From Escherichia phage vB-Eco-KMB37: a stretch of DNA of 64,000 nucleotides. The translations under genes were made by a program, and so were the position numbers. Of the stretch, positions 1-64,000 are shown piece after piece (the stretch's first letter is position 1; every line of letters begins with the position of its first letter). The DNA is taken from the sequence record OR525700. One strand, written 5' to 3'. The notes under the pieces were generated by a model, which did no database searches, had not been told where the DNA came from, and was given only the letters and a program-made list of their open reading frames with translations.

Positions 1-116
1 TGTCTTTTTGGGGATAATCTTTTAGATGTATCAAGGATAACTGTTACATTGCAACCTAATGTTTCATCAAAATAGACTTCAATTTCACAGCCTTCATATT
101 TATTACTTTCTGTCAT
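1..116 (-). CDS. Hypothetical protein, partial (N-terminal part only; continues past window start)
   Basis: Minus-strand ATG at 116 preceded by GAGAGG RBS; open frame runs off the window edge. Confidence 0.3.
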   Translation of the reverse strand, partial: MTESNKYEGCEIEVYFDETLGCNVTVILDTSKRLSPKR

Positions 117-128
117 TTGGCCTCTCAA

Positions 129-539
129 TTAGAATTCAGAATCATCATCTCGTGATGGATCATGTTCATTTCCGAAGTCTTCCATTTTGATATGAGAGCT
201 ACCCCAACCTGTAAAATCTTCTTCTCCAAAGTGCAAAATATCTACACCTTGATAGATTCGCTTATATTTATAGTCTTGTCGAACTGGGAAAGTATACAAT
301 GTAGTATTTGCAAACACCACACGTCGATTGTTGTTACTACGAATATTAACACCACGTTCTACTGTATAATGTCCATCGGTAGACATACCAAGCATTACTA
401 ATGCTGCTCGCAATGTAGTGTTATGATATTCGTGAGGAATTTTTCCTCCGTGCTTTTTAGCCATTTCTTTCCAGATCGGTGTAGCCTTAATGGTAGACAT
501 ACTTACGGTCGCCCAAATGGTTGTATTAATTAGTGACAT
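129..539 (-). CDS. Hypothetical protein
   Basis: 136-aa ORF with AAGGAG RBS upstream of the ATG; no recognisable motif. Confidence 0.45.
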   Translation of the reverse strand: MSLINTTIWATVSMSTIKATPIWKEMAKKHGGKIPHEYHNTTLRAALVMLGMSTDGHYTVERGVNIRSNNNRRVVFANTTLYTFPVRQDYKYKRIYQGVDILHFGEEDFTGWGSSHIKMEDFGNEHDPSRDDDSEF

Positions 540-636
540 AAATTCTCCTTCTCTCTTTTAAGGAGAGCATAGCTCTCCTAACGTTAGCCTATACTACACG
601 AATCTCAATTAAAAGTCAACTATAATTTTAAGTTGA

Positions 637-1608
637 TCACCATTTTGTATGGTTCGTCAAAAGTTGACGATGTTGAATCCAACCACAGAAGTTTCCACTC
701 CACAAACGATGTTTACGATCCATATGTGTAATACCTTCTTCCCAAGAGGAAGGGAACGGAGGAATATTAATACCACCTTTCTGTTGTTTTAATCCTGACA
801 AATCCATTTCTTTCATTGGCGTTGCCTGGTGTTCAAACGGAGATGCATGTACCTTTTGTCCAGACAGCAAACGAGAATAGATATCCAATGCTTTATCTTT
901 AGTATCATTCAACTTACGATAACTTACCTGAGCGCAACAAGAAGCTGAAATAGCTTTTGCTTCATCTTCTGTCAACATTTTCTCGTTGGAGAAGGTTTCA
1001 CCCAAGAAATAACGGATCATACCAGTTTCTGGATCTCGATCACGATTAACGTAAGGTGTATGCCATTCCCCTGGGAAAAGAAGATATGGTTCAGAAGATT
1101 CATACAGTTTTTTAATTTCTTTAGCAAGAGCCTCAATAGTAGGATCTGCATCAGCATCTACGCGCAACCACAAGAAGTTTTCTAGCTCTGTAGTGGTTAC
1201 TACAGTCTTCATACGCTGAAATGGTTCTAGTAGTCGGTTTGCAACCTGTTTATGATAACCAGCAAGGGCAAACTCTTCTGCAAAACGTGCAGCACTTAGC
1301 GCAGCCAAGTCCCACCATTCTTTTGCAGTGTAACCTGCATCAATCAGGGCATCGTGATCTGTGCCTTTATCTTGCATACCTGGTTGGTTAGCACCAAAAC
1401 GATAAGGACGTGCTGGAGATTGCCGTACCATTTCAATTAGAGTTTTAACAGGGATAGCTCGACTTGATGCAGCATTACGAGAAAACAAACGATGCGTCAT
1501 CAATTCAGAGTGAATAATTCGAGGATATTCAAGTTCAAAGGTAACAATATCCTTACCTTCGGATGTTTGAGAGTGTGCAATAATTTTTGCTGAAATAGAA
1601 TTTGTCAT
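637..1608 (-). CDS. ThyX-like (flavin-dependent thymidylate synthase family) protein with non-canonical motif
   Basis: Motif ELMTHRLFSRNAASSRAIP resembles the ThyX RHR-x7-S signature but has THR in place of RHR; 323 aa is longer than typical ThyX. Confidence 0.5.
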   Translation of the reverse strand: MTNSISAKIIAHSQTSEGKDIVTFELEYPRIIHSELMTHRLFSRNAASSRAIPVKTLIEMVRQSPARPYRFGANQPGMQDKGTDHDALIDAGYTAKEWWDLAALSAARFAEEFALAGYHKQVANRLLEPFQRMKTVVTTTELENFLWLRVDADADPTIEALAKEIKKLYESSEPYLLFPGEWHTPYVNRDRDPETGMIRYFLGETFSNEKMLTEDEAKAISASCCAQVSYRKLNDTKDKALDIYSRLLSGQKVHASPFEHQATPMKEMDLSGLKQQKGGINIPPFPSSWEEGITHMDRKHRLWSGNFCGWIQHRQLLTNHTKW

Positions 1609-1617
1609 TATTTCTCC

Positions 1618-2322
1618 TTAAGGTAGTAAAATACTTTCAATTTCTTCCCACTGATTATCTAAACCAGTGATAATTACATTAGGAAGTTTCTTTAACTCTT
1701 CCAAGTATGGATCTTCGTAAATAGTGTTGAAATATATTTTCAACGTTTCATCTGGAAATAGGACAAGATTTTCAGCCCTATCGTCAATAGTTACGTCGCA
1801 AGGTAATAAGTATTTTTCTTTTGTTGCGAAAAAGCCATTACCAGATGTTCTACTAAAGTCCACTTTATCTAAAGATCGTGTTACGTGTCTATATTTAGAA
1901 CTAAGGTGTCCACCCTTAGTGTGGCTTGCTATAGATATATTAGCTCCATTTGCAATTATACGATGAACAACATCTGTACTATTAGGTACTACTCCCATAG
2001 TATCATATAGATGTTGGTTATCCCAAAAAGAGTAAGGATCTACACCAAATTGCTTTTTAAAATCAGGAAAATATTTCGTAATATCATAATGCACAGTCTT
2101 ATGTGCCTTATCAAATTTGATATTAGATCTACTTACCGCATTTAACCAACTCAACCATTCTATATCGGCAGGAGCTATTACTAAATCCCAATCACATACT
2201 AGACGCATTATTTCTCCTGTTATAACATTTTCTACACATTGTTTCGTAAATGTCTTCTCCTCCAATAACAATCTGTTCTTTAGAGTCGATAAGTCTAGCA
2301 TTGAAAATAGCTTTTCTTCCAC
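1618..2322 (-). CDS. Hypothetical protein (nucleotide metabolism neighbourhood); true start probably an internal Met near 2208
   Basis: 234-aa ORF; longest form overlaps the tdk 3' end by 130 nt, so a downstream start is more likely. Confidence 0.4.
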   Translation of the reverse strand: MEEKLFSMLDLSTLKNRLLLEEKTFTKQCVENVITGEIMRLVCDWDLVIAPADIEWLSWLNAVSRSNIKFDKAHKTVHYDITKYFPDFKKQFGVDPYSFWDNQHLYDTMGVVPNSTDVVHRIIANGANISIASHTKGGHLSSKYRHVTRSLDKVDFSRTSGNGFFATKEKYLLPCDVTIDDRAENLVLFPDETLKIYFNTIYEDPYLEELKKLPNVIITGLDNQWEEIESILLP

Positions 2323-2755
2323 ATTTACAAATGCTTTTCAATTCTGTAATTGAATCTGCTATGGCTAATAACCGTTCAGAACCTTCAAACAATTCTGTAG
2401 CAAAATCTGTTTTAAGCCCATAACAGAATACAGGAATATCGTAATTATCTACCACATCTCCAAGAATGTCAACCATATCTTTAGTTAGGAATTGTGATTC
2501 GTCCACAAATACTGCATCTACTGGATTTTCTTTAAGTTGTGTATAAATTTCCAGCATATCTTCTTTTGTTTTAACTGGTTTTGCTTCCTCTTTAATACCT
2601 ATCCTAGAAGCAATAGCACAACCAGATCTGGTATCTAAAGCTGAAGTTAAAAGAAGAACTTTCATATTTCTTTCTTTATAGTTCCAAGCTGTTTGTAGCA
2701 GATGTGTGCTTTTACCACTGTTCATCGGACTATATCGGAAATAAAGTTTAGCCAT
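2192..2755 (-). CDS. tdk: Thymidine kinase
   Basis: P-loop SPMNSGKST near N-terminus, VFVDESQF, C-terminal Cys cluster CKCG...CRKC; 187 aa is typical TK size. Confidence 0.85.
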   Translation of the reverse strand: MAKLYFRYSPMNSGKSTHLLQTAWNYKERNMKVLLLTSALDTRSGCAIASRIGIKEEAKPVKTKEDMLEIYTQLKENPVDAVFVDESQFLTKDMVDILGDVVDNYDIPVFCYGLKTDFATELFEGSERLLAIADSITELKSICKCGRKAIFNARLIDSKEQIVIGGEDIYETMCRKCYNRRNNASSM

Positions 2756-2800
2756 ATTTTCTCCTCTAACGCTCCCATTTGTGGGAGCGATAATACTTTA

Positions 2801-3376
2801 TTATTTCTCTTCGTCAAGAAGAATTTTTACTATTTGTTTTCTTCGCTTACTTACTGTACTTTCTGGTGAAATTCCGCGCTTCGTTAGCCAATTTTTATCC
2901 TTTTTAGACTGGCATAAAGCTATCGCTTCCTTCTCCGCTTTTGCTTCCCTGAATGTCATATCGTGCTTGTCAGCATAAGCCAGGATAGCGTTACACTGCT
3001 TACAAACTACACGCAGGTCGTCTTCTGTTACGTACAATAGGCGTAAAACAAAACTTGGGATATCTTCATAACAGGTTAATGTACCTGCTGCATTAATGTG
3101 GTCTACTTGAAAGTCTTTCATACCTCCTGTATGTCCACACAATTCACATTTACAATTCCAAACCTGTTTCGGTTTGCCTGTTTTCTTATCTAAAACTACA
3201 TTGCCATCTTTATCCAACCTATCGGCTTTAAATCGTACAGATTGGATCTTTTTTATCTTATTCGGGTGTCTCACCCATGCTTTCCTTAAGCAACCCCTTA
3301 AATATGTATAAAAGGCTGCTTGAGTTTTCCAAGGTGTTCCATCTCCCCAAATAACTTTAGGTTCTTTATTTTCCAA
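2801..3376 (-). CDS. HNH homing endonuclease
   Basis: CKCELCGH...DHINAAG...CKQCN His-Asn-His/zinc motif; free-standing between metabolic genes. Confidence 0.7.
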   Translation of the reverse strand: MENKEPKVIWGDGTPWKTQAAFYTYLRGCLRKAWVRHPNKIKKIQSVRFKADRLDKDGNVVLDKKTGKPKQVWNCKCELCGHTGGMKDFQVDHINAAGTLTCYEDIPSFVLRLLYVTEDDLRVVCKQCNAILAYADKHDMTFREAKAEKEAIALCQSKKDKNWLTKRGISPESTVSKRRKQIVKILLDEEK

Positions 3377-3560
3377 TAGTGCTCACCTTTTTAGCTACAT
3401 AATCTCCAGGTGGAATGTTATATTTAAAGAAAAGCATACGGTCTAAACCAGCCTTACACATATTTTCTGGGATTGTGATTGTATATAGGAGTTTATCTCC
3501 GCGTTTATTGTATATTTTATATACTTCACCCTCTCCGTATTGTTTACCGTGAGAAGCCAT
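3366..3560 (-). CDS. Hypothetical small protein
   Basis: 64-aa ORF in the co-directional gene string. Confidence 0.3.
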   Translation of the reverse strand: MASHGKQYGEGEVYKIYNKRGDKLLYTITIPENMCKAGLDRMLFFKYNIPPGDYVAKKVSTIGK

Positions 3561-3945
3561 CTACACTCTCCTTCAATTGTTCAATAGCATCTGCTGCTTC
3601 AATATACTTACCTTTATACATTGCTTTTAAAGCCTTACGAACAAGATCATCGTCTGTATATAAATCAATTAGTTGATTAGCTAACTCAATTTTTACAGGA
3701 TTTTTTAAGTTAGGGTAGGCTTCATACAACATATTGTAATACTTATCACTTAATTCTTTTTCAATATGAATAACGTGAATCGCTTTGTTTAGGTTGATCA
3801 CACGATCACCTTTGTTTCGACAAGCATACTTAGCTAACTTAGTGAAACAAGGAGTTGCACCAATTAGATATGCAAGTTCCAAAGGTTGCATACGCATACG
3901 TTTGTAGTGATCACCATCAATTTGAATATCCAGTGCTGTAGTCAT
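3544..3945 (-). CDS. Hypothetical protein (DUF3310-like GDHY motif)
   Basis: N-terminal IDGDHYKRMRMQP...KY.CR pattern recalled from phage DUF3310 proteins. Confidence 0.4.
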   Translation of the reverse strand: MTTALDIQIDGDHYKRMRMQPLELAYLIGATPCFTKLAKYACRNKGDRVINLNKAIHVIHIEKELSDKYYNMLYEAYPNLKNPVKIELANQLIDLYTDDDLVRKALKAMYKGKYIEAADAIEQLKESVDGFSR

Positions 3946-3959
3946 AAATCCTCCAAAAA

Positions 3960-3985
3960 TAAAGGGGCTTTCGCCCCTTTTTATT
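3960..3985. terminator. Bidirectional-looking intrinsic terminator hairpin
   Basis: AAAGGGGC-TTTC-GCCCCTTT hairpin flanked by an A-run and a T-run. Confidence 0.5.
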
Positions 3986-4946
3986 AAATTCCAATAACAG
4001 TGTTTACACGCTTCTCTTTGCTACGTAAATTAACACGTCCACGAGACAGGCTATTACATGATGTGCATCTTAGCACTTGGAATGTACTAACCGCTGTTGT
4101 GTAAACCTTACCAGGAACAACTTCAAGGTGCTCTTTACCGCAACGAGGACAACGAAGTTTTTCATCGTCATAGAATGCAGATACGTTAGGATGTTGTGGA
4201 ATCCATGCACGAAGTTTGATGTAAAGATCTCTAAGAGAAACAACATCACCATCGTTGTATGTTTGCATACGGAAGAAGGCATGTCTATCTCCTTCACAAC
4301 ATGCTTTCCACAAAGGAAAACCTTCATTATCAAGTTTAAAGTTTTCTGTATCAAAATACAGACACATTTCTTTAAGCGCATTAGAAGGTAGTGCAAACTG
4401 CTTCTTAGCTGCCTTGAGTGTATCAATTACAACATAATGTGATGGTGGCTCCATACCGTGAAAAGCAAAACGTTGGTTAATATAAGCCTTATCAAACTTA
4501 ATTCCGTTGTGCGCGATCACAATATCTGCATCGTCAAGCAAGTGCCAGAGATCTTGACATAATTCCCAATCATCTGTATGATCTATGTCAAACAAAGGGT
4601 AATTGCTAAGGTTCTTACCTTCTACTTCCCCTGTTTCTAAATCAGCAGATGAATAGGAAAGCAAGTAACCTCGACGAATAACTTGTTCAGGTGCAATAAA
4701 GGCTTTGAAACGTGAGAAGCTATACACAATCTCCGGTGCTGTCTCTACGTCAATAATTTTAATTACTGGCCCACCTTTATCTTGCGGAGCACCGCGATGT
4801 GGTGAATTTACACGAGCTAAGTAATCATTTACTGTGCTCTTCTTAGTAGAACTTCCCAACACCTCTTGTGCAATCTTACGCGAAGAATAACCTTGTGCTT
4901 TCATAGATACAATCAAGGCTTTCTGTTCGTCTGTTAATTTACTCAA
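3984..4946 (-). CDS. DEDD-family 3'-5' exonuclease with N-terminal HTH and C-terminal zinc ribbon
   Basis: IIDVETAPE (Exo I) and IAHNGIKFDKAYI (Exo II/III-like) motifs; N-terminal sigma-region-4-like HTH; CPRCG...CTSCN at C-terminus. Confidence 0.6.
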   Translation of the reverse strand: MSKLTDEQKALIVSMKAQGYSSRKIAQEVLGSSTKKSTVNDYLARVNSPHRGAPQDKGGPVIKIIDVETAPEIVYSFSRFKAFIAPEQVIRRGYLLSYSSADLETGEVEGKNLSNYPLFDIDHTDDWELCQDLWHLLDDADIVIAHNGIKFDKAYINQRFAFHGMEPPSHYVVIDTLKAAKKQFALPSNALKEMCLYFDTENFKLDNEGFPLWKACCEGDRHAFFRMQTYNDGDVVSLRDLYIKLRAWIPQHPNVSAFYDDEKLRCPRCGKEHLEVVPGKVYTTAVSTFQVLRCTSCNSLSRGRVNLRSKEKRVNTVIGI

Positions 4947-5977
4947 TGTTCCTCCTGCTCTGAAATATATGCTTGTAGCATACTTTCAAAAGTTGTTTCA
5001 TCATTCGCCCAACGTTTCATATATACCAACTGAAAAATTGTCTCTATCCATTCATCAGTTGTCATTTCTACTTCTTCACCATCCCAAGAAGTAAATTTAA
5101 CGCCGTCTGGGAACCATTCATAATACTGATCTTTAACTGTCTGAAAAAGTTCAGCCTGTGTTTTACATTTGGAAATAAGATTAAAGCAAGTAATATCTCC
5201 AAACTTAACATCGAAATCTTGGTAAGGTCGAATACTATCTGTCTTATCGCCCATTAGCATTTGATAAGCTAACCAGTAACTACCCCAACCCTTAACTTCT
5301 TTTTTCTTACCTTTTTCTACGATCCAGATATCACCGATAGATTCATCAATCAGAATAACACAAGGATTTTTATAAACACCATCCTCTTTATAAAAGTTAA
5401 AGAGTAAACTCGGTGTGTGTAAGCTATCTTTGTCGATAGATGCTACAATATGAGAAAACTTACCAGTTTCCTTGTAGGCTTTATACCCTGCATATCCATA
5501 GATTTCTAAAGCATCATCTGCCTCAATACCAGTAACAACGTCACCGTTATGTTTTTCAACTAGATAATCTTTAGTATCTGATAATTGGATTGGTCTTAAA
5601 TCTGATCGCTCTGATTTATATTCTTTTGGCATTTTGAAAGAATGCCGGAAGGTTTTTCCTACCCCGATGACACCGCAATACTTTTGAAGTTTTAGGTGAT
5701 CCACCATCTGGGTTATTTTTGTCTTTGCAGCTTGAAACGTAAAAGAAATATTCTCTGGGACTATTTGAACATCTTTTATTTCAAAATCTTCTTTGGAGAA
5801 CAACTTCTTACCAGCAGCTTCGCGTTGCGCGTTAAGTGCTCCTAACCATCCTCCAATATTTTTTGAAGATTTACCCCAAAAATCTGTTCTTGTTTCAAAC
5901 TCTTTTACATTACCGGAAGCCTTGTGTACAGCGTGGATTTTTCTTTGTTCTAAAGCTGAAGACGCTTGGAACGCCAC
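4943..5977 (-). CDS. Putative FEN-like 5'-3' exonuclease
   Basis: GIEADDALEIYGY and VASIDKDSL motifs resemble the Pol I 5'-nuclease GYEADD / SGDKD signatures. Confidence 0.45.
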   Translation of the reverse strand: MAFQASSALEQRKIHAVHKASGNVKEFETRTDFWGKSSKNIGGWLGALNAQREAAGKKLFSKEDFEIKDVQIVPENISFTFQAAKTKITQMVDHLKLQKYCGVIGVGKTFRHSFKMPKEYKSERSDLRPIQLSDTKDYLVEKHNGDVVTGIEADDALEIYGYAGYKAYKETGKFSHIVASIDKDSLHTPSLLFNFYKEDGVYKNPCVILIDESIGDIWIVEKGKKKEVKGWGSYWLAYQMLMGDKTDSIRPYQDFDVKFGDITCFNLISKCKTQAELFQTVKDQYYEWFPDGVKFTSWDGEEVEMTTDEWIETIFQLVYMKRWANDETTFESMLQAYISEQEEH

Positions 5978-6069
5978 TTGATCGTAGTCTATTGCAAGAA
6001 TTGTGTTCTCGTCAACATATTTGTGCAGGTCTTCCGGTTGGATTAAAATGTAACCGCTAATATTACCTC

Positions 6070-6282
6070 CTATTCATCATCTGAACTCTCTGTTGAGAAT
6101 GTTCGTGTGTAGGGACACTGACGACTTGCAGAAACCTCTATAACCTTGTCGTACATACCGTTAGAGTAAAAACAGTATTTTGTACTTCCAGAAACTTGTT
6201 CTCCAGAATTAATTAAAGTTATTTGACCAGCATAAGAATAAGAACTGATTACTAAAAGTAAACCGACAAGAAGTTTTTTCAT
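6070..6282 (-). CDS. Small secreted protein (signal peptide)
   Basis: MKKLLVGLLLVISSYSYA signal-peptide-like N-terminus; 70 aa with two Cys. Confidence 0.4.
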   Translation of the reverse strand: MKKLLVGLLLVISSYSYAGQITLINSGEQVSGSTKYCFYSNGMYDKVIEVSASRQCPYTRTFSTESSDDE

Positions 6283-6357
6283 TGGTGTGTCTCCTTAAAA
6301 GCCCACCTAACTAAGTAGGTAGGCATATTAACACATATTAAATTAGTAAGTCAAGTA

Positions 6358-7263
6358 TTATTTTTGAATAGTTGACTTGATAAGGTCTTGCATAATACCA
6401 CGGATTTCATTAAAGCACAGAAGGACAGATGCTTCAAAAGATCCTTCTTCGTCGTTAAAGTATTTAGGGAATTTAATACCACTCAACTTAAATTCTTTAT
6501 CAACAATAAAGTTAACGAAACCGTCATATTCCAGGCCAATGGCAACAACGTGCTTACCATCTTCCATAAGTTCTACTGCACGAGATTCGTAAAGGGATTC
6601 TTTACTCCATACAACCACACCTTCAGAATCTTCAAGTTTAATATAATTACCAAGAGTCAGTCGTTCAGCCTCATGTTCTTCTAAGATGGTATCGAAACCT
6701 TTAATAATGGCTTCTTCGTGTACACTAAACGGCAGAACTGGGAAAGTACCCAACACCTCACGAAGAAACACAGCAATATCTTCACTAATTTTCTTAGTAC
6801 CATTAAGAACGTAGGTAATACTGTTTTCAGTGTCTACAACAACATAGTTATAGAAATCATCTGCCTCTGTTTCTGGGAGCAGAGAAAACACGATATCAGC
6901 CTCAATTGCTTTTTTGCTTTCTTTGTCCAAGAAGAACTCTTTAGTAGGATTTGCAGCAATAAACTCTTGTTCCATCTCCTGGAGTTTTTCATTAAGAATG
7001 CGTTTAACTTTCTTCTTGTTAACTTTCTTAACAGACTGCCCTACTTTAATAACCTCTAAACCAGAGAACACTTTTACATAGGAACCATCATCTTCAAAAC
7101 GAACAAGACCAATGGTATGTGCTTGTTGCCCCTGTGCCACAACAAAATCCAGCGGTTTGTCTGTTACTGTGTTCAGTGCTGAAATAGACAGACCATCACC
7201 AGAAATCAGGGTTACGCAAGATTTGAAATTTTTAGCAAACATAGTTTTCTCCTCAAATAACAA
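6358..7263 (-). CDS. RdgC-like recombination-associated protein
   Basis: Central segment ADIVFSLLPETEA...VVVDTENS...DIAVFLREVLGTFPVLPFS aligns by eye with E. coli RdgC; ~300 aa size matches. Confidence 0.5.
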   Translation of the reverse strand: MLFEEKTMFAKNFKSCVTLISGDGLSISALNTVTDKPLDFVVAQGQQAHTIGLVRFEDDGSYVKVFSGLEVIKVGQSVKKVNKKKVKRILNEKLQEMEQEFIAANPTKEFFLDKESKKAIEADIVFSLLPETEADDFYNYVVVDTENSITYVLNGTKKISEDIAVFLREVLGTFPVLPFSVHEEAIIKGFDTILEEHEAERLTLGNYIKLEDSEGVVVWSKESLYESRAVELMEDGKHVVAIGLEYDGFVNFIVDKEFKLSGIKFPKYFNDEEGSFEASVLLCFNEIRGIMQDLIKSTIQK

Positions 7264-7531
7264 CTACAAAATATTTTACACCATCATATTCGACAATATG
7301 ATCAGGATATTTAAATCCTTTATAAGATTTACCAAACAGACTAACAGCTTCATTAGCTTTGTTTTGCGGATTACTCAACCACTGTTCTTCTGTGTAAAAC
7401 TTAAATTCTGTTCTCTTACCTTCTTTTTCTAAACCAACAATTTCCTGTGTGATATCTTCAATACCTGCATTCTTCAAGGATTTGATTACCTGACGCAAAC
7501 CGTGTTTAAAGATATCTTCTGCTGTTAACAT
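7253..7531 (-). CDS. Hypothetical protein
   Basis: 92-aa ORF, co-directional and tightly packed. Confidence 0.35.
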   Translation of the reverse strand: MLTAEDIFKHGLRQVIKSLKNAGIEDITQEIVGLEKEGKRTEFKFYTEEQWLSNPQNKANEAVSLFGKSYKGFKYPDHIVEYDGVKYFVVVI

Positions 7532-7543
7532 AATACCTCCAAT

Positions 7544-7569
7544 AAGCCCCCGAAGGGGCTTTATTTCTT
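7544..7569 (-). terminator. Intrinsic terminator-like hairpin
   Basis: AAGCCCC-CGAA-GGGGCTT hairpin immediately 3' of the 7568..8290 gene. Confidence 0.4.
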
Positions 7570-8290
7570 AAGCAATGATTGCTGCGATATTAGGTTTAAC
7601 AAAGGTAGATGGCTTCATAATTTTACCTTTGTCATCAAAGAATACGTATACCTTTTGAACTTCGTTATATACAGCATGTACTCCAGTATAAGAACCTTCT
7701 GCACGATCTTTGCTTCGCATCTCGATAGCATCACACTCTTTTTCAAGAGCTTCAACAATATCCTTAGTTTCCCAAATAGCCAGGAGTTGCTTCTTGGTAG
7801 GATACTTGGACTCATTGCTATTCAACACTTCACGCATAACCTTCTTCTCGTTATAAACAGAACGTACCAAAGTATCTCGTGCCATACGTGTAAGTGTAAG
7901 AGACATTAGGGCAAATTGCAAGTCATTTTCTACCATTTTATCAAATTCAATGATAACATCGTAAATGTTCTCTGCCAGAACATCTCCTGTCGGCATTTCC
8001 AGAGCTTTATCAACACCTTCTTTACCAAAGAACATAAATGCCAGGTAGGATGCTACCACAAAAATATCTGCTGCTGCATCAAGTAATTCAACGTGATCAT
8101 TTTCCTGTGCTGCTGCTTGAAACTCTTTAAGTTCTTCTCGTACAAAAGAAAGTTGAGCTTCAAACATCTCTTGAGTAAATTCTGGGGTTACTCCACCACG
8201 TGCCTTAGCATTCCAAGCAACAATTTGATCGGCAGCTTTGATAAAGAAGCTATTGTCCACTTTTACTTGTTTGAAAAAATTCTCGATCAT
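7568..8290 (-). CDS. MazG-like nucleotide pyrophosphohydrolase domain protein
   Basis: REELKEF...ELLDAAADIFVVASY resembles the all-alpha MazG/dUTPase-like motif. Confidence 0.4.
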   Translation of the reverse strand: MIENFFKQVKVDNSFFIKAADQIVAWNAKARGGVTPEFTQEMFEAQLSFVREELKEFQAAAQENDHVELLDAAADIFVVASYLAFMFFGKEGVDKALEMPTGDVLAENIYDVIIEFDKMVENDLQFALMSLTLTRMARDTLVRSVYNEKKVMREVLNSNESKYPTKKQLLAIWETKDIVEALEKECDAIEMRSKDRAEGSYTGVHAVYNEVQKVYVFFDDKGKIMKPSTFVKPNIAAIIA

Positions 8291-8299
8291 TGTTTCTCC

Positions 8300-8479
8300 T
8301 TATTTAAAATATTGTTCTAACAAAACACTAATGCGAACTACTGATTCGCCCATATACGCCCCAGCACAGAGGAAAACAACAAATCTACAAAAATTGCAGT
8401 ACCATTTATCCACTGGAAACGAGGCTAACATTATAATTGCAATAGCAATTAACATCATAAGAACTGTTACTAATACCAT
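8300..8479 (-). CDS. Small membrane protein
   Basis: Hydrophobic stretch VLVTVLMMLIAIAIIMLASF; start taken at the internal Met to avoid overlap with the ligase gene. Confidence 0.3.
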   Translation of the reverse strand: MVLVTVLMMLIAIAIIMLASFPVDKWYCNFCRFVVFLCAGAYMGESVVRISVLLEQYFK

Positions 8480-8487
8480 ATTACCTC

Positions 8488-9651
8488 TTACTCTGCTGGT
8501 TCCCAAGTACCTGGAATCATCTTACGTACACGTACCCCAACAGGCTTAGTAGGAATACCTTCGTCTGAAAATTCTTCGTACTCTATTTCAACAAATTGAC
8601 CAATAAGTGTCAAAGCATTTTCTTCTTTACGATAGTTAATGGTTTCATCTGAATCCTTACGCATCAGGAATTCGACTACTTTACCATTTTCCATCTCTCC
8701 TGTCAATACCCCGTCACCATTTTTATCACGCTTTGCACTTACCACTTTAACTTCAAGCGTCTGACGTGGTTTACGTTTAATAACATCATAAGAACGTTTA
8801 TCGAATTCGTAAACACCTTTTGCGTTACGATACACCACACCTTCCGCTTTCTCACGTAGGGCTTTTGCATAGAAAGCATCAAACTGTTCTTGGTTTTCAA
8901 TGTACTCTGTATGTACTACACAAATAAGTTCATCTAAACCCTTATCTTCAACAACTTCTTTTAGAGCAGCCAAAACTTGAACCCTCTTCTCAAATGGTAC
9001 AGATGGCACGGGAACATCATATACATAGTATTTAAGAAGCGGAGTGTTAGCATTATGCTTTTTCCACGCACTATTAATTTGTTGAAGGCTAAGGATACCC
9101 AAACCAGCAAAAACTTCACCGTCAAGAGGATGACCAACTACTTCTTTAATGAAGGTTGGGATTTCTTCCCAGTGAGGTGGAAGTTTATATACCTCCCCAG
9201 CTTTAGATAAACATTCACCTTGCATGTTAATCATTGAACGTAGACCATTCAATTTATATTGTGCATAACCAGGGAACAAAACACGATCAGCATAATCTTT
9301 ATAATCCTGACATTTCATGGGTGTGGAAGGAACATGGTTTTCAGCTTCCTCTTTTGTTTTATAGTACCCATTCTTAATTTGCTTTGTCCATTTGGCAAGA
9401 GCTTCTATTTCAGCTTGTTCTTCTGCTGTTGTTTCATTTGAGCGACCAATATTTTTAGGTTCTGCCGTATAAGATTTGCTAGTGATCTTTCCACCTAATT
9501 GACCATGAGCAACAGTTACAACACTACCTTCGGTATAGACTGACCACTGTCTAATTTTACCTGTAGAAGTTTTACCATATAATGTAGGATTAGTTTGTTT
9601 CATCTTTAACCTCCAGTTGCGAAAGAACCCATTTAGCCATTTCAATTTCAC
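8488..9651 (-). CDS. ATP-dependent DNA ligase
   Basis: Motif I QYKLNGLR (KxNG), plus EG-VV-type and K-x-K-type downstream motifs; 387 aa. Confidence 0.8.
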   Translation of the reverse strand: MKLKWLNGFFRNWRLKMKQTNPTLYGKTSTGKIRQWSVYTEGSVVTVAHGQLGGKITSKSYTAEPKNIGRSNETTAEEQAEIEALAKWTKQIKNGYYKTKEEAENHVPSTPMKCQDYKDYADRVLFPGYAQYKLNGLRSMINMQGECLSKAGEVYKLPPHWEEIPTFIKEVVGHPLDGEVFAGLGILSLQQINSAWKKHNANTPLLKYYVYDVPVPSVPFEKRVQVLAALKEVVEDKGLDELICVVHTEYIENQEQFDAFYAKALREKAEGVVYRNAKGVYEFDKRSYDVIKRKPRQTLEVKVVSAKRDKNGDGVLTGEMENGKVVEFLMRKDSDETINYRKEENALTLIGQFVEIEYEEFSDEGIPTKPVGVRVRKMIPGTWEPAE

Positions 9652-9793
9652 CGTGTAGTCTGCCTAGTTCATAGGCATCATCAATATTACCACCAGTGTA
9701 ATCATCCACCATAAAGTAAGGATCTTCACTACTGTTAGGCGCGTTTGCAATTCTCGTTAGTTCTTCAATAAATGTCATAGTTAACCTTACCAA
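9590..9793 (-). CDS. Hypothetical small acidic protein
   Basis: 67 aa, rich in D/E. Confidence 0.35.
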   Translation of the reverse strand: MVRLTMTFIEELTRIANAPNSSEDPYFMVDDYTGGNIDDAYELGRLHGEIEMAKWVLSQLEVKDETN

Positions 9794-10011
9794 TTATACA
9801 CAAGAGTTTGAATTTCTTCCATCAAATCTTCAAGATCTGTATCAACATATTCAGAAGATGTTGCCATAAAGTATGTAATCATTGTGAACCCTTCCGAAGA
9901 AAGGGCATCAAGGATATCATTAAACATATCTTCCATTTCAGTATTCTCACCAAATGAAAATAACATTTGTTGATCTTCGCTTACACCTTTAACATAGATA
10001 GCTGTGCTCAT
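9787..10011 (-). CDS. Hypothetical small acidic protein
   Basis: 74 aa, rich in D/E. Confidence 0.35.
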   Translation of the reverse strand: MSTAIYVKGVSEDQQMLFSFGENTEMEDMFNDILDALSSEGFTMITYFMATSSEYVDTDLEDLMEEIQTLVYNW

Positions 10012-10014
10012 ATA

Positions 10015-10335
10015 TTAATCCTTAAGACGTTCATTTAAATCTGTAATAACATCATTTAAATCTTCACATTCCAGTGTTAACTCTGAAACTTGTTCATTCA
10101 AACAAGAAACTTCTTCGTTTAGATCTGAAATAATGTTTTCTAATGAATCTACTTGGTCATCATATGCACGTTTTGTTTCTTCAAGTTCTTCCGTAAGATC
10201 ATTAATCAAACGGAGCAAAGATAAGATATAGCCGTCTCCTGTCTCGTTCCTCCACTCACTTCCGTAGCGATAAATAATAATTTCACCATCATCGACTACT
10301 GTAAAATACTTACCTTCACCAGAATAAATTTCCAT
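10015..10335 (-). CDS. Highly acidic coiled-coil protein (candidate DNA mimic / anti-defence)
   Basis: 106 aa, roughly 30 percent D+E, heptad-like LxxL/E-rich C-terminal half. Confidence 0.4.
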   Translation of the reverse strand: MEIYSGEGKYFTVVDDGEIIIYRYGSEWRNETGDGYILSLLRLINDLTEELEETKRAYDDQVDSLENIISDLNEEVSCLNEQVSELTLECEDLNDVITDLNERLKD

Positions 10336-10343
10336 ACACTCTC

Positions 10344-10748
10344 CTATTGTAGCTTAAGTGAACTGCGAAGACGTTTCTCTTGCTGATCACGAATATGTTG
10401 TGGAACCTCATGAATTGAGTCGTTACCGTGCCTATTTTCAACAACTAAAGAGATAACTTGATAACCAAACTCTTCAGCAAGAGTTAAATAAGGTTTAAGT
10501 TCTTTCTCTGTGGTTGAAGTGTTAGAGACAATAATCTTTTTAATATTAGATGCCATAGCATCACGAACAATACTCTGACACCATGCGTGGGCTTTACCTA
10601 CATTTTCTGGCTTCCAATCGTAAACACCACTTTCTGTGTAATGGTATTGATCTGCCTCACAGATAGGCCAATAACCTTCAGAAATAATTTCTGCTACTGT
10701 AGATTTACCTGCACCTGAAACACCACGTAAAATGATAAGTTGTTTCAT
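10344..10748 (-). CDS. P-loop polynucleotide kinase-like protein
   Basis: ILRGVSGAGKSTVA Walker A in a 134-aa protein, resembling the T4 Pnk kinase domain. Confidence 0.55.
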   Translation of the reverse strand: MKQLIILRGVSGAGKSTVAEIISEGYWPICEADQYHYTESGVYDWKPENVGKAHAWCQSIVRDAMASNIKKIIVSNTSTTEKELKPYLTLAEEFGYQVISLVVENRHGNDSIHEVPQHIRDQQEKRLRSSLKLQ

Positions 10749-11681
10749 TTAGCCTCCAAAGAAGTTTTCTATTTCTTTACGTCGCTCTTGTGGATCTAGA
10801 GCAGCCCATTGAACCTTCGTAAAGTTATTTCTAAGCCATTCTAGCAAAGTATAATATTCTTCGTCAACAATTTGTTTAGCATTATTTGGGTTGTCCCAAA
10901 TCATATCCCACTTCTTATTGCCACCACGCATAAGGAACTTCTTAGCAAGATAGTATGGTGACTTAATCTTTAAGAGTAAGTTAAACGGGTAGTTTGTTTC
11001 ACGAACAACAAAGCCTTCGTGTCTACAATGTTTAGACATTTCAACAACATCTGAAAATTTAATCATCGGATAAACTTCAGGACGTTTAAATTTTGTAATA
11101 GATGCAATCCCATCAAGAACACCTTCAGGTAACATGAAACTTGTCCCATCAAGATTTTGAATTCTTGCTCCAATTAAGTATGCGCCTGGTTCTTCTTCGA
11201 CAATATGTGGATCAGAAGGATCACAGATTTCAAAAAGGAAAGTTGCTTTTGCACTTTCTGTCCACTTAATGAAATACTCTATGTCATCACATTCGGAAAC
11301 AATACGGTTCTTGGCAATAGTTGCAAAGTCTGACTCTAGGCTCCCTGTTGTTGATACAACAAGTTGCCCTTTGTACACACCTACAGATGCCATAAAACCG
11401 TTTACTTTACGGACAGCATCTACAATTTCGTCTGCTGGAAGATCTGTACCATTTTCAAAACGATTAAAAATTTTAGTAAAAGGCCAAATAACAACATTGT
11501 CTTCTGAGTCAACAACCAACCCACGACAATCTAAAAGTCGTTTGTCAACGTTCCACAAGTTATCCCAGAATACATTGTTTTTGTATTTAAGTACAGCAAG
11601 ACCAGCATACTCTCCAGATTTAACTTCTTTTTTATGCACTAAACCTTTTGCAATCAGGTCATCACAATTGAACTTAGCCAC
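10749..11681 (-). CDS. Putative RNA ligase (covalent nucleotidyltransferase)
   Basis: Motif I RKVNGFMA (KxNG), motif IV-like EGFVVRE, motif V-like LLLKIKSPYY; distinct from the DNA ligase at 8488..9651. Confidence 0.5.
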   Translation of the reverse strand: MAKFNCDDLIAKGLVHKKEVKSGEYAGLAVLKYKNNVFWDNLWNVDKRLLDCRGLVVDSEDNVVIWPFTKIFNRFENGTDLPADEIVDAVRKVNGFMASVGVYKGQLVVSTTGSLESDFATIAKNRIVSECDDIEYFIKWTESAKATFLFEICDPSDPHIVEEEPGAYLIGARIQNLDGTSFMLPEGVLDGIASITKFKRPEVYPMIKFSDVVEMSKHCRHEGFVVRETNYPFNLLLKIKSPYYLAKKFLMRGGNKKWDMIWDNPNNAKQIVDEEYYTLLEWLRNNFTKVQWAALDPQERRKEIENFFGG

Positions 11682-11682
11682 C

Positions 11683-12234
11683 TTAATCTCCTTTGATTAT
11701 CTTATGATGATCTACAACAACAATATCACGCTTATCCATAATAGAGATGATTTCGTCAAAATGCAAGATTTTCCCGTGTGCATCCCAACCAACATCCAAC
11801 ATTTTCCCATACAAATGATCAGGGAATGATCCGTGAGAGTGTCCGTGTAGCATGATTGATCCATGCCCTTGTTTATTCCAGGCAGCCATAGGGTAATGAC
11901 TTAAGACGAAGAACAGCTTCTGATATTTCACTTCGTCATAATACACAACTTCTCCATACTCTGCAAGCACTTTTCTGTGTTTGCTGTAATCATGGTTCCC
12001 AACACAGTAAGTAATATCCCCTTGGAGACGGGAAGCAATCTTACGGGTATCTTCTTCAGTCCCGAAACAGAAGTCCCCAAGATGGTACATCTTTACTCCT
12101 GGTGTTGTGGCACATTTATTCCATGCTTCGATCAGTGCTTCTGTCATATGCTCCATATCTTCCCACGGACGATATTCAGGAGCAAACTCTCGGATACGTT
12201 TGTGCATAAAATGCAAATCACTTGTAATAAACAT
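11683..12234 (-). CDS. Calcineurin-like metallophosphoesterase
   Basis: DLHFMH, GDFCFG, GNHD, and HGHSHG motifs (DxH...GDxxD...GNH[DE]...GH.H). Confidence 0.7.
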   Translation of the reverse strand: MFITSDLHFMHKRIREFAPEYRPWEDMEHMTEALIEAWNKCATTPGVKMYHLGDFCFGTEEDTRKIASRLQGDITYCVGNHDYSKHRKVLAEYGEVVYYDEVKYQKLFFVLSHYPMAAWNKQGHGSIMLHGHSHGSFPDHLYGKMLDVGWDAHGKILHFDEIISIMDKRDIVVVDHHKIIKGD

Positions 12235-12596
12235 TAGTATAATCCCTCGCTGAATAGTTCACTGTTGTGACCATTTCTTTCGTAGTTAATTTGTTTGGCG
12301 TTATCTGCAATGATATAAGCATCTTTGCGACTCCACCAGTTATAATACTGATCAATAAACCCTTGATTATCAGGTAAGCAAAACAGTTTATCGATCAATC
12401 CTGCATCTTTTAAAACATTAAGTTGTGCAGATAGTACAGGATTTGCATGCCTAACACAAGGAATAATTAACTCTTCGCCATTGTTAAGAATATACTTGTT
12501 CGCAGCGCAGACTATAACACGTTGAGCATAGTGATCCTCACCAATCCAAGTGAGAGGTTGGTAACAAATATCATGTTGATTAGTAGCGCACATCAA
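12234..12596 (-). CDS. Hypothetical protein
   Basis: 120-aa ORF. Confidence 0.4.
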   Translation of the reverse strand: MMCATNQHDICYQPLTWIGEDHYAQRVIVCAANKYILNNGEELIIPCVRHANPVLSAQLNVLKDAGLIDKLFCLPDNQGFIDQYYNWWSRKDAYIIADNAKQINYERNGHNSELFSEGLY

Positions 12597-12751
12597 TTTT
12601 CTCCATACTCTTTTAATTTATCAGCGAAAAAACTGTAATCAGGAAGTAAAAGATCATTACTCGTATCGCTCCAGTTCTCTTCCTCTCTATAGATAAAATG
12701 CCCTTCATCCTCTTCTTGCTCTGACCAAACTGAATAATGCATAATACCTAC

Positions 12752-13126
12752 TTAATAGTTAACACGTTTAATTTCAACACCATAGGATGAAATAAAATTT
12801 TCCTTAGCTAACATATATTTACCAGCAGCAGAAGGATTTGATGTATGAACATAGATAGTTTTAAGAGCATCCCATTCACCCGCGTACAACATACATTCTA
12901 CATCCAAGAACGCATGATATCCTTCTTGATCTTCTCCAAGATCATTATCGAAGTGTATCTCTGAGATAGTATTGAAATTATCTTCATCTGAAACAAAAGA
13001 TGACCAATCCTCAAAAGATTTTAACCAAATGGCATCCTCATAACCATAATCTTTAGGATTTCTTAAATCGTCTAACCAAAGAATTTTAGCCACTATCAAC
13101 CTCCTTCCTGTTTCTCTTCTTTCCAA
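12752..13126 (-). CDS. Hypothetical protein
   Basis: 124-aa ORF, acidic. Confidence 0.4.
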   Translation of the reverse strand: MERRETGRRLIVAKILWLDDLRNPKDYGYEDAIWLKSFEDWSSFVSDEDNFNTISEIHFDNDLGEDQEGYHAFLDVECMLYAGEWDALKTIYVHTSNPSAAGKYMLAKENFISSYGVEIKRVNY

Positions 13127-13287
13127 GTTTTACCTTTATCTACCAATTTCTTAGAAACAGCAAATCTTTCCCCATTGATATAAAACAAATAAAGAATAAA
13201 GGATTTTCCTATAGTTACAGTATCTACTACTTCTACACGCTTCACACCTTGCATGTATTTGGCTTTACCTGAATAAATAAGAAACAT
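13096..13287 (-). CDS. Hypothetical small protein
   Basis: 63-aa ORF. Confidence 0.3.
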   Translation of the reverse strand: MFLIYSGKAKYMQGVKRVEVVDTVTIGKSFILYLFYINGERFAVSKKLVDKGKTWKEEKQEGG

Positions 13288-13565
13288 TACTTATTCCTTT
13301 TGTTGTTGATCACATCTAAAGCTGTGTAAGGCTTGTTTGTACCGCTGTATTCAAGAATAATTGGTACATATTCATAGACCAACTCAAAAGTGCCATACAC
13401 AGAATCTGCAACTGAAATAAGCATTTCAGTGCCTTCGTCGTTCTTAATTAATGAAAATCTTGCCCCTGGTTTATTGAGCACTTCATATTTCTTACCTGCT
13501 GTCAGCAAACCTGAATACCATTCATTTTGCACAACAGACAAACACTTCAGATATGTTTTTCTCAT
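13287..13565 (-). CDS. Hypothetical protein
   Basis: 92-aa ORF. Confidence 0.4.
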   Translation of the reverse strand: MRKTYLKCLSVVQNEWYSGLLTAGKKYEVLNKPGARFSLIKNDEGTEMLISVADSVYGTFELVYEYVPIILEYSGTNKPYTALDVINNKRNK

Positions 13566-13903
13566 TTCTTTTTGCTCCTTCTTTTAGGCTTCTCGTACAA
13601 ACCTAACACAGCCGATTCTTTTGCACAAATAGGAACTGACTTCATTCCTCGTTTTTTAGCTTCTGGTAGATTCAAAACCCACCAGCCAAACCAGTACAAT
13701 TCATCCTCTGTAAAAGGATCTGCCATAGGATCTGCATCACGTTCTTCAAATTTAGCAAGAGCTTCTTCTATCTTTTCTATTGGAGTATCAAAGACAAAAG
13801 CCTCTGTGTCAAATTTTTGTTTCTTAGGAGCGGCTTTTGCCGCCCCATCTTTAGATGCGTGCTTTGTTACGGATCGCTTCTTCGGTGTTTTCGCCATCAA
13901 CAA
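13562..13903 (-). CDS. Hypothetical protein with basic, Lys-rich termini
   Basis: N-terminal AKTPKKRSVTKHASK and C-terminal KPKRRSKKK around an acidic core. Confidence 0.4.
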   Translation of the reverse strand: MLMAKTPKKRSVTKHASKDGAAKAAPKKQKFDTEAFVFDTPIEKIEEALAKFEERDADPMADPFTEDELYWFGWWVLNLPEAKKRGMKSVPICAKESAVLGLYEKPKRRSKKK

Positions 13904-14090
13904 CCTCCATGCGGTGTAAGAAATCTTGCTGGAATCGCCAATACTGTTGACCAGTCCTTACATCTTCGTAGATCACAACAGGATCAAATACTTTAGATAC
14001 ACCTGCTGGTTTAGGGAAGCCAACTACACGATATAAACCACCTTTACTAATACAAGAATATGTTACATCAGTTAAAATTTCTTTTTTCAT
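13851..14090 (-). CDS. Hypothetical protein
   Basis: 79-aa ORF. Confidence 0.35.
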   Translation of the reverse strand: MKKEILTDVTYSCISKGGLYRVVGFPKPAGVSKVFDPVVIYEDVRTGQQYWRFQQDFLHRMEVVDGENTEEAIRNKARI

Positions 14091-14284
14091 TTCTTAATAA
14101 ACTCCAATACAGGTACGTGATCAGCAGTTAAAGTTACACAATTGTAACTCACCTTTTCAACTTCAGAGAATGCTTCAACCCATAGCAAGAAATTCTCTTT
14201 AGCTTCTTCATAATTCAATGTTGACTTAACAACATGGAACTCACCAAGGATTACTCTATAGATTGTTTGCATAGTTTGATTCAT
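14087..14284 (-). CDS. Hypothetical protein
   Basis: 65-aa ORF. Confidence 0.35.
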   Translation of the reverse strand: MNQTMQTIYRVILGEFHVVKSTLNYEEAKENFLLWVEAFSEVEKVSYNCVTLTADHVPVLEFIKK

Positions 14285-14350
14285 TTATTTTTCCTTTGTT
14301 TAAAATGTGTTAAACAATCGCAAATGCTTGTGACGCACTTTGTGATTCCA

Positions 14351-14719
14351 CTAATTAATGTCAGCACTATGATTGTTGAGAGTATAGGATACTCCATCGC
14401 CCAAGTCAACATGAATCTCAACTCCTAACTGTCTTTCTAATGGTAAACGTTTTGAGAATTGATAATTACAAAGTTTACAGTCTAAGTCAAGCAACTCATG
14501 TTTGCTTAAACCTGCAACGATAACTTTGCTCCCCACTGTCCACTCAATACCTTCAAAGTTATCTCTTCTTTTCAAAATGTCAAGTAAGAAGATGATTTGT
14601 TGCCATTCCGTAGACAAGTCTTCTTCATAGAATGCAGAACAAAAAGTTTTATCATCGTAGAAAGCATACATTATGCCTCCATCTATTGTTTCACTTCTAA
14701 CGTAACGTGTGACCCTCAT
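14351..14719 (-). CDS. Hypothetical protein (first gene of the leftward block)
   Basis: 122-aa ORF with GGAGG RBS; sits next to the divergent promoter region. Confidence 0.4.
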   Translation of the reverse strand: MRVTRYVRSETIDGGIMYAFYDDKTFCSAFYEEDLSTEWQQIIFLLDILKRRDNFEGIEWTVGSKVIVAGLSKHELLDLDCKLCNYQFSKRLPLERQLGVEIHVDLGDGVSYTLNNHSADIN

Positions 14720-14739
14720 TATTTCCTCCTGTATGGCTC

Positions 14740-14803
14740 TGTAACGAGCTAATCGCCTTTAAGATATGCAATCACCTTACCTCACAGTAAAACTCGTTAC
14801 AAT
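14740..14803 (-). promoter_or_regulatory. Candidate leftward promoter with flanking 9-bp inverted repeat (possible operator)
   Basis: Minus-strand TTGTAA-N17-TAAGGT; TGTAACGAG (14740-14748) and CTCGTTACA (14784-14792) form an inverted repeat. Confidence 0.3.
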
Positions 14804-15074
14804 CGTTTTTAGGAGGTTCAGGTTGTACTTAAAAATAATCCAAAAAGGTGTTGACAAACGCAAAAAAGTATGCTACCCTAACCCCCGAAAAACGCCGAGC
14901 GCAGCGAGGGGGGTGTTATCTAATCTTGTGATACATGATCTAACAGACAACTGAGTAGTCTACATATAGCACTATGTTATGTCTATAATACTAACATACA
15001 TACTCTATACTAACAATAGATTCTTTATTAATTTTATTATTAATTAAATAATAAATTAAATAATAAATATCTAT

Positions 15075-15103
15075 TGACTTTAGATCTATCTGTATGTAGA
15101 GTA
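15075..15103 (+). promoter_or_regulatory. Sigma70-like promoter upstream of the prs-like gene
   Basis: TTGACT -35 followed by TAGAGT-like -10; AAGGAG RBS then ATG at 15142. Confidence 0.45.
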
Positions 15104-15141
15104 GAGAACATAAAGTCCTAACTCAACTAAGGAGATAAACA

Positions 15142-16035
15142 ATGAAAGTTAGTATTCTACATGGTGTTGACTGTTATGTTACTGATGTAGACGTTAAAGT
15201 CTTTACATTCTCTGGTGGAGAACAACATGTTCAACTAGACACGAATCTATCAGGTTTCAATCATGCTACAGACAGAATCTTACTCTCTTTAGAAGTAAGA
15301 TCTGCTAAAGACTTGATGACTTTGGTTATGACTAAGAATGCATTGGACAATATGCTATATCATAAACCATATTGTGTTGATTTACTCATGTTGTATGTGC
15401 CGTATGCACGACAAGACAGAGTGTGTGAGCCTGGGGAAGCATTCGGAGTTAAAGCCTTTGCTTCTATAATTAATTCATTAAATTTCTCACGTGTTATCGT
15501 TGCTGATCCACATAGTGATGTTACTCCGGCAGTGTTTGACAGACTCTGTGTAATACCTCAAGAAGAGATTGCTTACGAAACTTTAAAGTGGAAGTTACGT
15601 ATGGAGAATTTTGCTCTTGTTAGTCCTGATGGTGGTGCTCTTAAGAAAATATTTAAATTATCTAAGAAAATGTCTTTAGATGTGTTCTGTGCAGAGAAGG
15701 TTAGAGATACTGCAACAGGTGCTATTGTTCGTACAGACATTTCTGTACAGGATTTCAATAAGCGTAACCTGATGATCGTAGATGATATCTGTGACGGCGG
15801 TAGAACTTTTATTGAATTGGCTAAAGTGCTACGTGCTCGTAACGCAGGTAAGATTGAGTTATATGTTACACACGGTATCTTTTCTAAAGGTCTTAAAGAG
15901 TTAAGTGAGCACTTTGACTGCATTCATTCTCTTAATGTGTGGGAAGATAACATCCAAGAAGATTCCGGTGTTCTTGTTAAGAATCAGTCAGATTTGCAAC
16001 AACAAATTGTATCTCCATACGTGTGGAATTTTTAA
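15142..16035 (+). CDS. Ribose-phosphate pyrophosphokinase homolog (Prs-like; possibly an ADP-ribose pyrophosphate synthetase of a NAD+ reconstitution pathway)
   Basis: YARQDR and PRPP-binding MIVDDICDGGRT motifs align with E. coli Prs (YARQDRR, VLVDDMIDTGGT). Confidence 0.8.
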   Translation: MKVSILHGVDCYVTDVDVKVFTFSGGEQHVQLDTNLSGFNHATDRILLSLEVRSAKDLMTLVMTKNALDNMLYHKPYCVDLLMLYVPYARQDRVCEPGEAFGVKAFASIINSLNFSRVIVADPHSDVTPAVFDRLCVIPQEEIAYETLKWKLRMENFALVSPDGGALKKIFKLSKKMSLDVFCAEKVRDTATGAIVRTDISVQDFNKRNLMIVDDICDGGRTFIELAKVLRARNAGKIELYVTHGIFSKGLKELSEHFDCIHSLNVWEDNIQEDSGVLVKNQSDLQQQIVSPYVWNF

Positions 16036-16045
16036 ATAATAAGTG

Positions 16046-16074
16046 TTGACAATAGGGAGTATGCTTAGTAAGAT
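16046..16074 (+). promoter_or_regulatory. Sigma70-like promoter
   Basis: TTGACA-N17-TAAGAT upstream of the NAMPT-like gene. Confidence 0.5.
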
Positions 16075-16106
16075 ACTCCCACACTAACAAACAAGGAGAC
16101 ATAACT

Positions 16107-17840
16107 ATGAATATTTTTGCACCTTTTGCTACTGATTGGTATAAACCTGGTCACAAGCAGATGTACAACCAAAATACAAAACTCATTTTCTCTAATTTAA
16201 CTCCTCGTAATGATAAAAACTTTGCACACTATGCAGATCGTGAAGCACGTGGTGTAATTGTTTTAGGTATTCGTCGAGCAGTTACTGATGCTCTTGTAAC
16301 TATGTGGGATAGCTTCTTTAAAATGTCTCGTAGTGCAGCAGTAAATAAATTTTATCGTATGTCTAAAAATGCATTAGGTGCTTCTGCTCCTTCTGCTGAA
16401 TGTTGGGGAGAATTGCACGATTTAGGTTATCTTCCGCTGGAAGTTCGATCTCTGCCAGAAGGTGTTTTGTGTCCTATTGGTGTTCCTGTGTTTACTGTGC
16501 ATAATACTTTAGAAAAATTCTTTTGGTTAACTAACTATGTGGAAACACTATTGTCAGATGAAACTTGGAAGACAATGACTAATGCTACAGCAGCTTTTCA
16601 GTATAAGCGTATTGCTATGGCATATGCGATGGCAACGTGTGATAATATTGATCATGTTAACTTCCAGTGTCATGATTTTAGCCTACGTGGTTTAAGTAAT
16701 ATCGAAGATGGTTATAAGAGTGGTATCGCTCATTTGGCATCTTTCACAGGAACAGATAACATTCTGGCTATTGAGACTGTGCATGATTATTATGGTATTG
16801 ATTATGATCAGTTTGTTGCAGGTTCTATTCCGGCAACAGAACATTCAGTAGCAACGACTAACATTGGAGCTATTGTTGAAGATCTGAAGAAACATTTCCC
16901 ACATCTTAAAGATGATGTTGATGGGCTTCGTTATGTAGCAGAGAAAGAGTTTCTTCGCCGCTATATTGAAGAAATTGTTCCAGAAGGTTTTTGTTCATAT
17001 GTAGCAGATTCTTATGACTACTGGGCTGTCTTGACTCGCATTCTGGTCGAGTTGAAAGATTCCATTATGTCACGAAATGGTCGTCTTGTTATTCGTCCAG
17101 ATTCAGGAGATCCGGTTAAAGTTGTTGCAGGATACAATGTTGAATCTTTTGATAACTATGAAGACCTTTTAAATAATGGTATTGCTACAGCCACTGAAGT
17201 AGTTCATTTGGCTGATGTTAATAAGTATTACAATGTTCTTCAGGATTGCAGTGTTGCTGATTGTATTGATGAAACTTATGAGATTCCTTATTGTGAAGCA
17301 GTAGGTTCTATTCAAATCCTTTGGGAAGTGTTTGGTGGTACTATCAACCGAAAAGGCTACAAGGTTCTTGATCAGCACATCGGTATGATTTATGGTGATT
17401 CTATTACTGTTGAACGAGAACACGAAATCTTACGCCGACTGAAGAAGAAAGGTTTTGCAGCTTCCAATATTGTATTTGGTGTTGGTAGTTATACTTATCA
17501 GTTCAATACACGAGATACTTTTGGTTTTGCTGTTAAAGCAACAGGTAGTATCATCGGTGAACACGAAATTTTGGTAAGTAAGGAGCCTAAAACTGATCCT
17601 GGTAAACGTTCTGCAAAAGGTTTTATTAAGGTTGTTAAGGATACAAACGGTAAAATTTCTCTCGTGGATAATCTTTCTTTTAAAGATATTCAAGATGAAG
17701 ACAATGAGTTAAAAGTTATCTTCAGGGATGGTACGGTTATTACACCACAAGTAGAAGGACGTGATGAAACATTTACGGATATCCGCAATCGTGTTGATGT
17801 AGAGGTTCTTCGTACTATGGGAACCATCCAGGTTGACTAA
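16107..17840 (+). CDS. Nicotinamide phosphoribosyltransferase family protein (NadV/NAMPT-like; possibly Namat)
   Basis: 577 aa; N-terminal DWYKPGHKQMY and overall NAMPT-like architecture; adjacent to the Prs-like gene. Confidence 0.8.
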   Translation: MNIFAPFATDWYKPGHKQMYNQNTKLIFSNLTPRNDKNFAHYADREARGVIVLGIRRAVTDALVTMWDSFFKMSRSAAVNKFYRMSKNALGASAPSAECWGELHDLGYLPLEVRSLPEGVLCPIGVPVFTVHNTLEKFFWLTNYVETLLSDETWKTMTNATAAFQYKRIAMAYAMATCDNIDHVNFQCHDFSLRGLSNIEDGYKSGIAHLASFTGTDNILAIETVHDYYGIDYDQFVAGSIPATEHSVATTNIGAIVEDLKKHFPHLKDDVDGLRYVAEKEFLRRYIEEIVPEGFCSYVADSYDYWAVLTRILVELKDSIMSRNGRLVIRPDSGDPVKVVAGYNVESFDNYEDLLNNGIATATEVVHLADVNKYYNVLQDCSVADCIDETYEIPYCEAVGSIQILWEVFGGTINRKGYKVLDQHIGMIYGDSITVEREHEILRRLKKKGFAASNIVFGVGSYTYQFNTRDTFGFAVKATGSIIGEHEILVSKEPKTDPGKRSAKGFIKVVKDTNGKISLVDNLSFKDIQDEDNELKVIFRDGTVITPQVEGRDETFTDIRNRVDVEVLRTMGTIQVD

Positions 17841-17911
17841 ATAAAAACTTCGTGATAAGATTAAGGTAAGGAGAGCCTGCAACTGCCCTGGATGGGCTTC
17901 ACGAAGGATTT

Positions 17912-18133
17912 ATGAAACAACATAATTTTTATTTTCGTTGCCGAGCCTGTAACAGACACTTGACTAATCATTCCCGTAGAGACAGGAATGGTAATATTCA
18001 AGAGTCGGATCTATGCTCGATTTGTACAAGTTTGGCATTCGACGACAGTCCCGAAAGGGTTTATCAACATCAAAGTGTAACTGATCTTCTTCTAAATTAC
18101 ACAGCACCAGAGGAGGAATTAGATTTCACATAA
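17912..18133 (+). CDS. Small zinc-ribbon protein
   Basis: CRACNRH...CSIC pair of CxxC motifs in 73 aa. Confidence 0.4.
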   Translation: MKQHNFYFRCRACNRHLTNHSRRDRNGNIQESDLCSICTSLAFDDSPERVYQHQSVTDLLLNYTAPEEELDFT

Positions 18134-18146
18134 TTAAGGAAACAGT

Positions 18147-18257
18147 ATGTCTACAGAAATTATTTTTGGCTTATCTGTTTTTATTGCTATTGTATCTTTT
18201 GTATGCGGTTATACACTAGGTTACAGATCAAGAAAAAATATTGTAAAAACTAGTTGA
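18147..18257 (+). CDS. Small hydrophobic peptide (36 aa)
   Basis: AAGGAAACA RBS then ATG; single TM-like segment GLSVFIAIVSFVCGY; below the ORF-track length cutoff. Confidence 0.3.
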   Translation: MSTEIIFGLSVFIAIVSFVCGYTLGYRSRKNIVKTS

Positions 18258-18283
18258 CAACATAGCTAGTTATTTGCTAAGAT
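18254..18283 (+). promoter_or_regulatory. Sigma70-like promoter
   Basis: TTGACA-N18-TAAGAT. Confidence 0.5.
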
Positions 18284-18313
18284 AAGCACAAGTTAAACAA
18301 AAAGGAGAAAACT

Positions 18314-18580
18314 ATGACAGAAAAGACTTATGGTAAAGAATTGATTGAGAAGCACGTATTGATTGATAATAAAGGTGGAGCAATCTTTATTTTTGAACCT
18401 GAATCAGTTCTTACTGAAAACGAAAATGGTAGCGTTAGCCTTAAAACAGAAAGTTTGGTAATTGACTTCCTTGCTCTTCTGGATGAAATGGGGCTTCCTC
18501 ACGAAGAAGAAGCAGCTATTGCTTTGATTGCAGTTCTTCTGGAGAAACGCGAAGCTGGTGAAATGACCCAGTATGCTTAA
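18314..18580 (+). CDS. Hypothetical protein
   Basis: 88-aa ORF with AAGGAG RBS. Confidence 0.45.
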   Translation: MTEKTYGKELIEKHVLIDNKGGAIFIFEPESVLTENENGSVSLKTESLVIDFLALLDEMGLPHEEEAAIALIAVLLEKREAGEMTQYA

Positions 18581-18587
18581 TATTCAA

Positions 18588-18663
18588 GGTTCCATAGCTC
18601 ACTGACGAAAGCGCACACCTCATAAGTGTCGAGGGCAGGGATTGTAACCCTGGGGAACCACCA
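18588..18663 (+). tRNA. tRNA-Met (anticodon CAT)
   Basis: 76 nt incl. CCA; acceptor GGTTCCA/GGGAACC, anticodon loop CTCATAA; T-loop atypical (ATTGTAA). Confidence 0.6.
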
Positions 18664-18694
18664 TTTAAAAGGAGGTGCTATGCATCTCCTATAT

Positions 18695-18780
18695 GCAAGT
18701 GTGGTGGAATTGGTGATACACATTGTGCTTAAAACGCAACGCTTAAATGATTGAGGGTTCGAATCCCTCCACTTGCACCA
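18695..18780 (+). tRNA. tRNA-Leu (anticodon TAA), type II
   Basis: Acceptor GCAAGTG/CACTTGC, loop CTTAAAA, long variable arm, T-arm GAGGG-TTCGAAT-CCCTC, CCA encoded. Confidence 0.7.
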
Positions 18781-18782
18781 AC

Positions 18783-18890
18783 GCCTAGTAGGGTATTTGG
18801 TAATTCCGAGGCCATCAAAGCCTGAAAAATATGTTAGACCGTTTTGTCTAACTAAATACGAAATATGGTTCGATTCCATAACTAGGCTCC
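18783..18890 (+). tRNA. Atypical tRNA-like element (about 107 nt)
   Basis: Perfect 7-bp acceptor pairing GCCTAGT/ACTAGGC and T-arm TATGG-TTCGATT-CCATA, but about 32 nt too long, with an extra 7-bp hairpin GTTAGAC/GTCTAAC; anticodon not resolved. Confidence 0.3.
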
Positions 18891-18923
18891 CGATTTAAAT
18901 AGTAATTTTTTAATAAAAATATC

Positions 18924-18952
18924 TTGACATTTACTTAGTTTTTTGTTATAGT
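18924..18952 (+). promoter_or_regulatory. Sigma70-like promoter
   Basis: TTGACA-N17-TATAGT. Confidence 0.55.
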
Positions 18953-18963
18953 CATTATGAAAA

Positions 18964-19045
18964 CGGGGTGTATCTCACCTGACTTCTAATCAGGCGTTAA
19001 CCGAGTAATTGGAGTATGCAGGTTCGAATCCTGTCACCCCGGCCA
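18964..19045 (+). tRNA. Atypical tRNA-like element (anticodon-like loop TCT, Arg-like)
   Basis: Perfect acceptor CGGGGTG/CACCCCG, stem-loop CCTGA-CTTCTAA-TCAGG, T-arm GCAGG-TTCGAAT-CCTGT, CCA; no canonical D-arm and a 24-nt insert before the T-arm. Confidence 0.35.
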
Positions 19046-19063
19046 AAAAGTTTTAAAAACTAC

Positions 19064-19092
19064 TTGACAAGCAAGATAGTTTTATGTTAGAT
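19064..19092 (+). promoter_or_regulatory. Sigma70-like promoter
   Basis: TTGACA-N17-TTAGAT. Confidence 0.5.
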
Positions 19093-19108
19093 TTAAAGTA
19101 TGGTAACA

Positions 19109-19198
19109 GGAAGGTAGGGCGCAGCGGTGCGCAACCAGGTTTGAACCCTGGCCCATTGTAGCGATACGGTGATGGTTCGACTCCATTATCTTCCTCCA
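19109..19198 (+). tRNA. tRNA-Ser (anticodon TGA), type II
   Basis: Acceptor GGAAGGT/ATCTTCC, anticodon arm CCAGG-TTTGAAC-CCTGG, long variable arm, CCA. Confidence 0.65.
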
Positions 19199-19216
19199 AA
19201 TTCGCTTAGGAGCTTT

Positions 19217-19369
19217 ATGAATTATAAAACTATTGGACAGGTTGTTACCGGAGTTAAGATTGTAGATAATAAAGTTGTTTATGAGTATTCTAATCTTCAA
19301 CAATCTGAAGATGGTAAAAATATTCGTATGGTAAAAGCAGAACAAAAAGATTCCGGTTGTTTTGAATAA
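19217..19369 (+). CDS. Hypothetical small protein (50 aa)
   Basis: AGGAG RBS then ATG at 19217; the longer track ORF would start inside the preceding tRNA. Confidence 0.35.
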   Translation: MNYKTIGQVVTGVKIVDNKVVYEYSNLQQSEDGKNIRMVKAEQKDSGCFE

Positions 19370-19377
19370 TTAATAAC

Positions 19378-19463
19378 GGTAGATTGGTGAAATGGTAGCC
19401 ACAACAGTTTGCTAAACTGTAGTCGGAAACGGCGTGTAGGTTCAAGTCCTACATCTACCGCCA
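19378..19463 (+). tRNA. tRNA-Ser (anticodon GCT), type II
   Basis: Acceptor GGTAGAT/ATCTACC, anticodon arm ACAGT-TTGCTAA-ACTGT, long variable arm, discriminator G, CCA. Confidence 0.7.
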
Positions 19464-19597
19464 AGTTATCTTTAATGTAGCTTGTAATCTTACTTTAATA
19501 GAGTAAATCTTCGGCAAGTGGCGGTAACCACTTTACCGATACCCTAATACTTCATAGTCAAGTGCCGCAAACACTGGCTATTTTAAAGATAATTTAT

Positions 19598-19673
19598 ACA
19601 TCGTTAGCTTAGTTGGTAGAGCAAGGGGCTTTTAACTCCAAGGTCGAAGGTTCGAATCCTTCACGATGTACCA
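19598..19673 (+). tRNA. tRNA-Lys (anticodon TTT)
   Basis: Acceptor ACATCGT/ACGATGT, loop CTTTTAA, T-arm GAAGG-TTCGAAT-CCTTC, CCA. Confidence 0.7.
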
Positions 19674-19678
19674 AACAC

Positions 19679-19765
19679 GTAGGTATCGCATAGCGGCAAT
19701 TGCTGGAGACTGTAAATCTCCTGCCCTTCGGGGCTTCGTTGGTTCGAGTCCAACTACCTGCACCA
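19679..19765 (+). tRNA. tRNA-Tyr (anticodon GTA), type II
   Basis: Anticodon arm GGAGA-CTGTAAA-TCTCC, long variable arm, T-arm GTTGG-TTCGAGT-CCAAC, CCA. Confidence 0.7.
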
Positions 19766-19772
19766 AATTAAA

Positions 19773-19857
19773 GATGGATTGGCCTAGTGGTTGGGCGACG
19801 GACTGTTAATCCGTGAACGAAAGTTCTAGCAAGGTTCAAATCCTTGATCCATCGCCA
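19773..19857 (+). tRNA. Type II (long-variable-arm) tRNA with Asn anticodon GTT
   Basis: Perfect acceptor GATGGAT/ATCCATC, 3-bp D-stem, anticodon arm ACGGA-CTGTTAA-TCCGT, 15-nt variable arm with GAAC-GAAA-GTTC hairpin, discriminator G, CCA. Confidence 0.6.
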
Positions 19858-19864
19858 GAATCAT

Positions 19865-19941
19865 GGACTTGTAGAGTTAAGGTAAACCCTCAGTCGCCAA
19901 GAGGCTTCTGGAATTGCAGGTATCGAATCCTGCCGAGTCCA
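19865..19941 (+). tRNA. Atypical tRNA-like element (anticodon unresolved)
   Basis: Acceptor GGACTTG/CGAGTCC pairs well; T-loop has 8 nt (TATCGAAT); no clean 5-bp/7-nt anticodon arm; no encoded CCA. Confidence 0.3.
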
Positions 19942-19947
19942 ATTATT

Positions 19948-20022
19948 GCTCCTATCGTATAACGGCTATTACGGTTGCCTTGTAAGCAACTTATCAGGGT
20001 TCGAGTCCTTGTGGGAGCACCA
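19948..20022 (+). tRNA. tRNA-Thr (anticodon TGT)
   Basis: Acceptor GCTCCTA/TGGGAGC, anticodon arm GTTGC-CTTGTAA-GCAAC, CCA. Confidence 0.7.
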
Positions 20023-20045
20023 ATTTTAACTCTAAAGGAGTGTAT

Positions 20046-20369
20046 GTGACAGAAAAAGAGTTAGAGAAATATTTTAATATCAATGTTTTCGATGGTTTTG
20101 ATGATATTGAAGATGTTGAAAGATATTATGAAGTAGAGTTAGATAAGGATAACATTGTAATTCTTTCTGCCACTTATGATTGTGCATATTATGAAGGTGA
20201 ATCTCACGTTTATTTTTATGATATGAAAACATCTTTGTTTTATGAAGTACACGCATATCATTGTTCTTGTTATGGTTTAGAAGGTCAGTGGGAACCTGAA
20301 GAAATAGGTGATTTGGACTTTACTATTGCATATCTAAACAGACGTGGTGCATCTACTATTTTAAAATAA
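20046..20369 (+). CDS. Hypothetical protein
   Basis: AAGGAG RBS; likely GTG start at 20046 (track start 20040 lies inside the RBS). Confidence 0.45.
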   Translation: MTEKELEKYFNINVFDGFDDIEDVERYYEVELDKDNIVILSATYDCAYYEGESHVYFYDMKTSLFYEVHAYHCSCYGLEGQWEPEEIGDLDFTIAYLNRRGASTILK

Positions 20370-20383
20370 ATATCAAAAGCCTC

Positions 20384-20413
20384 TTGACAAAGGGGCTAAT
20401 AATATGTTAGAGT
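20384..20413 (+). promoter_or_regulatory. Sigma70-like promoter
   Basis: TTGACA-N17-TAGAGT-like. Confidence 0.5.
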
Positions 20414-20424
20414 AATATTGTTAA

Positions 20425-20499
20425 GCGGGTATAGTGTTAATGGTAGCATATGAGGTTTCCACCCTCCAGGTGCAGGTTCAAGTCCTGTTACTCGCTCCA
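20425..20499 (+). tRNA. tRNA-Gly (anticodon TCC)
   Basis: Acceptor GCGGGTA/TACTCGC, loop TTTCCAC, T-arm GCAGG-TTCAAGT-CCTGT, CCA. Confidence 0.7.
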
Positions 20500-20517
20500 A
20501 GATTATTTAAATGGAAT

Positions 20518-20570
20518 CGCTAGAGAAAATTTCTCTTTTCGCTCATGGTTTTCTCCTTCAAACTCTAGCG
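20518..20570 (+). other. Structured spacer between tRNA-Gly and tRNA-Gln (nested inverted repeats)
   Basis: Outer 8-bp inverted repeat CGCTAGAG...CTCTAGCG enclosing hairpin GAGAAA/TTTCTC. Confidence 0.3.
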
Positions 20571-20598
20571 GTTCTTTTTAAGTGATTTTTAGTTTTAT

Positions 20599-20673
20599 TG
20601 GAGATTAGCCTAGTGGGAAGGCAACGGCCTTTGAAGTCGTGATGACTAGGTTCGATTCCTAGATCTCCAGCCA
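20599..20673 (+). tRNA. tRNA-Gln (anticodon TTG)
   Basis: Acceptor TGGAGAT/ATCTCCA, anticodon arm ACGGC-CTTTGAA-GTCGT, T-arm CTAGG-TTCGATT-CCTAG, CCA. Confidence 0.75.
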
Positions 20674-20680
20674 ATATTTA

Positions 20681-20756
20681 CAGTGCGTAGCGCAGTTGGT
20701 AGCGTGGGAGCTTTGGATGCTTCGGGTCGCAGGTTCGAGTCCTGCCGCACTGACCA
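20681..20756 (+). tRNA. tRNA-Pro (anticodon TGG)
   Basis: Acceptor CAGTGCG/CGCACTG, anticodon arm GGAGC-TTTGGAT-GCTTC, T-arm GCAGG-TTCGAGT-CCTGC, CCA. Confidence 0.75.
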
Positions 20757-20761
20757 AATTT

Positions 20762-20836
20762 GCAGAGATAGCTGAGACGGATTAGTGCTACCCTGAAAAG
20801 GTAGAAAGGATGGATCGTTACCATCTCTCTGCACCA
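20762..20836 (+). tRNA. tRNA-Phe (anticodon GAA)
   Basis: Acceptor GCAGAGA/TCTCTGC, anticodon arm CTACC-CTGAAAA-GGTAG, CCA. Confidence 0.7.
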
Positions 20837-20913
20837 AATAACACCATCCAAGGAGTAGACTTGGTTAACTGTCAATAGCACATTGAGGCTTCTTACAGTG
20901 GTGTACTTATTAT

Positions 20914-20998
20914 GGCTAAGTGGTGGAATGGTATACACGATACGCTTAGAACGTATTGCCCCAGTGGATTGTGAGTTCGAGTCTCACCTTAGCTACCA
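20914..20998 (+). tRNA. tRNA-Leu (anticodon TAG), type II
   Basis: Anticodon arm ATACG-CTTAGAA-CGTAT, long variable arm, T-arm GTGAG-TTCGAGT-CTCAC, CCA. Confidence 0.7.
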
Positions 20999-21085
20999 TA
21001 TCTAAGAGATATCATAGGGTTTGCAACGGATATCTACCGTCCTATTAAGGATACCACGCCAAGACGGGTTATAAAGGGTTAGCCA

Positions 21086-21161
21086 TTGATAGTGTGAAGC
21101 TGGCGTTTCGAGTGCTTTCATAAGGCATTGCGAGAAGAGTTCGATTCTCTTACTATCAACC
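21086..21161 (+). tRNA. tRNA with CAT anticodon (Met or Ile2)
   Basis: Acceptor TGATAGT/ACTATCA, loop TTCATAA with wobble-containing stem, T-arm AAGAG-TTCGATT-CTCTT, CCA. Confidence 0.55.
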
Positions 21162-21177
21162 AAATTACTACAGATTG

Positions 21178-21256
21178 CGCGGGATAGAGGAGTCTGGTCG
21201 TCCTCGCCAGTTTCATATGCTGGAGATCATCGGTTCGAATCCGATTTCCGCCTCCA
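21178..21256 (+). tRNA. tRNA with CAT anticodon (Met or Ile2), boundaries approximate
   Basis: D-stem AGGA/TCCT, loop TTCATAT, T-arm ATCGG-TTCGAAT-CCGAT; acceptor pairing imperfect. Confidence 0.5.
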
Positions 21257-21332
21257 ATAAATACCTCCCTTCTGGTGTAATGATTAAATTACATTGACAC
21301 TTCAAGGAACTCATAGCCGGGTAGATTTAAAA

Positions 21333-21397
21333 GAGTATGGTACTCAATATGGCTCCAAACCATAGATCAAGGGGTTCGATTCCTCACCTTGCTGCCA
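21333..21397 (+). tRNA. Possible tRNA-Trp (anticodon CCA), 5' boundary uncertain
   Basis: Anticodon arm TATGG-CTCCAAA-CCATA and T-loop TTCGATT plus CCA are clear; no acceptable 5' acceptor strand found with a normal D-arm. Confidence 0.3.
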
Positions 21398-21401
21398 ATA
21401 T

Positions 21402-21477
21402 TGTGGTATCGTACAGATGGTTAGTACACTCGACCGATAATCGAGAAACAACGGTTCGACTCCGTTTACCACGACCA
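21402..21477 (+). tRNA. tRNA-Ile (anticodon GAT)
   Basis: Acceptor TGTGGTA/TACCACG, D-stem GTAC/GTAC, anticodon arm CTCGA-CCGATAA-TCGAG, CCA. Confidence 0.7.
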
Positions 21478-21588
21478 AACTCCGTGCCAGCGGTGTCTTC
21501 GAAGAACAAGCCTAGTTCCTTCTGAGATGGAGGGGTGCGACTCCTTAACGCACATACCACTACTACTAAATACTTATCAGGAGATATT

Positions 21589-21858
21589 ATGTATACTTTA
21601 AAAGTAATTCGCAAGTTTCCTCAAGAAGAGGAAGTAAGAATTTATAACACTGTACCATTCGTAGTAAATGAAGAAGAATTCTTTTATTGCTTAGAAGATG
21701 AAGTAATTATTCAATATCATTGGGAAGGTTATGACAGACAAGATGGTGTTGTAGCTTCTGTGCTTGCTGGTGATAGAGTGTTATTCATTCACAAAACTGA
21801 ATCAGCATATTTAATGAATGATAAAGGACAAACTGTTAAAGTAATTAACAGACCATAA
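21589..21858 (+). CDS. Hypothetical protein
   Basis: CAGGAG RBS then ATG at 21589 (track ORF extended upstream into the tRNA region); followed by a terminator. Confidence 0.45.
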   Translation: MYTLKVIRKFPQEEEVRIYNTVPFVVNEEEFFYCLEDEVIIQYHWEGYDRQDGVVASVLAGDRVLFIHKTESAYLMNDKGQTVKVINRP

Positions 21859-21870
21859 AGAATTTTATAA

Positions 21871-21897
21871 AAGCCTCCTTTTTGGAGGTTTTTTATT
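21871..21897 (+). terminator. Rho-independent terminator
   Basis: CCTCC-TTTTT-GGAGG hairpin followed by TTTTTTATT. Confidence 0.6.
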
Positions 21898-21964
21898 ATC
21901 TATAAAATAAAGATCTTTACAAAACGTATAAAATATGTTATCCTTAAGTAAGGAGGTGCATATT

Positions 21965-22255
21965 ATGCCTAAATTGAAAAGAGGTCGAGGTAGACCTACA
22001 GCCGAAATGCAACAGATTTATGCTATGGATGCTGCACAGGCGCAAGTAAAAGAAATTTTTGCTGGTCGTTATTTAGATGCTATGCGTTACATTGCAGATC
22101 TTGTTGTAGATGAAAAGGCTTCTGCTAATATTAAGTTGACTGCTTCTAAGATCATCAAAGAACAAGTAGAAGAATGGCTGGAAGAACATTATGAATCTAT
22201 GGAAGAAGAAGATATTCTTCCAGAAAATTCTCCCCCTCAAAAAATCGTTATCTAA
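21965..22255 (+). CDS. Small basic DNA-binding-like protein (possible small terminase or regulator)
   Basis: AAGGAGG RBS; N-terminal PKLKRGRGRPTAE AT-hook-like motif, acidic C-terminus. Confidence 0.35.
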   Translation: MPKLKRGRGRPTAEMQQIYAMDAAQAQVKEIFAGRYLDAMRYIADLVVDEKASANIKLTASKIIKEQVEEWLEEHYESMEEEDILPENSPPQKIVI

Positions 22256-22301
22256 TTCTCCTCTCTTGGGAACTTTGTTCCCCCTCTCCTTGTTAATTAA
22301 C

Positions 22302-22337
22302 ACCCCTTTCCGAAAGGTTAGGGGGTTTTTTATTTTA
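22302..22337 (+). terminator. Rho-independent terminator (tandem hairpins)
   Basis: CCCCT...AGGGGG stem enclosing CCGAAAGG, then TTTTTTATTTT. Confidence 0.5.
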
Positions 22338-22393
22338 TACCTATTGCTTTTATATATGTTTTTATGATATGATTAATACAGGAGGACTATAAA

Positions 22394-22567
22394 ATGAGAA
22401 ACTATGTAGCTAAACACGATTTTAATAGGGCTTCTTATCACAGAGATAAGAAGAACAGTTATTCGCGTAAATGGGATCTGGAGGAAGAGTTAGATTATGA
22501 TTACAGAAGAACAATGGAAGGAGATTTTGGAGAATGCACAACCGATGGTAGTGAAGAAGATAGTTAA
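22394..22567 (+). CDS. Hypothetical small protein (57 aa)
   Basis: GGAGGA RBS then ATG; below track cutoff; charged, no TM segment. Confidence 0.25.
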   Translation: MRNYVAKHDFNRASYHRDKKNSYSRKWDLEEELDYDYRRTMEGDFGECTTDGSEEDS

Positions 22568-22602
22568 TAATTCACCAAATCTGCCTAAAGTAAAATTTAA
22601 AG

Positions 22603-41644: not shown

Positions 41645-44520
41645 TGTCAAGAATTAAGCACAGAATTGACAATGTTTTTCAACTGATCGATGGACATATT
41701 CAGTTCTTAGATCGTAATACAGGTTTAACTGTAGATCCTACAGTGCAACACTATGTATTAAACCCACAAAACGTTCTAGCTAATAACAGACACTTTATAA
41801 ACTGGACTGCTCAAGAAGGGCAACCAAACGGGGATGCTACAACAGAAGGTCAATCCGTGCTTATTCTTGGTTGCGCTTATGCATACCTAGCTTCCGGCGA
41901 TACAAAGTATTTAGACTCTGCTAAAAAATATTGGCAAGCCTATATAGATTACTTCTTTGGTGGTCAACCGATCCCCGATCCGCCAGCAAAATATCGCCCT
42001 AACTGGATTATTAACGGTAAAGAACCACGTCTTGCGCACTATCCTCTTACAGATGATGGCTACCCTACACACGGAGGTTTTAAGGGTAGCTTAATGACGT
42101 GGACTAACGGTAGAACAGTTATTCCTCATGGTGCTCCACATTGGGGAGAATACCTTGACAAAGCATGGTTTGCTTTTAATGGTAATCTAGGATGGAACTC
42201 TGTAAACGCTACAGTATATGCTGTTAATGCAGATGGTACAACAGATTGGTCTAAGAAGGGAGATCAATGGGATGTTGATTGGATCATTGATCGTCTAGGA
42301 CGTAAAGTTGATTGGGATGGAAATATCTTAGAAGAAGGTTTTCCAACATCTCAATACGGAACAGTTCAACTAAAAAATACTTCTGTAAACGGTACATATA
42401 AATTTAACTACGCGACTTGTAATCCTGTTGAACACGGTGGTTATTTAATGGAGCGTAACACTATGTGGCATAACAGACCAGTTAACGTTCCGGTAGAAAT
42501 GGGCTTTCAGGATAATGCGTCAGATGCTGAAACTTGGTGGTGTGATGCTAATTACCTGATGTACCAAATTACAGGGGAAAGAAAATATTGGCTATGCTGG
42601 CAGTCTTCACTGTTAGTGTGTCAAGATTATTCAAACATTGATATGTTTGATAAATTCTTCCGTAAGTCTACATATGCAACTATTCCGTTTACAGATGGCA
42701 TCTCTTACGATTATTCGTATCCGTCTACAGCAATACCTAAATATTCAAGAGATACTTTAGGTTATATTGTTATTAGACAAGATGTTGCTGCTCAAACAAC
42801 ATTAGAACAGCAAGCCATTTGGTTTAAAGTTGATCAGAACTCTAAGTTACGAGTTCAGTTCCAAGGTGTAGATGACGTAGGACATGGTATCCTTTTCCGT
42901 CCAGAATTGGAGCTAAGTAAGACCAAAGATGAAAATAACACAGTAACTTACCGTTGTGGTTTACCACTAGGTACAGCTAATATGACAAGCATGGATATTC
43001 CACTATCCAGCTTTATGAGAAGTACCCCTCCTAGTGGTGGAACATATATTATCGCAGATCCGCGAATTATTGTTGACTGGGGTGACAATACTGTGATACA
43101 ATATAAGTATGTAACAGGTATTGCTGGAACTAATAATGACCAGATTGTTACTGCATCAATGGATACGGATGGTGGTGTTACTGTTGGTTTTTGGTTAACT
43201 CCTACATCAAAAGCTAATGTTAAGTCTATTACATATAGAACATATGAAGATGACTTTAACATGACTATCACGGATGCTCAAGGTTGGAGATGGTGGGCTA
43301 TGCTGCCTAAAACGCAAGGGGCATGGAGTACGAAGACTTTATCAGCCTCTGCTTTTAAGTTAAGTGCTTACCAGCCTAATCATCCAGAAACAGATCCTAA
43401 ACCTTCAGCAATAAATCTTACTGCTGTAGATCAGGTAAATTTAGTTCTTGATACGGCTCCTGTCAATGGTTTAACAGGAACAATAGATTTCTATTGTATT
43501 AACGATGTACCTGAAAGATATTCGTCATCTTCTGGTGATGATTATACCATGTACTTCCGTATTACTGTACAGGCTTCAAGTCCTCATACTGCTAAGTTAG
43601 GTGATTGTACTATTATTGACTATAAGTTAAATAGTCTTAATTACACACCAGGAATAATTCCATTCTCTAATATCAGTGACCCAAACACTGCATTATACGA
43701 TGGATGGCGTGGTATTCCATACCCAGGATACCAGTATCCTTCCTTATACTGTTTCGCAGGTAGGGATATTGATTGGACACGTTTAAACAACAGTATTGAT
43801 TTCTTGTATGATGCTCAAATGTGGTTTTATAACACGTTTGATCCTGTGATGCCTGGGCCTATGGCACAAGCATATGTGTGGGATCGTTGGGATGCAAGAA
43901 AATACGGTGAACCTAATACGTTTACAATGAAACACTGGAATGAAAAAGCGTGGGATGGTTATGAAGCTCGTGCATTCTACTGTGCTTGTCATGCTGTATA
44001 CGAACTTGTACAAAGAGGAGAAACACCTCCTGAAAAACTAGTAACTGTTTGTAAAAATTGGATCAACTACCTTAAATGGTTCCAAGACAATAATGATGGA
44101 AGAACACCAACTATCTTTAACCCAGATGGTACAGTTCTTGCACCTATTGATGACTTTACTAGTCATATGTCTGCACTGTTTATGGCTGGTTGTTCAATCA
44201 TGGGCTTGGCAGGTTATGATTCACAAATTCCAAACATTGGTATTGTAGCAGACAGATGTTTTGATCTGATTCAGCAAAACTATATTGTGCTTTCCCCTAA
44301 CCATCCGATGAATGGTTCCTGGAGTGTTGCACCACGCCCAGATTCAGATAACGGAATGTTCTTTGGTTTCCATGCTGGAGAACTATTACGTGGTTTTGGT
44401 TTATATGCCTTGTATCGTAAACTAAACCCTCAAAACGCTTTACCAATTTTGGATAATAGTAACATACCAACACTAACTGTTCTAACTATGAATGATATTA
44501 GTGTTGATGTAACCAAATAA
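41644..44520 (+). CDS. Large baseplate or fibre-associated structural protein (958 aa)
   Basis: Size and position; Trp/Tyr-rich; no domain assigned. Confidence 0.4.
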   Translation: MSRIKHRIDNVFQLIDGHIQFLDRNTGLTVDPTVQHYVLNPQNVLANNRHFINWTAQEGQPNGDATTEGQSVLILGCAYAYLASGDTKYLDSAKKYWQAYIDYFFGGQPIPDPPAKYRPNWIINGKEPRLAHYPLTDDGYPTHGGFKGSLMTWTNGRTVIPHGAPHWGEYLDKAWFAFNGNLGWNSVNATVYAVNADGTTDWSKKGDQWDVDWIIDRLGRKVDWDGNILEEGFPTSQYGTVQLKNTSVNGTYKFNYATCNPVEHGGYLMERNTMWHNRPVNVPVEMGFQDNASDAETWWCDANYLMYQITGERKYWLCWQSSLLVCQDYSNIDMFDKFFRKSTYATIPFTDGISYDYSYPSTAIPKYSRDTLGYIVIRQDVAAQTTLEQQAIWFKVDQNSKLRVQFQGVDDVGHGILFRPELELSKTKDENNTVTYRCGLPLGTANMTSMDIPLSSFMRSTPPSGGTYIIADPRIIVDWGDNTVIQYKYVTGIAGTNNDQIVTASMDTDGGVTVGFWLTPTSKANVKSITYRTYEDDFNMTITDAQGWRWWAMLPKTQGAWSTKTLSASAFKLSAYQPNHPETDPKPSAINLTAVDQVNLVLDTAPVNGLTGTIDFYCINDVPERYSSSSGDDYTMYFRITVQASSPHTAKLGDCTIIDYKLNSLNYTPGIIPFSNISDPNTALYDGWRGIPYPGYQYPSLYCFAGRDIDWTRLNNSIDFLYDAQMWFYNTFDPVMPGPMAQAYVWDRWDARKYGEPNTFTMKHWNEKAWDGYEARAFYCACHAVYELVQRGETPPEKLVTVCKNWINYLKWFQDNNDGRTPTIFNPDGTVLAPIDDFTSHMSALFMAGCSIMGLAGYDSQIPNIGIVADRCFDLIQQNYIVLSPNHPMNGSWSVAPRPDSDNGMFFGFHAGELLRGFGLYALYRKLNPQNALPILDNSNIPTLTVLTMNDISVDVTK

Positions 44521-44528
44521 GGAAAATA

Positions 44529-46688
44529 ATGAAACAGGCTATTTTTACTGTAACTCGAAATACGAGAGTAAATGCCAGTTCATTCAGCTATAAGACCGTC
44601 GATGGAACGGCGGTCGCTGGTAGAGATTATGTAGCTAAACAGGGAACAGTAACGTTCCCTTCTGATGCAGATTCTGCTACTGTAGTGGTTGATGTATATG
44701 AACGTCCGGCAAACTCTTTAGATCTTTATTTTACTCTTGAGATTACTAGCATAAGTCAAAATAACATGATGATCAATGAAGAAATTCGTTGTGTTATTAC
44801 GACTAATCAATCGAATACGACCCCGCTAACTTGGCCTGTTGTGAAGTCTAGAATGTTTGATCCTAAGTTTTGGACAATAGATTCTCAAGCAACAGAAAGT
44901 TGTTCTATTATCTCTAATGGTGATTCTTTCACAGCAAGAATGGTTAATAGGACAGTGGCTGGTCTTGCTGGGATTATTTGGTCAACTTACGATAAATATG
45001 ATCACAAAGGATTAGGCTACCAAGAACATTCTGACTTAAGTAAAGAGAAACTTTGGTTTAAAATGGAACTTAGTCAAGGTGTTCCTGGATTAAAAGAAGA
45101 AAAATTAATACCATCCTTAACAGTGACACTGAAGGATGAAACAGTTCATTATGTATCTCTAAACTTTTATGCAGAAGAAGTTTCAGAGGATGGTAAAACA
45201 GCAACAATCAAACTAGATTTCTCAAATTTAAAATCTGGGCCAGAAAATGATATTGTTGTTGACACTACACAGATAGATAATATGTTCTTCTCCTTGATCT
45301 CAACGAGGTATCAAGAAATTGAAGATATTATTCCTGTAGACAATGAGGATCTTTCCTTTAAGTTTACCATACTGGAGCCTGATACTGGTTACAGTATGAT
45401 GAATATGGGTAATTTAAATGTTCCAGCACACACCATAAGAATGTGTACATCTTATGATGATATGTATAACCTGACCCCAGAGCGAGTTATTTCTAACACC
45501 TACAGATTAGGTTATAGGGATATGATTAACCACTATAATGGTATGTCACACTATTATCAGTTTAGTTGGGATGCTGGTTCTAATAAATGGGCTTTGAATA
45601 GAACAGAATATTTAAACCCAGCAACAGAAGCATGGTTTGATAATTTCCACGCTAATGCAAAAGCTATGGGCTACACAGTAATGAATTCCTTAAGTTTTGA
45701 ACTTATGAGTACAGTGTGTCCTGTAGAATGGGTACAACATACTTGGAATGATAATCTTGCTGCTACAGGTTATGAGCCACCAAGTTATGTTTTATCTCCT
45801 TCAATTGATGAAGGGATGGATTATTTACAAGGTGTAATAAATAAGATAGCTTCTATATCCGCTGCTAATGATCTTCCGGTTATTATTCAGGTTGGTGAAC
45901 CGTGGTGGTGGTATAACACAGCTACCAATCTACCGTGTATTTATGATTATACAACCAAAGTTGCATTTAATAATGAAACTGGATTGTATGCACAAGATGT
46001 TGGTACAGTTAAAAATTATAAAACTGGTACACCATATGATGAATATTATGCATTCCTATCTAAAACATTAGGACTGCGTGTTGCTAAATTTGCAACAGAT
46101 ACCAGATTAGCATATCCTGGAGCTAAAGTTACATTGTTACCATTTGTGCCATCCATTTTGGGTAATGGTATGATGGAGTTTGTTAACTTCCCTAAAGATT
46201 ATTATATCCCAGAAAACTTTGACTTTTATTGTTCAGAATGTTATGACTGGTTGTTGGAAGGTAAGATGGAAAGATCTTTCGACGCTATCACAATACCCAA
46301 TGAGCAACTAGGTTTTAGTTATGATAAGATACATTATCTTGCAGGGTTTGTTCCAGATGCAACTCTAGCACCATTATATGGCTTTGATCCTGAATCAGAC
46401 TACAGAACATACTTGTGGAAAATGATTATAGGTAATATTGTATTGAATGATCAGAAGTTTGTTGGTTTATATCAATACATATGGGCTTACCCACAAATAA
46501 TGCATGATTCAATAACTGTTCTTAATTCAAAATCCCAAGTGTTTTATATGGGTAATGTGCCTTTGAATTGCTACTTGCAAGATATCACTCTTAAACAGGT
46601 AAATGTTGAGATTGCCACTATAAGTGGAATTACATTAGCCACCAAATCTGGAGAAGATTTAGTAACAACACAAAAATTTTATATATAG
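44529..46688 (+). CDS. Large structural protein (719 aa)
   Basis: Size and position. Confidence 0.4.
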   Translation: MKQAIFTVTRNTRVNASSFSYKTVDGTAVAGRDYVAKQGTVTFPSDADSATVVVDVYERPANSLDLYFTLEITSISQNNMMINEEIRCVITTNQSNTTPLTWPVVKSRMFDPKFWTIDSQATESCSIISNGDSFTARMVNRTVAGLAGIIWSTYDKYDHKGLGYQEHSDLSKEKLWFKMELSQGVPGLKEEKLIPSLTVTLKDETVHYVSLNFYAEEVSEDGKTATIKLDFSNLKSGPENDIVVDTTQIDNMFFSLISTRYQEIEDIIPVDNEDLSFKFTILEPDTGYSMMNMGNLNVPAHTIRMCTSYDDMYNLTPERVISNTYRLGYRDMINHYNGMSHYYQFSWDAGSNKWALNRTEYLNPATEAWFDNFHANAKAMGYTVMNSLSFELMSTVCPVEWVQHTWNDNLAATGYEPPSYVLSPSIDEGMDYLQGVINKIASISAANDLPVIIQVGEPWWWYNTATNLPCIYDYTTKVAFNNETGLYAQDVGTVKNYKTGTPYDEYYAFLSKTLGLRVAKFATDTRLAYPGAKVTLLPFVPSILGNGMMEFVNFPKDYYIPENFDFYCSECYDWLLEGKMERSFDAITIPNEQLGFSYDKIHYLAGFVPDATLAPLYGFDPESDYRTYLWKMIIGNIVLNDQKFVGLYQYIWAYPQIMHDSITVLNSKSQVFYMGNVPLNCYLQDITLKQVNVEIATISGITLATKSGEDLVTTQKFYI

Positions 46689-46696
46689 GAGTAAAA

Positions 46697-47548
46697 ATGT
46701 CAACTACAATTACTAATTTACCCGAAACATCAAAAGTTAATGGTTCTGATTACCTGGTTTTAGACCAATCTGATAAGACTGTTAAAAGCACAGTTTCCAA
46801 CTTTCTTACTGACACTGGGGTGGTTTTAGCCACCCAGTTGAAAGATACAGATGGGGCATCTTTCATCAATACTTCTGACGGTGACTCTGTGCAGGTACAC
46901 CTAGATGCTATTGAGTCTGCTGCCCAAGTAACCACAAATTTGATTAAAGAAACCAATTCTGTAATTCCACCAGACTATAGTCGCCAACTTATTATTGGTG
47001 TTACTGATCGTGCGGGTGAAGCCAGTGCACAAATTCGTGCCGATGCTGGTAAAGGCGAAACTAATCCTATCCCCCAATGTATAGCAACTGACCCGGTAAC
47101 AGGAGAATTCTTTATTACTCGTGGATGGGATGCAATATCTCCTGTGTACGTTCATATTTATGACCGTAATTTTAACTTCCTTAAGGTTGTACGAGCTGGA
47201 GGTGGTTGGGGTGAGGGTATAGTTATCGGCTATGTTAATGGTGAACGTCGTATTGCAGTTAGTCGTGCATCTGCTGGGTATGCTGTTTATTCTTTACCGG
47301 CTACTGAAGACATTACTGGTTTAAATAGTGCAACTCTATTGTTTGAGCAGACTAGTGCTAACCAAGAGGCACAGCTTTCCAGTTATGGTAACTATGTAAC
47401 AATTCGCTGTTCTCATCTTGGTGATGACCGGTATATACGCCGCAGTCTGTATAGTGTGTATGACTTACAAGAATTTCTTACTACACCAGACCCAGTAAGA
47501 AAGAGTTTTATTCATTTCCCGTCTGACCAGATGAGTGGGGGGTATTGA
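46697..47548 (+). CDS. Tail fibre-associated protein (putative)
   Basis: Position; overlaps next gene by 14 nt in another frame. Confidence 0.35.
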   Translation: MSTTITNLPETSKVNGSDYLVLDQSDKTVKSTVSNFLTDTGVVLATQLKDTDGASFINTSDGDSVQVHLDAIESAAQVTTNLIKETNSVIPPDYSRQLIIGVTDRAGEASAQIRADAGKGETNPIPQCIATDPVTGEFFITRGWDAISPVYVHIYDRNFNFLKVVRAGGGWGEGIVIGYVNGERRIAVSRASAGYAVYSLPATEDITGLNSATLLFEQTSANQEAQLSSYGNYVTIRCSHLGDDRYIRRSLYSVYDLQEFLTTPDPVRKSFIHFPSDQMSGGY

Positions 47549-48761
47549 TACTAACTTCTTGGTTACTAAGTGTCAGGCAACTTGCCTTAGCCCTCGTGGG
47601 ATGGCTGGTCACAACGGTCAGACTTGGCACACTGTCAATGCTAACAGAGAGCTTCCGGGTTATCGCTTGCGATTCATTGAGGTATCTCATGGTGGTGATG
47701 TAATCACTAACCAAGTGCTGCATCCTAAATATGTGCTCGCTGAATATGCAAACAAAGGTTGGACACGTCCACTTGGTCAACCTTTAGATAATACGGAACC
47801 AGAAGGTATCTGCTACTCAAATGAGTATGGGTATGTCTGGCTTACAGTAATTTCTGAGCGAGTGTTTATTACCGCTCAGTATAATCCTGTACTGGCTGCC
47901 GAGTTGGATACTAATCGTGATTTAGACTTACGTGTGGCAGCTTTGCCACAGAGTAACAACCCAGGTAGTGCAAGATCTGTGTCAGCTAATGCCCCGATAG
48001 ATGATACTTCTGGTACTGCGTTGACTACCCCAGATGAAATTGTGGATATGATGCGTGCACGCCACTTACGTTACTACTCATGCTCACTCCGTAATGGATT
48101 AACTTTTGGTGATGTTTCTTTTACTGGAGACTACAATATGGCTGAGTTTGTATTGGTGGATGGAAACCAGTGTGCTGTCACTATCACCATTGAACGTAGT
48201 AATGTTCACCAGTTCTTCGCCTCTGGTGATACCCCAAGAAGATGGATGTATAGTGCAGTGCAGTATGGAGGTACTACATCTGATCAGGTAACAGGGGGTA
48301 GGACTTCTATGATCCAAATCGCACCAAATAACTTTGGGCAGATCAGGGTAGTTACCGCTGGCACTGGCAATCATACCCCGATGCAGTTTATAAGTAACCA
48401 GACAGCAGCAGTGGGGTCAATCACTATGACCAGCACTGCTACTGCATTCAACACTACATCGGATGAACGTCTTAAAGTGCTGCATGGCAATGTTCCAGAT
48501 GCTTTATCTATTATTGAATCTATGATTAATGACGGTGCAGTCCAGATGGCGGCATTTAAAGCTGATCCAGATAAAATATACCCTATGCTGATTGCCCAAC
48601 GCGTAGCTAAGTCTTGTGACTTTGCTGTAACTAAAGGTGATGGTGAGTATGGTGAAGAAGGATTCATCCCTGATATGGTAGATTACAGTAAACTTGTTCC
48701 ACTTTTGTTTGCTGCCATTATGCAGTTAAAAGCAAAGTTAGATGAGTGTGAAAGTAAGTAA
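47535..48761 (+). CDS. Tail fibre/spike protein with C-terminal intramolecular chaperone (S74-like) domain
   Basis: C-terminal about 100 aa (TSDERLKVLHGNV...LVPLLFAAIMQLKAKL) resemble the auto-cleaving chaperone domain of endosialidase-type fibres. Confidence 0.5.
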   Translation: MGGIDTNFLVTKCQATCLSPRGMAGHNGQTWHTVNANRELPGYRLRFIEVSHGGDVITNQVLHPKYVLAEYANKGWTRPLGQPLDNTEPEGICYSNEYGYVWLTVISERVFITAQYNPVLAAELDTNRDLDLRVAALPQSNNPGSARSVSANAPIDDTSGTALTTPDEIVDMMRARHLRYYSCSLRNGLTFGDVSFTGDYNMAEFVLVDGNQCAVTITIERSNVHQFFASGDTPRRWMYSAVQYGGTTSDQVTGGRTSMIQIAPNNFGQIRVVTAGTGNHTPMQFISNQTAAVGSITMTSTATAFNTTSDERLKVLHGNVPDALSIIESMINDGAVQMAAFKADPDKIYPMLIAQRVAKSCDFAVTKGDGEYGEEGFIPDMVDYSKLVPLLFAAIMQLKAKLDECESK

Positions 48762-48766
48762 TAGTA

Positions 48767-48790
48767 ATCCCCTCTTCGGAGGGGTTCTTA
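48767..48790 (+). terminator. Rho-independent terminator
   Basis: CCCCTC-TTCG-GAGGGG hairpin then TTCTT. Confidence 0.5.
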
Positions 48791-48809
48791 GAAAAACAAA
48801 GAGGTACTT

Positions 48810-48959
48810 ATGAACGAGATGTTCTCACAAGGCGGTATTGCCCCAGGTACTACTGCCATTAGTCTTAGTGCTGCTGTACTTGTGCATTCAGCGGGTTCTG
48901 TAGACCTTGGGGAATTAGCTGTATCTTGTGATTTAAAAAGTAATGAGAACGCACCATGA
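48810..48959 (+). CDS. Hypothetical small protein (49 aa)
   Basis: AGAGG RBS; stop overlaps the next ATG (ATGA coupling). Confidence 0.25.
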   Translation: MNEMFSQGGIAPGTTAISLSAAVLVHSAGSVDLGELAVSCDLKSNENAP

Positions 48960-49201
48960 GAAAATTTTTAATAGGTATGTTTTGTACATATCCTGATAAT
49001 AAAGTCAGTTCTACTAAAGTTTGGAATGCTATTGGTATGATTGTTATGTCCAGTATGTTTATTTATTTGGGAATTGATAAAGAAATTCCTGAATGGATGG
49101 GCTGGGCTTTTGTTTTTATGATCACACCATCCAGACTAATGAAGAATTTAATAGATTTACGTTGGGGCAGATCACCTGCCCCTGATAAGGAGGATAACTA
49201 A
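48956..49201 (+). CDS. Small two-TM membrane protein (holin-like or exclusion-like)
   Basis: Two hydrophobic segments (VWNAIGMIVMSSMFIYLGI; WMGWAFVFMITP) and charged C-terminus in 81 aa. Confidence 0.4.
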   Translation: MRKFLIGMFCTYPDNKVSSTKVWNAIGMIVMSSMFIYLGIDKEIPEWMGWAFVFMITPSRLMKNLIDLRWGRSPAPDKEDN

Positions 49202-50688
49202 TGGCAGATTATGGTTTAACAGATGCTGGTTTTGTAATTCCAACGTTTGATGATATTTTAAATAATTATATGACAGCATTGAAAAACACTTTCGGTGCAG
49301 ATACAGCTACATCTGAAGATACTGTCTTTGGTCAACTGTTTCGTATTATTGCATATACAGATTACACCCTTTGGGAAGGTATGCAAGGTGTTTACAATAC
49401 CCAAACCTTAGATGGTGCAGAAGGTATTTACCTTGATGAAATCTTCTCTAAAAGAGGTTTTTATCGTAAAGCTGCTTCTGCTGGTAGTGGTTATGCTTAT
49501 GTTAAATCTAACAATAAGGCAGCTTGGACTTATGAACTAAGCACAGATGTTTATTTTAATGCCGATAACGATTTGACATATTATGTCAGTGCACCAACAA
49601 TGTTGAATGCTAAGATTGGAGCATATACCATTTCTAAAGCAAACGCAACAGCTTCTGGTGAAACTTCTATTACTTTCTACATTCAAAGTGCTATTGATGG
49701 TGGTCTTAACAGTAAAACACTAAGTCCTAGCAATACAAACTTTATTTTAGATCTCACGAATTTCATTAAAGCTAACGTATCAACAACAGATCGTGCTTTA
49801 GTATGGAATGATGCTAGTAATGTTTATATGGGTTATAATCCAGAAGATAATGTTAACCCAATAGGTCTAGTAACACCAGTGAAATTTTACGCATCTATTG
49901 CAATTGGTACAAAATGGAGTGAAATTCCAGTTACGTGTTCAGACGTTGGTTATAATCCAGTAGGTACAGAAAGTATTACAGGTATTTCTTCAACGTTTAC
50001 AGGTTTTTTAGATACAGGTAACTTCTATCCATTCTCTCCAGGTACGGATGTTGAAACAGATGCAGAATTCCGCTCTCGTTTCAATGATAATATGGATGAA
50101 GCTAATGCTGCTACTCGTGCTGCTATTGTTAAAGCCCTGCTACTGACAGATGGTGTGACAAAGGTTAAGATTTATGATAACCCTACATTACATGATCAGG
50201 AACATGCTCCAGCTATGACATTCCAGACTATTGTGTATGGTGGTACAGCAGAAGAAGTTGCACAGGTTATTTATAATACTAAGCCTATTAACACCCTAAC
50301 CTATGGTACAACAGCAATTACTATCGTAACAGAAGATGGTGGTCAAGAAGTAATTCGTTTTTCTCCTGGTGACAATGCTGAATATTCACTTAAACTAGTA
50401 TATCAAACTGGCAATGGTAGTGTGTTAAGTACAACAGAAAGAGAAAATATTGTTTCTGCTCTTTCAAATCTACAGGCTTATTTTGAGTTAGGGTCAACAG
50501 TAACTAACGATCAGATAAAAGGTGTAATTTATTCTGCACTTGCGTTCGGACGCTTGACTTCTCTCCGTGTTTATGTTAAACTTAATACTGAGGATGACAG
50601 TAAATATAATGAGGGAGATATCACTCCAGCGTACAATGTTGTACCATCCTTTGACCTTGATAATATTTCCTACGAGTACGGAGTCTAA
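49201..50688 (+). CDS. Baseplate J-like protein (putative)
   Basis: 495 aa; position two genes upstream of the fibre and Tfa genes (J-I-H-Tfa-like order). Confidence 0.4.
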   Translation: MADYGLTDAGFVIPTFDDILNNYMTALKNTFGADTATSEDTVFGQLFRIIAYTDYTLWEGMQGVYNTQTLDGAEGIYLDEIFSKRGFYRKAASAGSGYAYVKSNNKAAWTYELSTDVYFNADNDLTYYVSAPTMLNAKIGAYTISKANATASGETSITFYIQSAIDGGLNSKTLSPSNTNFILDLTNFIKANVSTTDRALVWNDASNVYMGYNPEDNVNPIGLVTPVKFYASIAIGTKWSEIPVTCSDVGYNPVGTESITGISSTFTGFLDTGNFYPFSPGTDVETDAEFRSRFNDNMDEANAATRAAIVKALLLTDGVTKVKIYDNPTLHDQEHAPAMTFQTIVYGGTAEEVAQVIYNTKPINTLTYGTTAITIVTEDGGQEVIRFSPGDNAEYSLKLVYQTGNGSVLSTTERENIVSALSNLQAYFELGSTVTNDQIKGVIYSALAFGRLTSLRVYVKLNTEDDSKYNEGDITPAYNVVPSFDLDNISYEYGV

Positions 50689-50690
50689 AA

Positions 50691-51320
50691 ATGGCAGTGA
50701 GTGTTGACCATGTGACAACGTGGGATAGTATCAATGAAGATGTTAAAGACCTACTGATTGAAGATTTTAAATCTTCTCCGAACATTGTCAAACTACTCTA
50801 CATCATTTCTAGCGAAAAACAAAAGATAGATCAGGCAATGATCTATCTTGCCAAACACCGCTTAATCTCTACTGCAACTGGTAAGTATTTAGATCTTATT
50901 GGTGAAGAGATGGGAATGGAAAGAAATGGTGCTACAGATGAAGAGTATCGTACAATATTAAAAATCAGGGCTTATCGTGTTGCGTCTTCTGGTACGCGAG
51001 ATGATATCATTGATATGTTCGCTCGTTTTACAGGAACAGAAAAAGAAACGATCAATACATACGTTGGATTAAATAAAACATTCGACGTATTCTTTTATAA
51101 TTTGTGTCTACAATCCGATCAGGCAGTAGCACAGTTACTTAACGTTTTCCCGATCCTAAGTAGTTATCGCTTAGGTGCGAAAGCGGGTGCAGCCTTTGGT
51201 TTCACTTCCTATTATGCCACAACTCCACCTCATGGTATAGGTGGTTTAGGTTCTCTTTACACAGAGGCTGAAGGAGATGATACAGGGCGAATGACTATGC
51301 TGATAGCTCAAATAGAATAA
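50691..51320 (+). CDS. Baseplate/tail protein (gpI-like position)
   Basis: Position only. Confidence 0.35.
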   Translation: MAVSVDHVTTWDSINEDVKDLLIEDFKSSPNIVKLLYIISSEKQKIDQAMIYLAKHRLISTATGKYLDLIGEEMGMERNGATDEEYRTILKIRAYRVASSGTRDDIIDMFARFTGTEKETINTYVGLNKTFDVFFYNLCLQSDQAVAQLLNVFPILSSYRLGAKAGAAFGFTSYYATTPPHGIGGLGSLYTEAEGDDTGRMTMLIAQIE

Positions 51321-51333
51321 GGAGTTACTCTTA

Positions 51334-52314
51334 ATGGCAAAGCCACAATACTACCCTGACTGGGCGACACAAACAGTAACCCTCCCAGGAACGGGAAACA
51401 CAAACAAGATTAGACCAAAAGAAACCATCCGTAATGTTGGTATGGATTTTGGTCAGATTATGACTTGTGAAGAAATGAACTGGATCTTAAACAATATTGG
51501 GTCTTGGATTCGCTATATGCAAGATGAATTCTTCCCAACATTGCCTACCACATATCTTCCTATAGTCGGTACTAAAATTACAATGGCAGGTGATGCTACA
51601 GGTGAAGTTACATGGAATGGTAATGCTGCTGTAACACTATCTATTCAAGTAGTAGATAACAGCCATAATCACTTATCAGCTAACATTACAGACGCAACAT
51701 CGAACCAAGTTGTAGGAAATGTCCTTGTTAAGCGTGATAATGGTGGTGCTATCTATGCAGGTGATATTTACACTTGTGGTACAGGTGCTACAGATCCTGC
51801 AACATTATTTTTTAGAAACTATAATGGACAAACAGTAGGCAATATGTCTTCTGAACCAGGTGCAGGTGGTCAACTCTATATTTATAGAATAAATCCATCT
51901 ACTGGAGGAACATCTTGTGGAGTCCGTTTGTATGATGCAGGTTATGTTTTAATAGACAATCCTCGTTCTAATTCTGGTCAAGATACTGGCAATGGTAATG
52001 CTCTTGTAAGATTAGATTATCTTAACTCAAGACTAAACTCATTGCAAAGTACACTGCAAAATAATATTAACAACGTTAATAGCAACTTGCAAGGCCAAAT
52101 TAATAACATTAACAATAGAGTTTCTTCTGTTGTGTCTTCTATCCGTCTAGGTACACGTATTAAAGCTGGTGTATCTGAATCTCCTTTCTATGCTGGTCAC
52201 GTGATCACAGGTTGGGGTTTTGGTGATAAGAAAGAACTTCGTGGTGCTTGGTATTGGTCTGCTCCGCTACAATATTACATTAATGGTAGGTGGATAACAG
52301 TAACCAACGTTTAG
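51334..52314 (+). CDS. Tail fibre protein
   Basis: Asn/Ser/Gln-rich coiled-coil segment; immediately upstream of a Tfa gene. Confidence 0.55.
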   Translation: MAKPQYYPDWATQTVTLPGTGNTNKIRPKETIRNVGMDFGQIMTCEEMNWILNNIGSWIRYMQDEFFPTLPTTYLPIVGTKITMAGDATGEVTWNGNAAVTLSIQVVDNSHNHLSANITDATSNQVVGNVLVKRDNGGAIYAGDIYTCGTGATDPATLFFRNYNGQTVGNMSSEPGAGGQLYIYRINPSTGGTSCGVRLYDAGYVLIDNPRSNSGQDTGNGNALVRLDYLNSRLNSLQSTLQNNINNVNSNLQGQINNINNRVSSVVSSIRLGTRIKAGVSESPFYAGHVITGWGFGDKKELRGAWYWSAPLQYYINGRWITVTNV

Positions 52315-52326
52315 TAAGGAGAACAC

Positions 52327-52878
52327 ATGAAAAAAGATGTTATTTACACTGGCTTTGAACTATATCAACCAGAATTGACAGAAGAAAATGTCATCTATCT
52401 TTCAATAGGTGCTGGTTTTCTTAAAGATAAAGATGGTAATGATTGGTACGAAATTCAGAAATATTTATCCAAAAATTACCCTGATGCCTATTTCTTAACT
52501 CTAGATCACAACAATGTAGTTGTTGCAGCTACGAAAGATGTTTCTACATATTTTCCCGCTGGTCTTACTGTTCTTGTAACATACAATGTTCCAGATAAAA
52601 TAGAAGAAGAAAGCAACCTAGGGTCGTGGAGATATGACAATGGTAAGTTTATTTCTCATAATGGGTTTGCAATAGAAGATGCCAACCTTAAAATGGAAAA
52701 AGAATTAACTTGGGCCACAAATCAAATATCTGCAATTCAAGATTTAGAGGAATTACAAGGTTTATCTGAAGAACAAAAAGATTGGTTAGGAAAAGTTAAA
52801 CTCTATCGTGCAACATTAATTCAAATTAACGTTGAAGATGCACCTAATATAACTTGGCCTACAAGACCTAAGAAATAG
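52327..52878 (+). CDS. Tail fibre assembly protein (Tfa-like)
   Basis: 183 aa; C-terminal region ...DWLGKVKLYRATLIQINVEDAPNITWPTRP typical of Tfa chaperones. Confidence 0.65.
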   Translation: MKKDVIYTGFELYQPELTEENVIYLSIGAGFLKDKDGNDWYEIQKYLSKNYPDAYFLTLDHNNVVVAATKDVSTYFPAGLTVLVTYNVPDKIEEESNLGSWRYDNGKFISHNGFAIEDANLKMEKELTWATNQISAIQDLEELQGLSEEQKDWLGKVKLYRATLIQINVEDAPNITWPTRPKK

Positions 52879-52887
52879 GGGCAATGT

Positions 52888-53229
52888 ATGGAGCTAACAG
52901 AAGTATGGGATATCGCTAAAGAGGCGATTATCCCTCTTATTGGCGTAATCTGGGTGGTCTTCAAACAGAAGATAGATGATATGGCAAGTGATTTGGATAA
53001 AATGGAAGACAAATACCGCGAACTAGAAAAGAAGTTGGTGTTTGTTGAATCCACTTATGCTACCAAAGCAGAACTTGCTCAAATGCTTAACCAGATCAAC
53101 TCTACATTAATGGCAAATAATACTGCCTTAGAACAGAAGATTGAAAAAATAATGGATTTAAAAAATGCTCCTGTTCAATTAATGTTAGAGGAGATTACAA
53201 AGCGCACACAAAGTAAGGACAAAAATTAA
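52888..53229 (+). CDS. Hypothetical protein with N-terminal TM-like helix and coiled coil
   Basis: EAIIPLIGVIWVVF hydrophobic segment then Lys/Glu-rich coiled coil. Confidence 0.35.
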   Translation: MELTEVWDIAKEAIIPLIGVIWVVFKQKIDDMASDLDKMEDKYRELEKKLVFVESTYATKAELAQMLNQINSTLMANNTALEQKIEKIMDLKNAPVQLMLEEITKRTQSKDKN

Positions 53230-55643
53230 TGGCGAATTTTCCAACATATCCTGCTACGACACTAGAACAAGGTGTTGATCTGGTTATATTCTCGTCTAAC
53301 CAGATGCATGATGTTATTAATGGGGATGCTACAGCAACTGTAGAAACCGAAACAGGTTTAATACCTACACTGCGTAAAGCACTTGTTGATAACTTCTTCT
53401 TTAAGAGTCCTGTTGCTTGGTCAGCAGGATCAACTGAAACTGTATTTAACCAGTTACGTTATTTTGAAAACGGTATCTTGAGTGGGTACTATTATGCCCC
53501 ATCTGCCACTACTGCTAACCCTGTACCTATGCAGGGTACACCTGTAGGAGACAGTAACTGGACTCTGTACGCTCTTAAAACTGAACAGTTAGCTTCAGAT
53601 GTGTATCCTTGGTATTTTAAAGGTGCTACAGGATATGAAACAGAAATCAGTCCTCCTTATATCTTTGATAATGCTATTGTCACCATTAACGGTGTAATTC
53701 AGATTCAAGGTGAAGCATTTACTATCAAAGATAGTAAAATTATTCTGGCAGAACCATTAGGTTTAGATCCGTCTACTGGTCTACCTAACAAATTGTTTGC
53801 TTTTATTGGTAAAACAACAGCCTCTACTTCTTACGTAGAGAAAAACCTTTTGTCATCTACCACTGGTGCAGCAATGGTTGGTCTTCCATCTGGAGGCAAC
53901 CTGTTACAAGCTCAATACTTTGTAACGCCTGAGCAGTTTGGTGCAATTGGTGATGGAGTTACCGATGATACTCAAGCAATTTTAAAAACCATTACTTTCG
54001 CTAACACGAATAACATTCAAGTACGTGCAGATAAGAATTATAGATTCACAAGCTCAATTGCTATGTCTGGTATTCGTTGGTATGGAGGTACATTCACTGG
54101 TAACGGTGGAACAATGATTTCTACTGTATCCTGTTGGATGGAAAACGTTCGCTTTGAAAAATGTTATGTTAAGATGTTAGGTGGCGATTGCCGATTCTAT
54201 CGTAATATCTTCTCCAATGCAACATCTACAGCAGCATTCTTAATGCAAGCAATGACAAGTGAAGGTACGTTGGACTTCAGTTACAACGAAATGTATGGTT
54301 GTAAATATGCGATCCTGCAACAAGGTACTGGAGAAGTAATGACCTACGGGCGTTACTCTAACAACTATATTCACGATATCAAAGGTGATGCTATTGAACT
54401 TAACGTAGTTCAAAAACACTACACTGAAGGTTTGATTATCGAGAATAACCACATTGCTAACGTAGATGCTTCTGGACAAGGGGCAAACTGGGGTATTGGT
54501 ATTGGTGTAGCAGGTAGTGGCCCATATGGTGTTGATGTTCCTGATTCACAATATGTACGTAACTTCAGTATCGTTGGGAATAGGGTTTACAATTGCCGTC
54601 AATGTTTACACGTTGAAATGGGTAAAAACTTCACGATACGTGATAATGAAGTTTATCCTAACACAGCAGTTTCAACAGGTACAGGTTTAACTACTTGTGG
54701 TGTTGCATTATACGGATGCCAAGATTTTGAAGTTGATGGTTTAACTGGTTATCTGCTTAATGATCCGTCTGTTTCAACACGCATGGTCTTTATTGATTGG
54801 GGTGTTAACAGTGGAAGATATGCGGGGCCACCAATTAACTTTACAATTAAGAATTTGGATATTCCAGAATCTTCAATTGAGATTGCAACATCTGGATCAG
54901 ATGCTTGGGAAAACTCTACAATTGTTAGTAACATCAATTGTAATGTTTTTAAATGGCGTGGGCTACCATCTAGCTCTACTTTTAATAATATTCGTTGCCG
55001 TAGTATTGACTTTATTGGTCAACACGGAAGCGGAGAAGGAAGTGGTGGCGGTTTCTATACTCGCAGCCAATTCACGTATATGAAGTGGGTAGGATGTACA
55101 GCACTTAGCGGAGATGAAACAACAGTTTCTTTTGCTAAAATCTACACTGATCGTTGCGATCAGGTTGGAAATAACTTTGGTGTTCCAACTGCTGTTGATG
55201 GTACAGGTCATCGTGGGCCAGTTTTAACTACTATTTCTGAACAATATTTTACAGCTTATGATGAATTCCCAGGTGGGCGTGAATTCCCTACTGGAACAGT
55301 TATTCATTGTGCAAGCGGTAAAAAACATGTTGTTACAGTAGGTGGTGCTTTCTTTAGTGCCAACGAGAAAATAAAAGCAACTGTTACAGGTCAAACCTAT
55401 CTACAGTCTAATGCTTTAAACTGGGCTAGTAATGGCTACGCTAAAGCAGCAGGTACTAAGATTGTTATTCCAGGTGCAGGTGCAAATGGCGGCGATCTTG
55501 TGACAACTATAGCACGTGCTACATATGTGACAAATAGTTTGTACACAATAGATATTGCAGATCCAATTGTAACACCTACAGCAGAGAATACACAAATCAA
55601 AGCTCTGAACCCTGTTACTTTTGTTACTGTCAATAATGCTTAA
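53229..55643 (+). CDS. Tail spike with parallel beta-helix (pectate-lyase-like) domain, putative depolymerase
   Basis: Repetitive N/G/V-rich beta-helix-like segments (NNHIANVDASGQGANWGIGIGVAG...VGNRVYNCRQCLHVE...RDNEVY); 804 aa. Confidence 0.55.
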   Translation: MANFPTYPATTLEQGVDLVIFSSNQMHDVINGDATATVETETGLIPTLRKALVDNFFFKSPVAWSAGSTETVFNQLRYFENGILSGYYYAPSATTANPVPMQGTPVGDSNWTLYALKTEQLASDVYPWYFKGATGYETEISPPYIFDNAIVTINGVIQIQGEAFTIKDSKIILAEPLGLDPSTGLPNKLFAFIGKTTASTSYVEKNLLSSTTGAAMVGLPSGGNLLQAQYFVTPEQFGAIGDGVTDDTQAILKTITFANTNNIQVRADKNYRFTSSIAMSGIRWYGGTFTGNGGTMISTVSCWMENVRFEKCYVKMLGGDCRFYRNIFSNATSTAAFLMQAMTSEGTLDFSYNEMYGCKYAILQQGTGEVMTYGRYSNNYIHDIKGDAIELNVVQKHYTEGLIIENNHIANVDASGQGANWGIGIGVAGSGPYGVDVPDSQYVRNFSIVGNRVYNCRQCLHVEMGKNFTIRDNEVYPNTAVSTGTGLTTCGVALYGCQDFEVDGLTGYLLNDPSVSTRMVFIDWGVNSGRYAGPPINFTIKNLDIPESSIEIATSGSDAWENSTIVSNINCNVFKWRGLPSSSTFNNIRCRSIDFIGQHGSGEGSGGGFYTRSQFTYMKWVGCTALSGDETTVSFAKIYTDRCDQVGNNFGVPTAVDGTGHRGPVLTTISEQYFTAYDEFPGGREFPTGTVIHCASGKKHVVTVGGAFFSANEKIKATVTGQTYLQSNALNWASNGYAKAAGTKIVIPGAGANGGDLVTTIARATYVTNSLYTIDIADPIVTPTAENTQIKALNPVTFVTVNNA

Positions 55644-55650
55644 TTAAAAA

Positions 55651-55674
55651 AGGGGCGAAAGCCCCTTTATAAAA
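55651..55674 (+). terminator. Rho-independent terminator
   Basis: AGGGGC-GAAA-GCCCCT hairpin then TTTAT. Confidence 0.5.
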
Positions 55675-55685
55675 GGAGTAGTAAA

Positions 55686-57647
55686 GTGATTTTAACACGT
55701 CCAAATAGTGCCATTGCAGACATGGTAGAGTCTCGCTATAGAAAGCGTAGAAGTTTTGCAAGTGGTTTTACCTTAAGAGATGCTCGTGAAGCATTGCTCT
55801 TTGAAACTGACGGTAACTACTATCAGTGGAAAGGTTCTCTACCTAAAGTTGTACCTGCTAACTCTACTCCTACATCTACTGGAGGGATTTCAGATACAGC
55901 TTGGAAAAATGTGGGTAATGCAGATGACATTGCTCAAATAGAATCAGAATTAGATGCTATTGAAGCTGAAATTGAAGATCTTAGAGAATCCATTCCAGAA
56001 GCTGGTAAATCAGCTTACCAGATTGCCGTAGACAATGGTTTCCAAGGTACTGAGACAGACTGGTTGGCTTCTTTAAAAGGTGATCCAGGTGCTCCATTAA
56101 AGCTGCTAGGGACGCTATCTAATACCAACCAATTACCTACAACTGGAAACAATGCAGGAGATGCATGGATTGTAGGCGAGAATATGTATGCTTGGGATGG
56201 TACTGCTTGGAGAAAAGTAAACTCACAGGGGCCAGAAGGTAAATCAGCTTATCAAGTTTGGCTTGCAGCAGGAAACCAAGGTACAGAACTAGATTATCTT
56301 GCTTCAATTAAAGGTGATAAAGGGGAGCCTGGCCCAGAGGGGCCACAAGGTGTGCCAGGTAACAATGCTAATGGTTTTGATTACCAAGGTGCAGCTAATT
56401 CCGTTTCAGATCTTCCTTCTGCATCTCCTGGAAACACATCTCAAGCATGGAGTATTGGTACATATCTATACGTGTCAAACGGTGTAGAATGGATCAATAT
56501 GGGCGCTATAGTGGGGCCAAAAGGAGATAAAGGCGACAAAGGAGATAAGGGTAACACTGGTGATTCTGCTTATCAAGTCTGGTTAAATGCTGGTAACGTT
56601 GGTACTATTGACGAATATATTGCCTCTCTGAAAGGAGAAAAAGGTGATAAGGGAGACAAGGGTGATCAAGGTGAGCAGGGTATACAAGGCTTGACGGGGC
56701 CAACTGGTGCAGGGTTGACCATTATTGATATTCTGACTGACACTTCTGAACTACCACAAACTGGAGAAGATGGTGATGGTTATCTGATCAATAATGAACT
56801 TTGGGTTTGGTTGCAAGGAGCCACACAGTGGACAAATGTTGGTCGTTTAGCTGGTACTCCAATCACTGCAAAAGGACACGTTGCGTCTGCAAGTGCACTT
56901 CCTCCTACATCCAATTACGGTGATGCTTATCTGACGGAAGATACAGGTCATCTTTACATTTACACCTATGATGAACAAACTCAAACTGCTGAATATGTAG
57001 ATATGGGTAGTTTGAAAGGTGATAAGGGTGAGAAAGGTGACGCTGGTACTAATGGTACGGATGGTGCAACTTGGATTGTTAAAACAACAGATCCAATCTC
57101 TAGTGATGGTAAACAAGGGGATTATGCCTTTAATATCTCCACTGGCGAGGTGTTCTTAAAAACATCTGCAACTGCCTGGACTTCTCAAGGTACACTGCCT
57201 AGCATCACAGATGCACCTAGTGACGGTAAGATCTATGCTCGTAAAGATGGAACATGGGAAGAACTCACTAGTTCTGTAGATGGTCAAGATATAGTTCCAA
57301 CAAAAGTAACAACTAATTTTATAGAGGTTACAGCATACACCAACAACTCTGTTACAGGGGACTGGACACCTCCAGGAACACATAACATGAATGTGTTGAA
57401 TCTTACTGGTAACTCTACTATAAAAGCATGGCCTGGTGTCGAAGATAGCACAAAACCTAAACCATTCTCTGCAATAGTTTATCTTATCCAAGATGCCACT
57501 GGGGGTCATACTGTTACTTTAGATCCATCTTACAAAGTAATTGGTTCTAGTGATATTAATACAGATCCTAACGGAGTAACAATACTACAACTAACATATT
57601 GTGGTGTTGGTGATTACGTGGATGCTATTGTTGCTAAACGCACATAA
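55686..57647 (+). CDS. Tail fibre with collagen-like Gly-X-Y repeats
   Basis: GDKGEPGPEGPQGVPG, GPKGDKGDKGDKGNTGD, KGEKGDKGDKGDQGEQGIQGLTGPTG; a roughly 30-aa SAYQ...LASLKG motif repeated three times; GTG start. Confidence 0.6.
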   Translation: MILTRPNSAIADMVESRYRKRRSFASGFTLRDAREALLFETDGNYYQWKGSLPKVVPANSTPTSTGGISDTAWKNVGNADDIAQIESELDAIEAEIEDLRESIPEAGKSAYQIAVDNGFQGTETDWLASLKGDPGAPLKLLGTLSNTNQLPTTGNNAGDAWIVGENMYAWDGTAWRKVNSQGPEGKSAYQVWLAAGNQGTELDYLASIKGDKGEPGPEGPQGVPGNNANGFDYQGAANSVSDLPSASPGNTSQAWSIGTYLYVSNGVEWINMGAIVGPKGDKGDKGDKGNTGDSAYQVWLNAGNVGTIDEYIASLKGEKGDKGDKGDQGEQGIQGLTGPTGAGLTIIDILTDTSELPQTGEDGDGYLINNELWVWLQGATQWTNVGRLAGTPITAKGHVASASALPPTSNYGDAYLTEDTGHLYIYTYDEQTQTAEYVDMGSLKGDKGEKGDAGTNGTDGATWIVKTTDPISSDGKQGDYAFNISTGEVFLKTSATAWTSQGTLPSITDAPSDGKIYARKDGTWEELTSSVDGQDIVPTKVTTNFIEVTAYTNNSVTGDWTPPGTHNMNVLNLTGNSTIKAWPGVEDSTKPKPFSAIVYLIQDATGGHTVTLDPSYKVIGSSDINTDPNGVTILQLTYCGVGDYVDAIVAKRT

Positions 57648-57649
57648 TC

Positions 57650-57676
57650 AAAGCCCCTTCGGGGGCTTATTGTTTA
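57650..57676 (+). terminator. Rho-independent terminator
   Basis: AAGCCCC-TTCG-GGGGCTT hairpin then ATTGTTT. Confidence 0.5.
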
Positions 57677-57686
57677 AGGAGATTAA

Positions 57687-60506
57687 ATGTATCCTATTCC
57701 TTTATTTATGTCAACAACATCAGCTTCAGTAGTAACAGCTACATCTATAACTACTTCCTCTATTGGTATTGCAATAGTTGGTGGTAAAAAACAACTGACA
57801 TACACAGTTACACCCGAAGATGGTGCGTTATTTGATATAGCTTTTTCATCTTCAGATGATACCAAAATGGTTATAGATAATAGTGGTATGATGGAGTTTG
57901 TTGCCGAAGGTGGTTTTGATGCAATAATGACAGCTAAAAATAATTTAGGTGCTGTCTTAACTGATCAATCTGGTGGTTATGCTTCAGAATTAAGTGTGTA
58001 CACTGAAAGTCTATCGGCTATGGATGTAGGCACTACTCAACAGTTGGTTGCTACAATCAGTCCAGAAGGTGCTAAAGACCTTCCAGATATGGTAATTACA
58101 TACACCACAACAGATCCAGAAGTAGCTACTGTAAGCCCTACAGGGTTAATAACTGCTCTTAAAGATGGCGGTTGCCGTATAGGTTGTACTGCAACGTATC
58201 AAGGAACAGTTGTGGCCTCTGATAGTTCTTATTTAGGTGTTAATGCTATTCCTGTTATTTCTAATGTAACAGCCGTGGCAAACAGCTATGGAGACGTTCG
58301 TGTTGCTTGGGATGTAGCTGATCCGCTAGACGGTGATACTTATACTGTAGAAGTATTAGATTTAAGTAATAATAGTGTTCAGTGGACTACAACAACCACG
58401 AATACTTACGCCTACTTTGATATCTCTGACTCTATTCCTCTTTATGGGTTTGCTCCAACATACCTTAAAATTAGCGTTAAGAGCACCAAAGCAGCAGCCG
58501 TTATCTTTAATAACTCAATAGCTACAGATGATTCGTTCATTAAAGAAGTTATTGTCTTTGCTGGACAAGATAACGTAAATGCACACTTTACAGAACTATC
58601 TGGTGCAAATAAAGCAGCAATGGGTAGCACAACAGCCCGTAATGCATATGCTACGCAACGTGGTTTAGCAAATGCTGAAGTTCTTCCGTTAAATACAGCT
58701 TCTGGATCATCAGCAGCAGATAAATATGCTGACGATAAAGCTGGAACAGGTACACCAGATAACTACTGGTATGATCTGGATAACACAGCAGATGGGCCAT
58801 GCTTAACTAACTTTATCACTAAAGTCACACCTTATGCAAGTAAGGTTAAAGCAATTATTTGGGGACAAGGTGAAAATGATGCTGTATCAGCATCTTCGAC
58901 TGTTGCAGGTAGGTACAGTAACACTACACGTTACCATGATGCTACGATAGCTATCTTTGATAAGATGCGTACAATAGTTCCTGCTTCTCAAGCAAAAATT
59001 GTTTGGCAGATCCTAGGACGTTCTTATTTATATGGTGTAGAAGTTAATGGTGTGGATTGGCAGAAGTACAGAAATGTACAAAGAACCATCTCTACAGCAC
59101 GTGATGATGTTATCATTGGTTCTTGGGTAGATGGTGCTGAACGTTACAGTGGTTATGTTTATGAAGAAGGTATTGATGGTCGTATCCATTATATTTCTTC
59201 TGTATACCAAACAGCAGCTACAAAACTTGCTAAATCAGCAGCAGACGGTACAGACTTAACATCAACGTCACCTGTTTGGGTTGATATGGCTGTTCCAACT
59301 GGAGCAACAGCTACTTCCCAACCTAATCAAGATACAATTTTAGCATGGGATGCTCAAGGCTATAGTAAACACTACTTCCGTAATATTAACGTCTTAACAG
59401 CATCTGTAGTAGCTGAACAAACGCTTAATACGAACAGTTATACGTTTACCTATGCAGATCAAGTAGAACAATATGGTTTTGCGGCAGGAACTACTATATT
59501 TGATGTTGCATATTATGACGAAGCAAATGATGTGTTATCTCCTTTAGTACGTTTTAATGTTAACGTTACAGCAGGAACAGTGGAAGACAAACCTGTCGTG
59601 ATGGATTATGACTTGACGCAAGAAACTCTTCCATCAGGTGTTCAGGCTAATGGCGGGAACTCTTTTGCTCGTGCTTCTGGAGATATACTTGTAGCCACTA
59701 ACACCTTGGTTGCTCCGTTGGAGTATGTTGGTACTACCCCTGTAGGTAGACGTGTAACAGCTAACACAGCCTCACAAATTTTTGTCAACAACGCCTTAAC
59801 AAGTGCAAGCCCGTGGGTAAAGACCAACTTAACTGTTGCAGCTTCGTCTGATAACTCTCCGGCTGGAACTACTGCCAATGTATTCAAATTAACTCCGACT
59901 ACAACCTCTGGTAGTCATATCTTAACTGCAACATATACTAACGCGTACAACATATACGCCGGACGTAACTGGTCTGCCTCTGTTTTCTTGAAAGCGAACG
60001 GGATTACTAAGGCCAAACTAAGATTACAAGCAGGGACTGAAGTTAATGAGGGTACTTTTGATTTAGCAGCAGGCACATTCACAGGAAGTGAAGCTAATAT
60101 TATATCTATGGGCAACGGTTGGTATCGTGCTATTCTGCATAAAACAGGGATAGCCAAACAGTCCTCCATAAGTTTTGAAATAATTGCCTTGGATGCAACT
60201 GGTGCGGAGATTTTCGCTGGAGATGGTACTAGTAACCTTGCAGTTTGGTTGCCACAGCTTGAAGGTGCTCCTACAGGACAAACATCAAAAGCTGGATCGC
60301 CTTTTGTCTGCACATATCCTGGAAATTTAGGAGGAGTATCCTTCACTATACCAAGGAACGGACATACTGGCGTGGATGTTTACTATTCCAACGGAGACGT
60401 TGTTCGTGACGTATTCTCTGGTACGGCATCTACTTGGACAATAAACTACTCCAGCTTGTACGATTGGGGATCAGTCTTTATTACAGGTTTGAAATATTAC
60501 GACTAA
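57687..60506 (+). CDS. Large tail fibre with Ig-like (Big_2-type) repeats and an SGNH/SASA-like esterase domain
   Basis: Two Big_2-like N-terminal segments; esterase-like motifs VIVFAGQDNVNAHF and AIIWGQGENDAV (GQSN / WxQGExD pattern); 939 aa. Confidence 0.5.
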   Translation: MYPIPLFMSTTSASVVTATSITTSSIGIAIVGGKKQLTYTVTPEDGALFDIAFSSSDDTKMVIDNSGMMEFVAEGGFDAIMTAKNNLGAVLTDQSGGYASELSVYTESLSAMDVGTTQQLVATISPEGAKDLPDMVITYTTTDPEVATVSPTGLITALKDGGCRIGCTATYQGTVVASDSSYLGVNAIPVISNVTAVANSYGDVRVAWDVADPLDGDTYTVEVLDLSNNSVQWTTTTTNTYAYFDISDSIPLYGFAPTYLKISVKSTKAAAVIFNNSIATDDSFIKEVIVFAGQDNVNAHFTELSGANKAAMGSTTARNAYATQRGLANAEVLPLNTASGSSAADKYADDKAGTGTPDNYWYDLDNTADGPCLTNFITKVTPYASKVKAIIWGQGENDAVSASSTVAGRYSNTTRYHDATIAIFDKMRTIVPASQAKIVWQILGRSYLYGVEVNGVDWQKYRNVQRTISTARDDVIIGSWVDGAERYSGYVYEEGIDGRIHYISSVYQTAATKLAKSAADGTDLTSTSPVWVDMAVPTGATATSQPNQDTILAWDAQGYSKHYFRNINVLTASVVAEQTLNTNSYTFTYADQVEQYGFAAGTTIFDVAYYDEANDVLSPLVRFNVNVTAGTVEDKPVVMDYDLTQETLPSGVQANGGNSFARASGDILVATNTLVAPLEYVGTTPVGRRVTANTASQIFVNNALTSASPWVKTNLTVAASSDNSPAGTTANVFKLTPTTTSGSHILTATYTNAYNIYAGRNWSASVFLKANGITKAKLRLQAGTEVNEGTFDLAAGTFTGSEANIISMGNGWYRAILHKTGIAKQSSISFEIIALDATGAEIFAGDGTSNLAVWLPQLEGAPTGQTSKAGSPFVCTYPGNLGGVSFTIPRNGHTGVDVYYSNGDVVRDVFSGTASTWTINYSSLYDWGSVFITGLKYYD

Positions 60507-60508
60507 TA

Positions 60509-60540
60509 AAAAAGGAGCCATTAGGCTCCTTTTCTTTTAT
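60509..60540. terminator. Bidirectional terminator between convergent genes; first copy of a repeated hairpin
   Basis: AGGAGCC-ATTA-GGCTCCT hairpin then TTTCTTTT; near-identical copy at 61678-61700. Confidence 0.55.
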
Positions 60541-60541
60541 C

Positions 60542-60973
60542 TTAATCAGTGAAAATTACGCTTACATCTTCTTTAGAAAAGAGTTTATGATCTTCACCTT
60601 TTGTCTCAAGAGTTTCATACAGGCTAAGAAGTTCTGAAACATCTTTCTCTACCAGTTTCTTCAATGTTGCAATTTTCTGTTTGCGACTCTTAATACGTTC
60701 AGCTACAACCTTACGCTGGTATCCGGCAGTACGATAACCTGAGAAAGTTACACCAGTAAGGCTTGCAGTTACAGGATCGTAATGACGTTCAATCTGAAAC
60801 TTATTAAAAGGTACAGCGTCATCACGAATAATCTTACCGCCATTACTTACTTGACGAAGACCAGTAACTTGTTCCAGTCGTGCCATAGAAATCTTTGGAG
60901 ACAGACCAGAGTCCAGGTTCATACCATTGTTAATCAGTGCTTTCAGGGTGATTTTGCTGTTCAGTGTACTCAT
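60542..60973 (-). CDS. Hypothetical protein (start probably internal Met near 60922)
   Basis: 143-aa ORF whose longest form overlaps the methyltransferase 3' end by 44 nt. Confidence 0.4.
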   Translation of the reverse strand: MSTLNSKITLKALINNGMNLDSGLSPKISMARLEQVTGLRQVSNGGKIIRDDAVPFNKFQIERHYDPVTASLTGVTFSGYRTAGYQRKVVAERIKSRKQKIATLKKLVEKDVSELLSLYETLETKGEDHKLFSKEDVSVIFTD

Positions 60974-61661
60974 TTAGTCGTTCCTCCGCTTGCTTAAAAA
61001 TATTTACATCGGCTTCACAGCCTAAGTATTCTCTACCTGTTAAAAGTGCCGCAACTTGTGTTGTTGCACTTCCAGAGAAGAAGTCTAAGACTACATCTCC
61101 TTCGTTGGTGTGTATATTAATAAGGTCACAAAACAAAGTCAAGTGTTTTTGTGTTGGATGAAAACGATCTGCTCCTTGATAGATAGGATACTCAAACACA
61201 CCCTTATGGTAGGAAGCATTGAAGGTTGGTTTCGAACCTTTAACACAAACAATAGCCATCTCTTTAGCGTTACTAAGGTAGTTAACACCACTGTTGATGG
61301 GTACAGGGTTTGTTTTAATCCATTCGATAGTACGGAACATACGAAAACCAAGCGGTTCAAGGATTTCACGTAGCTCTTGGATCTTCCAGATATCATACCA
61401 AACTATGCAAGTACCACCTTTTCTAAGCACCCTGTAGGCTTCTTTGAATACTTCTTTAAAGTAAGGAATATCTACAACATCCCAGTCACCAAAGTTGTAA
61501 GATACACGGAATCTATCCGTATCTTTTCCAGTAGGCTCTCCAGACTGAAAATTTGTGTCACGAGAAATAGCATATGGTGGGTCAGTAAGAATCAAATCTA
61601 CACTATTGCTTTCGAGGGTTTGCAGGTAGTTTAATGCGGTGTTGTTTACAAATTCGCTCAT
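60930..61661 (-). CDS. DNA methyltransferase, beta class (N6-adenine or N4-cytosine)
   Basis: DPPY (ILTDPPYAI) near the N-terminus and AdoMet motif VLDFFSGSATT near the C-terminus. Confidence 0.8.
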   Translation of the reverse strand: MSEFVNNTALNYLQTLESNSVDLILTDPPYAISRDTNFQSGEPTGKDTDRFRVSYNFGDWDVVDIPYFKEVFKEAYRVLRKGGTCIVWYDIWKIQELREILEPLGFRMFRTIEWIKTNPVPINSGVNYLSNAKEMAIVCVKGSKPTFNASYHKGVFEYPIYQGADRFHPTQKHLTLFCDLINIHTNEGDVVLDFFSGSATTQVAALLTGREYLGCEADVNIFKQAEERLNEYTEQQNHPESTD

Positions 61662-61677
61662 TATATCTCCTTCAAAG

Positions 61678-61700
61678 AAAAGGAGCCGTTAGGCTCCTTA
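61678..61700 (-). terminator. Terminator-like hairpin; second copy of the repeated hairpin
   Basis: AAGGAGCC-GTTA-GGCTCCTT between the SSB-like and methyltransferase genes. Confidence 0.45.
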
Positions 61701-61721
61701 TATTCACACAATATTTAACTA

Positions 61722-62669
61722 TTAGAAACAGTGCAGGAAGTTTCGACCATACTGCAAACCAATAGGAGCAAATGGGATATCATCATCGAAATCTTGAACA
61801 ACAGGTTCTGGTTCTTTCGGTGCTGGCTCTTTCTTCTCTACTTTTTTAGTTTCTTTCTTAACTTCTTGTACTGGGGTAGACATTCCACGGATAGCAGCAG
61901 CTACTTTATCAGACAAAGCAAGAACTTCACGAGCAGCTTCAATAATCTCTTCTGCCGTTACAGTTTTACCTGTATGATCACGACAAGCGTTAAGAATTGC
62001 GTGTCCAACTGAAGCACCAAGATCATAGTCAGTCACATCAACGCCACGATCTTTAGCAATTTCTGCTTTCAGAGTAACAGTTGCAGATTGTACCACACCA
62101 GCCAAGTCGAAAGCATCACCTTTCACACCAGCACGTAGAAGCTCCAGAGCGCCGTTTACAGCGTGTCCTGTTTCAATCCCTACGGTATCACGTTTTTTGT
62201 AGTTAGGCTTACTACCTTCGTTATTAGATGGCTTATTTCCACCTTTTGAAGAAGATTGTGCTTGCTGAACACCTTCTGTTGAAAGAATAGTGATTTTACC
62301 TTTAGAGGAATTGTAGTATGTTTTGCCATTCCATTCAGAAGGTTTAACATCCATAGTTAGTTCTACACCTTTTTCGATAGTAACCCACTTATCACCATCT
62401 TTAACTTGCAGGTTTTCATGTTCTGGATGCAGTTTAACTTCACCTAGGCTAACCCAAACACCTTTATCATCAGCACCAGCACCTTTCTCTTTAATAAGCA
62501 GGGATGCTTTGTGAGTTGATTCAATTTTCTTATCTGGCTGACCTGCAACCTTAATATAAGAGACTTTCATTTCATCAAACTTATCTAGTTTGACATATTC
62601 AACGATACCTTCAGCCCAGAATGCTTCTTTTTTAGTACGACGGTCGATTTCAGAATTAATTACTGGCAT
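61722..62669 (-). CDS. ssDNA-binding-like protein with SSB-type acidic motif
   Basis: Gly/Ser/Gln/Lys-rich linker then DFDDDIPF near the C-terminus, followed unusually by 15 more residues. Confidence 0.45.
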   Translation of the reverse strand: MPVINSEIDRRTKKEAFWAEGIVEYVKLDKFDEMKVSYIKVAGQPDKKIESTHKASLLIKEKGAGADDKGVWVSLGEVKLHPEHENLQVKDGDKWVTIEKGVELTMDVKPSEWNGKTYYNSSKGKITILSTEGVQQAQSSSKGGNKPSNNEGSKPNYKKRDTVGIETGHAVNGALELLRAGVKGDAFDLAGVVQSATVTLKAEIAKDRGVDVTDYDLGASVGHAILNACRDHTGKTVTAEEIIEAAREVLALSDKVAAAIRGMSTPVQEVKKETKKVEKKEPAPKEPEPVVQDFDDDIPFAPIGLQYGRNFLHCF

Positions 62670-62685
62670 AAATTCTCCTCTATAA

Positions 62686-63084
62686 TTACATTACTTTAAC
62701 ACAAAACTCTCGTAAAAGAGTAGCGTCAGTTTCTTCCAACAGGTATTTACCAAGACCAATACCAAATCCTATTTCACCACTTTCAAAATGGAGGATTTGT
62801 ATCTTTTCTCCACCAAGGTTAATTACTTTTGCTTTTCCAGGATTATCCAAAACATCTCGTATTGTATCCTGTAGTAACATAAGTTCACGTTTTGTGATAG
62901 TGGTTTCAGATATCTCTTTGTTTTCTACTCTCACTGTTAAACGGTTGTATCCACCAAAGAGACATAGTATTTGAATAAAAAAGGTATTATCTTGAGGTTC
63001 AACATCTTTTTTAGTTAGCTCAAGACGATTAGTTTCTCTACTGTAGAACGTCTCGACTAAGATTTTAGAACGATTATCTGTCAT
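62686..63084 (-). CDS. Hypothetical protein
   Basis: 132-aa ORF. Confidence 0.4.
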   Translation of the reverse strand: MTDNRSKILVETFYSRETNRLELTKKDVEPQDNTFFIQILCLFGGYNRLTVRVENKEISETTITKRELMLLQDTIRDVLDNPGKAKVINLGGEKIQILHFESGEIGFGIGLGKYLLEETDATLLREFCVKVM

Positions 63085-63127
63085 TCAAGTCCTCATAATA
63101 ACACACAATTATAATGTTTGTCAACAC

Positions 63128-63742
63128 TTAAATTTTAAATTCTTCACTGTTAAATGAATCCAGTGTACGTACTTCTGGTTCTTTGGGAATGAAAACGTCT
63201 TTTACAAAGCGGAACATGGGGAAACGTTCTGCCATTTTACGGACGTGTGCTTCTTTACCTGTGTATCGGTGATTAATAGTACAAATATTAGTTTTCAGTG
63301 CAAATTCAAAATCTGGATGATATACATAATTTTGACCATCCCAGTAACACAAGCAAATAGCTACATCAAAGTTCCATACGATTTCACTGCGTACACCTTC
63401 TTCCATAATCATAAAGTTAAACTTAAGATCTTTATAGTATGCTTCAAATACCCATTTCAAATGTGGTAGTTCGGCATAAGTGTGTTCTGTTTGCTTAGTA
63501 AGTTGTTTAACATTACGTGCACCAACACCCAACATCAAAAATTTCTCTACTAATACGAGTGTATTGTGGTTAGGCATACGCAAGTAAATGTCAATATCTT
63601 GTGCAGGTTTCTCTAATCGCCAATCACGTACAGCGCCGCCAGCGACAATTGCAAACGGATCTACCAGTTGGCACATACGTAATACTTCTAAAGCTCGTAC
63701 TTTTTGATCTTCAATATTCATATTTTCTCCTATCGTTTCCAC
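63128..63742 (-). CDS. Pol-beta superfamily nucleotidyltransferase with CCA-adding-enzyme-like head motif
   Basis: AIVAGGAVRDWRLEKPAQDIDIYL matches the class II tRNA nucleotidyltransferase GGxVRD...DxD signature; only 204 aa. Confidence 0.55.
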   Translation of the reverse strand: METIGENMNIEDQKVRALEVLRMCQLVDPFAIVAGGAVRDWRLEKPAQDIDIYLRMPNHNTLVLVEKFLMLGVGARNVKQLTKQTEHTYAELPHLKWVFEAYYKDLKFNFMIMEEGVRSEIVWNFDVAICLCYWDGQNYVYHPDFEFALKTNICTINHRYTGKEAHVRKMAERFPMFRFVKDVFIPKEPEVRTLDSFNSEEFKI

Positions 63743-63975
63743 TCTTTGTGTTGTTCTACATGCTCAAGCATTTCATTATATAGTGCTTTAAGATGTGGAA
63801 CAACTCTTTCATCTTCAGTTTCAAAGAATTTTGTAAGCTGTTCTGCCTTAGCTTTCAACCAGCAAAGATGCGCTTCAATTTCAGTATTAAAACGTCCCAG
63901 CGTTATAACACGTCCATCACGTTGAATATGGGCTTTATACTTTTTACGATCTTTTTCGTAACTACAGCCTACCAT
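63730..63975 (-). CDS. AP2-like DNA-binding domain protein (possible homing-endonuclease fragment; may extend past window end)
   Basis: YKAHIQRDGRVITLGRFNTEIEAHLCW resembles AP2-type domains attached to HNH endonucleases. Confidence 0.35.
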   Translation of the reverse strand: MVGCSYEKDRKKYKAHIQRDGRVITLGRFNTEIEAHLCWLKAKAEQLTKFFETEDERVVPHLKALYNEMLEHVEQHKEWKR

Positions 63976-64000
63976 AGTTCCATGAGATCTTTTACTTACT

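Follow-up and report, generated by a model that had tools for sequence, protein, structure and literature searches.

Flavin-dependent thymidylate synthases of the ThyX type are antibacterial drug targets whose mechanism is still debated, with current models giving weight to Tyr91 and Arg78 in flavin chemistry and in the gating of the folate site. In canonical ThyX (PF02511; for instance T. maritima TM0449 and the M. tuberculosis and PBCV-1 enzymes), a helical module carrying S30 and H53 precedes the core and is N-terminal to the RHR motif, the whole protein measuring about 220–250 aa. The canonical enzyme is a homotetramer with bound FAD, and three subunits contribute to the formation of its active sites. 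Phages may instead encode ThyA, which usually travels with DHFR. In the T. maritima enzyme, S30 makes a hydrogen bond to the flavin C4=O, H53 comes from a third monomer and stacks on flavin or folate, R78 stabilises the anionic reduced flavin, and Y91 latches H53 and may act as general acid; flavin oxidation in Y91 mutants is reportedly 1000-fold slower (PMC11940539). PolB, the polyoxin UMP/dUMP methylase (PDB 4p5a), is collinear with ThyX and serves an antibiotic pathway rather than a phage replication module.

The closest relatives of the protein described here form the N4 gp30-like family (part of PHROG 85), which includes proteins of rV5, ICP1 (gp193), PAK_P3 (gp65), PaP1 (gp110), phiCbK-like phages and N4-like roseophages, and whose usual database label is ‘putative thymidylate synthase’. 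The protein under study belongs to this family, with 40–72% full-length identity to other members, and databases already contain its gene under this label; it is hence no new protein. A full-text search of journals available without subscription returned no relevant report on permuted ThyX or on ‘ThyX-like’ phage enzymes, an earlier description elsewhere being possible. Nor did the searchable literature yield enzymatic or genetic experiments on any member of what we refer to below as the permuted clade.

We analysed a window of 64,000 nt from Escherichia phage vB-Eco-KMB37 (OR525700), a phi92-like coliphage (genus Justusliebigvirus). The first 6 kb of the window share 99.0–99.2% identity with phi92, VEcB, PaulScherrer and about 50 other records, and the product of the gene of interest is 99.7% identical to Phi92_gp078. 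The gene is part of a long run of minus-strand genes (Table 1), and the gap between its ATG and the stop codon of the nucleotidase-like gene upstream is 9 nt. Its ribosome-binding site overlaps that stop codon (1618–1620), and the phi92 annotation places an AGGAG ribosome-binding site at the same spot. An earlier note on this DNA, made from the letters alone, had put the gene next to thymidine kinase; the two are indeed close and in the same direction, but they are one gene apart, with the nucleotidase-like gene in between.

Table 1 Features of the ThyX-like gene, its product and its surroundings. Coordinates refer to the window unless another record is named. Residue equivalences (T. maritima ThyX numbering first, window protein second) are predicted from alignments; conservation was scored in 68 diverse family members with 37–75% identity to the window protein, unless a count is given.
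Feature	Coordinates	Strand	Basis or remark
Permuted ThyX-like protein gene, 323 aa, orthologue of Phi92_gp078	637..1608	-	complete, including stop codon
Residues 1–175: N-terminal strand and ThyX core (approximately T. maritima ThyX 57–200)	1084..1608	-	Pfam Thy1 and hhalign
Variant ThyX motif, residues 38–53, THRLFSRNAASSRAIP	1450..1497	-	family alignments
NFLWLR, residues 144–149	1162..1179	-	holds N144 and R149
Residues 176–213: family-specific beta-rich linker with invariant GEWHxP element (H183, P185)	970..1083	-	AlphaFold, conservation
Residues 214–265: putative relocated helical module (approximately ThyX 12–61; S229 = S30, H254 = H53 in HASPFEH)	814..969	-	HMMER, hhalign, de-permutation
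Residues 266–323: family-specific 58-aa C-terminal extension with conserved WSGNFxGWIQxRQL element, R314 invariant	640..813	-	conservation
Ribosome-binding site AAGGAG	1614..1619	-	read from sequence; 6 nt upstream of the ATG of the 637..1608 gene
HAD-type 5'(3')-deoxyribonucleotidase-like gene, Phi92_gp079	1618..2208	-	directly upstream, same direction; Pfam NT5C, phrog_420, phi92 annotation
Thymidine kinase gene	2192..2755	-	two genes upstream, same direction; Pfam TK 185 bits; phrog_592
HNH endonuclease gene	2801..3376	-	phrog_1985; between thymidine kinase and replication genes
136-aa gene, Phi92_gp077	129..539	-	directly downstream; phrog_15711; function unassigned
tRNA gene cluster (15 genes; tRNA-Met, tRNA-Ser and tRNA-Leu each occur twice)	18695..21477	+	lies just past the switch in GC skew and transcription direction (about 14–16 kb)
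Split gene of phage FPSV-D7 (MW421580.1, locus L093)	3153..3872, 2315..3139, 1939..2328	-	three parts
H79, H39			invariant
R80, R40			conserved in family consensus
S83, S43			conserved in family consensus
N85, N45			invariant
S88, S48			invariant
R90, R50			invariant
R147, R125	1234..1236		invariant
N169, N144			FAD binding; invariant
R174, R149			uracil binding; invariant
S30, S229			invariant
H53, H254			invariant
R74, S34			replaced
Q75, E35			replaced
R78, T38			replaced; T in 223/225 members
E86, A46			replaced; A, S or other small residue in family
Y91, A51			replaced; A in 225/225 members

For the nucleotidase-like product, the match to Pfam NT5C (22.5 bits) falls slightly below the 24.8-bit cutoff, and the phi92 annotation gives the gene a length of 591 nt, a start at 2208 and a predicted function. 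Its start is ambiguous: the longest open reading frame (1618..2322, GTG at 2322) would overlap thymidine kinase by 130 nt. The N-terminal CDWDLV of its product is compatible with the HAD motif DxDx[TV]. The combination of a nucleotidase with thymidine kinase and a thymidylate synthase is unexplained. In phi92 and VEcB, further HNH endonuclease genes break up the nucleotide-metabolism region, for example between nrdA and nrdB.

Profile searches identified the 323-aa protein as an ordinary member of a very large, mainly phage family. It matched PHROG 85 (‘thymidylate synthase’) with 366 bits, and tblastn returned full-length relatives in 1034 phage records, among them rV5-like phages, ICP1, PB1-, PAK_P3- and PaP1-like Pseudomonas phages, N4 (gp30) and N4-like phages, phiCbK-like Caulobacter phages and roseophages. 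At E ≤ 1e-3, an exhaustive search through 1.84 billion cluster representatives matched 4969 clusters; the count at E ≤ 1e-30 was 1493. Pfam Thy1 (PF02511) scored 37 bits (cutoff 24.8; E 3.9e-9), with residues 22–170 aligned to profile positions 59–186 of 191, and the NCBIfam equivalog model TIGR02170 (thyX) reached 35.8 bits, below its curated cutoff of 87.9 bits.

Two side observations concern the records of relatives. The gene of the rV5-like phage ECP26 appears split in BFVD (245 + 97 aa); we treated this as specific to that record, since the gene of its close relative FV3 is a single unbroken CDS of 327 aa. In PAK_P3, the 124-aa gp66 immediately downstream of the homologue (4904..5278 of locus L084) belongs to PHROG 3506 and is likewise labelled ‘thymidylate synthase’; it has no Pfam match, its label is possibly an annotation carry-over, and no counterpart was seen beside the gene in the window.

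A search of the PDB with the single 323-aa sequence gave no match, and a family profile was required to align the protein with structures. Compared with PDB sequences by HMMER, profile positions 25–54 aligned with T. maritima chain residues 73–102, around the RHR motif, and positions 131–177 with chain residues 167–213, the R174 region. Positions 213–258 (SxSCCAQVSYR...vHASPFEHQA), in turn, aligned with chain residues 30–73, that is, the N-terminal helices ending in GHETPFEH. This last alignment was weak taken by itself, with a HMMER domain score of 5.9 bits and an hhalign probability of 20% in the native order and 62% for the isolated module. The collinear arrangement, with the S30/H53 helices ahead of RHR, was not found in the window protein; rather, as judged from the alignments, the S30/H53 module is relocated to the C-terminal side of the core. 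The placement of the module behind the core explains why the Pfam match is partial and where much of the extra length comes from. The earlier note had recognised the extended length correctly (323 aa against about 220–250 aa for canonical ThyX) and passed over the main structural point, namely that the sequence is not collinear with ThyX.

Restoring the canonical order strengthened the match. Moving residues 205–262 in front of residue 20 raised the Pfam Thy1 score from 37 to 47 bits in a single stretch spanning profile positions 13–186, whereas an irrelevant circular shift, used as control, lowered it to 29.6. For profile–profile comparison, the comparator consisted of 73 canonical ThyX proteins from bacterial genomes, the canonical sequences having been drawn from 80 genome loci; genome loci were used because a protein-database search with a 73-aa T. 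maritima fragment gave six fragments only. In the native order, hhalign aligned residues 21–178 with canonical columns 57–208 (core alignment score 55.5, P 3e-7) and, in a second alignment, residues 221–259 with canonical columns 24–60 (score 31.8). In the de-permuted order, these gave way to one 182-column alignment with a score of 82.3 and a P of 8e-12. Five control rearrangements—the C-terminal extension in place of the module, the module reversed, and the module inserted after residue 60, 115 or 175—scored 42–64, comparable to the 56 of the core alone. The swapped motif order recurred in each of the 204 family members with both motifs recognisable, as opposed to the canonical order in 64 of 64 canonical ThyX proteins. 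In terms of three-dimensional fold the protein qualifies as a ThyX, and we hold it very likely that it has this fold in permuted form.

To the parts shared with canonical ThyX, the window protein adds the linker and the conserved C-terminal extension. Residues 1–19 form a single strand in the AlphaFold monomer model, which also shows linker strands at 188–191, 198–202 and 210–212. For residues 1–19, 176–213 and 266–323, no counterpart was detectable in canonical ThyX or in the rest of the protein. A search for traces of tandem duplication likewise returned no similarity between the C-terminal extension and the core, the N-terminal strand and the module, or the linker and the canonical N-terminus. 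Circular permutation through duplication and fission followed by re-fusion are therefore both compatible with the present layout.

Which parts of the active site survived the rearrangement? The altered signature that the earlier note had pointed out was confirmed in a protein above the Pfam Thy1 threshold: compared with RHRxxSxNExSxRY, the motif THRLFSRNAASSRA retains H, R, S, N, S and R, while R78 has become T, E86 A (Ala or Ser in the family) and Y91 A, so that the full motif is consistently absent across the family, whose members share the permuted order and a THR...SSRA signature. Next to it, R74 is Ser and Q75 is Glu. Alignment to PF02511 with mapping of the active site, which that note had proposed as a check, thus yielded a mixed outcome, with predicted equivalents for H79, R80, S83, N85, S88, R90, R147, N169, R174, S30 and H53 and replacements at R78, E86 and Y91. 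All the dUMP-binding residues (S88, R90, R147 and R174) have counterparts, in S48, R50, R125 and R149. The same holds for the flavin and folate contacts (H79, R80, N85, N169, S30 and H53), among whose counterparts R40 alone stands outside the list of invariant residues. Read from these alignments, the contacts to nucleotide, flavin and folate are present, and the two residues to which mechanistic weight is given in the T. maritima enzyme are systematically absent. Conversely, G77, M78, K120, H183, P185 and R314 are invariant in the family and lack a canonical counterpart, and R30, R231 and others are nearly invariant; R30 lies one helical turn ahead of the R74 position.

The most conserved catalytic sites of active enzymes are the characteristic homing targets of inteins. 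Some homologues of the window protein carry inteins, recognised by Pfam Intein_splicing together with HNH or LAGLIDADG domains (sequences P0141, P0133, P0139, P0247, P0234 and P0162, all outside the window). Five insertion sites were found, at H33|S34, R40|L41, S48|S49, just after R149-x-H, and at H254|A255, and each is at most three residues away from a mapped active-site residue, an independent hint at a function for both segments.

In twelve records of Flavobacterium psychrophilum phages (FPSV-S29 and the FPSV-D series), the gene occurs in a naturally split form. The first open reading frame (239 aa) comprises the N-terminal strand, motif and core and ends just past GEWHIPF; a GIY-YIG/NUMOD1 homing endonuclease gene occupies the middle; and the last open reading frame (129 aa) corresponds to family positions 215–312, i.e. 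module plus C-terminal extension (probability 98.8%, E 6e-17). In sixteen sister phage records (FpV4, Fpv1–3 and others) the gene is apparently uninterrupted, the match beginning at residue 30 of the 129-aa open reading frame. The C-terminal extension thus stays with the relocated module in the split gene, and the break lies in the linker between core and module; both parts can therefore be separate polypeptides. Such separation would fit the role that His53 plays in trans in the canonical tetramer, and it speculatively suggests that fission and re-fusion could have made the new order. The copy in the window, as opposed to these family members, is unsplit and without intein.

The genomic neighbourhood points to nucleotide synthesis. 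In phi92, the gene is accompanied by the nucleotidase-like gene, thymidine kinase and genes for the aerobic ribonucleotide reductase subunits and thioredoxin, the last two lying, in the phi92 record, just past the edge of our window. Across distant phages, the homologue is found near ribonucleotide reductase (PAK_P3, ICP1 and CcrBL10), a dNMP kinase (CcrBL10), a dCTP deaminase three genes upstream (N4) and replication nucleases, and in roseophages it lies near a dCMP deaminase (PMC2784036). Expression of the PaP1 homologue is high, and infection is accompanied by a rise in thymidine, a correlative observation only (PMC5377924). We considered a conserved small partner protein and rejected the idea, as the small open reading frames flanking the gene in N4, ICP1, PAK_P3, CcrBL10 and phi92 are unrelated families; no equivalent of Phi92_gp077 was seen adjoining the homologues in N4, ICP1, PAK_P3 or CcrBL10.

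In the complete genome of VEcB, which is 99% identical across the region, the annotation lists neither a second thymidylate synthase nor a DHFR. When we queried by tblastn with E. coli ThyA and FolA, neither the VEcB genome nor the window returned a homologue at E < 1, with nothing below E = 7 for ThyA. The absence of both is expected for a user of ThyX, because ThyX regenerates tetrahydrofolate and not dihydrofolate. As a separate observation, phi92-like phages carry an RmlABCD-like pathway to dTDP-rhamnose and a row of four glycosyltransferases adjoining the replication genes (outside the window; phi92 record 24.5–27.8 kb, locus L001 4525..7786; VEcB 101.2–104.4 kb, locus L088 1234..4410), with the host surface and DNA as candidate targets.

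Taken together, we consider it probable that the gene encodes a flavin-dependent thymidylate synthase of the ThyX type, belonging to a large, permuted and mainly phage clade, and that it serves dTMP synthesis. The earlier note had allowed that the protein could still be a thymidylate synthase, and this is the best-supported reading; the invariant arginines that would read uracil O4 and phosphate argue for dUMP as substrate. The predicted role, dTMP for phage DNA, is the same as that of ThyA, with fold and mechanism being unrelated. By analogy with ThyX biochemistry, the protein would act as an oligomer with bound FAD, the flavin being reduced by NAD(P)H. Methylene-tetrahydrofolate would stack on H254 and its carbon would pass via flavin N5 to C5 of dUMP, held in place by R50, R125 and R149, to give dTMP and tetrahydrofolate; with tetrahydrofolate as product, dihydrofolate reductase would not be needed. 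The tasks of Arg78 and Tyr91 have probably been taken over by family-invariant residues, the candidates being R30, K120, H183, Y230/R231 and R314; alternatively, the relocation of the His module may make the Tyr91–His53 latch unnecessary. Co-expression with the nucleotidase-like, thymidine kinase and ribonucleotide reductase genes, all in the same direction, would presumably provide more dTTP for phage replication. Against a dTMP synthase speak the failure to reach the TIGR02170 cutoff, the loss of both Arg78 and Tyr91, and the presence of ThyA in the host. With a ThyA of the host's own at its disposal, the phage has no strict need for thymidylate synthase activity.

A first alternative is a ThyX-fold enzyme with changed chemistry, one that would make 5-hydroxymethyl-dUMP by incomplete reduction or use another acceptor (dCMP, or UMP as PolB does) and so feed a modified base or another pathway. 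The earlier note had raised a paralog adapted to a different pyrimidine chemistry along these lines, for which we found no support and which we regard as unlikely. R50, R125 and R149, the arginines expected to recognise uracil ring and phosphate, are invariant; the family spans 1034 phage records, including N4, rV5, ICP1 and PB1- and PAK_P3-like phages; and PolB is no closer a match than true thymidylate synthases. While only phi92-like phages have the dTDP-sugar and glycosyltransferase genes, the enzyme occurs much more widely. Moreover, the BASEL study found Vequintavirinae and phi92-like phages to be ‘exceptionally susceptible’ to restriction-modification despite putative dTDP glycosylation machinery (PMC8594841), and such high restriction sensitivity argues against a modified pyrimidine in the DNA of phi92-like and rV5-like phages. 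Somewhat less probable still is the specific proposal that loss of Arg78 and Tyr91 alters flavin-mediated methylene transfer, for example towards non-reductive release of 5-hydroxymethyl-dUMP or towards another acceptor.

It is also improbable, to a slightly greater degree, that the protein is a catalytically dead or regulatory relative of ThyX that binds dUMP, FAD, folate or host enzymes and redirects nucleotide pools without producing dTMP. The lost Y91 and R78 and the ThyA supplied by the host would suit such a role, but nine equivalents of active-site residues in two separate segments are invariant among sequences just 37–50% identical, inteins target exactly these positions, as is typical of active enzymes, and the gene is kept in thousands of clusters and within nucleotide-synthesis modules. 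Least of all do we credit the view that this is a ThyX in the ordinary collinear order whose motif has diverged and whose C-terminus has gained an unrelated domain, the match of residues 214–265 to the ThyX N-terminus being coincidental. The module match is weak alone, but nothing else in the protein could supply the essential S30/H53 helices (residues 1–19 being one strand without a match). With the canonical order restored, the hhalign score rises by 26 units and the P-value improves by four orders of magnitude, a gain not seen when the module is reversed, another segment is moved or the insertion point is changed. The residues aligned to S30 and H53 are invariant in the family, and in some members an intein directly follows H254.

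The permuted clade is, on present evidence, a new structural variant of ThyX, with a swapped module order, another solution for two residues, and split and intein forms. For phage genome annotation, the ‘thymidylate synthase’ label rests on a partial match, and the protein falls short of the curated equivalog model. Should the protein be an ordinary dTMP synthase, it would be a modest structural curiosity, of interest to ThyX enzymologists and phage genome annotators and overturning nothing; were methylene transfer altered, the clade would stand for a widespread, overlooked pyrimidine-modifying activity in phages. The clade also illustrates how domains might come to be rearranged through homing endonucleases and inteins. 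Finally, because the predicted binding residues are kept while Tyr91 and Arg78 are absent and the His53 module is elsewhere on the chain—in some Flavobacterium phages even on a separate polypeptide—these more than 1000 phage genomes constitute a natural experiment that bears on which elements of the ThyX active site are indispensable.

Follow-up and report, generated by a model that had tools for sequence, protein, structure and literature searches.

Three small, strongly acidic proteins encoded between the DNA ligase and the RNA-repair cassette of Escherichia phage vB-Eco-KMB37

A run of three acidic genes in a packed gene block

In the 64,000-nucleotide stretch of the phi92-like Escherichia phage vB-Eco-KMB37 analysed here (record OR525700; hereafter the window), three consecutive open reading frames, which we call ORFs A, B and C, occupy the minus strand at 9590-10335 (Table 1). 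Both their positions and their placement between a DNA ligase gene and an RNA-repair cassette agree with an earlier note on this DNA. The three genes are separated by gaps of 3-8 nt or overlap, and each has a ribosome-binding site (AGGAG, 5 nt upstream of the ATG, for ORF A; AAGGA, 8 nt upstream of the start, for ORF B; AAGG, 7 nt upstream of the ATG at 9778, for ORF C). The last 14 nt of ORF C overlap the start of the ligase gene, and gaps of 0-8 nt separate the genes upstream (10344..12234). The sizes of 106 and 74 residues given earlier for ORFs A and B were correct. The 67 residues given for ORF C correspond to an alternative start, the TTG at 9793; the ATG at 9778 is used in every annotated relative and is the likelier start, which yields 62 residues.

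Table 1. Features of the gene block, in window coordinates
Feature	Position	Strand	Remarks
DNA ligase, ATP-dependent	8488..9603	-	downstream, same gene block; overlapped at its start by ORF C
ORF C	9590..9778	-	62 aa from the likely ATG; orthologue of phi92 gp092 (phrog_24346)
ORF B	9787..10011	-	74 aa; orthologue of phi92 gp093 (phrog_16431)
ORF A	10015..10335	-	106 aa; ORF and translation; orthologue of phi92 gp094 (phrog_18076)
ORF A residues 34-105, acidic heptad helix	10021..10236	-	one continuous 72-residue helix; predicted parallel coiled coil
ORF A residues 1-33, beta-meander domain	10237..10335	-	motif GKY..x..G.....R.G..WR..TGD
PNK-like P-loop kinase	10344-10748	-	upstream, same gene block
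T4 Rnl1-family RNA ligase	10749-11681	-	upstream, same gene block
Metallophosphoesterase	11683-12234	-	upstream, same gene block

Neither a promoter nor a terminator was found inside the block, promoter-like sites were not enriched in it over shuffled sequence, and no RNA elements or repeats were found across the region. Because the three genes form one tightly packed block with nucleic-acid repair genes, their co-production with the latter is probable. Besides the RNA-repair cassette, the neighbourhood includes a MazG/Atd1-like pyrophosphatase (for Atd1, see bioRxiv 10.1101/2022.06.09.495361), an NARP1-like NAD pair and an array of 15 tRNAs, and on these assignments counter-defence and repair genes are abundant around ORFs A-C.

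ORFs A, B and C are real, conserved genes, intact in seven other Justusliebigvirus genomes. Each has a full-length match in PHROGs (ORF A to phrog_18076/phrog_3052, E 1.6e-52; ORF B to phrog_16431/phrog_2900, E 4.8e-40; ORF C to phrog_24346, E 1.4e-48). A vB-Eco-KMB37 protein is 100% identical to ORF A, and those of other Justusliebigvirus phages are 91-98% identical. Sequence comparison indicates strong purifying selection on ORFs B and C (pN/pS 0.019 and 0, ORF C having no amino-acid change across eight genomes) and weaker selection on ORF A (0.59). ORF A evolves faster than the neighbouring genes (0.03-0.33), as would be expected if the protein made contact with a partner in the host. ORFs B and C are invariant core genes of the lineage, unlike typical anti-defence genes, which are variable.

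The strong Asp/Glu-rich acidity that the earlier note ascribed to all three proteins was confirmed. Their pI is about 4.05 in each case, their net charges are -21 (ORF A), -15 (ORF B, which has only one basic residue) and -10 (ORF C), and they rank second, third and fourth in negative net charge per residue among the 83 greedily chosen ORFs of the window. A share of about 30 percent acidic residues, claimed for the largest protein, applies to the C-terminal 71 residues of ORF A (30%) and not to the whole chain, in which Asp and Glu make up 27.4%. An equally acidic run of three genes arose in 0.35% of gene-order permutations, and in 1.9% when only the 36 small ORFs were permuted, so that the clustering is unlikely by chance (P 0.003-0.02). 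The acidity might nevertheless be incidental, ORFs A-C being ordinary small phage proteins: the window proteome is acidic overall (median pI 5.3), with near-equal acidity in several other small ORFs. Against this stand the clustering itself, the location of the genes in a repair and replication block, and the retention of acidity in ORFs A and B between genera at 39-49% identity.

Predicted folds and phage relatives

ORF C, which lacks cysteines, had no match in Pfam (E<=1), NCBIfam or the PDB. It occurs in 55 records, all of Justusliebigvirus and all at least 95% identical, and is on this sequence evidence an orphan confined to that genus. For ORF B, AlphaFold2 gave a beta-beta-alpha-beta-alpha topology (pLDDT 87.7, pTM 0.77), and the model can be assigned with confidence to a small two-layer alpha/beta fold. 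A fold search with this model returned de novo Top7-like designs and peptidase subdomains but no mimic, the matches in BFVD were only uncharacterised phage proteins, and those in Pfam at E<=1 were DUF4177 and WAPL noise. Structure prediction was among the checks proposed with the original suggestion of DNA mimicry. It gave ORF B a fold without precedent among mimics, and ORF A a beta-sheet followed by an acidic-faced helix in the manner of T7 gp5.9.

ORF B occurs in 131 phage records. In each of the three Stephanstirmvirinae lineages that we compared, it adjoins the DNA ligase or lies one gene away from it (directly upstream in Phapecoctavirus, one gene away in Justusliebigvirus). In tuntematon, ORF B and the ligase are retained, whereas the RNA ligase, PNK and ORF A have been lost together. 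Such constancy would suit a role of ORFs A-C as accessory or regulatory partners (adaptors, chaperones or timing inhibitors) of the phage repair and replication enzymes, with no part in anti-defence; ORF B, and ORF C in this genus, would then work with the DNA ligase, and ORF A with the PNK/RNA ligase side. The overlap of the ORF C end with the ligase start, suggestive of coupled translation, is consistent with such partnerships, as are the very strong purifying selection on ORFs B and C, neither of which is missing from any genome of the lineage, and the location of distant relatives of ORF A. These relatives sit in small-gene arrays inside DNA or nucleotide-metabolism clusters, with no constant partner gene (in Bacillus phage Saddex the relative is flanked by the ribonucleotide reductase subunits; in Pseudoalteromonas H101 its neighbours are a ligase and an exonuclease). 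However, spacing is tight throughout the gene block and is thus little informative, and no small acidic cofactor of a phage ATP-dependent ligase is known to us. Moreover, the module of ligase, PNK, RNA ligase and MazG is also present in the Vequintavirus rV5, but this phage has no homologue of ORF A, B or C, and unrelated non-acidic proteins lie upstream of its ligase. We consider a partnership with the phage enzymes possible and somewhat doubtful; were it correct, ORFs A-C would be new cofactors of the ligase or RNA-repair enzymes.

AlphaFold2 models ORF A as two parts. The N-terminal domain has strands at residues 2-5, 10-15 and 18-23 (pLDDT about 70), and the helix that follows reaches a pLDDT of 92-98 in the monomer model. 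The earlier note had placed a coiled coil in the C-terminal half of the protein; a helix is indeed predicted there, but it covers about two thirds of the chain (residues 34-105). The predicted length of the coiled coil is ~107 Å. Its a and d heptad positions are hydrophobic in 18 of 21 cases, with mostly V/I at a and mostly L at d, a pattern that Harbury and colleagues reportedly established as the dimer rule, and 15 of the 21 acidic residues occupy the exposed b, c and f positions.

At E<=1e-3 the N-terminal domain has relatives in 40 representative clusters; small single-domain proteins account for most of these, and multi-repeat proteins of lectin type for some. They occur in large myoviruses of Escherichia, Vibrio, Pseudoalteromonas, Shewanella and Bacillus, and K9, Y10, R23, W28 and G33 are invariant in the 28 sequences compared. 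The Phapecoctavirus homologue of ORF A has kept the heptads and the acidity while its helix sequence has diverged. By sequence, the beta-domain (about 35 aa) is widespread in phages and the acidic helix is lineage-specific. In the wider family the C-terminal parts vary and the pI ranges from 4.05 to 6.8; mimicry cannot, therefore, be the function of that family as a whole. A fold search with the ORF A model returned generic helices only, and the best 25 of its 49 weak Pfam matches at E<=1 were no more than coiled-coil noise. The label 'hol-like chemotaxis', repeated for this protein in one paper, was inherited from PHROGs and is unsupported.

The N-terminal domain also bears on the possibility of incidental acidity, in which ORF A would be, for example, a lectin-headed coiled-coil element of assembly or scaffolding and ORFs B and C unrelated fillers. 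Residues 6-40 align up to seven times to proteins bearing B_lectin (bulb-type lectin, beta-prism II, PF01453), and ORF A has a single hairpin unit where B_lectin has three. Weak PHROG matches of ORF A include a virion structural protein, weak PHROG and Pfam matches of gp5.9 include head-scaffolding families, and extreme acidity is not conserved across the ORF A family. On the other hand, on sequence inspection ORF A has not kept the mannose-binding motif QxDxNxVxY, its Q and N being replaced, and the a/d pattern fits a dimer rather than the trimer that a beta-prism head needs. PF01453 was not among the best 25 of the 49 weak Pfam matches, and we rejected kinship with B_lectin, the likeness being at the level of the repeat and running through third proteins. 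Taken as a whole, an origin of ORFs A-C as ordinary proteins of incidental acidity seems unlikely.

Type I restriction and the comparison with Ocr

Ocr (T7 gp0.3) and ArdA, small and acidic proteins of phages or plasmids, are DNA mimics and inhibit type I restriction enzymes. All three ORFs share with them small size and acidity, with a pI of about 4, but neither sequence nor fold similarity. The earlier note's likening of the three proteins to Ocr and to anti-CRISPR proteins was not borne out: in Pfam, PHROGs, NCBIfam and the PDB, none of the three proteins matched Ocr, ArdA, gp5.9 or an anti-CRISPR by sequence, and what did come up was coiled-coil noise or phage families without characterisation. 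Neither Ocr (PF08684) nor ArdA (PF07275) was matched in Pfam at E<=1 (for ORF A, among the best 25 of 49 matches), and no Ocr or ArdA chain was returned from the PDB, whether single sequences or family profiles served as queries.

Published plating data (the BASEL raw data) from near-identical phages allow the idea that one or more of ORFs A-C block type I restriction-modification enzymes to be weighed further. Bas60-62 carry ORFs B and C at 100% identity, and Bas61 and Bas62 carry the first 53 residues of ORF A at 87-96% identity. These phages are barely restricted by two type I systems despite having sites for them, with an efficiency of plating of 0.1-0.7 on EcoKI (12-14 sites) and 0.5-1.3 on EcoCFT_I (7-9 sites), while they form zero plaques on EcoRI, EcoRV and EcoP1 (PMC8594841). 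However, type I systems had an equally weak effect on the Vequintavirus phages Bas57-59, which have about 15 EcoKI sites, and the BASEL authors attribute the poor performance of type I systems to the rarity of sites (PMC8594841). Since the Vequintavirus pattern is the same and rV5 lacks the genes, the plating data give no support to an Ocr-like role; the type I resistance phenotype appears not to track ORFs A-C. The same authors call the phages exceptionally susceptible to restriction (PMC8594841), which we did not accept as a refutation of such a role, the raw plating showing near-insensitivity to both type I systems.

A further hint at type I inhibition comes from the sister genus Phapecoctavirus, which encodes a small acidic zinc-ribbon protein between its homologues of ORFs A and B. 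This protein matches the Lar family of restriction alleviation proteins (TIGR03655) over its full length but below threshold (E 1.6e-4; 21.9 bits against a cut-off of 39.6), has no Pfam match and has no homologue in this window. ORF C differs from it in position and sequence, and TIGR03655 did not match ORF A, B or C at E<=1 (for ORF A, among the best 25 families). The name 'restriction alleviation protein' in the SKA64 record belongs to this zinc-ribbon gene, which is absent here, and was discarded as a candidate annotation. Given the lack of profile matches to Ocr or ArdA (for ORF A in Pfam, among the best 25 of 49) and of a structural match for ORF B, we regard an Ocr/ArdA-type mimic among ORFs A-C as very improbable.

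ORF A as a candidate coiled-coil mimic

The suggestion that the three proteins are DNA-mimic or anti-defence candidates survives in part. They are small, real and exceptionally acidic, and ORF A has a gp5.9-like architecture, while the specific resemblance to Ocr falls away. T7 gp5.9, an inhibitor of RecBCD and MukBEF, is encoded among DNA-metabolism genes in T7 and, like ORF A, is small with a pI of about 4. Its solved structure is a parallel coiled coil with an N-terminal beta-sheet brace and a pI of 4.0 (PMC9836394). For comparison we used a gp5.9 sequence verified against PDB 8b1r (family PF25708, phrog_9014). Both proteins, ORF A by prediction, begin with a beta element and continue as a heptad helix that bears Asp/Glu on exposed positions, and their computed charge densities as dimers are alike (0.39 acidic and 0.30 net charges per Å for ORF A; 0.39 and 0.28 for gp5.9). 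They differ in length, ORF A being twice as long, at about 107 Å or 31 bp equivalents against 56 Å or 17 bp for gp5.9. The beta-domain of ORF A is, in addition, larger than that of gp5.9, independently conserved and joined to quite different C-termini in other phages. On the predicted model, ORF A looks like a protein with the architecture of gp5.9, a proven natural DNA mimic; that it is itself a nucleic-acid mimic is, by this analogy, plausible but unproven.

Searches for homology between the two proteins were negative. BLASTP gave no alignment, hhalign gave a probability of 13% (P 0.002), and the HMM score of 7.0 bits was reached by 8.3% of heptad-preserving shuffles. phrog_9014 was absent from the PHROG matches of ORF A at E<=0.01, and the ORF A family profile did not match gp5.9 in the PDB at E<=1. 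Common descent was rejected, the local 'GYI.SL' likeness not rising above heptad-preserving shuffles.

Based on these comparisons, the explanation that we prefer, with a probability of about 0.3, is that ORFs A-C are acidic cytoplasmic binders and that ORF A is a coiled-coil mimic directed at a RecBCD-type target. The three would have no enzymatic activity, would act in the cytoplasm as strongly acidic binding proteins and would belong to three families that are unrelated to one another, uncharacterised and restricted to phages. The 72-residue heptad helix of ORF A would pair with that of a second copy to give a parallel coiled coil of ~107 Å, whose outward b, c and f positions would carry about 0.4 negative charges per Å, and the N-terminal beta-domain would brace and target this rod. 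In an action modelled on that of T7 gp5.9, the rod would fill the DNA-binding site of a DNA-binding or DNA-translocating host enzyme, the leading candidate being of RecBCD type. ORFs B and C might be compact acidic binders of the same or neighbouring host targets, with ORF B always accompanying the ligase side of the module. The dimerisation of ORF A, its target and any counter-defence role are what we infer from these comparisons.

Several observations count against mimicry by ORF A. Apart from the negative homology searches, extreme acidity is not a trait of its wider family, and the invariant residues of its N-terminal domain are basic or aromatic. ORFs B and C, for their part, are invariant core genes, and ORF B has a fold without precedent among mimics. 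From the sequence searches, ORFs A-C are real, uncharacterised genes, ordinary in kind and in no known anti-defence family; as things stand, they are three conserved genes of a sort that numbers thousands in phage genomes.

A bolder form of the preferred explanation, which we consider improbable, would make ORF A the second natural coiled-coil DNA mimic after gp5.9 and the first long one (equivalent to ~31 bp), with ORFs B and C as further inhibitors from the same operon. An acidic zipper would have been added to a targeting beta-domain common to large myoviruses of Gram-negative and Gram-positive hosts. Blocking a RecBCD-like hub would set off tRNA-cutting guardians, following the logic of OLD, retrons and PrrC, and the phage would then repair the damage; this backlash would explain why ORF A adjoins the RNA-repair cassette and lies close to the tRNA array. 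If ORF A is indeed a coiled-coil mimic, the architecture would have arisen more than once, the conserved beta-domain and tunable acidic rod would form a modular template, and its position would tie an inhibitor of a DNA-targeting host function to the RNA-repair genes that would handle the backlash.

The gene context can be compared with a known case in T4, where an anti-restriction factor, Stp, a peptide of 26 aa, goes together with a kinase/RNA ligase 1 cassette (Pnk and Rnl1) that repairs the tRNA cut by the guardian PrrC. Here three small proteins adjoin a PNK/RNA ligase cassette, the likeness being one of gene context alone. RecBCD inhibitors trigger tRNase guardians such as OLD, and phage tRNAs counter these (bioRxiv 10.64898/2026.07.10.737580). 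Because such inhibitors trigger tRNases that phage tRNAs counter, a RecBCD inhibitor beside RNA-repair and tRNA genes would be a coherent arrangement. P2 Old does not restrict Bas60-62 (PMC8594841); we set this aside as evidence against a RecBCD inhibitor, OLD being a tRNase that phage tRNAs can counter, and the result is uninformative because Bas60-62 carry both tRNAs and RNA-repair genes.

The acidic gene run and its neighbourhood

The source phage is a phi92-like E. coli myovirus of the genus Justusliebigvirus, subfamily Stephanstirmvirinae, and positions 8400-12300 are 97-98% identical over the full length to phages such as vB_EcoM_ESCO32, Nernie, alia and the BASEL phages EmilieFrey and JohannJBalmer. 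The earlier note described three consecutive Asp/Glu-rich ORFs between the DNA ligase and the RNA-repair cassette, and all three are found there on the minus strand. tblastn places ORF B at Phi92_gp093 and ORF C at Phi92_gp092, while ORF A is phi92 gp094 and has a 100% identical counterpart in phage vB-Eco-KMB37. For ORF C the likeliest start is the ATG at 9778, which is preceded at 7 nt by an AAGG motif and serves as the start in all annotated relatives. The sizes claimed earlier stand for ORF B and ORF A, but the 67 aa of ORF C probably become 62. ORF A is strongly acidic, although its share is below the 30 percent once estimated.

Features of the region (positions in the window; mean pN/pS over eight Justusliebigvirus genomes)
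Feature	Position	Strand	Mean pN/pS	Remarks
RdgC-family protein	6358-7242	-		PF04381; "recombination-associated exonuclease" in relatives' annotation
GC-rich hairpin AAGCCCC-CGAA-GGGGCTT	7536-7561	both		scored as terminator on both strands; just past MazG-like gene
MazG-like nucleotide pyrophosphohydrolase	7568-8290	-		PF01503, phrog_671; downstream of 59-aa membrane protein
59-aa membrane protein		-		downstream of DNA ligase, before MazG-like gene
ATP-dependent DNA ligase		-	0.089	downstream of ORF C; start overlaps ORF C end by 14 nt
ORF C	9590-9793 (likely ATG at 9778)	-	0 (no amino-acid changes)	62 aa; Asp+Glu 22.6%; net charge -10; pI ~4.05
ORF B	9787-10011	-	0.019	74 aa; AAGGA motif, proper spacing; Asp+Glu 21.6%; net charge -15; pI ~4.05
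ORF A	10015-10335	-	0.59	106 aa; AGGAG motif, proper spacing; Asp+Glu 27.4%; net charge -21; pI ~4.05
Metallophosphoesterase		-	0.034	upstream of ORF A
T4 Rnl1-family RNA ligase		-	0.12	PF09511; upstream of ORF A
PNK-like P-loop kinase (next to ORF A)		-	0.33	upstream of ORF A
119-aa gene	12234-12593	-		adjoins 49-aa acidic ORF; "anti-restriction nuclease" in ESCO32 record
49-aa acidic ORF	12593-12742	-		most acidic window ORF; five genes upstream of the run; Asp+Glu 28.6%; net charge -11
PRPP-synthetase-like gene, then 577-aa NAPRTase-family gene	15142-17840	+		PF00156, PF14572; PF04095
15 tRNA genes, including tRNA-Thr(UGU)	18695-21477	+		after PRPP-synthetase/NAPRTase pair

The three frames are intact in all eight Justusliebigvirus genomes compared, and together with the pN/pS values this shows them to be real genes. 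ORF B and ORF C are under tight constraint, and ORF A is comparatively fast-changing. The genes are labelled hypothetical in over 100 genomes, and the PHROG families that contain them have no assigned function. In negative charge per residue they rank second to fourth among 83 non-overlapping window ORFs, and when gene order is permuted, an equally acidic three-gene run appears in 0.35% of cases (1.9% among the 36 small ORFs). The 49-aa ORF has a counterpart of 47 aa and 36% Asp+Glu in the sister genus Phapecoctavirus. Small acidic proteins are familiar from phages, most of whose genomes encode several. A structural or incidental role for ORF A-C is unlikely in our estimate.

The genes lie inside a long minus-strand block, with intergenic gaps of 0-10 nt or overlaps. 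A sequence scan found no prominent promoter-like or terminator-like signals inside the block, and the region contains no Rfam families or notable repeats; the hairpin past the MazG-like gene probably ends a transcription unit of this block. The RdgC-family gene, with the ligase and a nearby exonuclease, marks the block as a recombination/repair module, with which ORF A-C would probably be co-produced. The 119-aa gene has no Pfam match and falls in a PHROG without known function. The PRPP-synthetase-like and NAPRTase-family genes resemble a NARP1 NAD-reconstitution counter-defence pair, a pathway reportedly described by Osterman et al. in 2024. The MazG-like enzyme of the window is of the type named Atd1, a (p)ppGpp-degrading anti-TIR factor, under which such enzymes from both Justusliebigvirus and Phapecoctavirus have been listed (PMC11724313; bioRxiv 10.1101/2022.06.09.495361).

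ORF A and the T7 RecBCD inhibitor gp5.9

The AlphaFold2 model of ORF A, built from 19 sequences, comprises a small beta-meander (strands 2-5, 10-15 and 18-23; pLDDT ~70) and a single unbroken helix over residues 34-105 (pLDDT 92-98). The coiled coil proposed earlier for the C-terminal half reappears as a predicted heptad helix, albeit one spanning most of the 106 residues. Hydrophobic residues occupy 18 of its 21 a/d positions, a being mostly V/I and d mostly L, a pattern that favours parallel dimers under the Harbury rules, and the outward-facing positions b, c and f hold 15 of its 21 acidic residues. As a hypothetical dimer, the helix would measure ~107 Å, the equivalent of ~31 bp, with 0.39 acidic and 0.30 net negative charges per Å.

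Among natural DNA mimics, T7 gp5.9 is the only coiled coil known. A short N-terminal beta-sheet braces this parallel dimer of pI 4.0, which blocks the DNA site of RecBCD (PMC9836394); MukBEF is also inhibited. The gp5.9 helix (our sequence agrees with PDB 8b1r at 52/52 residues) carries, as a dimer, 0.39 acidic and 0.28 net charges per Å, matching the hypothetical ORF A dimer at half its length. This quantitative closeness is of some interest. A test for common descent, prompted by a local likeness, W....GYI.SL, gave no support: BLASTP gave no alignment of the two proteins, hhalign returned a 13% probability (P 0.002), the ORF A family HMM scored gp5.9 at 7.0 bits, which 8.3% of heptad-preserving shuffles reach, and the family profile did not retrieve gp5.9 from the PDB.

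Architecture, charge density, faster evolution and context, all of them indirect, suggest with a probability of roughly 0.3 that ORF A is a gp5.9-like mimic. In our view ORF A-C are non-enzymatic acidic binding proteins, and the mechanism favoured for ORF A is that of a dimeric acidic rod competing with DNA for a host enzyme, the leading candidate being a RecBCD-type enzyme, while its conserved beta-domain would hold and target the rod. The fuller account, in which the inhibitor triggers guardian nucleases and the adjacent RNA-repair genes handle the damage, is quite unlikely.

The N-terminal domain has a wide distribution. Residues 1-47 matched 40 clusters (E<=1e-3) among 1.84 billion representative proteins scanned, mostly small proteins (60-208 aa) with a common motif, GKY...G.....R.G..WR..TGD..L.L, beyond which their sequences are wholly different; K9, Y10, R23, W28 and G33 show no variation across 28 aligned sequences. 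By tblastn it occurs in ~200 phage records, none with an annotation for the protein, all of large myoviruses infecting Escherichia, Klebsiella, Vibrio, Shewanella, Pseudoalteromonas and Bacillus (Bastillevirinae). This spread over distant hosts, with C-termini swapped, is also of some interest. Four distant members examined all lie in small-gene arrays, three of them beside DNA/nucleotide-metabolism genes, and have no constant partner gene. The remaining matches are long proteins, each aligned repeatedly over ORF A residues 6-40, and most of those scanned bear B_lectin domains; the domain therefore resembles a single beta-prism II lectin hairpin unit. However, B_lectin is not among the best 25 of 49 weak Pfam matches of ORF A, and the sugar-binding motif is not retained. 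In the Phapecoctavirus homologue (37% overall identity) the helix differs in sequence, yet its length, its heptads and an acidity of 30% are conserved. Since pI ranges from 4.05 to 6.8 in the wider family, the acidic rod is a lineage-specific addition rather than a defining trait.

Type I restriction and the Ocr-type reading

The resemblance to Ocr-like mimics claimed in the earlier note was not upheld: none of the defining features of any known mimic family was found in ORF A-C. In the BASEL text, phi92-like and Vequintavirus phages are said to be hit exceptionally hard by restriction (PMC8594841), which would argue against an Ocr-like function. The phi92-like Bas60-62 carry ORF B and ORF C at 100% identity; for ORF A, Bas61 and Bas62 match residues 1-53 of the window's protein at 87-96% identity. 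Their efficiency of plating is 0.1-0.7 on type I EcoKI (12-14 genome sites) and 0.5-1.3 on type I EcoCFT_I (7-9 sites), and they form no plaques on type II EcoRI and EcoRV or type III EcoP1 (PMC8594841 raw data). A siphovirus of the same data set has three EcoKI sites and an efficiency of plating of ~1e-4 (PMC8594841). These values leave room for a type I-specific escape mechanism. Yet the Vequintavirus phages Bas57-59, with ~15 EcoKI sites, show the same weak type I effect (PMC8594841), and a whole-genome profile search of the Vequintavirus rV5 found no homologue of the ORF A domain, ORF B or ORF C (best E 0.044); neither of the two proteins encoded upstream of its ligase is related to them or notably acidic. 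The phenotype thus fails to follow the presence of ORF A-C. The Ocr-type reading is very improbable.

The disagreement between published text and raw data is itself of some interest: both phage groups are nearly unaffected by the two type I systems despite 7-15 sites, and are fully blocked by EcoRI and EcoRV and, for some, by EcoP1 (PMC8594841 supplementary file 7). P2 Old does not restrict Bas60-62 (PMC8594841). Because OLD, a tRNase triggered by RecBCD inhibitors, can be countered by phage tRNAs including tRNA-Thr(UGU) (bioRxiv 10.64898/2026.07.10.737580), this insensitivity is uninformative about a RecBCD inhibitor; the window carries that tRNA gene and the RNA-repair cassette.

ORF B, ORF C and the phage's own repair enzymes

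ORF B is confidently predicted to adopt a Top7-like fold (pLDDT 87.7, pTM 0.77, from a three-sequence alignment), itself of some interest, in which two helices cover a three-stranded sheet in beta-beta-alpha-beta-alpha order. By inspection of the sequence against the predicted elements, its acidic residues lie mostly on both helices and the strands are hydrophobic, which hints at oligomerisation or partner binding via the sheet. In BFVD, all significant matches are to proteins without a known role, from Stephanstirmvirinae, Citrobacter phage Moon and one unnamed virus entry; weaker ones (E 0.009-0.04) are Pseudomonas phage proteins.

tblastn finds ORF B in 131 records. Identity is 100% in most Justusliebigvirus and, within Phapecoctavirus, 54% for the tuntematon/nieznany type and 39% for the anhysbys type; in that genus the homologue lies immediately upstream of the DNA ligase. 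Phage tuntematon (L003 2862-4225) is without the RNA ligase, the PNK-like kinase and the ORF A homologue, all three together; it retains the phosphoesterase, a zinc-ribbon protein, ORF B and the ligase, and two unrelated small genes occupy the gap. ORF B thus travels with the ligase side of the module and ORF A with the RNA-repair side. ORF C occurs in 55 records (tblastn), only of Justusliebigvirus and each at least 95% identical, and forms a single cluster in a 5.8-billion-protein collection; it has no match in Pfam, NCBIfam or the PDB and no counterpart in Phapecoctavirus.

Such strict conservation and synteny fit a role of ORF B and ORF C, perhaps also of ORF A, as partners of the ligase and RNA-repair enzymes that the phage itself encodes. 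This main alternative to a mimic is weakened by rV5, which has the same enzymes without ORF A-C, and we hold it rather unlikely, though nearly as probable as the mimic reading.

The slot between ORF A and ORF B in Phapecoctavirus holds the acidic zinc-ribbon protein of 61-63 aa (comparison loci L002:3813-4004 and L003:3819-4004), named Lar-family restriction alleviation protein in one record. It matches the whole TIGR03655 profile of NCBIfam below threshold (E 1.6e-4; 21.9 bits against a cut-off of 39.6), and has no Pfam match and no homologue in the window. Finally, several "Campylobacter phage" records of ~146 kb (MG065639, MG065645, MG065656, MG065689 and others) contain genes that match E. 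coli Justusliebigvirus at 98-100% identity, and are probably mislabelled or contaminant assemblies.

Follow-up and report, generated by a model that had tools for sequence, protein, structure and literature searches.

Small accessory genes at the head of a leftward operon with a predicted RNA-repair module in a phi92-like Escherichia coli phage

Phage T4 uses Pnk and Rnl1 to repair tRNA cut by the anticodon nuclease PrrC, and bacterial Pnkp joins a kinase, a calcineurin-type phosphoesterase and a ligase. NARP1, composed of Adps and Namat, is a proven counter-defence system that rebuilds NAD+; in NARP1-AP, the Macro phosphatase Adpp stands between the two (Adps-Adpp-Namat; preprint 10.64898/2026.01.28.702374). 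The phages rV5 and Mydo carry a neighbourhood described as RNA repair, with a sirtuin, a T4-like ligase, a cREC protein, a kinase, MazG and sometimes a calcineurin-like phosphoesterase (PMC9503650, section 3.7.3). The same source describes the two-aspartate site of cREC, and predicts for the whole family the hydrolysis of 2',3'- or 1''-2''-cyclic phosphates. In T2 and T4, the arn transcript (arn.4-arn.3-arn.2-arn.1-arn) is reported as middle, not early; T2 arn.3 is co-transcribed in it with the anti-McrBC gene arn.

We analyzed a 64,000-nucleotide stretch (the window) of Escherichia phage vB-Eco-KMB37 (OR525700). It derives from a phi92-like E. coli myovirus (Justusliebigvirus) and is 98–99% identical to published genomes. 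An initial annotation had listed eight ORFs at 12234-14719. All eight are coding and lie on the minus strand at those coordinates, matching the annotated phi92 genes gp098, gp100, gp101, gp102, gp103, gp104, gp105 and gp106A/B (NC_023693; bas61_0245-0253 in Bas61). That count omitted a ninth ORF in the same run, gp099 (49 aa), and what is probably a tenth gene, a membrane peptide of 38–43 aa. For three of the listed lengths, the start that gives the longest frame had been used. The annotated starts, each with a Shine-Dalgarno sequence, make the proteins shorter: ATG 12593 for gp098 (119 aa), GTG 13093 for gp100 (113 aa) and ATG 13897 for gp103 (111 aa). From right to left, the features are:

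15142..17840, plus strand: NARP1, with Adps at 15142-16035 (PRPP-synthetase-like) and Namat at 16107-17840 (NAMPT-like)
14720..15141: divergent intergenic region, AT-rich in the centre, with sequence blocks in the leftward leader conserved with phAPEC8
14351..14719, minus strand: gp106 (phi92 gp106A/B), first gene of the array, 122 aa (106 aa from an internal start at 14671), acidic, AGGAGG Shine-Dalgarno; phrog_14390
14281..14397, minus strand: probable gene for the extra peptide, 38 aa (43 aa from 14412), single-pass hydrophobic with a basic C-terminus, overlapping the 3' end of gp106
14285..14350: gp106/gp105 junction, a 66-nt gap and the sole real gap in the block
14087..14284, minus strand: gp105, 65 aa, acidic; phrog_15683
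13851..14090, minus strand: gp104, 79 aa; phrog_12584, 139 phage records
13562..13897, minus strand: gp103, 111 aa, a conserved beta-alpha-alpha-beta-alpha core of ~75 aa with Lys/Pro/Ala-rich basic tails on both sides
13287..13565, minus strand: gp102, 92 aa; phrog_10169
13096..13287, minus strand: gp101, 63 aa, basic, pI 9.6; phrog_15376
12752..13093, minus strand: gp100, 113 aa from the GTG start, cREC_REC domain, predicted metal-independent cyclic-phosphate hydrolase
12593..12742, minus strand: gp099, 49 aa, pI 4.1, net charge -11; phrog_18323
12234..12593, minus strand: gp098, 119 aa, T4_Y16D / Arn.3 family (PF26092)
11683..12234, minus strand: gp097, calcineurin-type metallophosphoesterase; phrog_547 'phosphoesterase', E = 5e-55
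10749..11681, minus strand: gp096, Rnl1-type RNA ligase; PF09511 RNA_lig_T4_1, E = 4e-14, and phrog_562
10344..10748, minus strand: gp095, P-loop kinase, polynucleotide-kinase-like; AAA_33, E = 7e-10, with phrog_2071 and phrog_505 'polynucleotide kinase'

Compared with orthologues in phAPEC8 (43–81% amino acid identity), all nine ORFs have more substitutions at third codon positions than at first or second positions. Intact orthologues in the same order occur in three or more genera. Shine-Dalgarno sequences are clear for every ORF except gp099, where the match is weak. GC skew changes sign at ~15 kb, as expected for divergent transcription units, and the minus-strand skew of the block continues into that of known genes. 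The block does have the place first given to it, at the head of a leftward gene array adjoining a divergent intergenic region. The initial annotation also called it tightly packed. Overlaps are 4 nt at gp105/gp104 and gp103/gp102, 47 nt at gp104/gp103 and 1 nt at gp102/gp101, gp099/gp098 and gp098/gp097. The gp101/gp100 junction has a 2-nt gap when gp100 starts at GTG 13093. A 66-nt gap follows gp106, and a 9-nt gap separates gp100 from gp099. In summary, 1–4 nt overlaps extend from gp105 down to the kinase, and the small-gene block is translationally coupled without a break to the phosphoesterase, the Rnl1 ligase and the kinase.

Relative to phi92 and other Justusliebigvirus genomes (Bas61), eight of the nine ORFs have 96–100% protein identity and gp099 has 88%; order and neighbours are the same and there is no difference of substance. 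Public records give these genes as hypothetical proteins, or label gp098 'anti-restriction nuclease' and gp103 'transposase-like', neither of which is supported. Each of the nine ORFs has its own PHROG family. Searches of all 9–10 proteins with Pfam, NCBIfam, PHROGs and PADLOC returned only cREC_REC (gp100), a sub-threshold DUF1653 match (gp104) and PHROGs without a function. PDB sequence and profile searches with gp098, gp103, gp104, gp106 and gp102 found nothing significant (best E = 0.11). Named families cover two members, gp100 and gp098, so the first description of the block as lacking recognisable motifs fails for these two. Most members did not prove homologous to structural or metabolic proteins, and in this respect the original reading held up.

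Our preferred reading, to which we give a probability of about 60%, is that the block does not form a single system. It would be the promoter-proximal, fast-changing start of a long leftward operon whose genes serve nucleic-acid repair and nucleotide metabolism, and it would mix three kinds of gene: a cREC protein tied to RNA repair, two conserved proteins (gp098 and gp103) and a set of lineage-restricted small genes.

The cREC assignment of gp100 is firm: it scores 52.1 bits against PF20274 (cut-off 27; E = 1.1e-13), and an identical protein has a precomputed match. Aligning five diverged orthologues shows invariant residues W6, D8, D9, R11, D49-N50-D51-L52-G53 and H83-T84-S85-N86-P87. These make up a receiver-like acidic active site, with an Asp pair following strand 1, another Asp motif and one of Thr/Ser. 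By context, we looked for co-occurrence with RNA-repair or ADPR-processing genes and never with a histidine kinase; gp100 shares its operon with the phosphoesterase, the Rnl1 ligase and the kinase, and NARP1 is adjacent. At distant cREC loci, no partner was enriched among the two genes on each side, and neighbours were heterogeneous.

Downstream of the block, an Rnl1-family ligase, a P-loop 5' kinase and a phosphoesterase stand together, the predicted activities of an RNA end-healing and sealing module. The phosphoesterase gp097 matches Metallophos_2 below the cut-off (E = 3e-4) and has visible metal-binding motifs (DLH, GD, GNHD, GHSH); Bas61 annotates the counterpart of gp095 as 'polynucleotide kinase'. 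Like the rV5/Mydo neighbourhood, the window operon contains a cREC, an Rnl1-type ligase, a P-loop kinase, a calcineurin-like phosphoesterase, a MazG-like protein and a DNA ligase. It differs in three respects: no sirtuin as in rV5 and Mydo was found in the window; cREC has moved upstream of the phosphoesterase; and five extra small genes, Y16D included, lie between gp103 and the phosphoesterase. As in T4 Pnk/Rnl1 and Pnkp, the window is predicted to encode 5' kinase, 2',3'-phosphate removal and an Rnl1-family ligase side by side, but here kinase and phosphatase are separate proteins and there is an extra cREC protein. The phosphatase is calcineurin-type, as in Pnkp, whereas the T4 Pnk domain is HAD-type.

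Most likely, gp100 would work with the three coupled downstream genes as an RNA break-repair pathway. Where host anticodon or toxin RNases have cut and left a 2',3'-cyclic phosphate, the cREC protein, the metallophosphoesterase or both would open this group and take it off; the P-loop kinase would phosphorylate the 5'-OH, and the Rnl1-type ligase would reseal the RNA. The outcome would be that tRNA-cleaving defences are undone. Strict dependence on the ligase is contradicted by phAPEC8, which retains cREC and Y16D but has lost ligase and kinase, so these two proteins are not strictly ligase-dependent.

The second kind of gene would comprise gp098 and gp103, conserved proteins that recur beside counter-defence and repair genes of other phages. 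PF26092 is present on 21 of 21 close homologues of gp098 and on the gene in two contigs, although the local Pfam copy does not return it for gp098 itself. Identity to T2 Arn.3 is 46% (E = 8e-23), and the T4_Y16D core is kept: IVCAAN ... RH ... QGFxDQ ... R(E/D)DA ... Q, with SExLY at the extreme C-terminus. Among 40 diverse members, R48, H49, G78, F79, A92, Q101, L113, S115 and E116 are invariant. Invariant Arg-His, Gln-Gly-Phe-x-Asp and a Ser-Glu at the C-terminus give gp098 the look of an enzyme; its predicted fold had no match among solved structures. T4_Y16D is a large, widespread phage family (>1,100 clusters at 50% identity), and the domain is C-terminal in nearly all matches. A domain-fusion check of ten long homologues found no recognisable N-terminal domain.

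The 'anti-restriction nuclease' label on gp098 was mis-propagated from the neighbouring T4 arn gene. The protein is not Arn itself: what it matches is arn.3, a separate gene that in T2 lies three positions upstream of arn. T2 Arn.3 is also longer than gp098 (153 aa, with an N-terminal extension). Both genes sit among small genes next to a counter-defence gene, but the other arn-cluster genes are absent in the window. In other Vequintavirinae, Y16D lies far from repair genes, and in T-even phages it has no adjoining repair gene.

Across rV5-like phages gp103 is kept, always immediately upstream of the phosphoesterase or of cREC-phosphoesterase. Its 'transposase-like' label is unsupported, and no transposase domain or fold was found; the best PDB match, ribosomal protein S6, is not significant (E = 0.11). 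It looks like a small protein with basic tails, a form that would be compatible with nucleic-acid binding.

On the other side of the intergenic region, NARP1 is identified by agreeing Pfam and PHROG domains, and the window genes are orthologues of bas61_0254/0255, for which AntiDefenseFinder calls NARP1 in the near-identical BASEL phages Bas60-62 (BASEL S2 table). In all 80 related loci Adps adjoins Namat. Fourteen related viral contigs, as well as Mydo and a PVP-SE1-like phage, have the order NARP1, small ORFs, gp103, (cREC), phosphoesterase, (ligase, kinase). This neighbourhood raises a different reading, which we consider unlikely: gp100, perhaps with the metallophosphoesterase, would be mainly a NARP1 accessory rather than an RNA-repair protein. 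It would produce ADPR from ADPR 1''-2'' cyclic phosphate or from the ADPR-1''-phosphate that aRES-type defence generates; this ADPR would be the substrate from which Adps and Namat make NAD+. Such a pathway would be a Macro-independent equivalent of NARP1-AP, and a single NAD/RNA counter-defence island might also include Y16D and gp103.

Several observations fit a NARP1 accessory. An unrelated viral contig (L047) has a tight co-directional cREC (PF20274, E = 6e-24)-Adps-Namat, with no ligase detected nearby. A Macro phosphatase found inserted in NARP1 operons processes ADPR-1''P, and a cREC role in processing ADPR cyclic phosphates has been predicted from context (PMC9503650). The window resembles NARP1-AP in placing NARP1 beside enzymes predicted to act on ribose phosphate esters. 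In 11 related loci cREC is within 5 kb of NARP1, and in two contigs of other lineages the phosphoesterase, ligase and kinase are contiguous and co-directional with Adps-Namat. Y16D lies 2–7 kb from NARP1-like genes in six contigs, one of which (L089) also has a Macro protein; the background rate of NARP1 plus NARP2 is only 5.4% of phages.

However, NARP1 is near only 1 of ~40 distant cREC loci. The 11 cREC-NARP1 loci form one related supergroup and count as roughly one event, and the five to six Y16D cases are a small, non-independent sample. The window also has no Macro domain, and cREC and the phosphoesterase are transcribed oppositely to NARP1, with ADPR-1''P activity only a candidate. The fuller proposal, that gp100 alone or with gp097 is a new NARP1 accessory enzyme yielding ADPR from ADPR-1''-phosphate or ADPR cyclic phosphate, with gp098 and gp103 as further parts of an NAD+/RNA-repair island, seems to us rather improbable. 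If true, the phage could rebuild NAD+ also where aRES and similar defences escape NARP1 on its own.

Under the preferred reading of a mixed operon head, the third kind of gene consists of gp099, gp101, gp102, gp104, gp105, gp106 and the membrane peptide. These would be lineage-restricted accessories that most likely bind or modulate host proteins, for counter-defence or host takeover. Apart from gp098, gp100, gp103 and gp104, the block members are lineage-restricted orphans. Records of gp106 (132 phages) are confined to the lineage, with 43% identity in Phapecoctavirus; it had no Pfam, PDB or PADLOC match, and a word-index protein search gave one close cluster only. The extra peptide ORF (14281-14397/14412) occupies the gp106/gp105 gap and is conserved in phi92-type genomes, though unannotated in phi92. 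It had no PHROG match; its positional counterpart is annotated in phAPEC8 as gp126, with a common PIL(S/A)TI core. Identity to the phAPEC8 orthologue is 55% for gp105, with a third-position substitution excess, and 73% for gp101; gp105 is also present in four more distant contigs. All 121 records of gp102 are phi92/phAPEC8-type, and gp099 was seen only in such genomes.

Some GenBank records use the DUF1653 label for the gp104 orthologue. Against DUF1653 (PF07866), gp104 scores 13.8 bits, below the 23.5 cut-off (E = 0.077), and it had no precomputed Pfam match; we regard this as a weak resemblance only. A likeness of gp101 to Mydo gp175 / FV3 gp79 (phmmer E = 5e-4 in a tiny database) was rejected at 3% hhalign probability. 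The 'WSE' start that gp099 has in common with aRad1 does not reflect kinship: an HMM from seven aRad1 proteins found nothing in the window (best E = 0.3).

The initial annotation had seen here a classic location for anti-defence genes and proposed comparison with known families. The location is borne out by the adjacent NARP1 and the downstream RNA-repair set, but no block protein matches a catalogued anti-defence family (AntiDefenseFinder set, aRad1, PADLOC). The BASEL S2 table flags nothing in Bas60-62 except NARP1 and atd1, the latter encoded elsewhere, and leaves bas61_0245-0253 unflagged. Genera differ in gene content at the operon head: there are insertions and losses, and phAPEC8 has a deletion. 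Such variation is typical of accessory regions. The block is an ordinary accessory-gene set in a counter-defence neighbourhood.

We aligned the intergenic region with phi92, EmilieFrey and phAPEC8. It has a rightward sigma-70-like promoter, TTGACA-17-TGcTACCCT (~14851-14885, plus strand), followed by a GC hairpin; the best leftward sigma-70-like sites in a promoter scan are weak (9/12 matches). The conserved blocks have no repeat elsewhere in the window, and Rfam found nothing. Our literature search turned up neither transcripts nor expression timing for phages of the phi92-like or rV5-like type; for the block, a leftward promoter and early expression are inferences at most.

The promoter-proximal orphans (gp106, the membrane peptide, gp105, gp104, gp102, gp101 and gp099) could instead be early host-takeover proteins, toxic alone, that shut down or redirect host processes rather than inhibit specific defences. 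We find this decidedly unlikely. The orphans stand at the operon head, are small and of extreme charge (gp099, gp101), diverge fast between genera (43–55% identity for gp106 and gp105) and have no family match, but these features suit anti-defence proteins equally well, and around them lie genes for counter-defence and repair rather than for shut-off. We find it scarcely credible that any of the small ORFs is a chance reading frame within a long 5' leader: they are short (49–122 aa) and seven have no family beyond close relatives, but the third-position excess in nine of nine, the order conserved in three or more genera, the Shine-Dalgarno sequences, the stop/start overlaps and the continuous GC skew contradict it.

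The genes were already known: GenBank has carried them as hypothetical from the phi92 genome onward. The RNA-repair neighbourhood had also been described, and the block as found adds little. Two propagated mis-annotations, 'anti-restriction nuclease' and 'transposase-like', are corrected. Nine or ten small genes between two counter-defence modules in tractable phages (BASEL Bas60-62) are sensible candidates for screening, and the cREC-Adps-Namat operon of L047 is a lead worth following on cREC feeding NARP1. T4_Y16D has invariant residues that look catalytic and is without a structural relative; its function would be of general interest for T-even biology.

The block of small genes at 12234-14719 (minus strand; named here after their phi92 counterparts) is best accounted for as a mosaic accessory set heading an operon for repair and nucleotide metabolism, in which gp100 would act in RNA end repair. 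The initial annotation had described eight small ORFs at a host-takeover and anti-defence site. As a whole that observation is confirmed, with corrections to the gene count and to its reading of the members.

A nucleotide search with 12000-15200 gives full-length identities of 97.4-98.9% to the best 25 matching genomes. Among these are phi92, outra, EmilieFrey/Bas61 and numerous further members of Justusliebigvirus (Stephanstirmvirinae). Phapecoctavirus is the second matching group, at 80-90% identity. Five GenBank 'Campylobacter phage' records (e.g. MG065639, host C. jejuni) also match this region, one of them listed at 97.4% identity; their host labels look doubtful.

An ORF check of the sequence places all eight ORFs where they had been drawn, all on the minus strand (phi92 gp098, gp100, gp101, gp102, gp103, gp104, gp105 and gp106A/B). 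A ninth, gp099 (12593-12742, 49 aa), was overlooked. Three of the quoted lengths correspond to the longest start, and annotated starts give 119, 113 and 111 aa. Packing is as tight as described (overlaps of 1-4 nt, or 47 nt for gp104/gp103; otherwise gaps of 2-9 nt) except between gp106 and gp105, which are 66 nt apart. Shine-Dalgarno sequences are clear for all block ORFs but gp099, where the match is weak. Compared with their orthologues in the phage phAPEC8 (43-81% identity), all nine ORFs have more third-position changes than first- or second-position changes, and we therefore take all nine to be genes. The 66-nt gap is occupied by a further unannotated ORF, which extends into the 3' end of gp106:

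14281-14397 (or to 14412), minus strand: small hydrophobic ORF of 38-43 aa with a basic C-terminus

It is kept in phi92-type genomes, and phAPEC8 annotates its counterpart as gp126.

The sign of GC skew flips at about 15 kb. A scan for sigma-70-like promoters gave these sites:

~14851-14885, plus strand: good rightward sigma-70-like promoter (TTGACA, 17 nt, TGcTACCCT), with a GC hairpin after it
15074-15102, plus strand: second rightward site
14409-14381, minus strand: site inside the 3' end of gp106 (TTGACT, 17 nt, TATACT; 10/12 matches)

With its hairpin (CCCCCG...GGGGGG), the first feature spans ~14851-14915. Its -35, spacing and extended -10 are kept in phAPEC8. The rightward genes of phAPEC8 differ from those of the window, being small ORFs and a tRNA array. 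Leftward candidates in the intergenic region are weak (9/12 matches), and the leftward-leader blocks conserved with phAPEC8 each occur once in the window. The best sigma-70-like match of the region is the site at 14409-14381, which from its sequence could be an internal promoter driving gp105 onward. We found no transcript data for the phi92-like phage group in the literature, so the 'early' timing of the block is argued from gene content alone.

The block had been said to contain no recognisable motifs, which fails for two members. gp100 is a cREC_REC domain protein (E = 1.1e-13, 52 bits against a cut-off of 27), and the acidic motifs of the domain are invariant in an alignment of five diverged gp100 orthologues. 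The cREC family is predicted to open cyclic phosphates, both at RNA ends and in ADP-ribose 1''-2'' cyclic phosphate (PMC9503650).

gp098 belongs to Pfam family PF26092 (T4_Y16D, here Y16D) and is 46% identical to T2 Arn.3. It has homologues in 1535 phage records, and the family comprises 1119 clusters at 50% identity. Nine residues are invariant in 40 diverse Y16D members (R48, H49, G78, F79, A92, Q101, L113, S115 and E116), and SExLY forms the extreme C-terminus; the pattern looks enzymatic. GenBank records call the block ORFs hypothetical, except that some entries label gp098 'anti-restriction nuclease' and gp103 'transposase-like protein'. The gp098 label derives from arn, a separate gene three positions off in T2; a 2026 preprint states the function of arn.3 as unknown.

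gp103, found in 341 phage records, has a conserved core flanked by basic Lys/Pro/Ala-rich tails. Profile and fold searches returned neither a Pfam family nor a fold match, which leaves 'transposase-like' unsupported. Its N-terminal tail differs in length among relatives and is built from Lys/Pro/Ala-rich repeats that recall the tails of histone H1. The first 15 codons of gp103 overlap the end of gp104 in a different frame, and this 47-nt overlap is also kept in phAPEC8. For gp104, a likeness to DUF1653 in Pfam is sub-threshold. The remaining five (gp099, gp101, gp102, gp105 and gp106) fall in function-less PHROGs and are confined to phi92/phAPEC8-type phages and a few relatives.

The block runs into the downstream genes almost without a break. 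It overlaps the phosphoesterase gene by 1 nt, the phosphoesterase lies 1 nt from the RNA ligase, and the ligase abuts the kinase. These downstream genes of the operon encode a phosphoesterase of the calcineurin type, the Rnl1-type RNA ligase, a polynucleotide-kinase-like P-loop protein and a coiled-coil protein, together with DNA ligase, a MazG-like protein, RdgC, exonuclease, thymidine kinase and ThyX. Kinase, phosphoesterase and ligase make up the textbook set for healing and sealing ends (as in T4 Pnk/Rnl1 and bacterial Pnkp), and gp100 would act alongside them in RNA end repair. rV5 and Mydo carry the same neighbourhood plus a sirtuin, read by the Aravind group as RNA repair (PMC9503650), whereas no sirtuin is present in the window.

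Mydo and a PVP-SE1-like phage have NARP1 (the NAD+-rebuilding counter-defence pair Adps and Namat), then 2-4 small ORFs, then gp103, phosphoesterase, ligase, cREC, kinase, Sir2 and DNA ligase. In 14 viral contigs of the supergroup, the phosphoesterase or cREC-phosphoesterase is always directly preceded by gp103, and the genes ahead of gp103 differ. phAPEC8 has three additional small genes and retains cREC and Y16D, while a deletion has taken out its genes for the RNA ligase, the kinase and the coiled-coil protein:

phAPEC8 (L003) 5207-5539: gp137, deletion fusion of the first 62 phosphoesterase residues (95% identical) to a gp093-like C-terminus

Genes thus come and go at the operon head, around a core that stays stable.

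No member of the block matches a known anti-defence family. PADLOC and the aRad1 HMM matched none of its proteins, PDB sequence searches with gp098, gp102, gp103, gp104 and gp106 gave nothing significant, and the BASEL authors' AntiDefenseFinder run on Bas60-62 flagged none of its genes. What stands of the host-takeover and anti-defence reading is the counter-defence neighbourhood and the unassigned state of most members; two can be placed in recognisable families, one of which has a link to RNA repair. Across the intergenic region, 15142-16035 and 16107-17840 (plus strand) encode Adps and Namat, whose Bas61 orthologues AntiDefenseFinder calls NARP1, a system shown by experiment to counter NAD+-depleting defence. 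The two usually carry the labels 'ribose-phosphate pyrophosphokinase'/'PRPP synthetase' and 'nicotinamide phosphoribosyltransferase'/'NAMPT'. The phi92 RefSeq record (L001) annotates a 151-nt 'hypothetical tRNA' (7687-7837) within the Namat coding sequence, which is probably spurious.

A less likely explanation would have cREC serve NARP1, either alone or together with the phosphoesterase. Among the loci that speak for it is a 25-kb viral contig unrelated to phi92:

L047 (IMGVR_UViG_3300047300_000529) 9828-12652: tight co-directional array of cREC_REC (E = 6e-24), Adps and Namat

No RNA ligase was detected near this array, whose gene order suggests that cREC can serve as a NARP1 accessory. It recalls the NARP1-AP operon (Adps-Macro-Namat), in which a Macro phosphatase converts ADPR-1''P to ADPR (10.64898/2026.01.28.702374). 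A survey of neighbours of distant cREC genes found no enriched partner. In two other lineages (L093 and L097), phosphoesterase, ligase (Rnl1-type), kinase and DNA ligase are contiguous and co-directional with Adps-Namat; NARP1 and RNA-repair genes thus travel together outside the rV5-like group.

NARP1-like genes lie within 8 kb of Y16D, at distances of 2-7 kb, on six contigs (L184, L187, L190, L193, L213 and L089, the last entering via a Namat scan) among 77 Y16D loci outside the window phage's subfamily, a small count from non-independent loci. In L089 (5139-9539), a weak Macro-domain gene lies between Y16D and the NARP1-like genes, and in L205 (7974-11023) Y16D directly precedes ligase-phosphoesterase-kinase. 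In T-even phages and other Vequintavirinae, Y16D is located elsewhere. NARP1 plus NARP2 are found in only 5.4% of phages.

Novelty is low because public records already contain both the genes and their surroundings. The worth of the block lies in the corrected labels of gp098 and gp103, and in phages tractable for cheap experiments.

What the first reader, a model, noticed from the sequence alone, without database searches (positions are those of the whole stretch)
15142..17840. Prs-like plus NAMPT-like gene pair: candidate NAD+ reconstitution (anti-defence) module
The PRPP-synthetase-like gene sits directly upstream of the NAMPT-like gene, each with its own consensus promoter. This two-gene arrangement matches the published phage NAD+ reconstitution pathway 1, in which a Prs homolog makes ADP-ribose pyrophosphate and a NAMPT homolog joins it to nicotinamide, rebuilding NAD+ after NAD-depleting immunity. 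No NMN adenylyltransferase is seen in this window, which fits that pathway rather than classical salvage.
Basis: partly seen in the sequence, partly recalled or inferred. Interest (0 to 1): 0.7.

Follow-up and report, generated by a model that had tools for sequence, protein, structure and literature searches.

The report
Known phage NAD+ rebuilding gene pair

Summary
The window is Escherichia phage inny (MN850601.1, a phi92-like Justusliebigvirus). Both ORFs exist exactly as described: 15142-16035 (297 aa, Prs-like) and 16107-17840 (577 aa, NAMPT-like), on the same strand and 71 bp apart.

The NARP1 interpretation holds on every sequence-level test.
- The Prs-like protein falls in the Adps clade (100% bootstrap against genuine Prs; 295 bits on an Adps profile versus 76 on a Prs profile).
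- The NAMPT-like protein carries the Namat-specific adenine clamp (GSYTYQFNTRD, with aromatic residues at both stacking positions). True Nampt/NadV enzymes lack it.
- No NMN adenylyltransferase exists anywhere in the 147-kb genome.
- Both genes are under strong purifying selection.

It is already known. These exact proteins are listed in the supplementary tables of the 2024 NARP1 discovery paper as an Adps with a neighbouring Namat. No experiment on this phage lineage was found, so substrate use remains inferred.

"Consensus promoter" is overstated: the -35 boxes are near-perfect but the -10 boxes match only 4 of 6 positions.

One side finding: an Adpp-like macrodomain gene lies about 62 kb away, outside the window. 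The published operon-restricted survey would have missed it.

The parts
15030..15070 (+). AT-rich tract upstream of the adps promoter-like site. It overlaps the repeat_region annotated in MN850601 (record 39901-39926 = window 15043-15068) and could act as an UP-like element.
   Evidence: Sequence read; annotation. Function is inferred only.
15074..15102 (+). Promoter-like site upstream of adps: TTGACT-N17-TAGAGT (9 of 12 positions match).
   Evidence: It belongs to an enriched class, TTGAC-N18/19-TANRNT, found 21 times against 4.4 expected. It is identical in phi92 and muut.
15129..15134 (+). Ribosome-binding site AAGGAG for adps.
   Evidence: the phi92 record annotates the equivalent RBS.
15142..16035 (+). 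adps (inny_81): Prs-like ADP-ribose diphosphokinase, 297 aa. Predicted reaction: ADPR + ATP -> ADPR-pyrophosphate.
   Evidence: ORF. Adps clade at 100% bootstrap, and 295 bits on an Adps profile versus 76 on a Prs profile. Scores on curated Prs models resemble validated Adps, not Prs. K186-x-R188 catalytic loop present. Listed in Osterman Supplementary Table 1. dN/dS 0.03-0.18.
16046..16074 (+). Promoter-like site upstream of namat: TTGACA-N17-TAAGAT (10 of 12 positions match).
   Evidence: The exact motif occurs 3 times in the window against 0.12 expected.
16055..16080 (+). Inverted repeat GGGAGTAT-N10-ATACTCCC in the adps-namat spacer, overlapping the -10 box. Its role is unknown; an operator or an RNA stability/processing hairpin are possibilities. 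No U-tract follows it, so it is not a typical terminator.
   Evidence: RNA fold of -15.3 kcal/mol, z=-2.5, with 4 of 200 shuffles folding as well. The stem is conserved in phi92 and muut, with one loop change in muut.
16093..16098 (+). Ribosome-binding site AAGGAG for namat.
   Evidence: the phi92 record annotates the equivalent RBS.
16107..17840 (+). namat (inny_82): NAMPT-like nicotinamide ADP-ribose transferase, 577 aa, long form. Predicted reaction: ADPR-PP + nicotinamide -> NAD+.
   Evidence: ORF. Clamp motif G460-SYTYQFNTRD-470 and conserved catalytic residues. Best sequence and structure matches are the Namat crystal structures 9w5x/9w5w. Listed as 'Adps-associated' in Osterman Supplementary Table 2. 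dN/dS 0.05-0.08.

Best explanation
The pair is a NARP1 (NAD+ reconstitution pathway 1) module of a phi92-like E. coli phage.

Proposed mechanism. When an NAD-depleting defence (SIR2-HerA, DSR1/2, type I Thoeris, SEFIR and similar) cleaves NAD+ into ADP-ribose and nicotinamide, gp81 (Adps) transfers pyrophosphate from ATP to the 1'' position of ADP-ribose, giving ADPR-PP. gp82 (Namat) then joins ADPR-PP to nicotinamide and regenerates NAD+ directly. Neither NMN nor an adenylyltransferase is needed.

Shown here: gene order, family and clade membership, catalytic and substrate-clamp residues, absence of an Nmnat in the genome, purifying selection, and plausible early sigma70-type promoters.

Inferred from characterised homologues (Bas63 in vivo; SPbetaL1 and DyoEdafos in vitro): the substrates and the anti-defence phenotype.
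For: 1. Published catalogue. The identical proteins are listed as an Adps homologue with an adjacent Namat, and as an Adps-associated Namat, in the discovery paper's supplementary tables.

2. Adps clade. The split between 23 phage/Namat-linked proteins (inny and the three validated Adps included) and 7 genuine Prs plus 2 Prs-like paralogues has 100% bootstrap support. An Adps profile trained without the inny lineage gives inny 295 bits, against 76 bits on a Prs profile; E. coli Prs scores 136 and 522.

3. Curated models. Inny scores 118.8 on TIGR01251 and 99.6 on NF002320. Validated Adps score 82-139 and 61-101. E. coli Prs scores 423 and 533, and the NF002320 cut-off is 297.

4. Catalytic Lys. 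K186-V-R188 corresponds to SPbetaL1 K162, whose K162A mutant is inactive.

5. Namat clamp. The helix motif GS-X-phi-X-phi-X-phi-TRD is present as GSYTYQFNTRD, with aromatic Y462 and F466 at the two adenine-stacking positions. True Nampt/NadV enzymes have non-aromatic residues there: H. ducreyi NadV GAQTYQRNTRD, KVP40 GGGLLQQLDRD, Xanthomonas GGALLQKVDRD. Of 120 lineage homologues, 118 keep the motif.

6. Namat catalytic core. F191, R194, D217, H246, R330 and D332 are conserved.

7. No competing pathway. No NadD, NadR or NatV homologue exists in any of 1,371 six-frame ORFs of the genome (best E=0.33), while the positive controls score 5.5e-17 and 3.1e-58.

8. Conservation. The pair is present in 55 of 56 matching phage records at 95% DNA identity or more, with dN/dS of 0.03-0.18.

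9. Fusion. A PHROG profile (phrog_12872) joins an Adps part and a Namat part in one protein.
Against: No biochemical or genetic test exists for any Justusliebigvirus NARP1 in the literature searched.

Identity to the validated enzymes is modest: 30-32% for Adps and 44% for Namat. Pairwise, inny Adps scores only 65-72 bits against the two biochemically assayed Adps, compared with 59 bits against E. coli Prs.

No published sequence determinant distinguishes ADPR use from ribose-5-phosphate use in Adps.

In the variable clamp loop, the residue after Lys37 is Asn, not the aromatic seen in Bas63 (Trp). The stacking residue may instead be the nearly invariant Phe39.

Namat enzymes keep about half of human Nampt's activity on PRPP in vitro, so some NMN formation cannot be excluded.

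Fold similarity does not discriminate the two classes (TM 0.93 to Namat, 0.92 to NadV).
Confidence: 0.88

Rival explanations
1. Classical two-step salvage. gp81 is an ordinary PRPP synthetase, gp82 is an ordinary NadV/Nampt that makes NMN, and host enzymes (NadR, or PncC followed by NadD/NadE) finish NAD+ synthesis. This is the reading given by most GenBank annotations.
For: Annotations in related records read 'ribose-phosphate pyrophosphokinase' and 'nicotinamide phosphoribosyl transferase'. gp82 passes the NadV equivalog model (461 bits against a cut-off of 405). Namat retains PRPP-dependent NMN synthesis in vitro. H. ducreyi NadV is structurally almost as close as Namat.
Against: gp81 fails every curated Prs equivalog model by a factor of three or more and sits in the Adps clade at 100% bootstrap. 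gp82 has the aromatic adenine-clamp residues that NadV/Nampt enzymes lack. In Bas63, the closest validated relative, the pair works without host pncC and nadR and produces ADPR-PP in vivo. The NadV model also accepts all validated Namat proteins, so passing it says nothing.
Confidence: 0.07
2. PRPP supply for other phage enzymes. The Prs-like enzyme boosts PRPP for phage nucleotide metabolism, for example for the ComF-like phosphoribosyltransferase (inny_155) encoded elsewhere in the genome, and its adjacency to the NAMPT-like gene is secondary.
For: The genome encodes a strong ComF-like PRTase (PF15610, 143 bits) in a HAD-PRTase-Macro module, together with ribonucleotide reductases. A PRPP-consuming step therefore exists in the phage.
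Against: The Prs-like gene is 62 kb away from that PRTase and on the opposite strand, whereas it is 71 bp from Namat. According to the discovery paper, 97% of Adps-clade genes have a Namat neighbour. Clade and profile evidence place gp81 with the ADPR-using enzymes.
Confidence: 0.04

Closest known systems
NARP1 of Escherichia phage Bas63 (JohannRWettstein, Felixounavirus), genes 79-80 (Osterman et al. 2024)
   Same: Same gene order and strand with a short spacer (45 bp in Bas63, 71 bp here). It is the closest validated Adps (134 bits, 31% identity). The Namat is 44% identical and is likewise a long form (593 versus 577 aa), with the same two insertions and a Lys-type clamp loop (TPRSDKWF versus TPRNDKNF). 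The host species is the same. Both phages also carry an unlinked macrodomain 'phosphatase'.
   Different: The phage families differ (Ounavirinae versus Stephanstirmvirinae). The fourth clamp-loop residue is Trp in Bas63 and Asn here. Here the spacer carries its own promoter-like site and a conserved hairpin. Bas63 has been tested genetically and by metabolomics; inny has not.
NARP1 of Bacillus phage SPbetaL1 (Adps gp190, Namat gp191; Namat structures 9w5x/9w5w)
   Same: Same two-enzyme module. The catalytic Lys (K162 = K186 here) and the Namat residues F189, R192, D215, R306, D308 and the TRD triad are conserved. The clamp helix motif is GSFTYQYNTRD there and GSYTYQFNTRD here. SPbetaL1 Namat is the best sequence hit (397 bits) and the best structural hit (TM 0.93).
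   Different: In SPbetaL1 the genes abut (shared coordinate 41130) with no internal promoter. Its Namat is short (491 aa) and lacks both insertions (about 252-290 and 343-399 here). Its clamp loop is Arg-type (R40). Adps identity is only 32% (65 bits).
NARP1-AP (Adps-Adpp-Namat, Vibrio phage Gary) and RyDEP-containing NARP1 (Mycobacterium phage DyoEdafos)
   Same: Same Adps and Namat core. Inny also encodes a protein whose macrodomain is 41% identical to Gary Adpp (E=3e-32).
   Different: No third gene lies in or beside the inny pair. The macrodomain gene is 62 kb away, in a different conserved operon (HAD, ComF-like PRTase, Macro, near TerC), and carries an extra ~87-aa N-terminal extension. 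No RyDEP homologue exists.
NARP2 / classical phage salvage (Vibrio phage KVP40 NadV + NatV)
   Same: A NAMPT-family enzyme is used and the outcome is NAD+ replenishment.
   Different: KVP40 NadV is only 33% identical and lacks the aromatic clamp (GGGLLQQLDRD). NARP2 needs an Nmnat (NatV), which inny lacks, and has no Adps.
Haemophilus ducreyi NadV (9ke8/9keo)
   Same: Very similar fold (TM 0.92). It shares the TYQ.NTRD core and scores 339 bits.
   Different: The adenine-stacking positions are Gln and Arg (GAQTYQRNTRD) rather than Tyr and Phe. It is a genuine PRPP-using Nampt and is not paired with an Adps.

Membership tests
NARP1 (Adps + Namat) | An Adps homologue and a Namat homologue in close proximity (the discovery paper allows up to 10 genes), typically in one operon | tested here: met
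   Adjacent, on the same strand, 71 bp apart, with no terminator-like site between them. Osterman Supplementary Table 1 lists 'Namat within 10 genes = Yes'.
NARP1 (Adps + Namat) | The Prs-like protein belongs to the Adps clade, separate from cellular Prs | tested here: met
   100% bootstrap for the split between the Adps set (including inny and three validated Adps) and 7 genuine Prs plus 2 Prs-like paralogues. Inny scores 295 bits on the Adps profile and 76 on the Prs profile. Its scores on curated Prs models fall in the validated-Adps range.
NARP1 (Adps + Namat) | Adps catalytic lysine (SPbetaL1 K162 = B. subtilis Prs K197) | tested here: met
   K186-V-R188 aligns with the K-x-R of all three validated Adps. 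MAFFT places E. coli K194 one column off. The equivalence to Prs K197 is taken from the paper.
NARP1 (Adps + Namat) | Namat catalytic core shared with Nampt (F189, R192, D215, phospho-His, R306, D308 in SPbetaL1 numbering) | tested here: met
   F191, R194, D217, H246, R330 and D332 are invariant in alignment A2. Residue roles come from PMC12774641.
NARP1 (Adps + Namat) | [quoted passage not shown] | tested here: met
   GSYTYQFNTRD (460-470), with Y462 and F466 aromatic. NadV/Nampt controls lack these aromatics. 118 of 120 lineage homologues keep the motif.
NARP1 (Adps + Namat) | Namat selectivity-clamp loop supplies a stacking residue (third residue Arg, Lys or Tyr; if Lys or Tyr, the next residue stacks) | tested here: inconclusive
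   The third residue is Lys37, as in Bas63, but the next residue is Asn38 and that position varies in the lineage (N/L/Y/H). Phe39 and His41 are (nearly) invariant instead. A dimer model with ligand would be needed.
NARP1 (Adps + Namat) | Adps converts ADPR + ATP to ADPR-PP, and Namat converts ADPR-PP + nicotinamide to NAD+ | not testable with these tools
   Shown only for the SPbetaL1, DyoEdafos, P. foliorum and Gary enzymes, and in vivo for Bas63.
NARP1 (Adps + Namat) | Protects the phage from NAD+-depleting defence systems | not testable with these tools
   No experiment on phi92-like phages was found in the library.
NARP2 (Nampt + Nmnat) | An NMN adenylyltransferase (NatV/NadR/NadM type) encoded in the same genome | tested here: not met
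   phmmer with filters off, using E. coli NadD, E. coli NadR and KVP40 NatV, plus a small profile, against all 1,371 six-frame ORFs. The best single-sequence E-value is 0.33 (the two-sequence profile reached only 0.051, not significant). The controls are strongly positive.
NARP1-AP (NARP1 with associated phosphatase) | A macrodomain Adpp gene within two genes of the NARP1 pair | tested here: not met
   No Macro domain is found in the ten neighbouring ORFs. Inny and phi92 are absent from the paper's operon list. An unlinked homologue exists 62 kb away.
Class I ribose-phosphate diphosphokinase (Prs) | Reaches the curated NCBIfam equivalog/subfamily cut-offs for Prs | tested here: not met
   Inny scores 99.6 bits on NF002320 against a cut-off of 297, and all other Prs equivalog models are also far below cut-off. 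Only the broad TIGR01251 model is passed (118.8 against 113). E. coli Prs scores 533 on NF002320.
NadV/Nampt (nicotinamide phosphoribosyltransferase) | Reaches the NF006629 cut-off and has the NAMPT fold | tested here: met
   461 bits against a cut-off of 405; TM 0.89-0.92 to NAMPT/NadV structures. This test is not discriminating, because all validated Namat proteins pass it too.

The most novel reading that the evidence does not exclude
Phi92-like phages may run a dispersed, extended ADP-ribose salvage network rather than a bare two-gene NARP1.

The components would be an unlinked Adpp-like macrodomain protein (inny_154) and a phage Sir2 (inny_15). inny_154 is 41% identical to the validated ADPR-1''-phosphatase of Vibrio phage Gary. 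It sits in a conserved operon of HAD hydrolase, ComF-like PRTase and Macro genes, near TerC.

These enzymes could convert ADPR-1''-phosphate or O-acetyl-ADPR into ADPR, which then feeds Adps and Namat. In that case these phages would resist aRES-type defence even though they are not counted among 'NARP1-AP' phages, and the published 15% figure (which counts only macrodomains within two genes of NARP1) would be an underestimate.
Probability: 0.2. Interest if true: 0.5.

Novelty: already known. Interest (0 to 1): 0.2.

Why it matters
As a discovery it adds little. NARP1 was described in 2024, and this phage's two genes are already in that paper's tables.

Its value is mainly as a check: a tool-free reading of raw sequence recovered the correct and non-obvious function. 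GenBank still labels inny_81 'hypothetical protein' and inny_82 'nicotinate phosphoribosyltransferase'.

Practically, phi92-like phages have unusually broad host ranges and are candidates for therapy. Knowing that the whole genus carries a conserved, selected NARP1, alongside Sir2, macrodomain and (per the literature) NADAR and Atd1 genes, helps predict which NAD-based defences they will evade.

The unlinked Adpp-like gene is the only lead here that could extend current knowledge.

Tried and rejected
1. A first neighbour-joining tree with E. coli Prs as the only outgroup could not test separation from Prs. It was replaced by a tree with 9 Prs and Prs-like sequences taken from the plasmid/chromid collection. 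An earlier Biopython bootstrap run timed out.

2. The NadV equivalog model NF006629 and fold comparison were tried as discriminators between Namat and Nampt. Both fail: every Namat and Nampt passes the model, and TM-scores are 0.93 versus 0.92. Only the clamp residues discriminate.

3. The TYQ.NTRD core alone was rejected as a Namat signature, because H. ducreyi NadV has it too.

4. Genome-wide searches for an NMN adenylyltransferase (NadD, NadR, NatV) and for a RyDEP homologue were negative.

5. The 'hypothetical tRNA' annotated inside the phi92 Namat gene is not supported by ARAGORN in inny.

6. The spacer hairpin was considered as an intrinsic terminator and rejected. No U-tract follows it and the terminator scan does not call it.

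7. I looked for a published sequence rule separating ADPR-using Adps from Prs and for an Adps structure, and found none in the library.

8. inny_154 was considered as a dedicated NARP1 accessory. This was downgraded because its HAD-PRTase-Macro-TerC context is conserved in the sister genus and the macrodomain family occurs in 2,869 phage records, including T4-like phages that appear among the NARP2-type (NadV-like) hits rather than the NARP1 hits. By sequence it is closer to TARG1/OARD1-type macrodomains than to Poa1p.
Full report
ORIGIN AND OBSERVATION

The region 15000-18000 is 100% identical to Escherichia phage inny (MN850601.1; Stephanstirmvirinae, Justusliebigvirus, phi92-like). Window position equals record position minus 24,858.

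The first has Prs-type domains (PF00156, PF14572; TIGR01251 at 118.8 bits). The second belongs to the NAPRTase/NadV family (PF04095, E=5e-38; NF006629 at 461 bits).

The pair sits at the start of a rightward-transcribed block that follows a divergent intergenic region. GC skew changes sign at about 14-16 kb, and a cluster of 15 tRNA genes begins 855 bp downstream.

PROMOTER CLAIM

Each gene has an AAGGAG ribosome-binding site and a sigma70-like site: TTGACT-N17-TAGAGT at 15074-15102 and TTGACA-N17-TAAGAT at 16046-16074. 'Consensus' is an overstatement, because both -10 boxes match at 4 of 6 positions.

The sites are still not noise. TTGAC-N18/19-TAAGAT occurs three times in 64 kb against 0.12 expected, and each copy lies on the + strand just upstream of an ORF start (16107, 17912, 18314). 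The looser pattern TTGAC-N18/19-TANRNT occurs 21 times against 4.4 expected.

No terminator-like site separates the genes, so read-through from the first promoter is also likely. The spacer holds a conserved hairpin (16055-16080; -15.3 kcal/mol, z=-2.5) that overlaps the -10 box. Its function is unknown.

ALREADY CATALOGUED

The NARP1 discovery paper (Osterman et al., bioRxiv 10.1101/2024.02.11.579819; to my knowledge later published in Nature in 2024) lists MN850601_00081, with a sequence identical to the window ORF, in Supplementary Table 1 with 'Namat within 10 genes = Yes'. It lists MN850601_00082 in Supplementary Table 2 as 'Adps-associated'. The phi92, EmilieFrey, alia and outra entries appear alongside.

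The characterised references are:
- Bas63 genes 79-80: deletion, metabolomics, and independence from host pncC/nadR.
- SPbetaL1 gp190/191: purified enzymes, with K162A and R306G mutants inactive.
- DyoEdafos Adps and Namat: in vitro reconstitution.
- Vibrio phage Gary NARP1-AP.
- Paenibacillus foliorum NARP1.

I found no experiment on any phi92-like phage.

INDEPENDENT TESTS OF THE PRS-LIKE PROTEIN

Identity to the validated Adps of Bas63, SPbetaL1 and DyoEdafos is 31, 32 and 30%, against 25% to E. coli Prs.

On curated NCBIfam models inny scores like Adps and not like Prs:
- TIGR01251: inny 118.8; validated Adps 81.7-138.5; E. coli Prs 422.7.
- NF002320: inny 99.6; validated Adps 61-101; E. 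coli Prs 532.6; cut-off 297.

Pairwise scores alone are weak for the two assayed enzymes: 134 bits to Bas63, 72 to DyoEdafos, 65 to SPbetaL1 and 59 to E. coli Prs. I therefore built a tree that includes 7 genuine Prs (Escherichia, Acinetobacter, Acetoanaerobium, Rhizobium, Streptococcus, Streptomyces, Nostoc) and 2 divergent Prs-like paralogues.

The split that places all 23 phage or Namat-linked proteins, inny and the three validated Adps among them, apart from all Prs has 100% support in 300 bootstrap replicates. The internal order of the Adps clade is poorly resolved.

An Adps profile trained without the inny lineage scores inny at 295 bits, against 76 bits on a Prs profile. E. coli Prs gives 136 and 522.

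The catalytic loop K186-V-R188 matches the K-x-R of all validated Adps (SPbetaL1 K162).

INDEPENDENT TESTS OF THE NAMPT-LIKE PROTEIN

Identity is 44% to each of the three validated Namat proteins and 33% to KVP40 NadV. The best sequence hits in the PDB are the SPbetaL1 Namat structures 9w5x/9w5w (397 bits), ahead of 9ke8 (339 bits) and human NAMPT (168 bits).

An AlphaFold2 model (pLDDT 88.9, pTM 0.89) matches Namat best (TM 0.93), but H. ducreyi NadV (9ke8/9keo) is nearly as close (TM 0.92). Neither the fold nor the NadV equivalog model therefore discriminates between the classes.

The discriminator is the published selectivity clamp (PMC12774641). [quoted passage not shown] The sequences are:
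- inny: GSYTYQFNTRD (Y462, F466)
- SPbetaL1: GSFTYQYNTRD
- Bas63: GSYTYQYMTRD
- DyoEdafos: GSFTYQHNTRD
- H. ducreyi NadV: GAQTYQRNTRD
- KVP40 NadV: GGGLLQQLDRD
- Xanthomonas Nampt: GGALLQKVDRD

Among the 120 closest database homologues, 118 keep the motif. Position 3 is Tyr or Phe in all of these, and position 7 is Tyr or Phe in all but three, which have Met.

The catalytic residues F191, R194, D217, H246, R330 and D332 are conserved.

The variable clamp loop is Lys-type, as in Bas63 (TPRNDK37-N-F39). The residue after the Lys is Asn rather than an aromatic, whereas Phe39 and His41 are (nearly) invariant in the lineage. Which residue stacks remains open.

I rebuilt the full genome from the window and three flanking loci and searched all 1,371 six-frame ORFs of 40 aa or more. 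The queries were E. coli NadD, E. coli NadR, KVP40 NatV and a small NMNAT profile, with HMMER filters off.

The best single-sequence E-value is 0.33 (the two-sequence profile's best, 0.051, is not significant either), while the positive controls find Adps at 5.5e-17 and Namat at 3.1e-58. NadR-type NMNATs are common in other phages (773 records), so the search is capable of finding them. Classical salvage completed by the phage, and NARP2, are therefore excluded.

CONSERVATION

The 3-kb region is present in 55 of 56 matching phage records at 95% DNA identity or more. Among inny, phi92 and muut, dN/dS is 0.03-0.18 for adps and 0.05-0.08 for namat. Both genes are maintained by selection.

DIFFERENCES FROM THE CHARACTERISED EXAMPLES

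1. The Namat is a long form, shared with Bas63 and with all 120 closest homologues (555-596 aa). It has two insertions relative to SPbetaL1, DyoEdafos and KVP40. Both are predicted to be ordered: a helical hairpin at about 246-290 and a small alpha/beta subdomain at about 343-399.

2. The 71-bp spacer has its own promoter-like site and a hairpin. In SPbetaL1 the two genes abut.

3. There is no accessory gene (Adpp or RyDEP) in or next to the pair.

SIDE FINDING OUTSIDE THE WINDOW

A genome-wide search with the validated Gary Adpp hits inny_154 (record 103690-104406, 238 aa, 'hypothetical') at E=3.4e-32. The macrodomain (residues 88-238) is 41% identical to Gary Adpp and shares its signature motifs.

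The published survey scanned only two genes on either side of each NARP1, so it would not count this gene.

inny_154 has a context of its own: an overlapping operon of a HAD-like hydrolase, a ComF-like PRTase (PF15610, 143 bits) and the Macro gene, near TerC. This arrangement is conserved in the sister genus Phapecoctavirus. The macrodomain family occurs in 2,869 phage records. By sequence it is closer to TARG1/OARD1-type macrodomains (43-59 bits) than to Poa1p (16-18 bits). Bas63 also has an unlinked, more divergent copy.

The phage additionally encodes a genuine Sir2-family protein (inny_15; PF02146, 81 bits). The literature reports a NADAR protein and Atd1 in this lineage.

A dispersed ADP-ribose toolkit that feeds NARP1 is possible but unproven. 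I give it a probability of about 0.2.

VERDICT

The novelty category is 'already known'. Interest is low (0.2). The remaining value lies in the unlinked Adpp-like gene and in the fact that GenBank annotation of this record still misses the function.

Noticed in passing
L009:14891-15607 (-) = MN850601 record 103690-104406, outside the window: inny_154 ('hypothetical') is a macrodomain protein 41% identical to the validated ADPR-1''-phosphatase Adpp of Vibrio phage Gary (E=3e-32). It lies 62 kb from the NARP1 pair and carries an extra ~87-aa N-terminal extension. The published NARP1-AP survey, limited to two genes either side of NARP1, would have missed it.
   Followed up: partly
L009:14412-17106 (-) = record ~103211-105905; also L017 and L018: Conserved module with overlapping reading frames: HAD-like hydrolase (inny_156), ComF-like PRTase PF15610 (inny_155, 143 bits) and Macro (inny_154), near TerC and a 'tellurite resistance' gene. 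The same order is found in Phapecoctavirus ZCKP1. It is probably a Ter-associated pathway for a nucleoside-like metabolite.
   Followed up: partly
L008:4471-5283 (-) = record 4471-5283, outside the window: The phage encodes a genuine Sir2-family protein (PF02146, 81 bits; phrog_2162, E=1e-105). This is an NAD+-consuming enzyme in a phage that also carries an NAD+-rebuilding pathway.
   Followed up: partly
window 16055-16080: Conserved inverted repeat GGGAGTAT-N10-ATACTCCC in the adps-namat spacer, overlapping the -10 box of the namat promoter-like site (-15.3 kcal/mol, z=-2.5). The stem is intact in phi92 and muut.
   Followed up: partly
window 16046-16074, 17833-17861, 18254-18283: The recurring motif TTGAC-N18/19-TAAGAT occurs 3 times against 0.12 expected. 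Each copy lies directly upstream of an ORF, which suggests a lineage-specific early-promoter variant with a TAAGAT -10 box.
   Followed up: partly
window 17912-18133 (+): A 73-aa ORF with paired CxxC motifs, its own promoter-like site and a strong PHROG match (phrog_37033, E=2e-36). It is not annotated in MN850601.
   Followed up: partly
window 11683-13126 (-) and upstream: RNA-repair-like cluster: a putative RNA ligase (inny_70), a weak calcineurin-like phosphoesterase (11683-12234) and a cyclic-phosphate-processing receiver domain protein (cREC_REC PF20274, E=1e-13; 12752-13126).
   Followed up: no
P0216 (metagenome contig, 92 kb): An 867-aa Namat homologue carries a ~290-aa intein-like insert. 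The insert begins with Cys, ends ...GN|S, and lies exactly inside the catalytic IRPD|SGDP motif.
   Followed up: partly
phrog_12872; Shigella phage Ag3 entry in Osterman Supplementary Table 1: A phage protein family fuses an Adps N-terminal part to a Namat C-terminal part. The inny Adps matches profile positions 9-222 and the inny Namat matches positions 221-536.
   Followed up: no
L014:1988-2138 (phi92 record), equivalent to window ~16699-16849: The phi92 record annotates a 151-nt 'hypothetical tRNA' inside the Namat coding sequence. ARAGORN finds no tRNA there in inny.
   Followed up: yes
window 18695-21477: A cluster of 15 tRNA genes starts 855 bp downstream of namat. It is interspersed with small ORFs and promoter-like sites.
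   Followed up: no
Hits MG065656.1 and MG065639.1: Records named 'Campylobacter phage C3/A150' (146,366 bp) are ~98% identical in protein sequence to this E. coli phage lineage. The host label looks doubtful.
   Followed up: no
P0061, P0062, P0087: Adps-like proteins 43-46% identical to inny's are encoded on bacterial chromosomes (Geminocystis at 3.9-4.2 Mb, and Thorsellia). This is consistent with published reports of bacterial NARP1.
   Followed up: no

What the first reader, a model, noticed from the sequence alone, without database searches (positions are those of the whole stretch)
18588..21477. Dense array of about 20 tRNA and tRNA-like genes driven by repeated consensus sigma70 promoters
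Seventeen canonical tRNAs can be folded by eye (two Leu, two Ser, three CAT-anticodon species, and one each of Lys, Tyr, Thr, Gly, Gln, Pro, Phe, Ile and the GTT-anticodon type II tRNA), plus four aberrant or uncertain elements. Phage tRNA sets are now thought to replace host tRNAs lost to anticodon nucleases or to host shutoff. Three spacers (19464-19597, 20837-20913, 20999-21085) are tRNA-sized but did not fold into tRNAs by eye.
Basis: partly seen in the sequence, partly recalled or inferred. Interest (0 to 1): 0.6.

Follow-up and report, generated by a model that had tools for sequence, protein, structure and literature searches.

The report
Coliphage tRNA array with odd members
This is the already-annotated transfer-RNA gene cluster of a phi92-like E. 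coli phage, ordinary as a whole, but it holds several conserved odd RNAs (an asparagine tRNA with an extra arm, an arginine-type tRNA without a D arm, and an unannotated 134-base structured RNA) that I could not find described in the papers I could search.

Summary
The window is a Justusliebigvirus (phi92-like coliphage, 98% identical to EC.P2). ARAGORN finds 15 tRNAs at 18695-21477. Rfam adds a non-canonical tRNA(UCU) at 18964. Relaxed ARAGORN adds a CAT tRNA at 18588, giving 17, with every hand-read anticodon correct. Three or four weaker tRNA-like elements bring the count to about 20. Four TTGACA/extended -10 promoters lie on the same strand (0.9 expected).

The array is annotated in phi92, Paula and outra, so as a system it is already known. 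The tRNAs match codons the AT-rich phage over-uses (AGA 5x, ACA 4.6x, CTA, ATA, CCA, GGA). tRNA-Lys has a fully recoded anticodon stem, and tRNA-Tyr a recoded variable arm. Those are the sites where PARIS and Septu/retron-Eco7 cut host tRNAs.

Three sub-features are less ordinary:
- The GTT tRNA is a class II tRNA-Asn with a covarying, Tyr-type variable arm. It occurs in many phage lineages and in none of 5,426 E. coli genomes.
- The tRNA(UCU) lacks a D arm and is conserved in at least five phage lineages.
- The "spacer" at 19464-19597 is a structured RNA with six compensatory pairs. It occurs in 180 phage genomes and carried no annotation in any of the 40 listed.

The parts
18254..18283 (+). 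Promoter-like site P0 (TTGACA-18-TAAGAT, TG-extended), upstream of a small ORF and the first tRNAs
18314..18580 (+). Small ORF (88 aa, phi92 gp110-like), function unknown
   Evidence: PHROG 15056, unknown function; annotated in relatives
18588..18663 (+). CAT-anticodon tRNA with a non-canonical T loop (AUUGUAA) and a D loop lacking GG
   Evidence: Found only with relaxed ARAGORN. Annotated tRNA-Met in Paula and outra, 'hypothetical tRNA' in phi92.
18695..18780 (+). tRNA-Leu(UAA)
18783..18890 (+). tRNA-like element A: acceptor-like stem, T arm and an inserted hairpin, no CCA. Present only in some close relatives.
   Evidence: (z = -2.1)
18924..18952 (+). Promoter-like site P1 (TTGACA-17-TATAGT, 11/12, TG-extended)
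18964..19045 (+). Non-canonical tRNA(UCU, Arg-type). The D arm is replaced by an invariant UAUCUCA, with an invariant 24-nt insert between the anticodon and T stems. Ends in G-CCA.
   Evidence: Rfam 38.6 bits with the D arm deleted. 7-sequence alignment from several phage lineages: 19 pairs, 7 compensatory. Labelled 'tRNA-OTHER' in a few records.
19064..19093 (+). Promoter-like site P2 (TTGACA-18-TAGATT, TG-extended)
19109..19198 (+). tRNA-Ser(UGA)
   Evidence: Rfam matches only the tRNA-Sec model, below threshold. Flagged pseudo in phi92.
19217..19369 (+). Small ORF (50 aa, gp111-like), function unknown
19378..19463 (+). tRNA-Ser(GCU)
19464..19597 (+). Element B: conserved structured RNA of about 117-134 nt (up to 179 nt with an inserted hairpin). 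A closing helix of 11+5 bp encloses three hairpins. It runs from the CCA of tRNA-Ser to the 5' end of tRNA-Lys. Not a tRNA.
   Evidence: RNAfold z = -3.86. Two 10-sequence alignments, A1 and A3: 36-38 pairs, 6 compensatory, 98.9% paired against 39-51% when slid. Present in 180 phage records, with no annotation in any of the 40 listed. No Rfam hit.
19598..19673 (+). tRNA-Lys(UUU): host-like body, anticodon stem completely recoded
19679..19765 (+). tRNA-Tyr(GUA) with a variable arm unlike the host's
19773..19857 (+). Class II tRNA-Asn(GUU): 4-bp variable-arm stem GAAC/GUUC with a GAAA loop, G73, and an anticodon arm that differs from the host's at one base
19864..19942 (+). tRNA-like element C: acceptor stem and T arm covary with phi92, no usable anticodon loop, no CCA
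   Evidence: (z = -2.85)
19948..20022 (+). tRNA-Thr(UGU)
20046..20369 (+). Small ORF (107 aa, gp112-like), function unknown
20384..20413 (+). Promoter-like site P3 (TTGACA-18-TAGAGT, TG-extended)
20425..20499 (+). tRNA-Gly(UCC)
20500..20598 (+). Hairpin D: about 23 bp, covarying stem with a conserved apex, followed by a U-rich tract. Candidate RNase III or terminator-type punctuation.
   Evidence: z = -4.13. Compensatory changes in L197 and phAPEC8. The apex is complementary to 18301-18318.
20599..20673 (+). tRNA-Gln(UUG)
20681..20756 (+). tRNA-Pro(UGG)
20762..20836 (+). tRNA-Phe(GAA) with an unusual T loop
   Evidence: Flagged pseudo in phi92.
20837..20913 (+). Spacer E: not a tRNA, no significant fold, conserved only in close relatives
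20914..20998 (+). tRNA-Leu(UAG)
20999..21086 (+). Spacer F: not a tRNA, no significant fold, yet 91% identical in the diverged relative L197. Unexplained.
21087..21162 (+). CAT-anticodon tRNA no. 2 (absent from phi92)
21178..21256 (+). CAT-anticodon tRNA no. 3: a 5' CGCGGG like initiator tRNA and a 1:72 mismatch, but no G-C run in the anticodon stem
   Evidence: Labelled 'tRNA-Pseudo-CAT' in phAPEC8.
21320..21397 (+). Trp(CCA)-like non-canonical tRNA: the D arm is replaced by a 5-bp/3-nt hairpin. Ends in G-CCA.
   Evidence: Relaxed ARAGORN. Rfam 22.9 bits. Two compensatory pairs against L197.
21402..21477 (+). tRNA-Ile(GAU)
21478..21565 (+). Element H: conserved in phAPEC8 (90%) and L197 (82%), with a T-arm-like hairpin. 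Function unknown.
21589..21858 (+). Small ORF (89 aa, gp114-like), function unknown
21869..21893 (+). Intrinsic-terminator-like hairpin (10 bp plus a T run) closing the last unit

Best explanation
This is the tRNA gene cluster of a phi92-like (Justusliebigvirus) E. coli myophage.

Inferred expression: host RNA polymerase with sigma-70 starts at four near-consensus promoters and makes polycistronic transcripts. In these, tRNAs with genome-encoded CCA ends are separated by tRNA-like elements, a long hairpin and small ORFs. Host tRNA-processing enzymes (RNase P and 3' trimming) would then release 17 tRNAs plus by-product RNAs such as element B.

Likely functions: the tRNAs serve two purposes at once.
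1. Most carry U34-type anticodons and top up the host pool for A/U-ending codons that this 38% GC phage uses 1.5-5 times more than E. coli (AGA, ACA, CUA, AUA, CCA, GGA, UCA, CAA, UUA).
2. A Lys-Tyr-Asn block supplies versions of tRNAs that E. coli immune nucleases attack, altered at the sites those nucleases recognise: the anticodon stem in Lys and the variable arm in Tyr. The extra Tyr-type arm on tRNA-Asn is most likely another body-shape change that still allows charging by AsnRS, since the GUU anticodon and G73 are kept.

Shown: the gene content, structures, covariation, conservation, codon statistics and sequence differences from host tRNAs. Inferred: transcription, processing, charging and nuclease evasion.
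For: - tRNA calls.
- Identity with annotated arrays of phi92, Paula and outra at 96-98%.
- Promoters. Terminator.
- Codon usage: 9 of the 16 distinct anticodons have a Watson-Crick cognate codon enriched at least 1.5x in the phage. The top two codons, AGA (5.0x) and ACA (4.6x), both have phage tRNAs.
- tRNA-Lys is 88% identical to E. coli tRNA-Lys, but all 5 anticodon-stem pairs differ. AriB cuts at 40/41 and a single stem swap gives resistance (PMC11464382).
- The tRNA-Tyr variable arm differs from the host's. Septu and retron-Eco7 cut the variable arm, and T5 tRNA-Tyr escapes through a distinct variable loop (PMC13096335; PMC11555353).
- tRNA-Asn: E. coli AsnRS identity rests on the anticodon plus G73 (PMC9976931), and both are present. 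The anticodon arm differs from the host's at one base. The variable arm covaries across 26 distinct stems.
Against: - Nothing here shows expression, processing, aminoacylation or protection.
- Codon bias does not explain Tyr, Asn, Phe, Trp, Met or Ile-GAU.
- No nuclease is known that a variable arm on tRNA-Asn would defeat. A T5-like (SP15) phage tRNA-Asn did not rescue infection from PrrC170 (PMC11555353).
- Several members have non-standard T or D loops and are flagged pseudo or 'hypothetical' in deposited records, so some may be inactive.
- The anticodon arm of the phage tRNA-Asn is host-like, so anticodon-loop nucleases would still cut it.
Confidence: 0.65

Rival explanations
1. Codon supply only. 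The array exists solely to match the tRNA pool to the AT-rich codon usage of phage genes. The differences from host tRNAs are neutral drift or ancestry from another host.
For: There is strong enrichment of AGA, ACA, CTA, ATA, CCA and GGA, each with a matching phage tRNA. Most anticodons start with U.
Against: Lys (AAA 1.27x), Tyr, Asn, Phe, Trp, Met and Ile-GAU (ATC 0.6x) are not explained. In tRNA-Lys the changes are concentrated in the anticodon stem while the rest stays host-like. Drift would not do that.
Confidence: 0.2
2. Partly decayed, mobile tRNA cassette. The cluster is shuffled between phages by homing endonucleases and recombination. Many units (18588, 18783, 18964, 19864, 21320, 21478 and the spacers) are dead relics with no function of their own beyond, at most, acting as processing signals.
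For: Units come and go between close relatives. phi92 lacks 18781-18895 and the CAT tRNA at 21087, and carries an rIII-like insert. HNH endonuclease genes are inserted in or next to the arrays of relatives. Element C is 97.6% identical to phAPEC8 but only about 81% to phi92. Elements C and H keep the acceptor and T arm but lack an anticodon loop or CCA.
Against: The odd units are not decaying freely. tRNA(UCU) has 7 compensatory pairs and invariant loops across at least five phage lineages. Element B has 6 compensatory pairs across three phage families. The Trp-like element has 2 compensatory pairs. Spacer F is 91% conserved where the flanking tRNAs are about 70%.
Confidence: 0.12
3. The class II tRNA(GUU) is charged with serine. 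SerRS recognises a long variable arm plus G73, so this tRNA would deliberately misread Asn codons as Ser.
For: G73 and a long variable arm are the elements SerRS is reported to use (PMC7609411). G73 also blocks LeuRS and TyrRS (PMC9976931).
Against: In the same viral arrays, tRNA-Ser variable stems are mostly 5-7 bp with 1 unpaired base on the 3' side. The Asn arm is 3-4 bp with 3-4 unpaired bases, which is the tRNA-Tyr geometry. The full AsnRS identity set is present. The tRNA is conserved in many lytic phages, whose own proteins would be damaged by mistranslation.
Confidence: 0.05

Closest known systems
Annotated tRNA cluster of phage phi92 (NC_023693) and other Justusliebigvirus genomes (Paula, outra, EC.P2)
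   Same: Same locus, 96-98% identical, same gene order and same anticodons. tRNA-Asn is annotated at 85 nt.
   Different: The window carries units that phi92 lacks (18781-18895 and the CAT tRNA at 21087) and lacks phi92's rIII-like insert. No record among those I fetched or saw listed annotates element B, and only a few label 18964 ('tRNA-OTHER').
T4 tRNA cluster with stable RNAs species 1 and 2 (rnaC, rnaD)
   Same: A phage tRNA operon in which non-tRNA stable RNAs of about 120-140 nt sit directly beside tRNAs. Element B is placed the same way.
   Different: There is no sequence similarity to element B. rnaC carries a T arm and B does not. T4 has 8 tRNAs and no tRNA-Asn, Lys or Tyr.
T5 anti-defence tRNAs (tRNA-Lys against PARIS; tRNA-Tyr against retron-Eco7/Septu)
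   Same: tRNA-Lys(UUU) is altered in the anticodon stem and tRNA-Tyr in the variable arm. T5-like phages also carry the class II tRNA-Asn and an element B homologue.
   Different: Protection has been shown experimentally only for T5 and SP15. Nothing was tested for this phage, and the sequences differ.
Bacterial class II tRNAs (Leu, Ser, Tyr), especially tRNA-Tyr
   Same: The Asn variable arm has the tRNA-Tyr layout: 3-4 bp stem, tetraloop, about 3 unpaired bases on the 3' side.
   Different: Anticodon GUU and discriminator G73. Asn is not a class II isotype in textbook tRNA sets (PMC7609411). E. coli tRNA-Asn is a 76-nt class I tRNA.
D-armless mitochondrial tRNAs
   Same: tRNA(UCU) at 18964 has acceptor, anticodon and T arms but no D arm.
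   Different: It has a long, invariant 24-nt insert in the variable position, a canonical T loop and an encoded CCA, and it is encoded by a phage rather than an organelle. The comparison rests on general knowledge, not on a test here.

Membership tests
tRNA (Rfam RF00005 / ARAGORN cloverleaf) | Cloverleaf scoring above the curated threshold | tested here: met
   14 matches at or above 29 bits and 15 ARAGORN genes at default settings; the union is 16. The CAT tRNA at 18588 is found only at relaxed settings.
Phage tRNA gene cluster | Many tRNA genes on one strand within a phage genome, conserved in related phages | tested here: met
   The window is 98% identical to phage EC.P2, and the arrays are annotated in phi92, Paula and outra.
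Sigma-70 promoters | -35 and -10 hexamers at 16-18 nt spacing, beyond chance | tested here: met
   Four sites score at least 10/12 with perfect TTGACA and a TG-extended -10, against 0.9 expected.
Sigma-70 promoters | Transcription actually starts there | not testable with these tools
   Needs 5'-end mapping of RNA from infected cells.
Class II tRNA | Variable region longer than 10 nt forming its own stem-loop | tested here: met
   19773-19857 has a 15-nt variable region, GAAC-GAAA-GUUC plus UAG. 26 distinct covarying stems were found in 56 unique homologues.
Class II tRNA | Isotype is Leu, Ser, Tyr (or Sec) | tested here: not met
   Anticodon GUU with G73 gives Asn identity. It is therefore a variant outside the textbook class II set.
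AsnRS substrate (E. coli tRNA-Asn identity) | Anticodon G34 U35 U36 and discriminator G73 | tested here: met
   Both are present in the sequence. The identity rule comes from PMC9976931. Actual charging is not testable here.
SerRS substrate (tRNA-Ser identity) | Ser-type long variable arm (in these arrays a 5-7 bp stem with about 1 unpaired base on the 3' side) plus G73 | tested here: not met
   The Asn arm is 3-4 bp with 3-4 unpaired 3' bases. Ser arms in the same arrays are 5-7 bp with 1. G73 alone is shared.
Anti-defence phage tRNA (PARIS-resistant tRNA-Lys type) | tRNA-Lys(UUU) with changes in the anticodon stem around positions 40/41 | tested here: met
   All five stem pairs differ from E. 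coli while the loop and the rest of the body are conserved. The criterion comes from PMC11464382.
Anti-defence phage tRNA | Resistance to the nuclease and rescue of infection | not testable with these tools
   Needs AriB or PtuAB cleavage assays and plaque assays.
T4 species 1/2 stable RNAs | Non-tRNA RNA lying between tRNAs of a phage tRNA operon | tested here: met
   Element B abuts the CCA of tRNA-Ser and the 5' end of tRNA-Lys. The T4 layout is shown.
T4 species 1/2 stable RNAs | Sequence or structure homology to rnaC or rnaD | tested here: not met
   No significant BLAST match, and only 41-50 identical columns in alignments of 175-189 columns. The folds differ.
Any curated RNA family for the spacers (for example Y RNA/YrlA or tmRNA) | Covariance-model match | tested here: not met
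   No Rfam match within 19464-19597, 20837-20913 or 20999-21086, even at E up to 10. ARAGORN finds no tmRNA.

The most novel reading that the evidence does not exclude
Three RNAs in this array are conserved, shape-altered or non-tRNA molecules that belong to the phage-host conflict over tRNAs. They are the class II tRNA-Asn with a Tyr-type arm, the D-armless tRNA(UCU) with an invariant 24-nt insert, and the 134-nt element B released between tRNAs. On this reading the first two keep decoding while no longer fitting host tRNA-cutting immune nucleases. Element B would be a stable small RNA, functionally comparable to the still-unexplained T4 species 1/2 RNAs, that acts as a decoy or regulator. 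I found none of the three described in the searchable literature, and element B carried no annotation in any of the 40 listed records out of the 180 that carry it.
Probability: 0.25. Interest if true: 0.7.

Novelty: already known. Interest (0 to 1): 0.4.

Why it matters
As a tRNA array the locus adds nothing new. It is the annotated phi92-type cluster and fits current ideas that phage tRNAs both match codon usage and replace tRNAs destroyed by host immunity.

It is useful in two ways:
- It is a clean natural example in which a phage tRNA-Lys and tRNA-Tyr are changed at the nuclease recognition sites mapped for PARIS and Septu/retron-Eco7.
- It points to three conserved RNAs that standard annotation misses or mislabels.

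A class II tRNA-Asn present in roughly 15% of sampled viral tRNA-Asn genes would extend the textbook list of long-arm tRNAs. It would also give a testable handle on how tRNA body shape affects recognition by synthetases and by immune nucleases.

Tried and rejected
- Rfam at E up to 10 gave nothing for the spacers.
- T4 rnaC and rnaD show no homology to element B.
- The first class II Asn pattern was too loose for cellular genomes. 119 of 120 genome-contig hits were chance matches, and the only real one is in an uncultured archaeon bin.
- The class II Asn has no match in 5,426 E. coli genomes.
- The small ORFs in the array match only PHROGs of unknown function, apart from one secondary hit of the gp112-like ORF to an integrase-labelled family (phrog_21421, E = 6e-15), which I did not pursue.
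- A minus-strand mini-ORF (SD + ATG) in the apex of hairpin D was rejected, because relatives differ by frameshifts while the nucleotides stay conserved.
- Spacers E and F have no significant fold, no tRNA model match and no promoter above threshold, so they remain unexplained.
- The TH18 homologue of element B (L382) could not be aligned and was left out.
- Seven literature searches for a class II, long-arm or otherwise non-canonical tRNA in phages found no description of these RNAs. This is absence in an open-access library, not proof of novelty.
- Isotype assignment of the three CAT tRNAs (Met, fMet or Ile2) was not resolved.

Full report
**What the window is.** The 3.5 kb around the finding is 98.4% identical to Escherichia phage EC.P2 and 96-98% identical to some fifty other Justusliebigvirus genomes, including phi92. 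The deposited records for Paula, outra and phi92 annotate 15-16 tRNAs at the homologous positions. These include an 85-nt 'tRNA-Asn', and at the first position a 'tRNA-Met' in Paula and outra or a 'hypothetical tRNA' in phi92. The locus is therefore an already-deposited, already-annotated phage tRNA cluster.

**Checking the observation.**
- ARAGORN at default settings gives 15 tRNAs, all on the + strand between 18695 and 21477.
- Rfam's tRNA model confirms 13 of them above threshold and adds 18964-19042 at 38.6 bits.
- Relaxed ARAGORN adds the third CAT tRNA at 18588-18663 and a Trp(cca)-like element at 21320-21397.
- Still looser settings give tRNA-like elements at 18783-18890 (with a 24-nt insert) and 19864-19942.

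Four promoter-like sites with a perfect TTGACA, 17-18 nt spacing and a TG-extended -10 lie at 18254, 18924, 19064 and 20384. My own scan finds 4 sites scoring at least 10/12 on this strand in 4 kb against 0.9 expected, and 6 of 500 simulations reach 4. A strong terminator-like hairpin at 21869-21893 closes the region.

**What the tRNAs are for: codon supply.** The window is 38% GC. The codons most over-used by the phage are AGA (5.0x), ACA (4.6x), ACT, TCT, CTA (2.8x), CCT and ATA (2.3x), followed by CCA, GGA, TCA, CAA and TTA at 1.5-2x. Phage tRNAs with anticodons UCU, UGU, UAG, UGG, UCC, UGA, UUG and UAA match these directly. One of the three CAT tRNAs probably serves ATA. This supports the classical codon-supply role for roughly ten members. 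It does not explain Lys, Tyr, Asn, Phe, Trp, Met or Ile-GAU.

**What the tRNAs are for: replacing tRNAs that immune nucleases cut.**
- *tRNA-Lys.* Aligned with E. coli tRNA-Lys(UUU), the phage tRNA-Lys is 88% identical. The D arm is nearly identical and the T loop and anticodon loop are identical, but all five anticodon-stem pairs differ. [quoted passage not shown] The T5 tRNA-Lys resists it through anticodon stem-loop changes, and a single stem-pair swap is enough for resistance (PMC11464382).
- *tRNA-Tyr.* The phage tRNA-Tyr keeps the host anticodon loop and most of the stem but has a different variable arm, GCCC-UUCG-GGGC against GUC-ACA-GAC in tyrU. Septu and retron-Eco7 cleave the variable arm of E. 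coli tRNA-Tyr, and T5 tRNA-Tyr is reported resistant because of its distinct variable loop (PMC13096335; PMC11555353).

It has no experimental test here.

**The GTT tRNA.** 19773-19857 is a class II tRNA. Its 15-nt variable region forms a 4-bp stem (GAAC/GUUC) capped by GAAA, followed by three unpaired bases. Its anticodon arm differs from E. coli tRNA-Asn at one base. E. coli tRNA-Asn is a 76-nt class I tRNA present in 5,425 of 5,426 complete genomes. The phage tRNA keeps G73, which together with the anticodon is the reported AsnRS identity set (PMC9976931).

The same architecture occurs in several other phage groups:
- phAPEC8, where the stem is swapped to GUUC/GAAC.
- Seunavirus, with stem GAGU/ACUC.
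- T4-like Klebsiella phages.
- T5-like phages.

A pattern scan of IMG/VR followed by ARAGORN gave about 55 class II tRNA-Asn among 120 loci, all inside viral tRNA arrays. The same pattern in 120 cellular-genome loci gave one, in an uncultured archaeon bin. Pooling the loci gave 56 unique sequences with 26 different variable stems, nearly all 3-4 bp.

A second scan that did not fix the loop sequence suggests that about 15% of viral tRNA-Asn matching the anticodon-arm pattern are long-armed (12 of the first 80 listed). Loops other than GAAA occur, including GAGA, GCAA and UUCG. There is no match in E. coli genomes.

In the same arrays, tRNA-Ser arms are mostly 5-7 bp with one unpaired 3' base. 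tRNA-Tyr arms are 3-4 bp with three, and the Asn arms are 3-4 bp with three or four. The arm is therefore Tyr-like, which argues against SerRS mischarging. A few Ile, Thr, Trp and Cys tRNAs in these arrays carry similar mini-arms, so Asn is the commonest case of a broader phage habit rather than unique.

I found no paper describing this. A review of non-canonical tRNAs lists only Ser, Leu and Tyr as class II (PMC7609411).

**The tRNA(UCU) at 18964-19045.** It sits just downstream of the best promoter. Rfam aligns it with the D arm deleted. Full-length homologues occur in 240 phage records. Seven sequences were aligned, from Justusliebigvirus, two Felixounaviruses, the jumbo phage PBECO4, Roth50, a Mydovirus and a Vequintavirinae phage. 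They show 19 pairs in the acceptor, anticodon and T stems, 7 of them with compensatory changes. Three single-stranded parts are invariant:
- the 7-nt UAUCUCA that replaces the D arm;
- the anticodon loop CUUCUAA;
- a 24-nt insert before the T stem, which varies at only two positions.

This is a selected RNA, not a decaying pseudogene. A few records call it 'tRNA-OTHER'. Whether ArgRS charges it is unknown.

**The spacer 19464-19597 (element B).** It folds well (z = -3.86) and is conserved in 180 phage records, 170 of them nearly full length. Nothing is annotated under the match in any of the 40 listed rows. These records include Justusliebigvirus, Phapecoctavirus, rV5-like Vequintavirus, Certrevirus and T5-like Tequintavirus.

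Two ten-sequence alignments give the same consensus: a closing helix of 11+5 bp and three hairpins. There are 36-38 pairs, six with compensatory double changes, and one pair shows four different pair types. 98.9% of cells are paired, against 39-51% when partners are slid by 1-3 columns. No shuffle of 500 reaches the observed covariation score. Invariant G-U pairs place the structure on the tRNA-coding strand.

In this window and its Justusliebigvirus and Phapecoctavirus relatives, element B begins at the base after the CCA of the upstream tRNA and ends where the next tRNA begins. In PBES02 and HMD-P5 one flank is not a tRNA. Ordinary tRNA processing should therefore release it here.

The closest analogue is the pair of stable RNAs (species 1 and 2) annotated beside tRNA-Arg in the T4 cluster. 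There is no sequence or fold similarity to them, so this is an analogy and not membership. The function of element B is unknown.

**Other elements.**
- *Trp-like element, 21320-21397.* It has a canonical T loop, a CUCCAAA loop and a G-CCA end. A 5-bp/3-nt hairpin replaces the D arm, and two of its pairs covary with the relative L197.
- *Elements C (19864-19942) and H (21478-21565).* They keep acceptor and T-arm features, which covary with phi92 or phAPEC8, but have no usable anticodon loop or CCA. My reading is that they persist as processing punctuation. This is inferred.
- *Hairpin D, 20500-20598.* This is a hairpin of about 23 bp with many compensatory changes and a conserved apex. The apex is complementary in 15 of 18 bases to the ribosome-binding region of the first ORF of the locus, at 18301-18318 (0.05 chance matches expected).
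- *Spacers E and F.* They have no significant fold. F is nevertheless 91% identical in L197, where the neighbouring tRNAs are about 70% identical. I cannot explain F.
- *Small ORFs.* The ORFs inside the array match only PHROG families of unknown function, apart from a secondary integrase-labelled hit for the gp112-like ORF that I did not pursue.

**Turnover of the array.** Units are gained and lost between close relatives. A diverged relative, L197, carries 23 tRNAs in the same order. Element C in this window is nearly identical to the phAPEC8 version rather than the phi92 version. HNH endonuclease genes sit in or beside homologous arrays.

**Verdict.** The most likely role is dual: codon supply plus nuclease-insensitive replacements. 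The interesting residue is the set of conserved non-standard RNAs inside it. I rate overall interest at 0.4. I give 0.25 probability to the more novel reading, that these RNAs are specific adaptations in the conflict over tRNAs.

Noticed in passing
window 19773-19857; L004-L008; about 55 IMG/VR loci (e.g. L130, L137, L165, L174, L183): A class II tRNA-Asn(GUU) with a covarying 3-4 bp, mostly GAAA-capped, Tyr-type variable arm is widespread in phage tRNA arrays. It is absent from 5,426 E. coli genomes, and I found no description of it in searchable papers.
   Followed up: yes
window 19464-19597: A 'spacer' that is a conserved 4-helix structured RNA with six compensatory pairs. It is present in 180 phage genomes across three families and unannotated in every record listed.
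   Followed up: yes
window 18964-19045: A D-armless tRNA(UCU) with invariant single-stranded segments and 7 compensatory pairs. It is conserved in Felixounavirus, the jumbo phage PBECO4, Mydovirus and others, and sometimes labelled 'tRNA-OTHER'.
   Followed up: partly
window 21320-21397: A Trp(CCA)-like tRNA whose D arm is replaced by a 5-bp/3-nt hairpin. Two of its pairs covary with the relative L197.
   Followed up: partly
window 20500-20598 and 18301-18318: The conserved apex of a long covarying hairpin (CUCAUGGUUUUCUCCUUC) is complementary in 15 of 18 bases to the ribosome-binding site and start codon of the first ORF of the locus. This could be antisense control or a relic of a duplicated start region.
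   Followed up: partly
window 20999-21086: This spacer has no predicted structure or tRNA features, yet it is 91% identical in a relative whose flanking tRNAs are only about 70% identical. Unexplained.
   Followed up: partly
window 19858-19947 vs L004 2890-2972: This tRNA-like element is 97.6% identical to the phAPEC8 (Phapecoctavirus) version but only about 81% identical, over half its length, to the phi92 version. That suggests recent exchange of array modules between genera.
   Followed up: partly
L197 (IMGVR_UViG_3300030441_000047); also L176, L194: Relatives and other viral arrays carry a tRNA with a CTA anticodon (called 'Pyl' by ARAGORN), which is a candidate amber suppressor. L197 has 23 tRNAs in the same order as this window.
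   Followed up: no
viral loci L129-L359: Short Tyr-type variable arms also appear on a few Ile, Thr, Trp, Cys and Met tRNAs in viral arrays (for example Ile 7 of 62 and Thr 7 of 76 unique sequences are at least 80 nt long).
   Followed up: partly
L105 (uncultured archaeon LFW-28, CABMCB010000068.1): This is the only class II tRNA-Asn found among 120 cellular-genome pattern hits. It is a lone tRNA in an archaeal bin. It could be native or a mis-binned virus.
   Followed up: no
window 16107-17840: A 577-aa nicotinamide phosphoribosyltransferase gene lies just upstream of the array, annotated as such in Paula, outra and Klebsiella phage 05F01. It is an NAD-salvage gene and possibly relevant to NAD-depleting defences.
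   Followed up: no
relatives H10, H15, H19; L373 491-882; L375 498-845: HNH homing endonuclease genes are inserted within or immediately beside homologous tRNA arrays, twice directly after the tRNA(UCU). This fits endonuclease-driven shuffling of tRNA modules.
   Followed up: no
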